From positions 1-44,953 of IMG/VR virus record IMGVR_UViG_3300037419_000729: DNA of 44,953 bases; one strand, 5' to 3'. Within the stretch, counting starts at the first letter, position 1. Every line of letters begins with the position of its first letter. The stretch comes from a virus (taxonomy: Duplodnaviria > Caudoviricetes). Both the position numbers and the translations under genes were made by a program. Shown here piece by piece: positions 1-44,953 of this stretch. The notes under the pieces were generated by a model, which saw only the letters and a program-made list of their open reading frames with translations, was not told where the DNA came from and ran no database searches.

Positions 1-127
1 CACAAGCCCGATGCAACCGGCAGGGCGGGGCAGGCCGCGCATACGCATGTCCGCGCCGACAAAGAGCCTAGCGCCGCCCCATGCGCCCCCTTTGTGCCAC
101 ACCATCGGCAGTCTCCCGCCCGCCCCC
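1..127. repeat. Terminal direct repeat, copy 1 (identical to 44827-44953); probably k=127 assembly overlap of a circular contig
   Basis: Exact 127-nt identity between 1-127 and 44827-44953. Confidence 0.9.
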
Positions 128-281
128 GTCGAAAGATGCCGTGCCCTAGTGCCGCCACCCCCGCCCCGACCGCCTTGCGGGCCTCATTCGTGGGGCCCCT
201 GCAAGGCAACTTCGCGACCCCTATGGGGGGATGTGGGCGAGGCGGTTAGCGTATACCAGGCCACGGAATTGTGAGCCATTT

Positions 282-575
282 TCAACTTGGAGAGAAGGTC
301 AGCTCCAGGGTCTTTCCGTCGAACAGGCCCTCACCATAGCCGCGGCCGGCCTGGTCGAGCTGCCAGTGGAAGGAGCCAAAGCGCCCATCAGGACACCTAA
401 GGTCCCCTAAGTGAACCGTGTCGACCATCGAGCCGACGCAACGCGCCCCATCGGGCAGCTCCACCTCGAGATAGGCGGTCCCATTGGCGTAGCCGGCGAA
501 CGGAGCCCCATCCAGGGACCCCGTTACCGACAGCATGGCCGCCATTCCGAGCAGAAGCGCACTCATCAGCCCCAT
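282..575 (-). CDS. Hypothetical exported protein (signal-peptide-like N-terminus, two Cys)
   Basis: 97 aa ORF, GGAGA RBS upstream, hydrophobic N-terminus; last gene of the late region. Confidence 0.65.
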   Translation of the reverse strand: MGLMSALLLGMAAMLSVTGSLDGAPFAGYANGTAYLEVELPDGARCVGSMVDTVHLGDLRCPDGRFGSFHWQLDQAGRGYGEGLFDGKTLELTFSPS

Positions 576-815
576 TTAATGTCTCCAAGGCCGGCCGTCT
601 AGGAGGCCCGTAGAGGCACCTGGAAGGGTGCCCCGCTAGGTGGGCACCTTAGCGTGTCTAAAAGGCCCTGAGAACGCATCTACGGGGCTCTCAGAGGCCC
701 TTACGCCCCATAATGTCCCCTCAAGTCTCCAGCCGAGCCCGCCAGGGACTCTCCTTCGGAGGGCGACCAGGCCGACGAGGCCGATTAACGGACACTCATA
801 GGAGGAATGGGAGGT

Positions 816-851
816 ATACCTTAGGTAATACCTTAGGGAATACCTTATGGG
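816..851. repeat. Three tandem 12-bp units (ATACCTTAGGTA / ATACCTTAGGGA / ATACCTTATGGG) in the non-coding genome-end region
   Basis: Directly visible; resembles short repeats near T7-like genome termini. Confidence 0.75.
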
Positions 852-901
852 TTTGTTATGTGGTGTTGTGTCTTAATGTATACCCTCAGGGAGACCTTAA
901 G

Positions 902-1120
902 TTACCGTGAAGGGAGCCTGAGGGTTCCTCTGGGGCGCTCGGGAGGGAGCTGCAACATATACGTCCCCTTCTCGAGATAGAGGAACTTGGCCCCTGCATC
1001 GCGGATGAAGGTGACGATGGAGGTGAACATCCCCCAATAGCCGAACTCCTCTGCCATTCGGAGGGAGGTGAGGAGGGCGTCGGCTTCCTGCTTGGCTTGA
1101 CGGCTTACCTTGGCCGCCAT
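902..1120 (-). CDS. Hypothetical protein
   Basis: 72 aa ORF overlapping the terminase stop. Confidence 0.55.
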   Translation of the reverse strand: MAAKVSRQAKQEADALLTSLRMAEEFGYWGMFTSIVTFIRDAGAKFLYLEKGTYMLQLPPERPRGTLRLPSR

Positions 1121-2964
1121 GTTGATGGTCCTTTTCGTATTGCCTGGCGGCGCACGGCCGCTGGGGAGACTCTGAGGGTCCTGCCGGCGCCGCGGGGGGC
1201 GGCCCTAGGGGCAGGCTCGAAGTGGCCTTTGGAATTAACCTGAGTGGCACGAACCAACCGGGCAAACTCTTCTGCCTCCTTCCGCTTCTCGTTGTGGACG
1301 GCCTTCTCGGAGTCGAGGGCCATCTGCTCGAGAAAGTAGCTGACCAGGTTCGATAGGACGTCGGCTCGGTCATCCTTGCGGAGCGAACCTCTTTGGTTAG
1401 CCAGATGGGTTAGCTGGTAGAGCCCGGAGTATTCCAGGAGGGCATACTTGCCGACCCTTTCACCGGAGCGGTTCGCCAGACGTAGGTCATCTTTAACCAC
1501 ATTGGTGTCTAGCACCAGGCGGTGGCTGCCCAGGACAGGCTGGAGGTTTCCCAGGATGCGGGACTCCTTCATGCCGTGGACCTTGTGGACCTCGACGGCG
1601 CCCTTGTAGCCGGCCTTCCGCAGCTCGGTTTCGAGCAGGCGGGCGAACATCCCATCCCCGAAGTTGCCTTCGACGCGGACCAGGGGGACACCTTCATCCA
1701 CCGCAATCTGCGCTAGGGCTTGAAGCGTGGCCTCGCTGTGTCCGTCCGTATAGCCGCCCCACCGGGAGACCCACACCCGGCCGGCCAGGAACCGACCGAC
1801 CGCATAGGCCGTCTCGTCGGTGCCGGAGCCCGAGGGGTCAATCTCCATCAGGGAGATGGCGTAGGGCTTCCACTCATCGGAGACCTTGAGGGGGCCATAG
1901 AAGCGGTCCCCGTCGAAGCCGACGTTGTCCAGGTTGCGGAGCATCAGGTTCGGAGCCCGGCCCCAGGCGACGTGCAGCGGGGCTTGGTCGCGGTCGACGT
2001 CAGTGACGATGAGGTCCTGCGTCTTGAGCGGGAACTTCTCCTGGTCCGTCAGGCTCGTATCGAGCATGAACTGGAGCTGGAAGCCGGCCGCCCGCCACTC
2101 GACCTCACGCTCCATGAGGTCTTCCTCATTGAAGCGCCCAGGGTCCGTGGGGGCACCGCCCAGGGAGCTGCCGAAGCGCGGCTCACGCAGCGTCGGGTCA
2201 GCCTCCATGTCAGCCGCTAGGGTAGGCGCCAGGTAGTCGTAGAGGGCTTCCTTGCCGACCAACGGGTAGCGCGCAGGCCAGAGCCGCATCGCGTAGCCGC
2301 GCTCGACCAGGCCCTTGTAGATGGAGGCCATGCTCTGGAACGTGCCCAGGTAGATGGTCTCGCTGTTGGGCTTGCGAAGCGCCGCGGCCTCGCTGACTCG
2401 GCCGACCAGCTTCTCGCGCTGGCCCTCGGTCTCCGAGTTATTGGGGACCTCGACGTCGTCGAACAGGAGGATGTCCGTGCGGCCGCCCGTCATCTGCCCG
2501 GTCACGCCGACAGCCCAGACCGAGGGGTCCTTGGCCGGCTTTGCAGGGCCAACGTCGAAGACCATCGTGGAGTCCTTCTGGCTCCCTCGGGCGCGTAGAG
2601 AGGCCCAGGGAACCAGCTCGCCGGTCTCGATGTCGGTGGCGTTGATGAGGGTGTGGATGAAGGCCGCCACAGTCTGGGCGAACCGTTCGTTAGCGGAGAC
2701 CACGCCAATCTTGAGGTCCGGGTTCTTCCACAGACGCCAGACGATGTAGGCCCCGGTCAGGTAGGTCTTCCCGACGCCCCGGAAGGCGGCCAGGAAGCGA
2801 AGCCTCGGGCCGGTCTCGAGATACTTGGCGATGTCGAACTGGATGCGGGTGGGGCTCGGGAGGTCGAGGACCCGCACCCAGACGTAGTAGATGAACTTGA
2901 GGAATGAGCCTTTGAGGATGTCCTCGAGGGTCTCCGAGGGTTCCTTAGGTGCGACCATCTGCAA
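1105..2964 (-). CDS. terL: Terminase large subunit (T7 gp19-like); start may be 2958
   Basis: Walker A AFRGVGKT, Walker B LLFDDVEVP, GQMTGGR, nuclease IDPSGSGTDET and DDRADVL motifs. Confidence 0.96.
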   Translation of the reverse strand: MQMVAPKEPSETLEDILKGSFLKFIYYVWVRVLDLPSPTRIQFDIAKYLETGPRLRFLAAFRGVGKTYLTGAYIVWRLWKNPDLKIGVVSANERFAQTVAAFIHTLINATDIETGELVPWASLRARGSQKDSTMVFDVGPAKPAKDPSVWAVGVTGQMTGGRTDILLFDDVEVPNNSETEGQREKLVGRVSEAAALRKPNSETIYLGTFQSMASIYKGLVERGYAMRLWPARYPLVGKEALYDYLAPTLAADMEADPTLREPRFGSSLGGAPTDPGRFNEEDLMEREVEWRAAGFQLQFMLDTSLTDQEKFPLKTQDLIVTDVDRDQAPLHVAWGRAPNLMLRNLDNVGFDGDRFYGPLKVSDEWKPYAISLMEIDPSGSGTDETAYAVGRFLAGRVWVSRWGGYTDGHSEATLQALAQIAVDEGVPLVRVEGNFGDGMFARLLETELRKAGYKGAVEVHKVHGMKESRILGNLQPVLGSHRLVLDTNVVKDDLRLANRSGERVGKYALLEYSGLYQLTHLANQRGSLRKDDRADVLSNLVSYFLEQMALDSEKAVHNEKRKEAEEFARLVRATQVNSKGHFEPAPRAAPRGAGRTLRVSPAAVRRQAIRKGPSTWRPR

Positions 2965-3235
2965 TATAGACAGTGACCGTGCCGGTGCCGGAGGTAATCG
3001 TTAGCCGAGCCTCCTTGCCCTCGTAGAAGGAGGCGTCCTGGTCTCCTGTGACCGGCCAAGAGAGGCCGTATAGGGAACCGGCATTGCGCCACGGAGCGTC
3101 CGGCGCCTGCCGAAGCTCTAGCTTATACTCGGTGACACCGTCCGAGGCCACGGATTGAGCCATGACGTAGCCGCCGTGGTTGCCGTAGACGCGGACGGGC
3201 GGAGTCGAGCCGACGCCAGTCTGGGTAATCTTCAT
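2945..3235 (-). CDS. Hypothetical beta-rich protein between terS and terL
   Basis: 96 aa ORF with AAGGA RBS, same strand as neighbours. Confidence 0.7.
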   Translation of the reverse strand: MKITQTGVGSTPPVRVYGNHGGYVMAQSVASDGVTEYKLELRQAPDAPWRNAGSLYGLSWPVTGDQDASFYEGKEARLTITSGTGTVTVYIADGRT

Positions 3236-3258
3236 AGGTTTGTATCCTTGAGAAGGGT

Positions 3259-3561
3259 TTAGGCCCTCGCCATGTCTTCGACGTTTAGGTCTCGCAGCTC
3301 ATCAATGAGGCCGTTGAAGCGCGGAGAGCTGGCCGGCGCGTCGATGCCGTTGTCCTTGAGGAACGCCCGGATGACGCCCAGGAGCTTTGGGCTCAGGGGT
3401 TCGTAGTCGGGGTTCGCAATGGTCTTGCAGGCATCGTCAGGGTCCACGATGCGCGGGGGCTGGGACGCCCTCTCAAGGCCGCGACGAAGCTCCTCGGTCA
3501 TGCCCTCGGCCATAAGCCCGTGGAGAAGGTCCATGACCTCCTGGGTGGCTTTACCGTTCAT
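3259..3561 (-). CDS. terS: Terminase small subunit (T7 gp18-like)
   Basis: KAT...LHG N-terminus and FLKDNGI motif; synteny; ATG 3561 with AGGA RBS. Confidence 0.85.
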   Translation of the reverse strand: MNGKATQEVMDLLHGLMAEGMTEELRRGLERASQPPRIVDPDDACKTIANPDYEPLSPKLLGVIRAFLKDNGIDAPASSPRFNGLIDELRDLNVEDMARA

Positions 3562-3784
3562 GGTCGATGTCCTGCTGCTGCATCCGGCCGTCGACCTGGG
3601 ACAGATGCTTGTCGACCCGCTCAAGGTCGCCTCGGAGACCGTCGACGGAGGTCTGGAGAGTCTCGAGGCGCTCGATGCGGGTGTCCTGCCTGGCGTCGTT
3701 CGTCTTGACGCTCAGGACGGTCGAGCCGACCCCGATAGCCGCGGCAGCCGCCACGGCGTTGATGACGTGTTCTTTGATTGTCAC
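3551..3784 (-). CDS. Small membrane/coiled-coil protein (holin-position gene); start uncertain
   Basis: One hydrophobic segment followed by coiled coil, between tail spike and terS. Confidence 0.55.
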   Translation of the reverse strand: MTIKEHVINAVAAAAAIGVGSTVLSVKTNDARQDTRIERLETLQTSVDGLRGDLERVDKHLSQVDGRMQQQDIDHER

Positions 3785-3843
3785 GATGGTTCTCACTGGC
3801 CCGCCCCCAGGCCCTTCGAGGGGACCTGAGGGGAGCGTTGTGG

Positions 3844-6342
3844 TTAGTAGGGGAGCGCCATGAGCATGAACCGGGCGTCATTGAGGGCGGCGCCGGTTCC
3901 CGCTTCGAGCTTGGTGATGTGGAGCGCCGTCGCCCGCTCAAAGAGCGTTTGGGTGCGCTGCGAGTCCAGGTAGAGTTCAGACAAGTCGTAGATGACGGTG
4001 CTGGCCCCAGCCTGGGGGGCGATGGCGATGTCGTTCGGGCCGAAGGCCGTCACCCTCGTTCGGGCATCTGCGAAGTCGACATCAGTCCCGCCCTTGTTCT
4101 TCAACTCGAGCGTTGTGTAGTTCGTGTCGTCGGGCGTTGGGGTGTTGCTGATGAGCAGACGGGCCTCAACGAGCTGCGAACGCTGCTTGGCCTGCCACGG
4201 GAATATATCAGCACCCGTCCCGGCAGCGGCTGTGAAGCCGAACACCTCATCGGTTGGCCCGAGGAAGCCTCCAGCAATCGACGATTTGTATGGGTAGCTG
4301 CCGAGCATATCAATCTGGACATCCGACCCGATACGCACCCCTTTCGAGGCGGTATTGACACCCGCGTAGCTGGTCGAGCCGTTGCGATTGATATTCTTCA
4401 ACCTAAGGCGATTGAGCCGGATGTTCACATTATCAAACCCTGGCCCAATCGTGATGCCATCCGTCTCCGTCCCATCGGCATCAATGTCGAGCGACACGTT
4501 ACTGAGAACCCCAAAGCCTGGAGTAGCGGCTTCGATGATTACCGCGGAGGGAAGAGGGTTGCCGGGAATAGCATCCCCGACTCCATAACCGCCGTAGGGG
4601 TCCGGGCCGGCCGTGCCGACCGCAGTAATAAGCGTCCCGGCCGGATAGCCACCGAATGGGTCCACAAACCGGATACCGAGGGAGACGTCCCTGATAGCCG
4701 GCTCTTGGGTTCCCGCCATTGTTGCACTAAAGTCGAGAAGTGCAATGTGGAGCGCCCCGGTAGTTGTGGAGGTGGTGGGGTGAGCGCGGGCGGTGATGAG
4801 ATTATTTCCGCCTGTGATATTCCTAACCTGAGTTCCGCGGCCGACAGTCAAGGCGATGCCGTTCTGAAAGCCCAGGCCCGCAGGGTCGAATATCTCATTC
4901 CCTTCAACGACGATGCCATCAATGATACCGTCGCGGAAGTCGTAGCCGTCCCCCGGAACCCCATCAATGGCACCCGGCTTGATGTAGAGGATGACCCCGA
5001 CACCTTCGCCATAGTTGTTCACCAGGTGGCCGTTATAGACGCCGAATGTGGAGTCGGGGTCCGCCGCGCCGAGCAGTCCGACCTGGCTTCCGACTCCGAC
5101 CATATTGGCCGTGCCGTAGAAGCGGTTGAGAGCCACAACCCAATTATGAACTCGGGCGGTGGAGGACTTGATGGCGATGCCATCATCCGAGGCCGTGGCT
5201 GATGGATTGATGAAGTCGTTGTCGATGAAGCGCCAATCGCTGGTGCTAAAGACGTTCGGCCCACCATACCACTCGAAGCGGTTGCCAAGGGCTCGAAAGC
5301 CCGTGGCATTGTCCCGGAGGTAGAGCGGGATGCCCCCCATTGCGTTCAGCCGAGTCACCTTGTTGAACAACAGGCGGACCCCGCTACTGACATTAAGGTA
5401 GGAGTTGGTGTCGGCCGTGAGGATGTCGATGTGGAGGCCCTTGATGATGCCGCCCCCAGACAGCTCCAATTGGTCTCCGACGAAATCAATTGTCAGCGTT
5501 GCGCCCCACCCCTCGATGTCCTCGGAGAGGTCCCAGACGAGACCCTCGTAGACCCGGTAGTCCTTGGGGCCGAACTTGAATGGGATGCCGAGATGCTTGG
5601 CTAGGTCGTGGGCTGCATCAAGAGCGGCCTTGTCATCGGTCGTCCCATCCCCGACCGCACCGAACCAATCCGGCAGCACGTGGGTCAGGCCGGCCCGGAC
5701 CCAAGCCCCTTGGGAGCCGTCCGTTGCCAATCCCGTTCCCGCCGAAGGGGCCACGAAGACCCCTTGAAGGGGGTCGGCTGCTACATCGAGAAAATGGTCA
5801 GCCGAGCTGAAAATGAAAGCGCCGTTACGGCCGGCCTCGGTGAGGAGCGCCGGGACACCCGAGGTGGGGTCCATTGCAGCCATGAAGGCCCGAGTGGCGG
5901 CCGGAAGAGTGGCATCGCTAAAGGAGATGCCGGAGACGGCGGTGAGAAGGGCATTGTCGCCGGCAATCCGGGCCGATGTCTCCACGGCGACGGCGGCGTT
6001 GGCAGCCGCGGTAGCATCAACTGAGGCTTGGGCGAGCCCAGCGGACAGCTCCTGGTCGAGATACTGATGCTGCGAGTTGGCCTTGTCGAGGTCAGCCTCA
6101 GTGAGAACTGAGCCGTCCGTGAAGTCGACGAGCGAGGCCGCCAGTGAGGTGTCGCGGTAGACCTTCCAGGCCGAACCGTGAGGAACCGGCGCAGAGAAGG
6201 TAATCTGGCTCATGCCCGTCCAGGTGAAAGCGACGTCGGCCCCATCTACGGAAGCCTTGACGTGCGACGTGTCGAGGAAGGGGAAGTTGATGGTTACGAC
6301 CGGAGCGGCCCCATCCCCGGTTCCCGTGATTGGGGTATACAT
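3844..6342 (-). CDS. Tail fibre/tailspike with T7 gp17-like N-terminal anchor and beta-helix (depolymerase-like) domain
   Basis: N-terminal FPFLD..HVK, YRDT..LVDFTDGSVLTEADLD; WFGAVGDGTTDD pectate-lyase-like cap; Asn/Gly-rich repeats. Confidence 0.9.
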   Translation of the reverse strand: MYTPITGTGDGAAPVVTINFPFLDTSHVKASVDGADVAFTWTGMSQITFSAPVPHGSAWKVYRDTSLAASLVDFTDGSVLTEADLDKANSQHQYLDQELSAGLAQASVDATAAANAAVAVETSARIAGDNALLTAVSGISFSDATLPAATRAFMAAMDPTSGVPALLTEAGRNGAFIFSSADHFLDVAADPLQGVFVAPSAGTGLATDGSQGAWVRAGLTHVLPDWFGAVGDGTTDDKAALDAAHDLAKHLGIPFKFGPKDYRVYEGLVWDLSEDIEGWGATLTIDFVGDQLELSGGGIIKGLHIDILTADTNSYLNVSSGVRLLFNKVTRLNAMGGIPLYLRDNATGFRALGNRFEWYGGPNVFSTSDWRFIDNDFINPSATASDDGIAIKSSTARVHNWVVALNRFYGTANMVGVGSQVGLLGAADPDSTFGVYNGHLVNNYGEGVGVILYIKPGAIDGVPGDGYDFRDGIIDGIVVEGNEIFDPAGLGFQNGIALTVGRGTQVRNITGGNNLITARAHPTTSTTTGALHIALLDFSATMAGTQEPAIRDVSLGIRFVDPFGGYPAGTLITAVGTAGPDPYGGYGVGDAIPGNPLPSAVIIEAATPGFGVLSNVSLDIDADGTETDGITIGPGFDNVNIRLNRLRLKNINRNGSTSYAGVNTASKGVRIGSDVQIDMLGSYPYKSSIAGGFLGPTDEVFGFTAAAGTGADIFPWQAKQRSQLVEARLLISNTPTPDDTNYTTLELKNKGGTDVDFADARTRVTAFGPNDIAIAPQAGASTVIYDLSELYLDSQRTQTLFERATALHITKLEAGTGAALNDARFMLMALPY

Positions 6343-6413
6343 AGCTCTCCCGTGGCGGGTGGACCCGCTCTAGTTTTCATTGTGGGGTGGAGGCGCCCGA
6401 AGGCGCCCCCTAG

Positions 6414-9400
6414 TTAGTTGTCGCGGAGATACTGAGCCAGCTCGGAGTTTATCTTCTCCGTCTGGGCGTTCAGCTCCTCGGGTGTCAGGCCTCGGCCCTT
6501 GGCGTCCTGGTAGGCTTGCTCGCGCTCAATGCGGGCCTCGAGACTGAGGTCCTCCGAGCGGAGCCGGTTCGTTGCCAGGTGCGTGTAGGGCTGCGTGACG
6601 AGGCGCACTTGCTCCTCCTTGGCGGCCGGCGTCAGGCCGGGCCAGCGGGGGTCCTGGATGAGCGCGTGGAGCGCGTTCTTCATGGTCCCATAGTCGCCAG
6701 TGACGACCTGGCCCCGCAGCTCGAGCAGCCGTGTATACTGCTTGACGTTGAGCGGGACGCCGTTGATGTCCTTTCGAGGGAGCTTGGTGTCGAGCGACAG
6801 GGTATCCAGCTCGCGAACGAGCGGGTCCTCGTTGCCCCGATAGGGCTCCCAATCCAGGCCGGTGAAGCGTTCACCGAAGTTCGTCGTGACCGGCTCACCC
6901 AGCCAATCCCGCTTTACCGGAAGGCTGGTGGCCCCGAGGCTCTCGCGGATGACCTTGTCGTAGAACGTGATGGCCTCATGCTCGTAGGGGTCATAGGTCT
7001 GGCGGATACCCTTCTGGATACCCGCGGCCGGCACGAAGCGCCGAGCCAGGGTGTCCCCGACATACTTGTCGAAGTGGGCCTTGAACTCCCCATCCGTGAA
7101 CGCCCCCGCCATCTCGGTGAGATTGCGGATGGACTCCAGGTAGCTCTTGGAGAGGACGTTGGCGGAGATAGCCCACGCCGCCGCCTCGGCCATTGCCTGG
7201 AGCTTTGAGGAAGCCTCAGGGTCGTTAGGGTCGTAGTAGGAGTTCATGTATTGGTGGTAGTCCGCCGCCAGCCCGAGGATAGTTGCCATCGGGTCGAGCC
7301 GGTTGAACTCGAACGTGTCGCCGCCAACCTGGAAGGTGTAGCTCTCGCGGGCCATTCGGGCCGTGGAGAAGAACGTCCCGTCCTTGCCGACGATGGTCCG
7401 GTTAGAGGCCAGATGGTAGCCCATGTAGAACCCCATGAGCCCTAGGGCCATCTGGGAGAGGGCCTGCTCACGCTGCTCCGGAGTGCCACTCAGGATGGCC
7501 GTGCGGATGCGACTCTTGAACACCCCGAGGGGGCTGTAGTCGATTAGGGACCGCTCAAGGATACGCATTGGCGTGTGGACGAACGGCACGAACAGCGGCC
7601 CGAAGATGGGCGTGTGCGAGACGAGCCATTCGGCACCGCGGCCGATGCCAGTCTCGAGCCGGTCTTGGAAGAGAACCGACCGGGCTTCATGCTCGCCGGC
7701 CGTGTGGACGGTGTCGCGGAACCCGGCCTCATACGCCTGGTCCGCGAAGTGGTCCCCGACGTCAGCCGTTAGGGAAGCCACACGGGCCTTGAGATACTTC
7801 GACAGGGTTTTCCCTTCGATGCCCAGCTCGGCAGCCCTGTTGGCCGCCTCGCGCACCGCAGCCGACTGTGACCCGGCCTTGTAGGCCAGAGACCCAGCGA
7901 GCTGGTCCGGAGCGTTGACGAACAGGATGGTGCCCATGCGTGTGGCCGTGCCGAGAGCGTTGATGGCAACGCCAGCGGTTCGGGCCATCCACTTCATGGC
8001 CCCCTCCATGAGCTTCGGCATATCGTAATGCTCGGCCCATGCGTCGATGGCTCGGCGGTCGGAGGGGCTCAGGGCTATAACGTGCTGAGAGGCGCGCATA
8101 TCGACGCGCTCGAAGTTCTTACCGGAGGTCGACAGTTTGGAGCCTTCGGCGTTCCACTCGGCAACGTGCTTGGCGATGGTTTTCAATCCAAGGTTGTCGG
8201 CGTTGAGGAACAGCTCGGTCGACATATCGGCCTTCACCGCCGTCAGCATATTACGCCATGCCTCACCCCAGGAGAGCATGAGCCCGTCCTGGTAGGCCCA
8301 GGCGTCCGCCTTGGCGATGCGGAACAGGCGGGCCTGCTCGGCACTAACCAGCGCCAGAGGCGCCCGCATACCGGCCGACATCCAGCGCCCCAGGGCGCGA
8401 AGCCCCAGGAACGTCATGGTAGAGCCGAAGTTGTAGGCGGCCGTTCCCGCGGAGAAGAGGTTGCCCACCCCTTCACGGACACCGGCATCAATCTGCTTGC
8501 CGATAGAGCCATTCATACGGCGGACATACGCAGCCAGGGCGCCTACATCCCCCTGCTTCTCAAGGAGCTTCGAGAGGACCATCATGCGCTCGGCATCGCT
8601 GTCCATCGAGACCAAGGAGTCGACCTGGCTCTGGGCGTCTTCTTCGGCCGTAGCCGAGGCGCCGCGTGGGAGTCGGGACTCTAGCTGGGAGGCATACTTC
8701 TCGGCTTGCGCCGGGTCGTGCCGTGCGATGAACTGGAGCGACTTGAGGGCTCGGCCAATCTCGCTGCCGGCCCCGCGCAGCTCGCCCATGTAGAGGGCGT
8801 GGCGGTAGAACGTCGCCAGGAACTTCTGCCACTCCTGGTCGCCGGCCCCTTCTCCGCCCGCTCGGAGAGCGTTGAGAGCGCCCTCAGCATCGTCGAGCAG
8901 CCGCTTGGCGTGGCCGCCGACGAACATACGAGCGCCCATGAGAAGCTCGGGTAGCTGCTTGGTCCGGCCGAACAGGACCCTAAGGATGTCTGCATCGGAC
9001 GCGAAGGAGCGCGCCGCTGTATGGAGGACGTCCGCTTCGGAGACCCGAACCCCGGTCCTGCCGAGCTTGGCTCCGACCTTCTCATAGATATTGATGAGCG
9101 CCTTGTGGAGGTTCTGGACGCCCTCTGGGTTATCGAAGGCTTCGTAGTCCAGCTTCGCCGGGTCAATCCCCAGGCGCGTCAGGGCGTTCTCAGGGTCCTC
9201 ATGGGCTATCTTGGACAGCTCATCGACGACGTCCTTGTCAATGCCAGGGGTGTCGACGATGCGGTTGAGGAAGCTGATGACATCCTCCCAGGTCTTGGGA
9301 GGGTTCTCCTGGAGTGCGGAGTGGATGGTGTGGTCGAAGGGGTCCGTGGACGGAGTCCCACCCTCTTCGGGGTTGAGGGCGTCTGCTGGCTTCGCTTCGG

Positions 9401-10244
9401 CTTCTTTGGGCCGCTTGATGCCGTAATCGTGCTCGACCGCCTTGACGATGCCGGCAGCCTCCTCAGGCGCCCCACCTCTCCAAACTTGGTAGGCACGTAT
9501 GCCCTTAGCACCCAGCTCGAACAGACCCTCGGCCGCAATGCCGACCGGGATGTTGGTCGTGGCGGCCTTGAGTCGGTTGACGAGGTCGTCGTCGTCCGCA
9601 TGGTAGGCGAGGGCGTCAAGCGTCGGGCTGTCCAGACCGAAGCCTTCCTTGAGGGCCGAGGCCAGGTTCATGGCGTGGGGGTCCTGGCTGGTGAAGTCGG
9701 TCAGGGTGCCGGCGAGGGCACCTTTGCCAATCTTCTGCCAGATGGTCAGGGCCGCCTCTTCGCCACTGAGCGCCTTGCTCCAGCTTGCGAAGGGAACAAC
9801 GAACGACAGGATGCCACGGCCGACCTTCTCGAAGGTGCCGGCGTTCTCGGACCCCGGAAGGTTCGGGACGGACACCCCGGAGGCGTTAATGGACTGCTCG
9901 AAGTTCACCGCGGCCGTGAGGGCCGGGTTGAGGGCTCCGAAGGCGAGCCCCAGAGCGTGGCTGACATTGCCCCCCACCGCGGACGTGACGGACTGCTCGA
10001 GCTTCGTGGCGTCAGCGCCAAGGCTCTTGAGGGTGTCCACAGTCTCGGCCAGCGGGTCCCGAACGAGGCCACCGAAGATGGTCCGAAAGATGGATGAGTG
10101 GGTCTCGTTGGGCGGCGCTGTGGCCGGCGCGACAGCATCCGCATAGCTGTTGGCAATCGGGTCGCCAAACTCCTGCGTTATTTTGTCCTGCTGCTGCGCG
10201 GTGAGCTGGTTCAGCTCCGCCTGCTCGGCTGGGGTCAAGGCCAT
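6414..10244 (-). CDS. Large internal virion (ejection) protein, gp16-like
   Basis: 1276 aa, helical, synteny after gp14/gp15; PFVHTP and RLDP motifs typical of these proteins. Confidence 0.85.
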   Translation of the reverse strand: MALTPAEQAELNQLTAQQQDKITQEFGDPIANSYADAVAPATAPPNETHSSIFRTIFGGLVRDPLAETVDTLKSLGADATKLEQSVTSAVGGNVSHALGLAFGALNPALTAAVNFEQSINASGVSVPNLPGSENAGTFEKVGRGILSFVVPFASWSKALSGEEAALTIWQKIGKGALAGTLTDFTSQDPHAMNLASALKEGFGLDSPTLDALAYHADDDDLVNRLKAATTNIPVGIAAEGLFELGAKGIRAYQVWRGGAPEEAAGIVKAVEHDYGIKRPKEAEAKPADALNPEEGGTPSTDPFDHTIHSALQENPPKTWEDVISFLNRIVDTPGIDKDVVDELSKIAHEDPENALTRLGIDPAKLDYEAFDNPEGVQNLHKALINIYEKVGAKLGRTGVRVSEADVLHTAARSFASDADILRVLFGRTKQLPELLMGARMFVGGHAKRLLDDAEGALNALRAGGEGAGDQEWQKFLATFYRHALYMGELRGAGSEIGRALKSLQFIARHDPAQAEKYASQLESRLPRGASATAEEDAQSQVDSLVSMDSDAERMMVLSKLLEKQGDVGALAAYVRRMNGSIGKQIDAGVREGVGNLFSAGTAAYNFGSTMTFLGLRALGRWMSAGMRAPLALVSAEQARLFRIAKADAWAYQDGLMLSWGEAWRNMLTAVKADMSTELFLNADNLGLKTIAKHVAEWNAEGSKLSTSGKNFERVDMRASQHVIALSPSDRRAIDAWAEHYDMPKLMEGAMKWMARTAGVAINALGTATRMGTILFVNAPDQLAGSLAYKAGSQSAAVREAANRAAELGIEGKTLSKYLKARVASLTADVGDHFADQAYEAGFRDTVHTAGEHEARSVLFQDRLETGIGRGAEWLVSHTPIFGPLFVPFVHTPMRILERSLIDYSPLGVFKSRIRTAILSGTPEQREQALSQMALGLMGFYMGYHLASNRTIVGKDGTFFSTARMARESYTFQVGGDTFEFNRLDPMATILGLAADYHQYMNSYYDPNDPEASSKLQAMAEAAAWAISANVLSKSYLESIRNLTEMAGAFTDGEFKAHFDKYVGDTLARRFVPAAGIQKGIRQTYDPYEHEAITFYDKVIRESLGATSLPVKRDWLGEPVTTNFGERFTGLDWEPYRGNEDPLVRELDTLSLDTKLPRKDINGVPLNVKQYTRLLELRGQVVTGDYGTMKNALHALIQDPRWPGLTPAAKEEQVRLVTQPYTHLATNRLRSEDLSLEARIEREQAYQDAKGRGLTPEELNAQTEKINSELAQYLRDN

Positions 10245-10253
10245 AGAGCCTCC

Positions 10254-12410
10254 TTACTTACAGAGCCCCGCCTGTTTGCACTTTAGGTAGGAGAGGCGAT
10301 TGAGAGCGGTGTCGTTCTGGGAGGTCTTCGACTGGCCGCGGACATACTTGTCGACGACGGTCGTGAAGGCTTCTCCTGGGTCTTTCCCGGAGTCGACCAA
10401 CTCGCGATAGCGATTAACCATCTCAGCATAGGTGCCAGCATCTAGCCGATTGGTGTTGTTGGCGAGAAGCAGCGGTGGCCCATCACTCTTGGTTACGGGC
10501 TTATACTTCTGCAACAGCGCCATCCCCCTGGCATAGTAGGGGTTCTTCTCGACGAGCTGCTGGCCCTGGCGCAGGGCTGTGCGGAGGGTCCGGTAGCGCG
10601 CCAGAGAGGCTTTGCTTCCCAACGGACCAAAGTCCCCATTCTGCCACCTCTCCGTGAGTTGCGCCTCGGTGGTTCCGAGGGCCTCCGGGTCGCCGGCTTC
10701 CATCTGGACCGCCAAGCTCTGGACATCCATGTTGATGTTGGAGTCCCTCTGGGCCTGGTCTGCGCGAGCTTCTGCTCGAGCTTCGGCAGCTTCCTGGCGA
10801 GCAGTCGCTCGATTGTAGCTGATGAGCGTGTGGACTTGCTGCGGGTCGAGAAGCCCGGCAGCGGACTGAGCCGCCAGCCAGGAGTCCGAGGGCGCATGGC
10901 CTTCATCAAACGCCTGGAGGACCTTGTCCATGTTATTGCTCTGGAGGTCCTTAGTCTGCTTCTCCCGCTCGGCTTCCGCATGGGTGCGGATTTGGTCGCG
11001 GGTCTGAACTATCTGGAGCAGCTCCTCCGGGTTGAAGGAGGGCGTCCCATCGGGCCGCCTGCTGTCCTCCAGACCGTTCAAGATGCTGGCATCGCCCGTC
11101 TTGCTGGCCTCCGCATAGAGCCGGGTCAGGAGCCACTTCTTGGCATCGCCCTTCTCGATGGTCGGCGGCAGCCGATTGAGGAAGCCCTCGATGTCGAAGC
11201 CTGGGCGGATGTCCGGCGTCGTCGGCGCCGAGGCGAGCTGCGGCTCATCGCCGGTCGAGACGACCGCCTGGCCGGCGCCGTTGCTGGCGAAGTAGGACCG
11301 AGGCGAGACGTGCTGGCCGTTGACGACGACCGTCATGTGAACGTGAGGGCCGGTGGCGTCCCCGGTCTGCCCGGAGAGGCCCAACAGTTCCCCAGCGTTC
11401 ACCTTGTCCCCGACCTCCACCTTCCTCGCGGAGAGGTGAGCGAAGCCGACGATGGCGCCGTTGGCGAGCTTGACGCGGACGGACTCACCGCCCCCGTTCT
11501 TGGTGTCGTTGTAGGAGGCGACGACCTCACCGGCCATTGGGGCCGCGATGGGCGTTCCGTCCTGGACCGGGAAGTCTTCCCCATTGTGGACGTGGCCATC
11601 CCGCTGGTCCCCGAGCTTGCCCGTCAGCTTGACCGTATCGAAGCCCTGGAAGGGCGCCGAGAGGCGGCCGAGAATGTGGGGCGGGGCTCGGTTAGGGTTG
11701 GCCGGGGGCGGCGACAGGACATCCGGCAAGGGGGCCAGAGGGTCGACCGCCTTGGGGTCTCCGATGGGAGCGCCGCGGGTGCGCTCGACCATCATGTTGT
11801 CGAACGTCGTCCCCATCAGCTTGCCGTCCTGGCGCTGCTTGATGAAGGTGTGGACGGACGGCATCAGCTTGGCCTTCACCTCGGCCAGGGAGTTCCCAAG
11901 CGTCAGCTTGGCTGCCGGCGTTCCGAAGTCCAGAAGGTTGCCCTGGCCGTCGTGGGTCTCCGTGTAGAAGACCTTTTCTATGGCCGCATCGGCATCCTCA
12001 GGGGTCGCGTCAGGGTTGTTGAGGACCGTCTGGACCGCTTCGGTGGCCTTCTGGGCTACGTCAAGGCTCTTAGCCTTCGAGCCCTCCAACTGCCACGCCT
12101 CATAGTAGGCGCGAGAGTTCTTGAAGAGGTCCGGGTTCTGCTTCCCGGAGGCGTAATCGAAGACCGCCTGGGCGTTGTCCTTGGTGTCCTGCTTGGCCTT
12201 GATGTCCCCGACGATGTTCCCGGTGACATCACTGGCGACACCCAACAGCTTTGCCAGGGCCTCCGCATTGGAGGTCGTGTTGGGGCGCCGGATGTCCGCG
12301 TTGACTTCCAGATTGTCCCGCTGGGTATCCTGGCGGGGCATGGTGGTTTCGCGGTTGAACGTCCGCTGGGGTAGGGAGCGCGAAGGAGTGTCAACCTTGG
12401 CGAGGTCCAT
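10254..12410 (-). CDS. Internal virion protein (gp15 position) with an inserted M23 peptidase domain
   Basis: HNGED, FAHLS, TGPHVH M23 metal-binding motifs at about residues 270-365; synteny. Confidence 0.85.
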   Translation of the reverse strand: MDLAKVDTPSRSLPQRTFNRETTMPRQDTQRDNLEVNADIRRPNTTSNAEALAKLLGVASDVTGNIVGDIKAKQDTKDNAQAVFDYASGKQNPDLFKNSRAYYEAWQLEGSKAKSLDVAQKATEAVQTVLNNPDATPEDADAAIEKVFYTETHDGQGNLLDFGTPAAKLTLGNSLAEVKAKLMPSVHTFIKQRQDGKLMGTTFDNMMVERTRGAPIGDPKAVDPLAPLPDVLSPPPANPNRAPPHILGRLSAPFQGFDTVKLTGKLGDQRDGHVHNGEDFPVQDGTPIAAPMAGEVVASYNDTKNGGGESVRVKLANGAIVGFAHLSARKVEVGDKVNAGELLGLSGQTGDATGPHVHMTVVVNGQHVSPRSYFASNGAGQAVVSTGDEPQLASAPTTPDIRPGFDIEGFLNRLPPTIEKGDAKKWLLTRLYAEASKTGDASILNGLEDSRRPDGTPSFNPEELLQIVQTRDQIRTHAEAEREKQTKDLQSNNMDKVLQAFDEGHAPSDSWLAAQSAAGLLDPQQVHTLISYNRATARQEAAEARAEARADQAQRDSNINMDVQSLAVQMEAGDPEALGTTEAQLTERWQNGDFGPLGSKASLARYRTLRTALRQGQQLVEKNPYYARGMALLQKYKPVTKSDGPPLLLANNTNRLDAGTYAEMVNRYRELVDSGKDPGEAFTTVVDKYVRGQSKTSQNDTALNRLSYLKCKQAGLCK

Positions 12411-12413
12411 GCG

Positions 12414-12869
12414 TTAGCCTCCCTTCTTGAAAGCGCCGCCCTTCTGGGCAGCGGCGGCGCCAGCTATGGCAATCTGGAGTCCAGCTCCGAGGGCGGTTGG
12501 CTTGGACACCATATCGGTGTTGGCCTCGGCCACCGTGGCGCGCTTACGGCTCTCTCGGTTGGCGTTGCTGGTTTGGTCAGCCAGGGCGGCCTGCATCTGG
12601 GCATCCTGGAGGAGGCCCTCAACGACCGGGCTTGAGGTGTTCAATCCGGACTCGCCGGCTGCGACCATGATGCGGCCCTGTTCGCGCCTGGCTTGGCGGA
12701 GGCGGTCACTGATTTCCTGAGTGGCCGCCTGGTCAATCTCTTTATTCTTGACGACCGCTTGTGCACGGATGCTGGCGTTCGTTGCATTGGCCGACTGTAT
12801 CTGCCCGACAACCCCGACCGCGGTGGTCGCAACCGCCAAACCAATACCGATACTAATTGGGTCGCACAT
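12414..12869 (-). CDS. Internal virion protein B (gp14-like)
   Basis: MCDP start, Ala/Gly-rich hydrophobic N-terminus, GESG motif, synteny. Confidence 0.8.
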   Translation of the reverse strand: MCDPISIGIGLAVATTAVGVVGQIQSANATNASIRAQAVVKNKEIDQAATQEISDRLRQARREQGRIMVAAGESGLNTSSPVVEGLLQDAQMQAALADQTSNANRESRKRATVAEANTDMVSKPTALGAGLQIAIAGAAAAQKGGAFKKGG

Positions 12870-12872
12870 TGC

Positions 12873-13358
12873 CTAGATTGTCCTGAGGAATTGATAGAAC
12901 AGCCGCCGCTCGGGTCCGAAGTTCGGATGGGCGTCGTGGATGGAGAAGCCGGCCCACTCCAGCCACTTCATGGAGAGCTTGTTGCGGGCGTCGACGTTGG
13001 CCCAAAGGACCGGAAAGAAGCGGTGCAGCTCCTCAACATATTGCCGCGTCTGGCGGGCGACGGAGAGGGCCTCACGCTCGAGGCCATCCGTCCCCATCAT
13101 CCACGCCACCCCCAGGTTGGGAACGGTGTGGGCGGCTACGCCAAAGAGGCCGATGGGCAGACCAGAACCATCAACGATGAGCCAGCTCGCCACGGAGGCG
13201 TCCCAGCTTTCGATGAGGCGCCAGAAAGGGTCAGGCTCATCAGCGTTGGTCGCTTGAAGTTCGGCCCGGTCGGCGCCTCGGAGGTTCGCTGCGATATACT
13301 CCAGCGACTCCCGGATGGTGTCATCATCCAGGGTCGCCATGTCGACCGCTCTCGCCAT
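12873..13358 (-). CDS. gp13-like protein (GNAT-fold)
   Basis: LR..D..E, AWMMGT, LWANVDARN...KWLEWAGF motifs; synteny after tail tube B. Confidence 0.8.
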   Translation of the reverse strand: MARAVDMATLDDDTIRESLEYIAANLRGADRAELQATNADEPDPFWRLIESWDASVASWLIVDGSGLPIGLFGVAAHTVPNLGVAWMMGTDGLEREALSVARQTRQYVEELHRFFPVLWANVDARNKLSMKWLEWAGFSIHDAHPNFGPERRLFYQFLRTI

Positions 13359-15544
13359 TAGAGGGCTCTCGAGAAGAACAGCCCTTCCCACTCCGCGGAG
13401 GTCCACGTCGAGGCGAAGGCGCTGTCATTGACGAGTTCAACGCGGGCCTGGTTGGAGGCGCCGGCCACCGAGAACTCGAAGGGTCCCGTGTGGTAGCCTC
13501 GCTTGCCCAGGACGGCATCGTTCCAGCCGACGTGCTGGCCCGTGAAGACCGTTGAGTGAAGAAGCCCGCTATCCAGGGCAAAGGCATCCAGCCCATAGGG
13601 GTAGACGTCAGCCCGAGTGTAGGCGGTATTGGCGAGGTTCACCGTGAAGGTGTGGAGAACCAGCCGGCCGGTCGTCAGGAGGTGCCCCTGCCAATCCTGC
13701 GGGAACTGCTCTGACAGAACCAGCTTGGTCGTGTAGAGGTGCCCGAGGGTGGCCTGAGCGCCGGACTCGTCGCCGGGAACCGTGAGGGTAGCGCCGGACA
13801 CCGTGTAGGCGGACGGGCTGATGACCCCTTCGGGGGCCGAGGAGCCCTTGCCGCGGACCAACTGGACCTTTGCGGGGTCGATGGCGAACGCCGCGGTGAA
13901 CGTCGTGGTGTTCGTCCCGGCGTTATAGACACCCGTTAGGGCCTGCTGCCGGTCGAGATAAAGGATGTGGTCCTGGTTCGTGCTGACAGCCTGAGGGCTC
14001 AGGTCAATCTTCTCGAGGAAGAAGCCATCCGGCCGCTCGACGAGCAAGTGGAGAGCGCCGCTCTCATAGCTGCCCGACACCGGCTGCCCATCGCCCAGGT
14101 CCCAGACCCGCCAGGCGGACTGGATTTTCTTGTCGCCATCCCAGAAGAATTGGTAGGCGTAGAGCTTCGAGAGCTTGTCGGCCGACGCATCGCGGGTGAG
14201 GACGAAGAGGGCGTTGAGGTCATGCGCCGGGATTAGCTGGGTGGCCCCCTGGGGGAGCAAGCCCGGCACATGGGCCGTGATGTCCGCCGCCTCTGTCGGG
14301 TCGGCACCCGCGAGACGGGTATACTCCTGGACGGCGGTCTGGCCGCTGGAGTCCGTGACGAAGTGGACCTGGCTGCCCATCGGCGTCGGGTGGACAGCCG
14401 AGGACATGATGTAGGACGTGACGGGTGAGATGGCGAGACTGTGGGCGCTAAGGCCGCTGTCGCCGTTGGTCAGCGAGAGCTGGCGCTGTTTCGAGAACAG
14501 CATAACACCGTCCGCGAACGGGACCGCATAGTCGAGCAGGGCCACGTCAGTCGTCGCGGCTGAGGCCGCCAGGGCATCGCTGTCAATGTAGTCCAACACC
14601 GTCCGGCGCCAGAAGTCCCCGTAGTCGCCAGCCCCAGAGAAGATGACCGACTCATCCGCGAGGAAGGCCAGCCTGTTCTGGAAGAAGAAGACGTCCCGGA
14701 TGGTCCGGCCGATGAATGGCGGGACCGGGTTCGTATCGCGGTCGCCTACGCGCCGCGGCTGCCAGGAGAAGGGGGCGAAGGAGAAGGTGCCGTCCGCCTC
14801 TCGAATGAGGGCGTGGGGCATCGTGATTTCATCCAGCGAGTTCTCGAGGCCGGGCTCGACAGTCTCGTTCCAGACCGTCCCGTCGCCCATCACATAGTAG
14901 GATACGAACGACGTCTCGTTCTGGCCCAGGACCTTGTAGACGCAGCCCGAGCAGGGCGGGTCAGGGAGCTTGGTCATGTCCGGCACCGTGCCGGTCAGCC
15001 CGCCCGAATAGGTCGGGTTGGCGTTATACTGGACCGTGTCGCCGGCAAAGACCCGCGACATGACCGAGTTCACGTCCCTTGGGTTGGTCCCTCCAGGGAA
15101 CCTTAGGGAAGCGTCGGGGGCCGTTTGGTCGGAGCCGGCCGACTTCATGGCGACCACCTTCTGGGTGTTCACGATGAACGTGTAATCGGCCACGGTGACG
15201 GCGCGGTAGTTCGGGCCGGCCGCATCGAGGTAGCCCCAGCCGAGCGGCGCATTGACGACCTTGGCGTCCCCGGTGGTCTCATCGAAGACCTGGATGGCCC
15301 CGTTGTCGATGATGACCGTGTAACGCTCGTTGATGTCGCGATTGATGTGGTGGACCGTAGCGTCCCCCAGGGCGAGCCCATCGAGTTTCCGGATGGTTTG
15401 CGTCGGCGGGCGGCGGCCGACACCGCGGGCAATGTCGCCCCAGGTGTTCAGCTCGTCTTCGGTTTGGTCAGGGGACCGCAAGAGGGCCGGCTGGCGGCTG
15501 ATGCCATTCATCAGGGCCGGCAAAGTGCGCGTCGTGAGGGCCAC
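13358..15544 (-). CDS. Tail tubular protein B / nozzle (gp12-like)
   Basis: NGISRQP, GVGRRPP, VADYTFIVN, FFQNRLAFL, QSAW motifs. Confidence 0.95.
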   Translation of the reverse strand: MALTTRTLPALMNGISRQPALLRSPDQTEDELNTWGDIARGVGRRPPTQTIRKLDGLALGDATVHHINRDINERYTVIIDNGAIQVFDETTGDAKVVNAPLGWGYLDAAGPNYRAVTVADYTFIVNTQKVVAMKSAGSDQTAPDASLRFPGGTNPRDVNSVMSRVFAGDTVQYNANPTYSGGLTGTVPDMTKLPDPPCSGCVYKVLGQNETSFVSYYVMGDGTVWNETVEPGLENSLDEITMPHALIREADGTFSFAPFSWQPRRVGDRDTNPVPPFIGRTIRDVFFFQNRLAFLADESVIFSGAGDYGDFWRRTVLDYIDSDALAASAATTDVALLDYAVPFADGVMLFSKQRQLSLTNGDSGLSAHSLAISPVTSYIMSSAVHPTPMGSQVHFVTDSSGQTAVQEYTRLAGADPTEAADITAHVPGLLPQGATQLIPAHDLNALFVLTRDASADKLSKLYAYQFFWDGDKKIQSAWRVWDLGDGQPVSGSYESGALHLLVERPDGFFLEKIDLSPQAVSTNQDHILYLDRQQALTGVYNAGTNTTTFTAAFAIDPAKVQLVRGKGSSAPEGVISPSAYTVSGATLTVPGDESGAQATLGHLYTTKLVLSEQFPQDWQGHLLTTGRLVLHTFTVNLANTAYTRADVYPYGLDAFALDSGLLHSTVFTGQHVGWNDAVLGKRGYHTGPFEFSVAGASNQARVELVNDSAFASTWTSAEWEGLFFSRAL

Positions 15545-15618
15545 TAGGGTCTCCTTAGGCAGATGAAAGGCGGCCCGAAGGCCGCCCTATCCAAGGCCGC
15601 GAACAGCCCCGGTTGGAA

Positions 15619-16224
15619 TTAGAAGGCTCGCCGGGAGGTCCACTTGAGGAAGCCGGGGTTCTTGCGGTAGCTGTTGGTGTCCCGCGAGCGGCGCTCATGG
15701 CGCTGGAGCAGCAAGTAGGCGCGCATCTCGTCCTCCTCGTTGAAATGGTCGAGGACGGTGGAGTTGATGAGCTGGGCCTGGAACCTCCGAGCCGCGGCCA
15801 CGGTGATATATTCCCGAGCCGGAACGGGCAGAGAGTTGAAGTCGTAGCCCCAGACAATGTCGACATCGACGTTGGCGTCGAACTCGAACGTCTGATTATC
15901 GACGTCATAGAGGGCCAGCGAACCCCGAACGGGGTGCGACCTAACAACGGTGTTCTGGGTGTTGTCCGAGGCGTCCATATCGAGGGCGCCGTTGGGAAGA
16001 AGGATGGCCTTGTCCGAGGCGTCGGGGGTCAGGGTGTAACCGTAGTCCGTGTTCCACGACCAGCCGACAGCCTGGACTTCACGGGCAGTCTCCATGAGCT
16101 GCTTGGCCGCCTTAGCGGCGTCCCCGATGCCGGACGATGGGATGGTGTTGACGGGGGCCTGCCCGATGCTCGAGAGCATCCGGTTGACGGCTTCGAGGTC
16201 CGTCGTTGGGGAGAGCATCGCCAA
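15619..16224 (-). CDS. Tail tubular protein A / adaptor (gp11-like)
   Basis: LEAVNRMLSSIGQAPV, GWSWNT, YITVAAARRF motifs. Confidence 0.95.
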   Translation of the reverse strand: MAMLSPTTDLEAVNRMLSSIGQAPVNTIPSSGIGDAAKAAKQLMETAREVQAVGWSWNTDYGYTLTPDASDKAILLPNGALDMDASDNTQNTVVRSHPVRGSLALYDVDNQTFEFDANVDVDIVWGYDFNSLPVPAREYITVAAARRFQAQLINSTVLDHFNEEDEMRAYLLLQRHERRSRDTNSYRKNPGFLKWTSRRAF

Positions 16225-16246
16225 GGGTTGGGGCTCCTATGAAACT

Positions 16247-16282
16247 GAAAAAACGGGGAGCCAGGCACAGAGCCCAGCCCCC
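16247..16282 (-). terminator. Rho-independent terminator after the capsid genes (T-phi-like)
   Basis: GGGGCTGGGC-TCTGT-GCCTGGCTCCCC hairpin followed by a T run on the minus strand. Confidence 0.85.
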
Positions 16283-16298
16283 CGTTCGGAAGGGTCGC

Positions 16299-16700
16299 TT
16301 ATTCGCGGTTGGCGAACATCAGGTCGACCGTGATGGTCGCCCCGGCCGTGATGCCGGCGCCACCGACCAAGAGGTCGATGAGGTCGCCGCCATTGAGGCT
16401 CATGGGGACATCACTGTCGCTGTTGCTGTCCACCTTGCTGGCCGCAGCCGCCGTAGTGGCGGTCGTGACGGCCGAGCCGGCAGCGCGGAGCTGCACGGTG
16501 GCGCCAGCGCCCAGGGAAGCGCTGGTCCGCAGGACGGCGCTGATGAGGTCGACCTTCTGCGACGGGGCAATCCCCATCACGTCAATCGTGTCCCCATTGG
16601 CCGCCGAGCCGTTGACAACAGCGAGCGTCTTCTGGACGTGAAAGACGCCCGAGTTGATGCTCGGGGTCTTGTCGTTGCGGAAGCTAGAAACTCTCGCCAT
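16299..16700 (-). CDS. Putative capsid decoration / minor capsid protein
   Basis: 133 aa, beta-rich, own AAGGA RBS, immediately after the major capsid gene. Confidence 0.7.
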   Translation of the reverse strand: MARVSSFRNDKTPSINSGVFHVQKTLAVVNGSAANGDTIDVMGIAPSQKVDLISAVLRTSASLGAGATVQLRAAGSAVTTATTAAAASKVDSNSDSDVPMSLNGGDLIDLLVGGAGITAGATITVDLMFANRE

Positions 16701-16716
16701 TTGCTATGTTCCTTTC

Positions 16717-17667
16717 TTACGCAATCTTGAGTTCGACAGCGGTCTTCGACCGGAGCGGACGGGTGCCGGACATCCGACGACCGATGAGCAGGGTTCCCTG
16801 CTTCTCGGGCTGCGGAACAATCTGGAAGCCCATGTCCTGGACCACGACCGTCGCCGCCGCATACGGGGTGAAGACCGAACCAATGGTATTGGTGAAGTCC
16901 GCACGGTATTCCGCGGGGATGTCGAGGTTGGCCGTGTCGTTGAAGCCGAAAATCTTGTTCAGATTGTTCGACTTGAGGACCATGATGTCGTCGATGGTCG
17001 TCAGGGTGTGCTTCGCGATGTTGGCGGAACCACCGTTGAAGTCACGGTTGAGGTTCCTGTCGCTGCGCGCCATGAGATACCACGGAGCGGTGCCCATGAT
17101 GGCATGGACCGGCTGCGAGTCGACCGGGACGCTCTTGCCGTCCATCGTCTCTTTCGCCTGGCTGATGCCGTCGAAGAGAACATTGGCGTCGTTGGCGTAG
17201 GCCGCATTGGTCAGCGCCGAACCGCCCTGGTCGCCCACGAAGAGGGCGCCCTGCCGGCTGGCAAGGACGATGCTACGGGCCACAAGGCCGTCGTAGTGCT
17301 CGGCAATCGCCTGGCCGATAGCCTCGGTGTAGGGCGAGCGGACCTCGACGTCGAAGAGAGCTTCGTCGATGTCGGAGACGAACACGTCGGAGACGAGCTT
17401 GTCGTCCGGGCTCACGGTCACGTCCTGAGACGCAATCTGGCCGCCCGTCAGCTCCACACCGGGGGTGTGATAGTGAACGTCAGCGCGCCAGAAGGCGGGG
17501 AACTTGACCGACTTGGCGCCGGCAAGAGTCTGGGAGTTAATCAGCGGGGCAATCTTGAGGTTCGCGCCATAAGCGTTGAGGACCTCTTTGCCACGCACGT
17601 CGAGCAGCAGCTCGAACTCGTCGGTGCCGCCTTCGCGAAGACCCGGACGAGAGGGATTGCTATTCAT
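16717..17667 (-). CDS. Major capsid protein (gp10-like)
   Basis: GAKSVKFP, YHTPG, DIDEA..DVRSPY..IGQAIA..YD motifs. Confidence 0.95.
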   Translation of the reverse strand: MNSNPSRPGLREGGTDEFELLLDVRGKEVLNAYGANLKIAPLINSQTLAGAKSVKFPAFWRADVHYHTPGVELTGGQIASQDVTVSPDDKLVSDVFVSDIDEALFDVEVRSPYTEAIGQAIAEHYDGLVARSIVLASRQGALFVGDQGGSALTNAAYANDANVLFDGISQAKETMDGKSVPVDSQPVHAIMGTAPWYLMARSDRNLNRDFNGGSANIAKHTLTTIDDIMVLKSNNLNKIFGFNDTANLDIPAEYRADFTNTIGSVFTPYAAATVVVQDMGFQIVPQPEKQGTLLIGRRMSGTRPLRSKTAVELKIA

Positions 17668-17867
17668 GTTGGGGGTTACTCACTTTGAGGGTTGGGTTTC
17701 TTTCGTCCCATGTCCTCAAGGTCCGTGGCGGGAGTGGAGGTTGTCGGGCCGCAGCCCGGCCTCGCGGCCTTCGGATTGTCTTTTGGTAATCTGGGTGGGG
17801 TGGGGGCCGCTCACTTACGTTGGGCAGCCCCCATTAGGTTATCCTCCCGGTCGTCACCGGGGCGGAA

Positions 17868-18779
17868 TTACTTAATGACGCCAGCCTCACGCGAACGGCG
17901 AAGTTTGGCGATAGCCTTGCGGCGCTTCACCGGGTCCCGGAGGCGGTCTGCCTCGGCCAGGTCCTTCTGGAAGTCGCCTTCATCTTCGTAGACATCGCCC
18001 TTGGAGACGCTCGTCGTCTTGATGAGAGAGCCTTCGCCGGGGTTGGCTTTCTTGAAGGCCGCCATCAGGCCCGCAACCGCGGGGCCGATGGTCTCGACGT
18101 CGCCCATCTGGGCGTTGAACGCCATCTTCTGCTTGTCCGACCAATTGGTCAGAGCCCAGGCGACGGCCGAATTGTAGTTGTCTGCGCTGCCGGCTTCCGA
18201 ATATGCCTTCTCATAGAGGGCCGCTTCGGCTGCCTTTACGCCGGCAAGGTGGTAGTCGATGAGGTCATCGGTGATGCCGGCCTTGCGGAGCGCCTCACGG
18301 GACTCTTCGGGAAGCTCGCCGCCATTCGCGGCATACGCTTCACGGGCCGACTCGATTGCAGACTTTACGGCCGCCGCAGAGGCGTCCTCATCGTCCTTAT
18401 TCGCGTCGTCGCCCTTGTCGTCGTCCTTGTCGTCGCTCTTGTCGTCGCCATCGGCGTTGTCGGTGTCATCGCCCTTGTCATCATCGTCGTCGACCTTGGA
18501 CGTATCATCGTCACCATCGTCGTCGTCCGACTTGCCTTTCCCGAGCTTGCTCTCGAGGGCCTGGTAGGACTTGATGAGGTCATCCTGCCGGAGCTTCCCC
18601 TCGACCGGGTCCCAGAACTTCTCCGGGACGCCATCAGGGGCCGGCGTCAGCGTGGGGGCCATCGGGTCGCGATGCTCAACGGAGCCGCGAAACTCTTTCT
18701 GGCCAGTGATGTCGACCTTGATGTTGGACTCGTTACCTTCGCCTTCGAGGTTGTCTTCGACCTGGCTGCCGTCTGCCAT
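17868..18779 (-). CDS. Capsid scaffolding protein (gp9-like)
   Basis: PEKFW, KSYQALESKLG, very acidic linker, AG..NY...WA, basic C-terminus; synteny. Confidence 0.9.
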   Translation of the reverse strand: MADGSQVEDNLEGEGNESNIKVDITGQKEFRGSVEHRDPMAPTLTPAPDGVPEKFWDPVEGKLRQDDLIKSYQALESKLGKGKSDDDDGDDDTSKVDDDDDKGDDTDNADGDDKSDDKDDDKGDDANKDDEDASAAAVKSAIESAREAYAANGGELPEESREALRKAGITDDLIDYHLAGVKAAEAALYEKAYSEAGSADNYNSAVAWALTNWSDKQKMAFNAQMGDVETIGPAVAGLMAAFKKANPGEGSLIKTTSVSKGDVYEDEGDFQKDLAEADRLRDPVKRRKAIAKLRRSREAGVIK

Positions 18780-18970
18780 TATTCGACCTCGTCGGTGTAG
18801 TTGGTGAGCGTGGTGCCGTTGCCGAGCTTGAGGACCTCGGACTTATACTTCTTGACCATGTGCCGAGCGGGCTGCTCGGTGCGGTCTTCAACCAGCGTGG
18901 TGTTGGTCGAGACATCAGTCTCGACCTTGGTGGACACCTTTATGTTCGCCTTAGGGGCGGCGTCAGCCAT
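18779..18970 (-). CDS. Small hypothetical protein between portal and scaffold
   Basis: 63 aa, GGAGG RBS, overlapping start/stop with neighbours. Confidence 0.7.
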   Translation of the reverse strand: MADAAPKANIKVSTKVETDVSTNTTLVEDRTEQPARHMVKKYKSEVLKLGNGTTLTNYTDEVE

Positions 18971-20540
18971 TCATGGCCTCCTGTGCTTGTTTCACTAGCT
19001 CGGGGTTCTGGGCCGCGTTCATGGCTCCTCGAGCAATCTCGGGAGCGACGGACTGACCGAGCTGATTATTCTGCTCTGCGGCTGCGTTCTGGGCCTTGGT
19101 CTGCTCGTCGAGCAGCATCCCCTTCACATCAGGGATGCCCCAGCCGGAGCCGGTGCGGAACGCCACTTCGGTTCCATTGAGGTTAGTTGCCAGCCACTGT
19201 TCGCCCAAGGTGCCTCCGAGCATCTTGAGCCACTCGATGATGGCCTGGACTTCGTGGTTCTGCCCGAGAGCGGAGAAGCCAGTGACAACCATCGGCGCAA
19301 CATCGCTCGGCAGCTTGGGCGCCTTGCCCTGCTTGTTTAGGATGTAGAGCAGCCGGCGCGCATAGGGCGTCTGGGCCTCGGCCGAGAGGACCGTGTAGGT
19401 CCCGCCGAACGAGTCTTCCAACTCCTGCGCGACCGCCCGGATTTCCTCCGCGGTGACGCGCTCGGCGTCCCGGATGGTGTTAGCGGTGAGCAGGAACGCC
19501 TGACTGATGCGGCGCTCAATGGTCTGGAGAATGTTCTCCAGCACCTGGAAGTCAGCGGCCTTGTCTAGGCCGAGCTTCTGGAGCTTGTCGACGTAGCCTG
19601 TCAGATAGTCGCCGGTCTGCGCGACCGACAGCTCCTCGACGTCGATGCCCGAGTTGGGGTCGACGATGGTGACGATGCGGGCCGCCTCTGCTGCAAACTG
19701 GATGATGGCCTTCCAGCCCTCCTCCAGTGAGTAGAAGTCGCCGGCATACTCCGACACCATTGCACGGCCGTAATCCGAACCCGGAACCGCCTGCCAGCGA
19801 AGCGCCTGCCACCCAGCGACGTCGGACTTCGCCGTGCCGCGGGAGCCAGGGACCTCGATGTTGTTGATTTCCTGGTAGTGGATGACGTTATCGCCCTCGC
19901 GGACGACGACCGTGTAGAGCTTAATCTTCTCCTCTTCCTTGTCAGAAGGGTGGCCCTGGTCATCGGGCTGGCCGTCAATGCTGACATCGCAAGCCGCGAG
20001 AACCTCAGGAGCCAGCTCGGAGGGGTAGACTTCCTCCTCGATGATCGTCTCAATCATCCGGCCCTGGGCATCACGCCGGACCACATATTGGTCCAGCCGC
20101 CAGACGCGCATGATGGTGCCGTCGTCGGGGTGATAGACGAGGACGTTGCCGGCGACGACCAGGTGGCGGAAGACTTCCATCCACAAGGTGCGGGCGCCGG
20201 AGCCCTCGACCAGGGTCATCGCGAGAAGGCTGATGTTGGCGAGCGCATCCTGGGCCGGGCCGAGGGTGTCGCCCATCTCCTTCACGGTGAGAGGGTCGAT
20301 GTCGAGGCGGAAGAACGGCCGTCCCGGTGGGAACAGGGAGACCAGGAGTTTGGCTGCGACATTGTTCACGCCTCGGGCGCCAAGGGACTCCCAGGGCTGC
20401 TCTGAAATATCGTGAGGGTCGCTCGAGCCTTCTTGAGGGATGAGCCCAGGAATGGTGAGCCTGGCCGCTTCGCGGGCCTGGCGCAGAATGGTGTTCCGCG
20501 CCCGAGTGAGGAGATTATACCTCTCCTTTGCGGTCGCCAT
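18963..20540 (-). CDS. Portal / head-tail connector (gp8-like)
   Basis: GARGVNNVAAKL, FF RL, DYGR, RDAERVTAEEIR motifs. Confidence 0.97.
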   Translation of the reverse strand: MATAKERYNLLTRARNTILRQAREAARLTIPGLIPQEGSSDPHDISEQPWESLGARGVNNVAAKLLVSLFPPGRPFFRLDIDPLTVKEMGDTLGPAQDALANISLLAMTLVEGSGARTLWMEVFRHLVVAGNVLVYHPDDGTIMRVWRLDQYVVRRDAQGRMIETIIEEEVYPSELAPEVLAACDVSIDGQPDDQGHPSDKEEEKIKLYTVVVREGDNVIHYQEINNIEVPGSRGTAKSDVAGWQALRWQAVPGSDYGRAMVSEYAGDFYSLEEGWKAIIQFAAEAARIVTIVDPNSGIDVEELSVAQTGDYLTGYVDKLQKLGLDKAADFQVLENILQTIERRISQAFLLTANTIRDAERVTAEEIRAVAQELEDSFGGTYTVLSAEAQTPYARRLLYILNKQGKAPKLPSDVAPMVVTGFSALGQNHEVQAIIEWLKMLGGTLGEQWLATNLNGTEVAFRTGSGWGIPDVKGMLLDEQTKAQNAAAEQNNQLGQSVAPEIARGAMNAAQNPELVKQAQEAMNG

Positions 20541-20855
20541 TTAGGCTTTCGCGCTGCTATCCAGAAGGAAGCCGCCGCCAGAGGTTCCGCCACCGCCCGT
20601 TGACCCGGAGCTGCTTTCGCCGCTCGGGCTGCCGCCGCTGGAGCTGCCCCCGCCGCTGCCGCTGACCACGCCGCCGCCAACGCCGCCGCCGACAGGGATG
20701 CCCAGCGGGTTCAGCGGGATGCGGAGGGAGTCACGGCCATTCCTGAGGGCTGCGATGTTTCCAAGGAGCCCGTCGAGAAACGGGTTGCGGAGAATGGGAA
20801 GAGGCTTGTCGTTCTGGGTAGGGTCCGGGATATGGGGTTTACTTACGAGACACAT
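20541..20855 (-). CDS. Small virion assembly protein (gp7.3-like position), Gly/Ser-rich tail
   Basis: MC start, GRDSLRIPL motif, directly upstream of portal. Confidence 0.7.
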   Translation of the reverse strand: MCLVSKPHIPDPTQNDKPLPILRNPFLDGLLGNIAALRNGRDSLRIPLNPLGIPVGGGVGGGVVSGSGGGSSSGGSPSGESSSGSTGGGGTSGGGFLLDSSAKA

Positions 20856-21054
20856 CGCGGCCTTGTCCTCTTTGCCGCGGTGCTGGCGGCGTATGGCTGG
20901 CGCTTGCGCGCCACTGTTTGAGAAAATTCACGACCGACCTCTGGCCCGCCGCGTGGAATATCTTGCGTTCGCTGTCGTCGGCGTCCGGGATGAACTCGGG
21001 AAACTTCCGGTCCAGCTCGGCAATCAGCTCGTCGACTGAATTGGGAAAGCGCAT
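20839..21054 (-). CDS. Conserved small protein at the start of the late region
   Basis: AGGAG RBS; LDRKFP...AGQRSVVNFL motif seen in T7-like phages. Confidence 0.75.
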   Translation of the reverse strand: MRFPNSVDELIAELDRKFPEFIPDADDSERKIFHAAGQRSVVNFLKQWRASASHTPPAPRQRGQGRDVSRK

Positions 21055-21173
21055 GGGGCTCCTTGGGGAACGTGAAGGGGCTCAGGGCCTCCGAACAAGG
21101 GAAACCCTGAGCCCTAAGTTCGGCTGCCAGGTTGCTTCTAAGATGCCGGTAGGCACTAGAGGGAGCTTCTGCG

Positions 21174-21196
21174 TCTCCTTACTAGTGGCGGGTAAT
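21174..21196 (-). promoter_or_regulatory. Phage RNAP promoter (late), ATTACCCGCCACTAGTAAGGAGA
   Basis: 19/23 identical to 32111-32133; T3/T7-like architecture; intergenic before structural genes. Confidence 0.85.
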
Positions 21197-21197
21197 T

Positions 21198-21213
21198 GAC
21201 ACGTTGCCGTGCC
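21198..21213. promoter_or_regulatory. Putative repressor operator (13/16 match to GGCACGTTAACGTGCC)
   Basis: GACACGTTGCCGTGCC, one base upstream of the late phage promoter. Confidence 0.65.
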
Positions 21214-21215
21214 TA

Positions 21216-22016
21216 TCACTCCAGCGGCTCCTCCCAGGCGGGCGGGAGCCAGAGACGCGGGCTTCGGCCGTCCCAATCCTCATGCTGGAGGATGCGGGCG
21301 AGGCGGGCCTGTTGGACCGCGGCGGCCTCCGGAAGCCCGACCAAGGAATATGCCTGGAGGACGATGTCCCAGGCTTCCTCCTCAGTCTCCGCGGCGAGGA
21401 TGTCCTCGGCATAGGGGCTCTTAGGGCCGATGCCGGGGGCGCCGGGGAAGCCGTCCGTGGTGTCCCCGACGATGGTCTGCCAGAAGTGGAAGCGGATGGC
21501 CTGGATTGGCGTGATGTCGGCCATGACGGCCTTGCGGACCAGCCGACCCTGGAGGCGTATCTCGGGTCGGTAGAGCTTACCGGGGACGCCCATCAGGTCC
21601 TTGTCGGCAGACACGATGATACGCTCATCGGTGCGTCCAGGGTCCGTGGCGATGATGCCCATGACGTCGTCGGCCTCGAGGGCCGTCCAGCGGACGAACT
21701 CATACTCCTCGGCCAGATAATCCTTGAGGTCGTAGAGGTGCTCCGGCCTGTCCATGTTGGCCCGGACGGCCTTGTAGGTCGGGTCGACCCTGTCCTTTCG
21801 GAAGCTGTTGAAGTCGTCCGACAGGCAGACCAGGACCGAGTCCGCCTTGAGCTTGTAGGCCAGCTTCTCGATGGCCTCCTCGGCCTGCCGGGCAGCGGGC
21901 TCGAAGTCGGCGGCGACGGCCTTGGAGCCGTCACCGTCCCAATCGTAGCTCCGCTGATTCCGGGCTGTCATCTTGTAGGCGAGGAGGTCCGCGTCGAGCA
22001 GGAGGGTTCGGGTCAA
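21216..22016 (-). CDS. 5'-3' exonuclease (T7 gp6-like)
   Basis: LLDAD, FRK, YKA.R, LEADDVMG, SADKDL, GDTTDGFPG..GIG motifs. Confidence 0.95.
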   Translation of the reverse strand: MTRTLLLDADLLAYKMTARNQRSYDWDGDGSKAVAADFEPAARQAEEAIEKLAYKLKADSVLVCLSDDFNSFRKDRVDPTYKAVRANMDRPEHLYDLKDYLAEEYEFVRWTALEADDVMGIIATDPGRTDERIIVSADKDLMGVPGKLYRPEIRLQGRLVRKAVMADITPIQAIRFHFWQTIVGDTTDGFPGAPGIGPKSPYAEDILAAETEEEAWDIVLQAYSLVGLPEAAAVQQARLARILQHEDWDGRSPRLWLPPAWEEPLE

Positions 22017-22096
22017 TCCGTCATCATCCGATAGCCGACATAGGCCCAGATGCCGATGGTGGCGAGAAGTCCGAGAATGAGGATTGCATCAGCCAA
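22013..22096 (-). CDS. 27-aa single-pass membrane peptide (TTG start; not in ORF track)
   Basis: MADAILILGLLATIGIWAYVGYRMMTD fills the gap and overlaps both flanking genes. Confidence 0.5.
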   Translation of the reverse strand: MADAILILGLLATIGIWAYVGYRMMTD

Positions 22097-22406
22097 TTTT
22101 GGCAACCTTTCTCAGGTCCTCAATGTGCTCCTTACGAGCCGCATCGAGCCTGTCCGAATGTCCGGTGTCGTGGACCGAGCGGAAGCCCTGGCGCCACAGC
22201 TCCTCAAAGAGGGCCTGGGCAGCTTCCTGTTCTAGGGTGAAGGAGGGCGTGATGGCTTCGCCGGGGGTGTGTTTCCGTGTCGTGCCGTTGACCGTCAGGA
22301 CTTCTCTCTCGCCGGAACCGCGGTCGCGCTTGGCAACATAGAAGTGGACGCCAAGGGCAGCGAAATCGACCGAGGCATGGGCCTCGTTGAAGCGAGGGGG
22401 CATCAC
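22089..22406 (-). CDS. Hypothetical protein
   Basis: 105 aa, AGGAG RBS, translationally coupled. Confidence 0.7.
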   Translation of the reverse strand: MMPPRFNEAHASVDFAALGVHFYVAKRDRGSGEREVLTVNGTTRKHTPGEAITPSFTLEQEAAQALFEELWRQGFRSVHDTGHSDRLDAARKEHIEDLRKVAKIG

Positions 22407-22966
22407 TGGCTCCTAGGAGCGGGGAGGTCCGGGTCGTGGCCGCTGTAATCAACGACCAGGTTCCGATTTACCCACTTAATCAGTTCGTCGAGCTGGATTG
22501 CCTGCTCGGTTGCGATGAGCCGGTCGTCCCCAGAAAGTCCGTCTTTCGGGGTGGCACCAGGAGTTCCGCTGGAGGACCCTGGAGCACCGGGCACGTCCTC
22601 TGTTCGGGGACTGCCGGGATTGGCTGCGGGGCCGGCGTGTGGGCGCAGGCTGTCAGCGCGAGCGCGAGCAGCAGCAATGCGAGCTTCATAGTCGGACTTC
22701 GTCCTTTCGTTGATGGCCGTCTGCTCCGCCTTGACGCGAGCCGTGTTGGCGGCGTCGGCCTTGCGGGCCGTCGCGGCCGCGTTCTGATAGTTGATTACCG
22801 TCTGCCGGTGGGCGGCCTGTTCGGAATGGTAGAGGTTCGCGTTGGCGACTGCTGTGTCGTGCCAGTGGTCGGCCTTGTAGGCTGTTAAGCCGAGGAGGAT
22901 TGCCAGGATAACGCTGACGCCAATGCCGATGTAGCCCTGGAGGTTGAGGACCTTTAGGAGCCCCAT
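22403..22966 (-). CDS. i-spanin (Rz-like)
   Basis: N-terminal TM helix, long Ala-rich coiled coil, C-terminal QLDELIKWV; carries an embedded lipoprotein gene. Confidence 0.8.
   Translation of the reverse strand: MGLLKVLNLQGYIGIGVSVILAILLGLTAYKADHWHDTAVANANLYHSEQAAHRQTVINYQNAAATARKADAANTARVKAEQTAINERTKSDYEARIAAARARADSLRPHAGPAANPGSPRTEDVPGAPGSSSGTPGATPKDGLSGDDRLIATEQAIQLDELIKWVNRNLVVDYSGHDPDLPAPRSQ
22480..22689 (-). CDS. o-spanin (Rz1-like) lipoprotein embedded in the i-spanin gene
   Basis: MKLALLLLALALTA-C lipobox, Pro-rich mature region, alternative frame wholly inside the i-spanin. Confidence 0.8.
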   Translation of the reverse strand: MKLALLLLALALTACAHTPAPQPIPAVPEQRTCPVLQGPPAELLVPPRKTDFLGTTGSSQPSRQSSSTN

Positions 22967-23271
22967 CAGGCGAACGCCCGAGGGTCATGGTGGTAATCCG
23001 TAACCGGCGAAAGGTCGCCGACATGAGCCGGATTATCAGGGAAGGTCACGATGTCGCAGACCTCGGTGGTGTCCTGGACCTGTTTATCCTTGGGCGCGTT
23101 CGGGTTGAGAGTGTTCTCCGGCCCCGGCATCGGCACCTTGTAGCAGGCGGGAACTTGGACTTCCGCCCGGAGCGGCGGCATGGTTCCGACCAGGAACCCT
23201 ACGGTCGACAGGAAGATGAAGATGAGGCCGACAAGGCCCCCCGTCGTGCTTCCTTCGAGGAACTTATGCAC
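22966..23271 (-). CDS. Membrane-anchored hypothetical protein
   Basis: GGAGA RBS, one TM segment, two Cys. Confidence 0.65.
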   Translation of the reverse strand: MHKFLEGSTTGGLVGLIFIFLSTVGFLVGTMPPLRAEVQVPACYKVPMPGPENTLNPNAPKDKQVQDTTEVCDIVTFPDNPAHVGDLSPVTDYHHDPRAFA

Positions 23272-23572
23272 AGTCGGAGTCTCCTTCGGTTTCGATACTG
23301 GCCTTCCAGATGGTAGCCGTGAGTTTCCTCACGGGACCTCCGAGGCCCAGGAAGATGATGATGAGGGTCTGGGCAATGCCGGCGCCGAGGAGCGCCTTGC
23401 CGAAGACCTGGATGATGAGGCCGTCATATTGCGCCGGCCAGCCGCCTAACCACAGGATGAGAACGAGGGCGGCGGCGCCGACCCCGAGGGCAATCCCCGC
23501 GGCAATGATGTAGCGGCTATAGAGGAGCCGTAGGGCGTCCTTGAAGGACGCTGGGCCGGGGGTGACGTTCAC
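23264..23572 (-). CDS. Two-TM membrane protein, candidate holin
   Basis: Two hydrophobic helices, near the spanins; GTG start overlaps upstream stop. Confidence 0.55.
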   Translation of the reverse strand: MNVTPGPASFKDALRLLYSRYIIAAGIALGVGAAALVLILWLGGWPAQYDGLIIQVFGKALLGAGIAQTLIIIFLGLGGPVRKLTATIWKASIETEGDSDCA

Positions 23573-23781
23573 TCCCCGATGCCCTGTTCCTGGACCCACT
23601 CGGCCCACGCCCAATCCGAGAGATGCTCGGCCGGCTGGGTCCGAAGCGGCTCGGCGGTTACGCCGGTCATGGCATCAACCGCTTCCCGTTCGCTTTGCGT
23701 GTGTCCTCGCGGACAGATTAGGCGGCTGTTTCGGCCACATCGAGTTGGGCTCATACGGGAGCCGCAGACGGCGCAATTCAT
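23569..23781 (-). CDS. Small zinc-ribbon-like protein
   Basis: CxxC...CxxxH; AGGAG RBS. Confidence 0.6.
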   Translation of the reverse strand: MNCAVCGSRMSPTRCGRNSRLICPRGHTQSEREAVDAMTGVTAEPLRTQPAEHLSDWAWAEWVQEQGIGE

Positions 23782-24092
23782 GTTGATGCTCCTGTGACGC
23801 GGACATCCTCCCGCAGAGTTGCATAGAAGCTGGCGATGTCGCGCAGCTCCCGGATGGTGGCGTCAGCCTTGAGACGGTTGGCTCGGTTGCTGATGACGAC
23901 GATGTTTCCCGCGACGTAGCCCTTGTGTGGGTGGACCTTGTCCAACGACGGGCTGTTGTCTGTGCCTCCCTTCGGACCGCGAAACAGCGGGATGCCGAGA
24001 ATGGGGCAATGACTCGGGATGTGGATGTCGTCTTTGGTGATGGTGAAGGGGACCCCGGTGTCCTTCGCCCGGACACGCGCATTGCGTATCAT
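23778..24092 (-). CDS. HNH-like (His-Me finger) endonuclease; start uncertain
   Basis: CPILG, SPSLDK...GYVAGNIVVIS..AN.LK motif. Confidence 0.75.
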   Translation of the reverse strand: MIRNARVRAKDTGVPFTITKDDIHIPSHCPILGIPLFRGPKGGTDNSPSLDKVHPHKGYVAGNIVVISNRANRLKADATIRELRDIASFYATLREDVRVTGAST

Positions 24093-24126
24093 TATCGAGC
24101 GAAGGTCCTCCGGTTTCCGTTTCTTC

Positions 24127-26124
24127 TTAGTGGGTGTCGGCCCAGGTTTGGCCGATGGATGCTGTTCCGGCGAGCGGGACCCGTAGGTCGAACGCTTCCC
24201 CGGCGAGCCTGATGGCTTCCGACGCGAGCGCGCCGACCTTTTCTGCATACTCGGGAATGACCTCCATCTGGAACTCGTCATGGACGTTGAGGACGAAGGC
24301 AAACTCGCGACCGAACTCCCACCCCTGAGCGAGGAAGGAGTCGTAAGCGAGGACCAGCGCCTTCTTCATCACGACCGCGCCGCCGCCCTGGAGCAGCGTG
24401 TTAAGCGCGGAGTGCTGCGCCCGGATGTGGAGCAGCCGGCCGTCGAGGCTCTTGAGTTTGGGTGCCTTGGATTTCGCCCGCGACCGAACCTCTTTCTGGA
24501 GCTTGTCGAGCGCCGGGAAGGTGGTTTCAATTCGCTTGCGGCCACGACGTCCGATGTTGATGAGGGCGCGCTCGCGGGCTGGGCCGGGAGGATGGTCGGC
24601 GTTGAACTTGTCCCGCCACTCCTCGGTCATGTCCTCATAGTGGGTTAGGCCCAGCTTCAAATCGCCGGCCCCGTAGAGGTAGGCGTAAATCCAGGTCTTC
24701 GCCCCGTCACGGGTTCGGAGCCCGACCGCCTTCATGTTGAGTGAGTGGGCGTCGGTTCCGAGCTTCTTGTCGCCATCGACAACGGCTCGAGCGTAGGCGC
24801 CGTCATCGTAGCGAGCCATGTAGTGCCCAAGCTTTCGCAGCTCGAGGCCGTCTGCATCGACGCCGACCAGCTTCTTGCCAGGCGGGGCGCCGAACAGCGA
24901 CCGGCTCTCATAGCCGTAGCGGCCCTCGTAGCCCTTGAGCACCTTACCGTGCTCATCATATTTCATCCGGGGGACCTGTGCGAGGTGGTCGGCGTGGGTC
25001 ATTCGACCCGTCACCGCGCCGTTGGTGTTCACCTGGGAGTGGATGCGGCCGTCGTCGCTGACGACCTTGAGCCAAGCCTTCTTGCCGGTGGAGATAGTGC
25101 CAATCAGCTTCTTGAGAACCAAGTAGCGGACGAGCAGCTTCACCTGAGGATAGTCGAGGCCGGCGAGGGTGTTCTCGTTCAGCTCCGGCTGGCCGGTCGG
25201 CGTGAACTCGGTCGGCTTCCAGCCGTAGATAGCTTTGAGCCGGTTGGCAATTTTCTGCCGGGTCGGCTCGAACGAGACGAGCTTCACCTTGCAGTAGGAG
25301 GAGCCGGGCGCATACTCGGCCCGCCACTCCTCGCCATCCTCGGAGACCGTTAGGACTCGACGGCGGACCTTGGGGTCCATGATGACCGCCTTGCCATACT
25401 TTCGCTCGGCCTCGAACCACGGGTCGAAGGCGCTGCGAAGCCGGTCGTCCATCTCGGCCAGCTCACCCTGGAGTTCCTGGGCGAGCGCCTCGGCGCGTTC
25501 CTTGTAGAAGTAGACGCCGAACCGCTCCTGGAGGAAGATGATTTCCGCGACCCGATGCTCGAGCCGGATGGCCTCCTCGGAGTAGTTCTGCTTCTCGATA
25601 TGCTCGAGCAGCGCCAGGGTCGTCTCTGGGTCCTGGATGGCATACTCGGCCATCTCGGGCGTGAACGTATCCCAAGGCCCCTTGAACTCTCCCTTATGGA
25701 CCCCGAGGCGATAGCCCCAGGCTTCCAGGGAGTGCGACCCGGCCAGCTTTGCAGTCTTGAAGGCGGCCGGGCGCTTGCCCTTCCGCATGGCCCGCTGGTC
25801 GATGCCCTTGAGGTCCGTCCAGATAAGACGGGAGACGACTAGGGTGTCGAGGACCAGGTCGGGATGGACGATGAAGTCGGGAAAGAACTTCTGGATGACG
25901 GGGATGTCGTAGCGGATGATGTTGTGACCCGCGATTAACTCCCCTTCGTCGAGGTGGAGACGGAGCCGTGTGACCCCGTCCTCCAGCGTCCCATCTCGCC
26001 TCGCCACGTCCGGGTGGTCGTGGAAGCTGAACCGCTCCCCGGTCTCCCGGTCGAGGACGTTGATGACGTGGATGGTCGTTACGTCGTCGAGGAAGTTATC
26101 CGCCTCGATGTCGAAGATGACCAT
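24127..26124 (-). CDS. DNA polymerase, family A, with 3'-5' exonuclease (T7 gp5-like)
   Basis: FDIEAD, GHNIIRYD, HSLEAWG, VTGRMTH, DADGLELR, AKTWIYAYLYG, VHDE motifs. Confidence 0.97.
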   Translation of the reverse strand: MVIFDIEADNFLDDVTTIHVINVLDRETGERFSFHDHPDVARRDGTLEDGVTRLRLHLDEGELIAGHNIIRYDIPVIQKFFPDFIVHPDLVLDTLVVSRLIWTDLKGIDQRAMRKGKRPAAFKTAKLAGSHSLEAWGYRLGVHKGEFKGPWDTFTPEMAEYAIQDPETTLALLEHIEKQNYSEEAIRLEHRVAEIIFLQERFGVYFYKERAEALAQELQGELAEMDDRLRSAFDPWFEAERKYGKAVIMDPKVRRRVLTVSEDGEEWRAEYAPGSSYCKVKLVSFEPTRQKIANRLKAIYGWKPTEFTPTGQPELNENTLAGLDYPQVKLLVRYLVLKKLIGTISTGKKAWLKVVSDDGRIHSQVNTNGAVTGRMTHADHLAQVPRMKYDEHGKVLKGYEGRYGYESRSLFGAPPGKKLVGVDADGLELRKLGHYMARYDDGAYARAVVDGDKKLGTDAHSLNMKAVGLRTRDGAKTWIYAYLYGAGDLKLGLTHYEDMTEEWRDKFNADHPPGPARERALINIGRRGRKRIETTFPALDKLQKEVRSRAKSKAPKLKSLDGRLLHIRAQHSALNTLLQGGGAVVMKKALVLAYDSFLAQGWEFGREFAFVLNVHDEFQMEVIPEYAEKVGALASEAIRLAGEAFDLRVPLAGTASIGQTWADTH

Positions 26125-26147
26125 AGGGCCTCCTTGCTGGAGGCGTG

Positions 26148-26459
26148 TCAGCCCCGGTTGTTCAGAAGGTTCTCGACGGCCGAGCGAGCGTTCACCGCGG
26201 CGCGGACCTCTTCGCGGGCCGTCTCGATGGCCGTAACCTGGCGGTCAGTGATGCGGTCAAAGCGGTCGTTGACGGCCTGGATGACGTCGCGGCGCTTGCG
26301 GGTTGACTCTGCAATGGCGACGACTCGGTCCTCGATATGGCGCTCTAGAGCAGCCTCTCGGGCTTCGACGAAGGCCAGCATCTTGGCGATGCCGACGAGG
26401 ATGGTTTCGACGGTCGGGAGGACCAAGAGAACGGCAGAATTGAAGAGACGTGTCAGCAT
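26148..26459 (-). CDS. Hypothetical coiled-coil protein
   Basis: 103 aa, coupled to upstream stop. Confidence 0.65.
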   Translation of the reverse strand: MLTRLFNSAVLLVLPTVETILVGIAKMLAFVEAREAALERHIEDRVVAIAESTRKRRDVIQAVNDRFDRITDRQVTAIETAREEVRAAVNARSAVENLLNNRG

Positions 26460-26764
26460 TAGCTTCCCTTGATTAGGCGGCCTTCGCGGGCCTTTGTTGA
26501 GAGGGCCGAGGTGCGTCCTCGGCCGAAGCGGTCTTTGATGGCCTGCCAGACCGTCCGCCCGTTGAACATTCGGCGGAGAGTGTAGGACCGGACCACGCTG
26601 ATGACCGTGAAGATGATACCAATGGTGCCTAGCTCGGCCAGGTTCACGGGAACCCCGAGAACGGTCGGCAGGACCAGGATGTTGGCAATGAAGTTGATAC
26701 CGAAGCCGATAACGACGTTCGTCATGGCCTCCATGAAGGAGTCGGTTCGAGTTTGCTGTTCCAT
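26459..26764 (-). CDS. Conserved phage two-TM membrane protein
   Basis: QTR.DSF.EA..NV.IG...S.VRSY.LRR.FN pattern; ATG 26764. Confidence 0.75.
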   Translation of the reverse strand: MEQQTRTDSFMEAMTNVVIGFGINFIANILVLPTVLGVPVNLAELGTIGIIFTVISVVRSYTLRRMFNGRTVWQAIKDRFGRGRTSALSTKAREGRLIKGS

Positions 26765-27315
26765 CAGCCGGCTCTGGAGCCGCGGGACATGGGATAGCCT
26801 TCTTCCCGCTCCAGCTCCTCCTGTAGGTTCGCCAAGGCTCGCCAAGCGAGGTAGGCGGAGTGGCGCACCTTTACCGGCTTGCCGTCGACCTCCGTTTCCT
26901 CGAAGCCGCCGACATCGACGAGATGGCGGGCTATCTTGTTGCGGTGGTCGGTAGACTTGCTCCGAGCCCAATGCATGGGCTCTCCGGGGTTGTGCTTTTG
27001 GTTCCCGATGTAGGAGATACGGGAGACCTCAGCGAGCGCGTTGGGGAAGTAGTCGATTAGGCCGTCCGCCATCGGGTAGGAGTTGCGAAGCTCGCTGTCC
27101 TCCGGAAGTTGGTTGGTCTGTGCTGTCAAAGGACGACACGTTTTCGTCCCCTCCCAAAGAAGGTTCTCCGCCTCGAGGTTGGAGATGACCTCATTCAACA
27201 CCAGGCCGCTTTTGAAGGTGATGCGAACCGGCACATGAGAGGGCGAGCCGGGCGTGTCGTTACGAAAACACACCTCTTCGATAGGTTCACCCATCCAAGT
27301 CTTAAAAGTCGCCAT
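26764..27315 (-). CDS. dATP/dGTP diphosphohydrolase-like protein (DUF5664-like) with N-terminal extension
   Basis: YFPNALAEV...GNQKH...HWAR...ARHL...H.A.LAWRALA motif; GGAG RBS. Confidence 0.75.
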   Translation of the reverse strand: MATFKTWMGEPIEEVCFRNDTPGSPSHVPVRITFKSGLVLNEVISNLEAENLLWEGTKTCRPLTAQTNQLPEDSELRNSYPMADGLIDYFPNALAEVSRISYIGNQKHNPGEPMHWARSKSTDHRNKIARHLVDVGGFEETEVDGKPVKVRHSAYLAWRALANLQEELEREEGYPMSRGSRAG

Positions 27316-28978
27316 CTTGCTCCTTCGTGCTGTCTGAGAAAGGCCCATCCGCCAGCTCCACCTCCTCGAAGAGGCCGGTGTCGCGGTTGTAGGCGAGCCC
27401 AAAGGTCCGGCCCGTAGCGTCCCCTGTCTCGCGCTCCTTTAGGATGCGGAGAGTTGTCGGCTCATCGGGCTGCTGCTTGTCGCGCTCCAGCGCGAACAGG
27501 TTGTGGGACCAACGGGCAATCGCCCGGCCCCCGGTAAACTGCTTCTCCAACACCCGGCCGCCCTCTTCGTGGGCCTTGCCGTCCGGCGTGGTCAGGTGGG
27601 AGACGTAGTGGAGCGTGAAGTTGTGTTGCTCGACCATGCTGGCGAGGTCCGCCATGATGACGTCGAGCGCCTTTCGGTCGTCGTCGGCAAAGGCGAGAAG
27701 GGCAGTCAGGTTGTCCAGGAAGACGTCCTGGATGCCATCGCCCAGAACCATGTGCCGGATGATGTCCTTGATGCCGTCCCAATCCTTGGCGCCGAAGTGG
27801 TCGTAGAGGAAGAGATAGGGGTCCATCTCCTCTTCCATGATGCGCCGCAGCTCGGCCTCGTCATACTCGACGCCGGGCATATGGACGCGCTTTCCCATCA
27901 ACATCCCTGCGATGGTCTTGACGGTCTTTCGACGGGCGTTCTCTTCCAGAAGGAGGGTCCCGGCCCGGCGCGGCTCGAGCAGCCCGAGGGCCTCGATGCC
28001 TGTGTGGTCCGCGATTATCTTCGGAGCGATGGTCGAGGCGATGAGTTGCTTGAAGGCTGTGGTCTTGCCGACCCCGACGCCGGCACCCCAGCCGTAAAGC
28101 TCGCTTCGGCGGATGCCGTAGGTGGCCTCGGTCGGCCCACGCCACGGCAAGGCGTAACCGAAGGTTGGTGGAGACAGGGCGAACTCAATGGCGTCCCGGA
28201 CCCGTATGATGCCGTCCGGCCGGTAAGGCGGGGCGCCCCAGGCCGCGTCGACCAGCTCCTTGGAGCGGCCTTCGACGACCATCTCATTGGCGTCCTTGAG
28301 CGGGAGCTGGGCGATGAACGCCTTGCCTGGCGTCAGGACTCGGGCCGCGGCCTCCGCCGCTTCCCGTCCGGGCTCATCCATGTCGAACATAAGGACGACC
28401 CGGTCGAACTTCTCTAGCCAGTCGGCAGCCTTAGCGACCGCCTTGGGGGCGCTCTGAGCGCCGTTTGGAACCGAGACGGCCGGCCAAGTGAGGTCGCGGC
28501 TCATGGCCTGAGCAACGCTCATGGCGTCAATCTCCCCTTCGGTGACGACGACCATCTTGCCGCTGTCCCGCCACAGGTGCTGCCCGAACAGAGGGAGGGC
28601 CTGCTTCTCGGAGCCGACCCACTCCATGTTCTTGTCCTTGTCGCGCCACTTCTGGGCGACGGGCTGCCCGGAGGCGTTCATGTATTGCGCTATCTGGACA
28701 GGCTTGCCGCGGTAGCGGCCGGAGAGGTAGCGGAACTTCTGGACCGTCTTTAGGTCCAGCTTGCGGGAGCGGAGGGGTTCGACCTCGCCGCGCAGAAGGC
28801 CCGCCTTGGGTTTTGGTGGCTGCTTGGGGCCGGCACCGTCCTCCCACTGATGGGCGGTTTCCTCGGGACAGGCGAAGCAGAAGCTATGGCCGTCGTCATA
28901 GACGGCGCGGGCATCCGAGCTGCCGCAGAACGAACACGGCCCCTTTTCCAGGAGCTGTGCCTCTGTGTCGTGCGTCAT
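27302..28978 (-). CDS. Primase-helicase (T7 gp4-like)
   Basis: CxxC...CxxC zinc ribbon, TEGEIDA and FDMD TOPRIM motifs, GAGVGVGKTT Walker A, VSHL, HEEGG. Confidence 0.96.
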   Translation of the reverse strand: MTHDTEAQLLEKGPCSFCGSSDARAVYDDGHSFCFACPEETAHQWEDGAGPKQPPKPKAGLLRGEVEPLRSRKLDLKTVQKFRYLSGRYRGKPVQIAQYMNASGQPVAQKWRDKDKNMEWVGSEKQALPLFGQHLWRDSGKMVVVTEGEIDAMSVAQAMSRDLTWPAVSVPNGAQSAPKAVAKAADWLEKFDRVVLMFDMDEPGREAAEAAARVLTPGKAFIAQLPLKDANEMVVEGRSKELVDAAWGAPPYRPDGIIRVRDAIEFALSPPTFGYALPWRGPTEATYGIRRSELYGWGAGVGVGKTTAFKQLIASTIAPKIIADHTGIEALGLLEPRRAGTLLLEENARRKTVKTIAGMLMGKRVHMPGVEYDEAELRRIMEEEMDPYLFLYDHFGAKDWDGIKDIIRHMVLGDGIQDVFLDNLTALLAFADDDRKALDVIMADLASMVEQHNFTLHYVSHLTTPDGKAHEEGGRVLEKQFTGGRAIARWSHNLFALERDKQQPDEPTTLRILKERETGDATGRTFGLAYNRDTGLFEEVELADGPFSDSTKEQDGDF

Positions 28979-29073
28979 TCGGCGTCGTCAGGCTCCGACA
29001 TCACAAGAATGGCGGCAATGAGGATGACCATTCCAATCGGAACGCCCCCGATAAATCCAAGCATGAACTCCAT
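28975..29073 (-). CDS. 32-aa membrane peptide
   Basis: MEFMLGFIGGVPIGMVILIAAILVMSEPDDAE, overlaps both neighbours. Confidence 0.55.
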   Translation of the reverse strand: MEFMLGFIGGVPIGMVILIAAILVMSEPDDAE

Positions 29074-29255
29074 CAGACGTTGGCCTGGTCGACGGCAGCG
29101 TCGATGGCGAGCCGAATGGTCTCCTCCGACGTCTTGGAAAAGATGCGCTTGCCGCCCAGCAGCTCTACGACCGTGTAGACCCCGCTCGACTCGACGTAGA
29201 CGATGTGGTGGAGGTTGACGTAGGTGTCGTCGATGAGAAGGAAGACCGCCTTCAT
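29073..29255 (-). CDS. Hypothetical protein
   Basis: 60 aa, GAGG RBS, beta-rich YVNLHHIVYV. Confidence 0.65.
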   Translation of the reverse strand: MKAVFLLIDDTYVNLHHIVYVESSGVYTVVELLGGKRIFSKTSEETIRLAIDAAVDQANV

Positions 29256-29351
29256 GGGCGGTCCCTCGGCCCAACCCAGGTAGCCGTAAGCTGCTCCGGG
29301 CGGGCGCTTTCCAGAATAGAAGAGTCAGCCCCAGCCTTGCGGAGGGCATCC

Positions 29352-29684
29352 TCAAACGCGAGGCGGATAGCCCCTTTGAACGCGAGCGGCCTCATCCGCA
29401 CGGGCGCGGGCTTCTTCGACGATGCGCCGTATCTCGGCGGCCTGCGTCCTGACGAGGTGATATTCCCCATAGCGATTCCCTTGGGTGTCCTGTTTGTGGA
29501 TGGTCACAATCTCCTGGCCGGTCGGCAGGAGGTGTGAGTGCGTGGTGCGGAGACGGAAGATGGCGTCCCCGAGACGGAACCGGCCATATTCGATGAGGGC
29601 CGACCCCTCGCTGATGTGGCCGCGGGCTTTCAGATGCTCCGCGACAATCTCAGGCCAAGTGCCTGAGCGGCGGGCGACGGTCAT
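29352..29684 (-). CDS. Helix-turn-helix protein
   Basis: HLK.RGHIS..SA..EYG.FRL.DAIF.LR winged-helix pattern; ATGA overlap with endolysin stop. Confidence 0.7.
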   Translation of the reverse strand: MTVARRSGTWPEIVAEHLKARGHISEGSALIEYGRFRLGDAIFRLRTTHSHLLPTGQEIVTIHKQDTQGNRYGEYHLVRTQAAEIRRIVEEARARADEAARVQRGYPPRV

Positions 29685-30232
29685 ACGGGCACCGCCACAC
29701 GGTTCGCCAGCCAGCCGTAGAGGAAGCTCTCGTCCTTCGGGTGGGCCTCGGCCAGGGAGATATAGCGGCACCCCTGGAGAGCGTTTAGGGCAGCCAGGAG
29801 GACCTGTTCTCCGGCCAGCCCGCGAACGCGGCGGAAGCCACCTAGTGCAGAGGCAGTAGAGCCGCCAATCTCCCCATCCGGTTTTATGTCGACGTAGTCC
29901 GCGCCGTTCCGGTTGAGAGCGTTGAGCGCCCTCTGTAGGAACGTCGTCGCCACCTTCGGCCCCATGTTGACGCCGGTATCGAATAGCTCGGCCGCCACTC
30001 GAGGATAGGTCGCAGCGACCAGGTCGAAACTCGGCTTCTCCCAATAGAGTCGCCGGTAAATGGACGCCGCCGTGCTCCTCGGCATGTCCGCCATCGAGCC
30101 GAAGTAGCCATTGGCTCTGGCGACGGAGAGAGTGATGCCGAAGTTGGTCTCCCCTCCGCTGTCGTTCGGGTTGTTTGTGTAGCCGCCTTCGCGGTCAATC
30201 AGCCCATCTATGAGCTTGTCGATGTCGGTCAT
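29681..30232 (-). CDS. Endolysin, glycoside hydrolase family 108 with C-terminal peptidoglycan-binding domain
   Basis: EGGY..NP.D.GGETNFGIT, FDTGVNMG, FLYGWLANRV motifs. Confidence 0.93.
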   Translation of the reverse strand: MTDIDKLIDGLIDREGGYTNNPNDSGGETNFGITLSVARANGYFGSMADMPRSTAASIYRRLYWEKPSFDLVAATYPRVAAELFDTGVNMGPKVATTFLQRALNALNRNGADYVDIKPDGEIGGSTASALGGFRRVRGLAGEQVLLAALNALQGCRYISLAEAHPKDESFLYGWLANRVAVPV

Positions 30233-30234
30233 GG

Positions 30235-30651
30235 TTACTCCATGAATGTGATGCGGAGGCGGTAGCCCTCCTGCTCGCCCGGCTTGGCCCACCGCTTAAG
30301 GAATGGGCCGGAGACGATTTGGTCGTCATCCTTCCACCATCCGCCAGCGTGGGTGATGGCGTCGAAGGGGCCTTTCTCGAAGTTGTCGCGGTCGCCTTTG
30401 GGCCGCCGCTTCTTGGTGGCCTTGGGCTTGGCGACGATGACCTCGATGGCTACGTCTACGTCCCCTTCAAAGGGAGCGTCGGGGAATGGGGCCTCGACCG
30501 CTTTGACCTGTGTGATTGCCTCTTCGAGCCACTCCTTATAGCGAGGCTCATTGTAGACCTGTGGGAAGGCGCGCTTCCCGAAGCCACGGCAAGTGCAACG
30601 AGTCCTGGCGGTTGCCCGTGGAGGCAGCGCCAGGAACAAGTCTCGGGTCAT
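30235..30651 (-). CDS. rusA: RusA-family Holliday junction resolvase
   Basis: D.DN..K...DA.......DD.QI motif. Confidence 0.85.
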   Translation of the reverse strand: MTRDLFLALPPRATARTRCTCRGFGKRAFPQVYNEPRYKEWLEEAITQVKAVEAPFPDAPFEGDVDVAIEVIVAKPKATKKRRPKGDRDNFEKGPFDAITHAGGWWKDDDQIVSGPFLKRWAKPGEQEGYRLRITFME

Positions 30652-31343
30652 TAGAAGTCTGCGTCGGAGCCTTCGTCGGACTCGAAGCCGCGGCCCTCAT
30701 CAGAGAAGCCGCCGTCATCGTCGGACGCGGTAAAGCCGTCCTCGGCGCCGAAGCCGTAGGACTCGGCATCGCGCTTGCCGCCCTGGACGAGGTCGATAAT
30801 CTGGACCGCCTCGAGACCGAAGCTAATCCCCATCTCTCCGTCCTTGGCGATGAAGTATTCCATCGGACGAACCGAGAGCTTGACCTCGGACCCGCCGCCG
30901 ACACGCGGCACCTTCTTGATGCGCTTGCCGCGGGCGTCGAAGACGTCGGGAGTGAACTCGTAGGTCTTGCCGGCGTTCGGGCCGTTCTTGACCTCGACGC
31001 GGTATTTCATACCGGCGCGAAGAAGGGTCATTCCTGTCGGTTCCGCGTTCTCGTCTCGGGTCAGCTCCTCGGCAAAGATGGAGTCTTTCTTGTGGAGCTT
31101 CTTGAGCAGGGCGCCCTTCTTCTCCTTCTGGAGCTGGGCCGCTGTTTGCTCGAACGCTTCGTCAAGCAGAGCCTCGGCTGCATTGCGAAGCTCATCCCAG
31201 GAGTCATCGGCCGGGTCGAAGCGGACCTTGATGTGGAACTCGCCGCCGTCCTTATAGTCGTAGTCGGGCTCGTCGATGGACGCCCAAACGACCTGGGCCT
31301 TCGGCGTGATGTAGGTCGGGTAGTCTTTGCGATTGCGAAGCAT
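30651..31343 (-). CDS. Single-stranded DNA-binding protein (T7 gp2.5-like)
   Basis: TP, PD, GGSEVK, LEAVQIIDL, acidic tail ending in Phe. Confidence 0.92.
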   Translation of the reverse strand: MLRNRKDYPTYITPKAQVVWASIDEPDYDYKDGGEFHIKVRFDPADDSWDELRNAAEALLDEAFEQTAAQLQKEKKGALLKKLHKKDSIFAEELTRDENAEPTGMTLLRAGMKYRVEVKNGPNAGKTYEFTPDVFDARGKRIKKVPRVGGGSEVKLSVRPMEYFIAKDGEMGISFGLEAVQIIDLVQGGKRDAESYGFGAEDGFTASDDDGGFSDEGRGFESDEGSDADF

Positions 31344-31344
31344 A

Positions 31345-31360
31345 GGTGTGTTAACGTGCC
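31345..31360. promoter_or_regulatory. Putative operator (13/16) just upstream of the SSB start codon
   Basis: GGTGTGTTAACGTGCC. Confidence 0.5.
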
Positions 31361-31518
31361 TTTCGGTTTAAGCGGGCCAGGTCACGGGTGATGCCCCGGA
31401 AGTCGTAGCCCTCTTCGAGAAGGTCGACCGTGAGGTCGAGTGGGATGGCGCCGCTGTAATCGGCATGGGAAGCGGCTTGTTCTAGAAGGGCCTCTATGCG
31501 GGCCTGTTGTCTATTCAT
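31351..31518 (-). CDS. Small hypothetical protein (start 31518 or 31554)
   Basis: 55 aa ORF, PLDL...L.EEGYD motif. Confidence 0.55.
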   Translation of the reverse strand: MNRQQARIEALLEQAASHADYSGAIPLDLTVDLLEEGYDFRGITRDLARLNRKAR

Positions 31519-31621
31519 TAGACTAGCGAATGAATTATATTGACGACAATCCACACCGCGGCGGCAGCAGTAACCACGGCGATTGATGTGCCGACAACTA
31601 ACTCAAAAAGGTCTTCACCTG

Positions 31622-31927
31622 TCATTTCAATTCCCCTCTGGCGTAGTCCTTCACGGCCTGGATGTGGTCCGTGTAGGCTGCCTCGGCGTCTGGCATGATG
31701 CGCTTGGCGCGGGACACCATCTCATGGGCGTCGAGTCCGAGAGCTTCGGACATGGCGACCGCTGTCAGGAACAGCGAGTCCATCTGGACAGCCGGAGGGT
31801 GGCGCTGGAGCGCGTAGAGGATTTCAAAGGCCGGGCGACGGAGCGCTGCGGCCGACGTTGCGAAACTGATGGCGTCCCTGATTGTGTGGAGCGGGGACAG
31901 CCAGGCCGGATGGTCAGACGGGCTCAT
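31622..31927 (-). CDS. Hypothetical protein, first gene after the phage promoter
   Basis: GAGG RBS before ATG 31927; helical 101 aa. Confidence 0.7.
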   Translation of the reverse strand: MSPSDHPAWLSPLHTIRDAISFATSAAALRRPAFEILYALQRHPPAVQMDSLFLTAVAMSEALGLDAHEMVSRAKRIMPDAEAAYTDHIQAVKDYARGELK

Positions 31928-32110
31928 ATTCGCCCGCCTCAGCCCGAAGCTGAATGAGGGTATAGAGTCGGGACGCATTGGCCTGGGCCTCTCGGAAGTC
32001 GCCCAAATCATCAAGGGCCTTCTCAAGGGCGGCTCGGCTCCCCCGAATTAGGTCGTCAAGATATAAAAGGAAGTTCTCTGGCATGGGTTCTCCTTGGAGC
32101 CGAGCTTCGG

Positions 32111-32133
32111 TCTCCTATAGAGTGGCGGGTAAT
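32111..32133 (-). promoter_or_regulatory. Phage RNAP promoter (middle), ATTACCCGCCACTCTATAGGAGA
   Basis: Directly downstream of the RNAP gene as in T7; repeated at 21174-21196. Confidence 0.85.
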
Positions 32134-32134
32134 C

Positions 32135-32150
32135 AGCACTTTAACGTGCC
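32135..32150. promoter_or_regulatory. Putative repressor operator (14/16)
   Basis: AGCACTTTAACGTGCC, one base upstream of the middle phage promoter. Confidence 0.65.
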
Positions 32151-32152
32151 TA

Positions 32153-34588
32153 TCAGGCGAAGAGGTAAGGGGAGCGGCGGACCTCCTCCAGGTCGAGCGT
32201 CCCTTCCGTTGGGACCGGGGGCAGGGCGGCCTGCCACACCTCCGGCATAGTGGCCGCAACCTCGTCCCGAAACCGGGCGAGGAGGTTGGGCTCATATTGC
32301 TCTACGAACGTGTCCCGGAGAAGTCGGGCCAGCTCATCGGTGCGGCCGGCGTGGGTCGCAAAGCTGTCGTGGATGACACCCAGATAGTCGATGCCGGCCG
32401 CCTTAGCCGCCCGAGCAAGCGCCCGGAGGTGTGCAGCATCAAGGGAGTGGACGTAGTTGGGGGCGATGCCGTTGGCCTGGCCGCGGCCGTCTAGGCTCGA
32501 GCCCTCGAACGAGAGCGTGAGCTTCAAGACCGTGGCCTTCCAGTGGACCTCGACCCGCTCCCCGTAGTTGGTGTGGTAGTCCTGGAGGACCGGGAAGCCA
32601 TCCGGTGTCGTCCACGCCAGCGGGACGTCGGCGTTTGTGGCGACCTTGGCAACCTGGCGCAGCCACTCCATCGCGGAGGTAGCCGCGGCGACCACCTCAC
32701 CAACCGCATCAAACAGGATGTAGGAGAGGTAGTGGGCCGCCGCGTAATTGTCGGCCCCGCCCAGGTAGGGCTCGGCACTCTCGGCATCCAGCTCGTTGAG
32801 GGTCTGGAGGACCATGTCCTGCATACCGTAGCGGGTGGCCGAGTAGACGTAGGTCATGGTCGGTCGCTTGGCGATAGACCTAGTAACCTTGCCACCTCGC
32901 CAGACAGCCGCCTCCGGTCGCTGGTCGTTATCAATCCGCTTTTGCGTCCTCGAGGCGACTTCCTCATAGACGTCGCTCGGAGCTTCGCCGGGAATGAGGT
33001 TGACTGCTCGCGCACCTACCGGGTCGCGAAGCAGCGCCGAGAAGTGCTGGAGCCCGGAGTTGCTCCCGTCGAGCGGGATTGGCAGTCGGCTGACATAGGT
33101 GTCTCCTTCATCGAGATAGGCGGCGAACTCAAAGGCCGAAGCGAGTGCCATCCAGGGGGAGTCGGCGGTCAGCCAGAACTTCTCCCCGTCGAGAGGCGCC
33201 AGGGCGCTGTCGATGAGCTGGCGCGAGTGGGCGTAGGTCCACTCGACGCGCTCCTTGAACGAAACCTTGTCGACCCCGAACAGGTTGGCGATGTGGACCG
33301 CCAGCCAGTAGGCGCCAGACGTCCCGAGCGGAAGCCCGTGGGCGAACTCAAGGAGCGCCTTGCCGCCGTCGTCGGCCTGCGGGTGTATGGCCGTGGCCGG
33401 CATCGGGTAGACCCGGCCGCGGAAGTCGAGAGCGTGAGGGAACCATATGGCCGCCTCGTCGACGAACTTACCGGCAATCCACAGGCGCTGCTGTGTCTGG
33501 AGGCGCTGGCTGAATAGCTGGGCGTTGGCCTCATGGATGGTGGCGGCCCGGCGCTTCCACTCCGTTCGGGCTGCCTCATCCGTGTCGAAGTCGATGGGCT
33601 TGCCCGGCAGCGGCTGGTCGTCGCGTGGGGGTAGGCCCCCGAGGGTGCCGCCGTTGTCCCACAGTTCCCGCATGACATCGAAGACCTTGCTGTTGATGCG
33701 CCATGGCGTCTCCTGGATGTGGTTCACGGCCTCGTAGACTTTGCTGAGGTCGGCCGCGTCGAGGAGCTGGAGATACTTGGCATCCCACCGCTTAACGAGC
33801 GGGTGGTTGGGCAGGCGACGGAGGTAGCCTCCAACCCGGTGCGAACGCCAGCGGCGAGGGCGGACGACCATAGGAAGGAGCAGGGGCTCGAGCAGCGCCG
33901 AGCGGTCGTGCTGGCGGGACAGCCACTGGCTCACCGCCTCGGACGGACGGAGGTAATAGCCCATTCCGGCGCCTCGGGGTCGGGTGTCCAGCTCGAACAG
34001 GCCGGTGGAGTCGAGGAACAACTCGACGACAATCATCCCGAGCCGCAGCTTCTCGGCCTTCGGGATGGAGGTCCGGCTGTCTTCTCCTTCCAGCATCTTG
34101 CGGATGGCGTTGAGGCGTCTGGCGCTGGTCCGGGCGCGGCGGCCCTTGCGAATGAGCCCCGCATAGCCGGCAGGGTTCTTGCCGCGGAACGTCACCATGT
34201 CGACGTGGTCGATGATGGCGGTGGCCGCCTGGATGGCGGTCGATTGCAGGGTGGCCCGGACGGCCGCCATGTTGAGGACCGTTCGAGCGGTCAGATAGGC
34301 GACCTCCTCGGGCCGAGCGTTCTCCAGCCACTTTACTGCGGAGTGGCGCTTGCCGGCCTTGCCGCTGTTGGCGCCTTCGACCCAGGCCGTTATGGCCTCG
34401 GCTGCGGGCTTGATGGCGAGCCTTAGGAGATGCTGGCCGGGCGGAAGGTTCGCTTCTTCGTCGGCTGAGCTGTTCTCTCCGGACCACGGCATGGGGCGCT
34501 CGCGGTTATAGCGGGCGATGCCGAGCGACCGGCTTTCCGCTTCGAGGTCAAGCTCTCGTCGGACGTCTTCACGATAGAGGGGTCTCAA
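32153..34588 (-). CDS. Single-subunit DNA-dependent RNA polymerase (T7 gp1-like), probable TTG start
   Basis: DFRGRVY, DGSNSGLQH, RSIAKRPTMTYVYS, APNYVHSLDA, IHDSF motifs; GGGGAG RBS before TTG 34588. Confidence 0.97.
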   Translation of the reverse strand: MRPLYREDVRRELDLEAESRSLGIARYNRERPMPWSGENSSADEEANLPPGQHLLRLAIKPAAEAITAWVEGANSGKAGKRHSAVKWLENARPEEVAYLTARTVLNMAAVRATLQSTAIQAATAIIDHVDMVTFRGKNPAGYAGLIRKGRRARTSARRLNAIRKMLEGEDSRTSIPKAEKLRLGMIVVELFLDSTGLFELDTRPRGAGMGYYLRPSEAVSQWLSRQHDRSALLEPLLLPMVVRPRRWRSHRVGGYLRRLPNHPLVKRWDAKYLQLLDAADLSKVYEAVNHIQETPWRINSKVFDVMRELWDNGGTLGGLPPRDDQPLPGKPIDFDTDEAARTEWKRRAATIHEANAQLFSQRLQTQQRLWIAGKFVDEAAIWFPHALDFRGRVYPMPATAIHPQADDGGKALLEFAHGLPLGTSGAYWLAVHIANLFGVDKVSFKERVEWTYAHSRQLIDSALAPLDGEKFWLTADSPWMALASAFEFAAYLDEGDTYVSRLPIPLDGSNSGLQHFSALLRDPVGARAVNLIPGEAPSDVYEEVASRTQKRIDNDQRPEAAVWRGGKVTRSIAKRPTMTYVYSATRYGMQDMVLQTLNELDAESAEPYLGGADNYAAAHYLSYILFDAVGEVVAAATSAMEWLRQVAKVATNADVPLAWTTPDGFPVLQDYHTNYGERVEVHWKATVLKLTLSFEGSSLDGRGQANGIAPNYVHSLDAAHLRALARAAKAAGIDYLGVIHDSFATHAGRTDELARLLRDTFVEQYEPNLLARFRDEVAATMPEVWQAALPPVPTEGTLDLEEVRRSPYLFA

Positions 34589-34998
34589 TCGCCGCTCCCC
34601 CTCGTCCGTTCGAGGGTGGCGCGGGCGATACGCAAAGCAAAACGCCGGAACGCCTGAGAACCGAGCGGGCCGTTCAGAATTAAGCCAAGTGCCCCCCGCA
34701 GCTCCGAGATGGCCGCGGCTTGCTGTTCGAGGAGGGTGGCGGCGCGATAGGGGGCATCGCTTTCTTCGCCAGTGTTCCCCGAAATCCATCCGCTGTTTCG
34801 CAGTTCCGCGACAATCTCCCCTGTTGCAGAGGGTGTCGGTTGGGGGCGGGTGTTCCATGCGGCGATTGCTTCGTTCTGGAAGGCAAGCGAGCCGATAAGG
34901 AAGTCACCTGGCTCAACGTGCATCGTCAGTTGCCGGCCGCGCTTCATCGGGGCGCCGCACAACGGACACGGCAGAAGCTCTTTCGATACGTCAGTCAT
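34585..34998 (-). CDS. Lar-like (restriction alleviation) domain protein
   Basis: ELLPCPLCG...EAIAAWNTR motif; the second CxxC is missing. Confidence 0.6.
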   Translation of the reverse strand: MTDVSKELLPCPLCGAPMKRGRQLTMHVEPGDFLIGSLAFQNEAIAAWNTRPQPTPSATGEIVAELRNSGWISGNTGEESDAPYRAATLLEQQAAAISELRGALGLILNGPLGSQAFRRFALRIARATLERTRGSGD

Positions 34999-35159
34999 TG
35001 CTCTACTCCTTGCAGCGCCTCGATGTTGTCCTCGAAACGGCGGATGTCGTTGGTCACGGTCCTCCGCTCGGCTTCCGTTCTAGCTCTCTGGAGGCGGAGA
35101 GTGGCACGTCGAACTGAATTTCGGTTCCACTCGATGACGTTCTTGGTGACGTGGTCCAT
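34995..35159 (-). CDS. Small coiled-coil hypothetical protein
   Basis: AAGGA RBS before ATG 35159; 54 aa. Confidence 0.65.
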   Translation of the reverse strand: MDHVTKNVIEWNRNSVRRATLRLQRARTEAERRTVTNDIRRFEDNIEALQGVEQ

Positions 35160-35193
35160 GATGTTCCTTTGGCATGGGGATGACTGAGAAGTA

Positions 35194-35209
35194 GGCACGT
35201 TATCGTGCC
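35194..35209. promoter_or_regulatory. Putative operator, best match (15/16), upstream of the RNAP operon
   Basis: GGCACGTTATCGTGCC near-perfect palindrome in the integrase-RNAP intergenic region. Confidence 0.7.
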
Positions 35210-35336
35210 AATCGTGCCAGAGCGGCTCGGCGTGGCTGGGTGCCGTTGGCACCCTTGGAAAACTGGAAGATTTTCCGCTGGAAACCGCCGATGAGGGCGC
35301 ACAAAAAGGGCACCAACATCGACGGCCTTGAGCGAA

Positions 35337-36560
35337 TTATTGCAGGCTCACCGTGCCTGGGTTGGCACGGATAGCTGCGGGTTTCGGGACAGACACGGTT
35401 GCAGGCTTGGTGCGAGTAGCAAACCTATTCGCACCGGGTGTGCCAGTGTTGAGGATGTCGAGGCCGCCGACGAGGTCGGACGGGATGAAGTGGAGATACC
35501 GCTCCGAAGTAATCTTCGGGTCGGAGTGTCCGGCCCAGAGCTGGAGCCGCGCCAGGTCCATCCCTCCGCGGGCCAGCCGGGTGAGGGTGGTGTGGCGGAT
35601 GGTGTGGAGAGTGACGTCGCTCAGGTCCATTCCGGTCTCACGCTCAACGTCCTCCTTAATCTGGCGGAACATGACGCCGGCCAGGTTCTCGGCAAAGCCG
35701 AAGAAGCGCCACTCGCCGGTCGCCCGGTCGAGCGTGAGGTGGTCCATCAGTGAGCCCAGACCCTCAACCGACCGATGCGCCAGCGGGAGCTTGCGCGGCT
35801 TCCCGGACTTCGTCCGGTAACGAGGGAAGGTGACGAAGGTCATCCCTCCTTCCTGGGTCAGGGACTTTGGGCCTAGGTTGATGGTCTCGCCCAGCCGACC
35901 GGCCGTGTCGAACAGAAGCCCCAGCAGGACCCGGAACTTGAACCACTGGCGGTTCGGCTCGAGCTGGCGCCGCTTCTCGACGGCGGCCCACATGGCCTCT
36001 TCCTCTCGCGGCTCGATAATGCGGTCCTTGAGATTGTTGACGACGACCGTTGGCATCGCGGGCTTGGCCCGGAGCAGCGGAGCGCCGGTCTCGTCGGTCC
36101 ACATGGTCGCCATCTTGAGGGCCTTGCCGACCATCGCCAGCTTGCGCTTGATGGTGGCGGGTTTGTAGCCACGGGTCTTCATGTCTGTGACGAGCTGGTC
36201 GAGCCGGGTGTAGGTCATGTCCTCCACCGGAACGTCGCCAATGAGGCCGTTGAGGACTTTGACGTTGGACGTGATGGTCCGCTGGGAGCGCACGTTGTCC
36301 GGGTGCCAGACTGTGAGCTGGCACTTGTCAAACAGGTCCGACATGGTGAAGCGTCCGGCCCGTGAACGTGCCTTGGGGGTCGACGGCGACACCGCAGCAC
36401 CGCGGACCCCCAAGACAACCTCCCGCCCGGCAATACGCACGTCGGCGGGAGGGTTTCTCTGCGGAGGCGTCTTGATACCCGTCGAGACACGCCGACGCTT
36501 GCCCTGGTCGTCCTCATAGTCGACGACCCAGATACCGTTGGGTTTCTGACGGAACTTCAT
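35337..36560 (-). CDS. int: Tyrosine recombinase / integrase
   Basis: Catalytic R (TAGRLGE), K (TKSGKPR), HxxR (HTIRHT), H (AGHSD), Y (ERYLH); N-terminal arm-binding RRRVSTG. Confidence 0.95.
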   Translation of the reverse strand: MKFRQKPNGIWVVDYEDDQGKRRRVSTGIKTPPQRNPPADVRIAGREVVLGVRGAAVSPSTPKARSRAGRFTMSDLFDKCQLTVWHPDNVRSQRTITSNVKVLNGLIGDVPVEDMTYTRLDQLVTDMKTRGYKPATIKRKLAMVGKALKMATMWTDETGAPLLRAKPAMPTVVVNNLKDRIIEPREEEAMWAAVEKRRQLEPNRQWFKFRVLLGLLFDTAGRLGETINLGPKSLTQEGGMTFVTFPRYRTKSGKPRKLPLAHRSVEGLGSLMDHLTLDRATGEWRFFGFAENLAGVMFRQIKEDVERETGMDLSDVTLHTIRHTTLTRLARGGMDLARLQLWAGHSDPKITSERYLHFIPSDLVGGLDILNTGTPGANRFATRTKPATVSVPKPAAIRANPGTVSLQ

Positions 36561-36563
36561 GGC

Positions 36564-36767
36564 TTACTCCTTTGGATATAGGCGGTCGCGGATGCGGCAT
36601 AGCCAATAATGCTCTGGAGATTTATCAAAGAGGTCTTCGATATATCCGTCGAGCCATAGCTTCTCCGTGCGGAGGGCTACGCGTTGGTCTAATGCCTTCT
36701 CTCGAGAAAGCTGTCGCCTTCTCTCCGCATCCACAACGAACGGGCTCTCACACTCGGCCCCTCTCAC
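36564..36767 (-). CDS. Small hypothetical protein in the lysogeny cassette
   Basis: 67 aa; GTG start overlaps the repressor stop. Confidence 0.55.
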   Translation of the reverse strand: MRGAECESPFVVDAERRRQLSREKALDQRVALRTEKLWLDGYIEDLFDKSPEHYWLCRIRDRLYPKE

Positions 36768-37237
36768 TGTGTCCGCCTCTTGTTCGGCATGGTGATTGGC
36801 TCGAGCGCAAGAAGCGCCCCGTCAATGACGGCCTTGCCCTTGTTGGTCAGCCGGAGGAACTGCTCCCGGCTGTCGTCCGGGTTCTCCTCGGTGGTCAGCC
36901 AGCCGAGCGCCTTGGGAAACACCCGGCTGGGCTCGAGGAGCTGCCGGTAGGTGTTCCGGACGGAACCCCCGAAGTTGTCGCCATACGCATGGATGAGCTG
37001 GGTCCGGGTGGCCGGCTTGCCAGCGGCATCGGCGGTCGCCGCCAACATGAAGAAGGCGGCCTGGGTCAGGCTCAAGCGGTCAGACGCAACATCAGACAGG
37101 TAGAGCAGGAACGCCGATGAGGCGCCCAACTCTCCGACGCGCTTCCAGAGCGGCGTGGATGAAACACTCCTCATCATATCCGTGCCCCCCATAATCGGTC
37201 CCTGCGCGCCCGCCTTTATCTGTGCAGGCATCTTCAT
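36764..37237 (-). CDS. MarR-type winged-helix regulator, putative repressor; start uncertain (37279/37237/37177)
   Basis: LSLTQ...GWL..EENPDDSRE..LRLT.KG wing motif; next to integrase; GAGGAG RBS. Confidence 0.8.
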   Translation of the reverse strand: MKMPAQIKAGAQGPIMGGTDMMRSVSSTPLWKRVGELGASSAFLLYLSDVASDRLSLTQAAFFMLAATADAAGKPATRTQLIHAYGDNFGGSVRNTYRQLLEPSRVFPKALGWLTTEENPDDSREQFLRLTNKGKAVIDGALLALEPITMPNKRRTQ

Positions 37238-37340
37238 AATACTCCTCTTCTGGGCCGAATGTATCGGCCTCCATTCCATTCGTCATAAAACTAGTCCCCG
37301 CCCCGTGGCTGATTAATGGTCTTATTTCGGTGACTGACAC

Positions 37341-37369
37341 GTTATCGGGACTGGCACGAAAAGTGTCAA
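37341..37369 (-). promoter_or_regulatory. Sigma70-type promoter for repressor/integrase (TTGACA-N17-GATAAC), overlapped by operator-like sites
   Basis: -35 at 37369-37364, -10 at 37346-37341; operator-like GACACGTTATCGGGAC at 37336-37351. Confidence 0.65.
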
Positions 37370-37497
37370 CCCCGACTGCGTCAATAAAAGTTAATTCTCG
37401 ACTCCCCACACACCCCACTTTAGCGGGGCAATTCCCCGTGGCTGGGGACGGCGGGTGGACTTGGGTCAGAAGGCTCGGGCTCTGCCCGCCGTTACTC

Positions 37498-37785
37498 TCA
37501 GCGGCCACAGTCTTCTCCCGTGAGTTCGAGGAGGCCGGACGGGGCAACCCAGGCCAGCTTGCCGCCCCGACAAAGATAGACGTCGGGAGCCGCATCATCG
37601 TCATCGACCGGAACAATTTTAGGCGAAACCGATTGCCAGGCCCCACCGACTCGTTCGAGGCGGGAGTCAATCGGCCCCATCTGCTCCTCAACAAACTTCT
37701 TGGAAACCGCTGCTGCAATTTCCGCATCATCCGCCTCGACGACGACACGAACGAACACCGGAACGTCCACCGTAAACTCTCTCAT
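37498..37785 (-). CDS. Hypothetical acidic protein
   Basis: 95 aa, GGAG RBS. Confidence 0.65.
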   Translation of the reverse strand: MREFTVDVPVFVRVVVEADDAEIAAAVSKKFVEEQMGPIDSRLERVGGAWQSVSPKIVPVDDDDAAPDVYLCRGGKLAWVAPSGLLELTGEDCGR

Positions 37786-37889
37786 GTTGACACTTCTCCC
37801 GCTCTTATGGTCGCAGCCGGTATCAGCCCGCCCCCACCCAGCGCGATGAGCTGAATGAGGGCGGGTCGTTCCCAGCCACGGGAAACTGA

Positions 37890-37976
37890 TTAACCTGGGT
37901 TGGGGCCGTCGCTGTCGAAGGTGGCGACAGATATGGCACAGTAGATGGCGATGATTAGGAGGATTACTGCGAGCAC
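37890..37976 (-). CDS. 28-aa membrane peptide (not in ORF track)
   Basis: GAGG RBS, GTG start, MLAVILLIIAIYCAISVATFDSDGPNPG. Confidence 0.45.
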   Translation of the reverse strand: MLAVILLIIAIYCAISVATFDSDGPNPG

Positions 37977-38374
37977 TTGAACCTCAACCTCCTTTCAATA
38001 TCGTCCAGAACGTCCGGGTCTATAGCCTCCGCGAGGTCGCGCTCGACTCGGTAGACCTCCACCCCATCGACCCGAACCGAAGCTAGGTAGGGGTGGGCTG
38101 CTCCGCGGCAGTCGTAGCCCTCGATGTGGACATGATGGACGGCGGCCTTGCTCCAGCCACGTCGCATCAGCTCCGCCCGGAGGCGGGCGTTGACTACGCC
38201 ACAGGTTGGGCAAGTGCAGACCTCCTTGTCCTCTCCGCTAAGGGTTGAGATAAGTTTCTCAATCCCCTCCGATGCGACGTTGGCATATGGGTCCGACTGA
38301 GCGTCCCATTCGACGGCCGCCTGGGCCGTCTTCGCGAGCTTCTTGACCCGCTCGATGTGGTCGAGTGTTGTCAC
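37964..38374 (-). CDS. Hypothetical protein with CxCxxC motif
   Basis: GTGA overlap with upstream stop; 136 aa. Confidence 0.6.
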   Translation of the reverse strand: MTTLDHIERVKKLAKTAQAAVEWDAQSDPYANVASEGIEKLISTLSGEDKEVCTCPTCGVVNARLRAELMRRGWSKAAVHHVHIEGYDCRGAAHPYLASVRVDGVEVYRVERDLAEAIDPDVLDDIERRLRFKCSQ

Positions 38375-38709
38375 TTTCTCTTTCCATTCCTTGACAGTGC
38401 CCGCACGGCAAAGCTCGGCAGGCTGGCGGCCCCACTGGCGACAGCGAAGGCGTGACCTCGCTCCCACTCATCCCGAAGGTCGGGCGAGCCGTAGGGGTTG
38501 GCGGTCATCCCGCGCTCGGCATCGGAGCGCCCGAGCAGAAACGCGGGGGTCTCGTTGTCGTTTGAGGGCGGCGTGATGTGGTCGTTGAGCCAGGCCAGAA
38601 GGCGGGGCTTGTCGGTCGGAACGTCAACCGGCTCCCAGCCTCGGCCGTCCTTGCGGGCCTCGTCTTGGCGACCAACCCAGGTTCCCTTGGCGGTGCGGTA
38701 GAGGCGCAT
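38371..38709 (-). CDS. Hypothetical protein, C-terminal Rmf/CrpP-like motif
   Basis: AF..G..DA..G...NPY......EW..G pattern. Confidence 0.6.
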   Translation of the reverse strand: MRLYRTAKGTWVGRQDEARKDGRGWEPVDVPTDKPRLLAWLNDHITPPSNDNETPAFLLGRSDAERGMTANPYGSPDLRDEWERGHAFAVASGAASLPSFAVRALSRNGKRK

Positions 38710-38873
38710 TAGTAGACGTCCCGCCAGAAGGTAAGCCGGTCGGCTAGGTTGGCTCCGGCGTCGTAGGCCTCATTCCAATCCTGATTAGTTTCGTGGGTGC
38801 GTCCGAAGGCATCTCCGAGCGTCAGTCGCTCCCAGAATCCTTGTGCGTAAGCGAAGATGAGAGTGTCACGCAT
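38709..38873 (-). CDS. Small hypothetical protein
   Basis: AGGAG RBS; 54 aa. Confidence 0.6.
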   Translation of the reverse strand: MRDTLIFAYAQGFWERLTLGDAFGRTHETNQDWNEAYDAGANLADRLTFWRDVY

Positions 38874-39045
38874 TTGCCTGCTCCTGTGGCTGGGGTTTTG
38901 AGCCGTGAACGGTGAAGTAGATGATGGCCTGGTCCAGCTCCTCGATGACTTCGCGGTGTTCCTCACGAACACTGTCTTCTTCGTTCTCCCAGGCGAGAAG
39001 CGAAGCCTCGGCTGCGGCAAGCAGCCGTTCAGTTGCGTAGTTCAT
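38866..39045 (-). CDS. Small acidic hypothetical protein (not in ORF track)
   Basis: AGGAGG RBS, ATGA overlap with the TrxR-like stop; MNYATERLLAAAEASLLAWENEEDSVREEH... Confidence 0.65.
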   Translation of the reverse strand: MNYATERLLAAAEASLLAWENEEDSVREEHREVIEELDQAIIYFTVHGSKPQPQEQANA

Positions 39046-39998
39046 GCGTGTTCCTCCTGTGGCTGGGGCTGCGGATTGAGATGCTTCCAGACGGCGGGGA
39101 CGCAGCTCGCTCCCTCGCCGACCGCGTTGGCGACCCGCTTGACGGAGCCGCTGCGGACGTCGCCCACAGCATAGAGGCCAGGCGTATCCGTCGACTTGTC
39201 CTCGTCCGTGATGACGAACCCGTGTGCATCGAGAGGGCAGAGCCCCATCAAGAACTCCGAGTTGGGCTTTGCGCCAATCATCACGAACAGGTCGGAGACC
39301 GGCAGCCGCTCGGTAACGTGCGTGTCGAGCCCGAGCAGGAGCAGCCGTTCCAGCGCCTCGCCGCCCTCGGCATGGGCGATGACCGTCCGCCGATGGATGG
39401 TGATGTTCGGGTGGGCCTCGATGCGCTCGATGAGGTAGTGCGACATGGTCTCGGTCAGGCTGTCGCGACGGACTATTAGGTGGACGTGCTTGGCCCGGTC
39501 AGCGAGGAAGACCGCGGCCTGCCCGGCGCTGTTGCCGCCGCCGACGACCGCCACCGAGCCTAGCTTACGGCCGTGAATGGTCTGGGCGGTGCAGGCATAG
39601 TGGACTCCGTGGCCCTCGAAGTCCTGGACGTTGGTCTCTGGGGCGAGCTTGTTGTAGCGAGCGCCGCTGGCGATGATGACCGCTCGAGCGCGGACGATGG
39701 TCCCCTTCTTGGTGACGAGGATGTAGCCAGTCTGCGAGCGAGCGAGGGCTTCGACCGTGCATTGGATGGTGTCGACCCCAAACTTGTCGCACTGTGCGGC
39801 TGCGAGGTGAGTGAGGTCCGGCCCGGAGACGCCCTTCGGAAACCCCATGTAGTTCTCGATGAGAGAGCTGGTGCCGGCCTGCCCGCCCTTCTCGGCGCAG
39901 AGCATGGCCGTCGAAAGGCCCTCACTGGCAGCGTTGAGTGCGGCGGACAGGCCAGCGGGGCCGCCGCCGATGACGGCGACGTCATAGGTGTCGGGCAT
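39042..39998 (-). CDS. Thioredoxin-reductase-like FAD/NADPH oxidoreductase lacking the CxxC motif
   Basis: GGGPAG FAD motif, GGQAGTSS.IENY.GFP, GGGNSA NADPH motif, GDVR...KRVA.AVGEG; active-site region reads HYACTAQT. Confidence 0.9.
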   Translation of the reverse strand: MPDTYDVAVIGGGPAGLSAALNAASEGLSTAMLCAEKGGQAGTSSLIENYMGFPKGVSGPDLTHLAAAQCDKFGVDTIQCTVEALARSQTGYILVTKKGTIVRARAVIIASGARYNKLAPETNVQDFEGHGVHYACTAQTIHGRKLGSVAVVGGGNSAGQAAVFLADRAKHVHLIVRRDSLTETMSHYLIERIEAHPNITIHRRTVIAHAEGGEALERLLLLGLDTHVTERLPVSDLFVMIGAKPNSEFLMGLCPLDAHGFVITDEDKSTDTPGLYAVGDVRSGSVKRVANAVGEGASCVPAVWKHLNPQPQPQEEHA

Positions 39999-40020
39999 TG
40001 ATGGTCCCCTTTGTGGCGGG

Positions 40021-40272
40021 TCAGAGAGTGTGGTGAAGCGTGTCCTCTGTCGGGCGGTCTTCGGCCTTGCGAAGAAGTCCGCGCTGGAGGAGGTCGTTGG
40101 CGGTGCGGCCGAACCAACCTTGCAGCTTCCACACTAGGCCAGTGTCGACGAGGTGCTGCCAAGCCCGCATGGTGGTATCCGGGTCGGCTTCGGCAAAGCC
40201 TTCGGCAATGCTGACCGCGTCGAAGTCCGTTAGCGGGTCGTCTCGGAGTTCGAGGGTTTGCTTATGGAGCAT
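40021..40272 (-). CDS. Conserved small early phage protein
   Basis: GGGGAG RBS; WQ.LVDTG..W.LQG.FGR.A motif. Confidence 0.75.
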   Translation of the reverse strand: MLHKQTLELRDDPLTDFDAVSIAEGFAEADPDTTMRAWQHLVDTGLVWKLQGWFGRTANDLLQRGLLRKAEDRPTEDTLHHTL

Positions 40273-40297
40273 GATGGTCTCCCTGGGGCGGGGTGGG

Positions 40298-40810
40298 TCA
40301 AATCAGATAGGCGCGGCCGTCATCGCCAACGTAGGTCTCGACCTTGGGAAAGGCGGTGCCGTGGCCGACGAGCGCGGAGAGGTCATAGCCAAGACCGACA
40401 ACCGGGTCGCCGCCTTCACCGTAGGTGAAGCTCCGGTCCCAGAAGCCAGCGCCGTGGCCGTTACGGGTTAGCCAGAAGTCGGTGGCCGCCTTCTCAATCG
40501 TGTAGGGCCCACCGTCGGTCCAGAGGTCTCCCAGACCTATCTGGCTGGCGATGATAGGTTGGGCTGCGAGAATGAACCGGTCTGCATCGGCCAGCATGGC
40601 GGAAATCTGGCCGTCACCCCATCCTCCCGGACCTTCAACGGTGAGGTCGAGGCCGGTGAGGTCGCCGTCCGGCCACCCGTCCGTGAAGCTGATGGCCTCC
40701 AAATAGCCAGCGAGAAATCGACGGAGCTTCTGCCGGTCGACCGTGTAAAGCAGCTCACTTCCAGTGACGGGCAGATAGGTAGCGAGCACGTCATCATAGT
40801 GGACGTTCAT
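40298..40810 (-). CDS. Conserved early phage protein
   Basis: GGAGG RBS; DFWLTRNGHGAGFWDR motif. Confidence 0.8.
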   Translation of the reverse strand: MNVHYDDVLATYLPVTGSELLYTVDRQKLRRFLAGYLEAISFTDGWPDGDLTGLDLTVEGPGGWGDGQISAMLADADRFILAAQPIIASQIGLGDLWTDGGPYTIEKAATDFWLTRNGHGAGFWDRSFTYGEGGDPVVGLGYDLSALVGHGTAFPKVETYVGDDGRAYLI

Positions 40811-40837
40811 TTCTGCCTCCTGTGGCTGAGGTGCGGG

Positions 40838-41074
40838 TCAGGCCGCTTTGTCGAGCGCGATTACAGCGTTACGGGCGCGGCGGCACTCGTTGGCTTCCGC
40901 CAGAGGGACGAGCGCCATGCTGGGGTGGCCGGCATTGAGAGCGGCTAGTTCGGCTTCGACCGTTCGCCTAAGGTCGAGCGCATGGTGACGAGCACCGCGG
41001 GTGAAGTTGGGCGAGCGGGCGATGGTGTCGAGCCGCTGGCGAGCGAGGTCTAATAGGGTTTCATACGCGAGCAT
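40838..41074 (-). CDS. Hypothetical protein
   Basis: AGGAG RBS; 78 aa helical. Confidence 0.6.
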   Translation of the reverse strand: MLAYETLLDLARQRLDTIARSPNFTRGARHHALDLRRTVEAELAALNAGHPSMALVPLAEANECRRARNAVIALDKAA

Positions 41075-41215
41075 ACGACGCACTCCTGAGTGAGAATGAA
41101 GTGAATATCGCTGGCGTGGTCAGGCTTCGTGCAGATGACGAGCAGCGACAGGGCCGCGAAGGAGACGCGGCAGCGCGTGAAGAGGAACACGGCTCCCTCC
41201 CGTGGCTGGTGGGGT

Positions 41216-41398
41216 TTAGAAGCCCTGTTCGGTGACGTGCCGTTCGACCTCGGCCAGAGCGTAGTCGAGCCCGTCGAGGTTCATCTTGACGCTGGCAACG
41301 AGCGGGTGGCCGGTGGGCAGGCCCTCGAAGTCCTCACGGGCCGCGAGGGCAGCTTCTTGCATCCGTGAGACGCGGTCGGAGAGTGGTGTGTCGAACAT
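41216..41398 (-). CDS. Hypothetical protein
   Basis: 60 aa, AAGGG RBS after CAGCCAC motif. Confidence 0.65.
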   Translation of the reverse strand: MFDTPLSDRVSRMQEAALAAREDFEGLPTGHPLVASVKMNLDGLDYALAEVERHVTEQGF

Positions 41399-41431
41399 TA
41401 GTAGTTCCCTTCTGTGGCTGGGCGGTGAAAC

Positions 41432-41881
41432 TTAGGCGGCGAGAGGGTGCGTAAGAGGCTCGCTCTTTAGGAGCCGTGCCCGGTCACGCCGGAATAGAAC
41501 CTGATACTGGCCCTTCTTCACATCGCAGTCGGGACACTCGTAAATGTCGAGCGTCATCCCGAACTTGGCGAAGTCAGGCAGGGCTTTCGGAGGAAACCAA
41601 TGGTAGAATTGGGCGAGGTCAACGCACCCAACAACCCACTGGCCAGGGTCAGGCAGAACAATCTCCGCCAACCCCATTTCATCGAGCAATTCGGTGGTCG
41701 AATTGTCCAACCCAAAGACGTCTTTGAGGTGATGCGGGTGAGCCTTATCGAGCCCAACTAGGGCTCCCGGCTCAACCTTTATCCAAGGGACGTGTTGCCA
41801 CATCCCGCGAGCCTCGGCTTTATTAGTAATGCCGACGAATGGCCCTTCACGGTCTGCGTTCTCCATCCGATAGATACGCAT
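41432..41881 (-). CDS. Hypothetical early protein, possibly ADP-ribosyltransferase-like fold
   Basis: IYR.E...GPF start, GC..L.Q..HWF, G..QV.F C-terminus. Confidence 0.7.
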   Translation of the reverse strand: MRIYRMENADREGPFVGITNKAEARGMWQHVPWIKVEPGALVGLDKAHPHHLKDVFGLDNSTTELLDEMGLAEIVLPDPGQWVVGCVDLAQFYHWFPPKALPDFAKFGMTLDIYECPDCDVKKGQYQVLFRRDRARLLKSEPLTHPLAA

Positions 41882-41911
41882 GATGTTTCCCTTGTGGCTG
41901 GTAAAGGGTTG

Positions 41912-41927
41912 GGCGTGTTAACGTGCT
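41912..41927. promoter_or_regulatory. Putative operator (13/16), intergenic in early region
   Basis: GGCGTGTTAACGTGCT. Confidence 0.5.
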
Positions 41928-41929
41928 TG

Positions 41930-42529
41930 TCAGGCGAGAAGGTCGTTAAGGACGAGTTCGCCGGTCGAAGGGCGGACCATGACGTTGCCGGGGTGGGCGT
42001 CCCAATCAACGCCCCAATCGTCCATTGCGGCCTTCAAGGAGCGCAAGGCGTCCTTCATCGGCCCGTTTCGGCCAAACTTGATACGCCGTTCGTTCTCGTT
42101 TGGGTTCCAGCGGCTCGACCATTTGCGATACTCGTCCGGCCAAGTGCTCTCATCCTCCCACTCGAATTCATCGCTATCTTCTACGAATGAGGTGAGGCAC
42201 TCCGCTTCGTAGGCGAAATCATAGTCTCCATAGAGGTCGATGACCCCGTAAATCTTCGGAAGATGCGGATTGTGGGGATTGGCAAGAGCCGCATCGACGG
42301 TCGCCCGCTGACCTTCTCCGTCCGCAAACTTGAGCACTCGCGAGCGGTCAGGTGAGATAAAGACGTTGGTAAAGGAGCCGTCGCCAACTGGCTTCCACCC
42401 TTCTCTCATGAGTCCCGTGAAAACCTCTTCAAGGTCGCAGTCGGGAGTGACCTTGGTGCCAATGGCATAGGTGCCGGGACCACGTGGCGGGAGCCCGAGG
42501 TCGAGTTCGGGTTGAGGTTGAGGTTGCAT
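41930..42529 (-). CDS. Serine/threonine protein kinase (T7 gp0.7-like kinase domain)
   Basis: GDGSFTNVF Gly loop, VLK, NPHLPKIY, DAHPGNVM catalytic loop, LND. Confidence 0.88.
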   Translation of the reverse strand: MQPQPQPELDLGLPPRGPGTYAIGTKVTPDCDLEEVFTGLMREGWKPVGDGSFTNVFISPDRSRVLKFADGEGQRATVDAALANPHNPHLPKIYGVIDLYGDYDFAYEAECLTSFVEDSDEFEWEDESTWPDEYRKWSSRWNPNENERRIKFGRNGPMKDALRSLKAAMDDWGVDWDAHPGNVMVRPSTGELVLNDLLA

Positions 42530-42558
42530 GATGTTTCCCCCGTGGCCGGTGAGGGTTG

Positions 42559-42798
42559 CTAGGCGAGGCCGACGTGGCGCTTGGCCGTGGCAAGCTGGCG
42601 AGCGGTCAGATAGTAGGGGTGTTGTTCGTCCCAGACGATGAACCCCCGACCATGCGGCTCCGCAGCGGCGACTTCGTCAGCCCAGAACTGAGCAAGCAGC
42701 CCTTCGCCGTCCTGCTGGTCGAAGATGACCATTTGATTGTGAGCATCATCCTCACGAATTAGGTTCTTGTCCCGATTGATGCGTCCAACTCTGTCCAC
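42559..42798 (-). CDS. Hypothetical protein
   Basis: AAGGAG RBS; 79 aa. Confidence 0.65.
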   Translation of the reverse strand: MDRVGRINRDKNLIREDDAHNQMVIFDQQDGEGLLAQFWADEVAAAEPHGRGFIVWDEQHPYYLTARQLATAKRHVGLA

Positions 42799-42822
42799 AA
42801 CAAATCTCCTTTTACGTTAAGG

Positions 42823-43170
42823 TCAGGCGGCGTTCGCCAGAGGCGGCGCTAGGCGACCTCCGTCGAGCGTTAGGAATTGTGAGGGGTCGAATGGACCCCA
42901 TTCGAGCGAGTTAGGCCCGATAAGGTGCCCATCGTGCCCGTCCCAGACCGCTATGGCGTCCTGTTGCAAGAACCGTGCGACCTCATAGGCGGCGGCGGTC
43001 GAGAGCGGGTGCCGCAACTCGGCAATGAGGGTCGGCTCGCTGTCGATGTTGTGGACCGTGGCGGCGGTCGCAGCTTGGCCCGATATGACAGCCAGCGCGG
43101 CCAGAGCATGGCGCGGAAGTAGCAGCTTGCCCTTGGCGTCCAAGCCGATGTTGACGAGGGTCTTAGGCAT
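42823..43170 (-). CDS. Putative S-adenosylmethionine lyase (T3 SAMase-like)
   Basis: NIGL, SEPTL, LQQDAIAV and LIGP...WG.F.P motifs; early position; GGAGG RBS. Confidence 0.6.
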   Translation of the reverse strand: MPKTLVNIGLDAKGKLLLPRHALAALAVISGQAATAATVHNIDSEPTLIAELRHPLSTAAAYEVARFLQQDAIAVWDGHDGHLIGPNSLEWGPFDPSQFLTLDGGRLAPPLANAA

Positions 43171-43324
43171 GGCAGCACCCTCCGTCGTCGTCCCATCGGG
43201 ACAGGTCGTGATGGTCAGCGTCATGGGTGCGCTTGGCGGCCGTGAGGTCGCGCTTGGCGTCCCTCTTGGCGTCGGCAGCGCGCTTGCGGGCGGCGGCCCA
43301 TGAACAAAAAGCATTGGCAATCAT
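43163..43324 (-). CDS. Small basic early protein (not in ORF track)
   Basis: AAGGGG RBS; MIANAFCSWAAARKRAADAKRDAKRDL... Confidence 0.5.
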   Translation of the reverse strand: MIANAFCSWAAARKRAADAKRDAKRDLTAAKRTHDADHHDLSRWDDDGGCCHA

Positions 43325-43325
43325 G

Positions 43326-43481
43326 CTAGGCCCCTTTCCGTGCCTGTTGGTTTCTAGCGGTCAACTCCGCCCAGATGACAGCCGTTTGGCTGGCGTTGGC
43401 TGGAAGCCGGATAGCGTCCCGGAGTTGTTCATCCGAAAGGTGCCGCAGTCCCGGTGAAGGGTGCTTGCGTCGAGCGACCAA
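43326..43481 (-). CDS. Small early protein (TTG start)
   Basis: AAAGGGG RBS; LSDEQL motif. Confidence 0.5.
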   Translation of the reverse strand: MVARRKHPSPGLRHLSDEQLRDAIRLPANASQTAVIWAELTARNQQARKGA

Positions 43482-43509
43482 TGTCAGACCCCTTTCCGTG
43501 CCTGTTGTG

Positions 43510-43665
43510 TCAGCAGCCGAAGGCGACACGGCTCAACGCATCGTCCTTGGCCCTGCGGGCGGCGACGGCGAGGTAGCAGGCCACCTTACGTTCGTTGACG
43601 GTGAGCGGCTGGCCGCGAAGGGCCTTTTCGAGCACTGACAGTTGTGCGTAGTCAGCGATTGTCAT
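43510..43665 (-). CDS. Small early protein
   Basis: AAGGA RBS before ATG 43665; 51 aa. Confidence 0.55.
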   Translation of the reverse strand: MTIADYAQLSVLEKALRGQPLTVNERKVACYLAVAARRAKDDALSRVAFGC

Positions 43666-43678
43666 TGGCAGCCTATCC

Positions 43679-43831
43679 TTAAAATCCGATACGGCGTCCC
43701 ATGACGTCGGTGACGTCACAGCCCCGTTCCTCGGCATATTGCTTTCGGGCTTCCCAGACCGTCCGCGATAGATATGTCACCGGCTCGGGCTGGGCTTTCG
43801 TCCAGACTTGAACGACATAATAGCCGCCCAT
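43679..43831 (-). CDS. First early gene, 50 aa (not in ORF track)
   Basis: Perfect AAGGAGG RBS; MGGYYVVQVWTKAQPEPVTYLSRTVWEARKQYAEERGCDVTDVMGRRIGF. Confidence 0.7.
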   Translation of the reverse strand: MGGYYVVQVWTKAQPEPVTYLSRTVWEARKQYAEERGCDVTDVMGRRIGF

Positions 43832-43844
43832 AATGGCCTCCTTT

Positions 43845-44635
43845 GAGGGGTTGCTAGGGGAGTGTGGGATACGGCTGCGAGCCAGTGACGAATTACGTCC
43901 CTAACCGTAGCTAGGGCAAAACGTGCCTGTCGGTTCAGACGCACACTCCCCAAGGAACCCCTCCGTCCCCTTCACACCTCCTTAGGTTCCAGTTTGGCGT
44001 CTGTGCCGCGCCTTCACGGTCGGAGAGGGGACTAGGGTTTCCCTTGTTCTTCTCGCTTCGCGCAGTTTCAGACGCTAACGGTGGTCGCAAGCTAGGTCCG
44101 CCTTTGGCACCCCTAGAGCTTCCACTACTCGCATGGCCCTGCCCTCTACGCACCCGTTAGGATACGCTTAGACGCACGTCTGTTACTCCCGTGCCCTTGG
44201 CCTGCTCTCCGCACCCCTTGGCTTTCGGACCTTGCGGGCACCGTCAAAGCGGGACCCTTCCCGGACCTAGCTACGGCTCGCGCCGTAACAGCCTACTCAT
44301 GCGAGATGGTTCCTTATAGGACCATGCAAGGCGACCCTTGGCTTTCCCAAGGCGGGCCGCGACCCTGCCTAGTTTCGGCTTCCGGTGGCCCGCCGCATAT
44401 CGCTGGCAAGGGCCGGTTGGCCGACTAAGGGGCGACTAGGGAGCCCCATTGCGTTCCGTCCGTCCCGCCTCACGGCGGCGGCTTGGCGCGGCTCTAGGGA
44501 CTTAGGCCCAACTCCAGTGGTCTAGCGCGGCTGTCGCCGAAGCAGTCGCCTTGTTGCGCCTTCCAACAGGAGCCTTGCGGGCTGCCCTAGAGGCCGCTCC
44601 GGAGCCGTTCGCCTAGCGTCGGGCTGGCCGGAACA
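43845..44635 (-). ncRNA. Candidate large (~800 nt) structured non-coding RNA / early leader of unknown class
   Basis: No credible ORF; several GNRA/UNCG tetraloop hairpins read correctly on the minus strand; multiple long-range helices; lies between a promoter and the first RBS. Confidence 0.65.
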
Positions 44636-44641
44636 GGTGAC

Positions 44642-44670
44642 TTTATGGGCCTAGCACGTTTCCGGGTCAA
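44642..44670 (-). promoter_or_regulatory. Early host sigma70-type promoter TTGACC-N17-CATAAA, overlapped by an operator-like site (44653-44668)
   Basis: Canonical 17-bp spacing, upstream T tract, position at start of genome. Confidence 0.65.
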
Positions 44671-44826
44671 GCCCCTAATCGGGCCTAACCGTCAAAAAAA
44701 TGACAACCCATTGAAACGGCGCCCTTCTTTTTTCTTCTGGCGGCTCCGCGGCTGGCCTGATGGGCACCGAATGGCGACCTGATGGCAGCGCTAGGGCCAG
44801 CACCAACAAAAGCAGGGCGGGCCAAC

Positions 44827-44953
44827 CACAAGCCCGATGCAACCGGCAGGGCGGGGCAGGCCGCGCATACGCATGTCCGCGCCGACAAAGAGCCTAGCGC
44901 CGCCCCATGCGCCCCCTTTGTGCCACACCATCGGCAGTCTCCCGCCCGCCCCC
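44827..44953. repeat. Terminal direct repeat, copy 2
   Basis: Exact match to 1-127. Confidence 0.9.

Follow-up and report, generated by a model that had tools for sequence, protein, structure and literature searches.

A conserved structured RNA at the head of the early transcript of temperate T7-like phages and its predicted antisense link to the late operon

Why should a phage place about 800 nucleotides without a credible gene at the very start of its early transcript, and could the RNA made from them have a function of its own? The locus that raises this question occupies positions 43845-44635, minus strand, of a 44,953-nucleotide stretch of viral DNA (IMG/VR record IMGVR_UViG_3300037419_000729, here called the window), which is a complete virus record with direct terminal repeats. 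The genes of the window are all on the minus strand and include those for a T7-type RNA polymerase, an integrase, a primase-helicase, a DNA polymerase, the portal and capsid proteins and both terminase subunits; the interval forms the left end, ahead of the first early gene. The window's closest relatives with a name, judged by polymerase identity, are Caulobacter phage S2B (53%) and phage jiawei (50%), and the sequencing runs that contain the stretch are soil and rhizosphere DNA metagenomes. The integrase was found in none of 301 sampled Pseudomonadota genomes. The jiawei record (L003, OR464703.1) states a Mycobacterium host, a label that may be wrong, since its gene order and proteins fit Caulobacter phage S2B and the window clade.

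Boundaries and folding of a gene-free interval

A sequence-only reading had described the interval as non-coding, with an early promoter at one end and a ribosome-binding site at the other. The longest open reading frame lying wholly inside it is of 72 amino acids and has no PHROG match, in agreement with the first of these statements. Both flanking elements are likewise present in the sequence, but the promoter does not appear in the output of a strict sigma-70 scan, which lists no site in 34000-44953; as such, the call of an early promoter is founded on its location and on the resemblance of elements that precede the same start motif in four homologs (L004, L006, L012 and L319, introduced below). 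The elements at this end are as follows.

44642-44670, minus strand: early promoter-like element TTGACC-17-CATAAA, presumably read by the host polymerase, called from sequence, with similar elements in L004, L006, L012 and L319
44653-44668, no strand assigned: operator-like palindrome GGCACG-N4-CGTGCY with 2 mismatches, overlapping the -35 box; putative repressor-binding site
43679-43843, minus strand: ribosome-binding site and first early open reading frame, 50 amino acids (AAGGAGG before ATG 43831)

Within the promoter-like element, TTGACC (44670-44665) and CATAAA (44647-44642) are separated by a 17 nt spacer, and the RNA start lies 6 nt downstream of the -10-like hexamer; in L004, L006, L012 and L319 the corresponding elements stand 5-6 nt upstream of a conserved YGUUCC start. 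The palindrome GGCACG-N4-CGTGCY is matched 30 times against 16 expected, has a perfect copy at 35194-35209, and is also found in the early promoters of L004 and L006. Its copies at intergenic sites and promoters include 35194-35209, 32135-32150, 21198-21213, 44653-44668, 43329-43344 and 643-658, and from sequence it is likely the operator of the regulator encoded at 36764-37279. Given that the early promoter overlaps the operator-like palindrome, the RNA would be tied to lytic growth.

Further into the early region, the protein encoded at 42823-43158 belongs to a clade-wide family, and a distant homolog of it gives a sub-threshold match to S-adenosylmethionine lyase (E 2e-5); it may be an anti-restriction enzyme. 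Some 45 protein clusters reach at least 50% identity to the early protein that neighbours the RNA. A FAD-dependent pyridine nucleotide-disulphide oxidoreductase, an unusual cargo in a T7-like phage, is encoded at 39042-39998 and is also kept in G001, G003 and G004.

With respect to folding, the seven tetraloop hairpins noted earlier are all where they had been placed. Loops of the GNRA or UNCG type closed by at least two pairs number 15 in the interval, against a shuffle mean of 5.9 (0/500 shuffles reach 15), a maximum of 12 among 55 same-size windows elsewhere in the genome and 7 on the plus strand; the excess is reduced or missing in L004 and L012. Folding energy, which had been put forward as a check, offers weak support and does not single out the interval, for although the interval as a whole has a z-score of -2.5 on each strand, local windows are ordinary: the six 120-nt windows wholly inside it score 0.26, 1.56, -0.86, -1.21, -1.06 and 0.25, against a genome mean of -0.72. 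No Rfam family matched at its gathering score, and up to E 10 only chance-level matches were returned for the window and four homologs, so that the interval has no confident family hit.

Homologs, domain structure and covariation

A polymerase search yielded relatives at 68-70% polymerase identity, among which syntenic homologs of the interval are L004 (G001), L006 (G003, for which three more contigs hold identical copies) and L012 (G004). Two more came from metagenomes searched by terminase: L319, a complete homolog, and L322, which holds the 5' part only. The homologs represent four related temperate T7-like phage lineages and one partial copy, with RNA lengths of 516-842 nt and a mean column identity of 58% (first four sequences). 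Searches of the complete S2B, jiawei and G005 genomes did not find the RNA; G009 and G010, whose left ends are missing, are uninformative on its presence. A blastn comparison with cultured phages and plasmids returned no further homolog, nor did an alignment scan by terminase among the rows listed. Scanning viral contigs by pattern (one scan covered 27 of 64 parts) gave only the known lineages and chance matches, those at L327 and L332 being rejected on inspection; a scan of genome contigs gave one locus, which is unrelated; and a covariance model of domain B recovered only its five training sequences in 456 kb. The RNA is not described in the literature searched, which took in few subscription journals, and its modules were not matched in the searched part of the candidates of Fremin et al. 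2023 (29-151 nt; PMC10690425), whose remaining supplements could hold one.

The features of the RNA, from its 5' to its 3' end, are these.

44595-44635, minus strand: P1, the 5'-terminal hairpin and most sequence-conserved stretch
44511-44573, minus strand: domain B, an irregular hairpin with an AA/AGA loop and more conserved internal loops, identified by covariation
44368-44447, minus strand: H-type pseudoknot (stem 1, 44447-44443 with 44433-44429; stem 2, 44440-44435 with 44373-44368)
44331-44360, minus strand: GAAAG-hairpin helix, identified by changes in variant contigs and also present in L006
44128-44330, minus strand: helix X (44330-44323 with 44135-44128), identified by covariation, closing a multi-helix domain with a conserved GGAGUARCAGA loop
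44081-44125, minus strand: domain Y with apical GUGCCAAAGGC, a possible second contact to the late leader
44034-44049, minus strand: seed with near-invariant ACAAGGGAAACC, antisense (16/16) to 21093-21108
43965-44032, minus strand: helix Z, identified by covariation
43845-43963, minus strand: 3' stem T, enclosing about 75 nt, a putative RNase III processing stem

Helices were anchored on invariant motifs and their pairs counted by offset, and since there are five related sequences and the helices were picked by hand, the counts are to be taken as support rather than proof. Domain B has 66/70 cells paired in five sequences, with a double change in 11/14 columns; helix X has 24/24 cells paired in three sequences (double change in 4/8 columns), domain Y 18/18 in a three-sequence subgroup (2/6), and helix Z 33/35 (5/7, in a register set by hand). 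For stem T the motif-anchored count is 76/85 cells paired with a double change in 5/17 columns, and an independent count from a MAFFT alignment gives 88.8% of 80 cells paired and 4 pairs with a double change, a covariation score that 0/500 shuffles reached. Of 120 permutations of the arms, 1-6 equal the true matching (for X and Y, 1 of 6), and scores fall when registers are slid. P1 is near-identical in L004 and L006, bears a compensatory change in L319 and is shortened in L012, and several distinct variant contigs align there. The H-type pseudoknot, which also covaries, lies directly 5' of helix X in six of six homologs with different sequences, its geometry having been chosen after inspection; 30-61 of 300 shuffles per sequence also give one. 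Stem T is a conserved duplex of about 20 bp, as an RNase III processing stem requires. T7 early RNA is processed by RNase III, genuine sites of which fit their consensus loosely, according to the relevant passages of PMC5371410.

Variant contigs refine this picture. In the 44360-44331 helix, one such contig carries two compensatory changes and one consistent change, and another carries one compensatory change; elsewhere, one GNRA loop is swapped for another GNRA. Among the variants listed, changes at 44191, 44257 and 44388 break predicted pairs unless their partners also changed. The long-range helices proposed from the sequence fared unevenly when set against these data. Six of the seven lie where they had been placed, whereas CAGACGC is at 44003-43997, not 43993-43987 (10 nt off). 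The 3' stem (43963-43942 with 43866-43845) and GUCCCCU/AGGGGAC are both favoured by covariation, but the changes in the variant contig break three pairs of the GGCGGGCC/GGCCCGCC helix, where its competitor at 44360-44331 gains its two compensatory changes. Three further proposals fare less well: GCGUCUG/CAGACGC loses one base in a variant, the 10-bp GCUAGGUCCG/CGGACCUAGC helix has a possible 7-bp counterpart in L004 and none in L006, and CAUGCGAG pairs conservedly with CUUGCAUG (44330-44323) and not with CUCGCAUG. By inspection, every one of the five full homologs offers that 5' arm of helix X two complements, one local and one distal, which may represent a folding intermediate or a switch.

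The RNA is also modular. L319 has no domain B, and L004, L006 and L322 carry a second TTGACA element after domain B. Between the 5' domain and the RNA core, L004 (1765-1860) and L012 (1194-1286) hold hydrophobic open reading frames of 30-31 amino acids with ribosome-binding sites, for which no PHROG match was found. Second, tandem copies of stem T, each around a short structured insert, are seen at L004:2331-2426 and L012:1805-1909. The inserts of the first stem T are alike in L004 and L012, even though the central domains belong to different subgroups, which suggests module exchange. An extra copy of the stem T 3' arm lies at 42550-42570 of the window, 1.3 kb downstream, and similar extras occur in L004, L006 and L012. 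The first early gene downstream of stem T is not the same between homologous lineages.

The covariation found among homologous leaders, at the motif-anchored helices and stem T of five related sequences, supports a large, conserved and folded RNA as the opening of the early transcript, complete with a pseudoknot and a 3' stem of the RNase III type, in line with the folded RNA proposed from one sequence. On this comparative evidence, we take the structured RNA region at 43845-44635 to be real and conserved, and it belongs to none of the catalogued families.

Complementarity with the late leader

Each RNA was searched for antisense matches against its own genome, and the seed was found to be complementary to a site in the leader of the late operon, where the window has the following elements.

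21183-21202, minus strand: predicted late promoter of the phage polymerase, at the same place in 4 genomes and single copy in the window
21122-21130, minus strand: CUGGCA element in the late leader that may partner the Y loop, found in 4/4 genomes and altered in G007
21078-21114, minus strand: terminator-like hairpin preceding the first late gene (ATG 21054), with the predicted target of the seed in its loop and 5' arm

Perfect antisense complementarity at the same syntenic site extends over 16/16 nt in the window (E 0.007), 19/19 in G003 (E 1e-4), 12/12 in G001 (E 1.9) and 11/11 in G004, and no other syntenic antisense site of at least 12 nt was seen when each RNA was compared with its own genome. 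The site is about 560-600 nt upstream of the portal gene (three genomes), and the seed and target loci are 22-23 kb apart. In all four genomes the target hairpin has 15-17 bp, lies 75-95 nt past the conserved promoter-like element and stands just before the first late ribosome-binding site. We take the promoter at 21183-21202 to be of T7-type appearance; in G001 the opposite strand carries in addition a 26/27-nt copy of the predicted late promoter, near the genome end and about 950 nt ahead of where the RNA starts.

The core ACAAGGGAAACC is invariant in four lineages and matches at 11/12 positions in L319. Its flanks change together with the target (GAAC/GUUC, GAC/GUC, CCACAC/GUGUGG and GCAC/GUGC), with 20 of 24 flank cells pairing; since the core itself is invariant, the covariation between seed and target comes from few flank columns. 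Only four genomes have both RNA and target, and these are related. By both pair count and summed energy (-135.6, next -127.2), no other of the 24 permutations does as well as the true matching of RNAs to targets, and the cognate site ranks 1/3143, 2/3222, 1/3326 and 1/3206 among windows, the seed boundaries having been set after the match was seen. At the G001 target, the cognate seed (-26.6) has no advantage over the seeds of L006 (-26.5) and L319 (-26.9). Taken together, we regard antisense pairing between the early RNA and the late-leader hairpin as well supported by sequence comparison.

Whether the hairpin is open or closed bears heavily on the predicted outcome. When the 3' arm is removed from the target, all four genomes gain 11.9-20.9 kcal/mol on cofolding; with the hairpin finished, cofolding favours pairing in only two of the four, and in the window and L004 the hairpin stays closed. 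Predictions of seed accessibility are mixed, and the seed can also pair with the 5' arm of stem T. A second contact between the Y loop and CUGGCA is weak, 55, 20, 1 and 27 of 500 shuffles doing as well. As to the hairpin itself, its stem is strong in all four genomes and the 8 nt that follow contain 3 T in the window, 5 in L004, 6 in L006 and 5 in L012, the 3 of the window making a poor tail by the standard of intrinsic terminators. At the same place, a hairpin followed by a U-rich tail is seen in five phages that are more distant, none of the five with the loop motif, which two further clade records do carry; in the three of these five that are complete, the RNA was not found. From its position and its counterparts in relatives, the hairpin at 21078-21114 is likely a terminator.

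Proposed antitermination, its rivals and known systems

The conservation of structure, the complementarity, its covariation and the position of the target are observations; transcription, processing, termination and the direction of the effect are what we infer from them. It is reasonable to postulate that the early RNA acts as a trans-acting RNA antiterminator of the late operon, a proposal to which we give an even chance on the sequence evidence. The host polymerase would transcribe the RNA from the operator-overlapped early promoter only upon infection or induction, and RNase III would cut stem T to free it from the early mRNA. The seed would then pair with the 5' arm and loop of the nascent late hairpin before its 3' arm is made, possibly after pre-tethering through the Y loop, such that the terminator would not fold and transcription would run on into the structural genes. 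Antitermination is ranked first because pairing is favoured in all four genomes without the 3' arm and in two once the hairpin has formed, as co-transcriptional capture predicts; by the same token, it needs capture during transcription, given that the finished hairpin stays closed in the window and L004. An antiterminator had been among the guesses of the sequence-only reading and is the class that we favour, and the evidence narrows it to a mechanism that had not been seen then, pairing in trans with a terminator-like hairpin 23 kb away. For the ribozyme and anti-defence decoy also guessed at, nothing was found in support. Antitermination leaves the need for 500-800 nt of structure unexplained, as do all models for the whole scaffold. 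The broader proposition, to which we lean slightly less than evenly, is that of a new class: a large, pseudoknotted natural trans-acting antiterminator that would replace a Q-type protein, two guides docking it to the nascent late leader, with late expression needing both the phage polymerase and a repressor-controlled RNA.

Control could also run in the reverse direction, the main rival but one that we consider unlikely, with a short RNA from the late promoter to the terminator binding the large RNA and so shutting down or remodelling the early transcript, or with the large RNA acting as a sponge for the short one. A short RNA made where a late promoter is followed by termination can have a regulatory role, as StxS does (in the portion of PMC7547250 that treats it), and the alternative pairing of the seed with the 5' arm of stem T also speaks for this reading. 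Late promoter-terminator units are also seen in jiawei (L003:21880-22030) and S2B (L340:9100-9241). The jiawei unit has a C/U-rich stretch antisense to the ribosome-binding regions of its own earlier genes (matches of 16, 14, 12 and 11 nt); of 10 matches with E <=1.1, 4 end 3-10 nt upstream of a start codon. The S2B match, of 11 nt, covers the RNA polymerase start. This suggests that the jiawei and S2B units are an unreported small RNA that shuts off earlier genes and, by extension from the jiawei matches, the promoter-terminator unit may be a small regulator across the group with the large RNA as its target or sponge. In the window clade, however, the complementary bases of the finished short RNA are mostly within its 15-17-bp stem, cofolding with that finished hairpin favours pairing in only the two genomes noted above, and the genes that follow stem T vary by lineage.

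Less probable again is repression or cutting, in which the RNA would delay late expression by recruiting RNase III to its duplex with the late leader, or act as a guide-directed ribozyme with the seed and the Y loop as exon-binding-like guides. The predicted duplexes are of 12-22 bp, the two possible guides occur in the same 5'-to-3' order as their targets, and a large pseudoknotted scaffold would suit catalysis; yet no group II domain 5 or other ribozyme model matched, and sequence conservation is low (the 58% mean column identity given above), with domains lost or swapped among lineages. We place marginally below this a role independent of the target, the RNA serving mainly the early operon in cis, as a put-like antiterminator, or binding proteins as a scaffold or decoy akin to ROOL and GOLLD, with the complementarity secondary. 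P1 and domain B follow directly upon the early promoter, as does putL in the passages of PMC9378689 that describe it, size and pseudoknots resemble those of large phage RNAs of unknown function (PMC12286853, in part), and the seed leaves most of the structure unexplained. Such a role nevertheless gives no account of covariation between loci 22-23 kb apart, and L319 lacks B while L012 has a shortened P1. It is very improbable that the interval is just a usual left end free of genes, where promoters, operators and RNase III stems are found and structure is incidental: local folding z-scores are ordinary, S2B and jiawei also have gene-free left ends of 400-500 nt and the helices were picked after the sequences had been viewed, but the motif-anchored helices covary, independent variant contigs carry compensatory changes, tetraloops are in excess and the pseudoknot is there in six of six.

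The near-invariant early-RNA segment antisense to a terminator-like hairpin of the late operon is what is new here. Large ornate bacterial and phage RNAs are mostly without a known target, and this one has a covarying, testable partner 23 kb away. The activation of an operon by an RNA that opens a terminator in trans is a design from synthetic biology. If antitermination is true, a natural RNA switches on an operon in this way, and an RNA gate is added to the lysis-lysogeny control of T7-like phages; even with the direction reversed, there would be a new conserved RNA-RNA link from early to late transcription. Furthermore, the seed-loop pairs could serve as orthogonal regulators for single-subunit polymerases.

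Several known identities were weighed against the early RNA. Some of its short motifs recall, to our eye, group II domain I, a resemblance that found no support. A group II intron, whether canonical or circularly permuted, was rejected, there being no domain 5 or 6, no conserved catalytic triad and no reverse transcriptase open reading frame, and RF00029 gave no match in the window genome, versus matches in 5 of 14 control genomes. P1, the sole AGC-bearing hairpin, was rejected as domain 5, with ACC in L004 and L006 and a shortened form in L012. A domain I-like internal pairing, GGCAC/GUGCC (or GGGGAC/GUCCCC), is possible in five of five full homologs but competes with a conserved local hairpin, and a variant contig alters one of its bases. 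The likeness to group II introns is one of size (PMC8637638, the portion consulted). A 6S-like rod is the minimum free energy fold of the 5' domain in three lineages, but L319 and L012 do not fit, and a pRNA-like packaging role is unneeded given that a small terminase is encoded.

ROOL, GOLLD, OLE and raiA share with the early RNA a large size, pseudoknots and a variable 5' part, as well as a phage origin in the case of ROOL and GOLLD, and differ in that no antisense target is named for them in the part of PMC12286853 that bears on this. Their models gave no match up to E 10 in the window, L054, L046, L057 or L319. While ROOL and GOLLD are often beside tRNA islands, ARAGORN found 0 genes in the five loci scanned, with neither tRNA nor tmRNA. 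The put RNA of HK022, of about 70 nt, has two stem-loops, acts in cis by binding the beta' zinc-binding domain and, in the passages of PMC9378689 that describe it, involves no terminator pairing. It too is a phage RNA just after an early promoter that is linked to antitermination without a dedicated protein; the early RNA, in contrast, has 516-842 nt and many domains. P1 and B alone could be put-like, but L319 is without B.

In lambda, Q acts at PR'/tR', where a promoter followed by a close terminator gates the late operon and an early product opens the gate (PMC7547250, in the portion that covers it). The window likewise has a late promoter with a close terminator-like hairpin and an early product that is predicted to open the gate. 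Unlike Q, a protein that modifies the host polymerase, the predicted effector here is an RNA that would act by pairing, in a phage with a T7-type polymerase. RNAIII of pT181, through attenuation, and the CI RNA of phage P4 are short natural antisense RNAs that alter terminator folding in a nascent leader, both of them promoting termination; the early RNA is predicted to do the opposite, and 23 kb separate its locus from its target. STARs are synthetic small transcription-activating RNAs, separate short engineered RNAs that pair with the 5' arm of a terminator and prevent it from folding. The early RNA resembles them in being complementary to the loop and 5' arm of a terminator-like hairpin at a separate locus (4/4 genomes), and differs in being a natural, pseudoknotted RNA of 500-800 nt in a phage early transcript, with the phage's own late leader as its predicted target.
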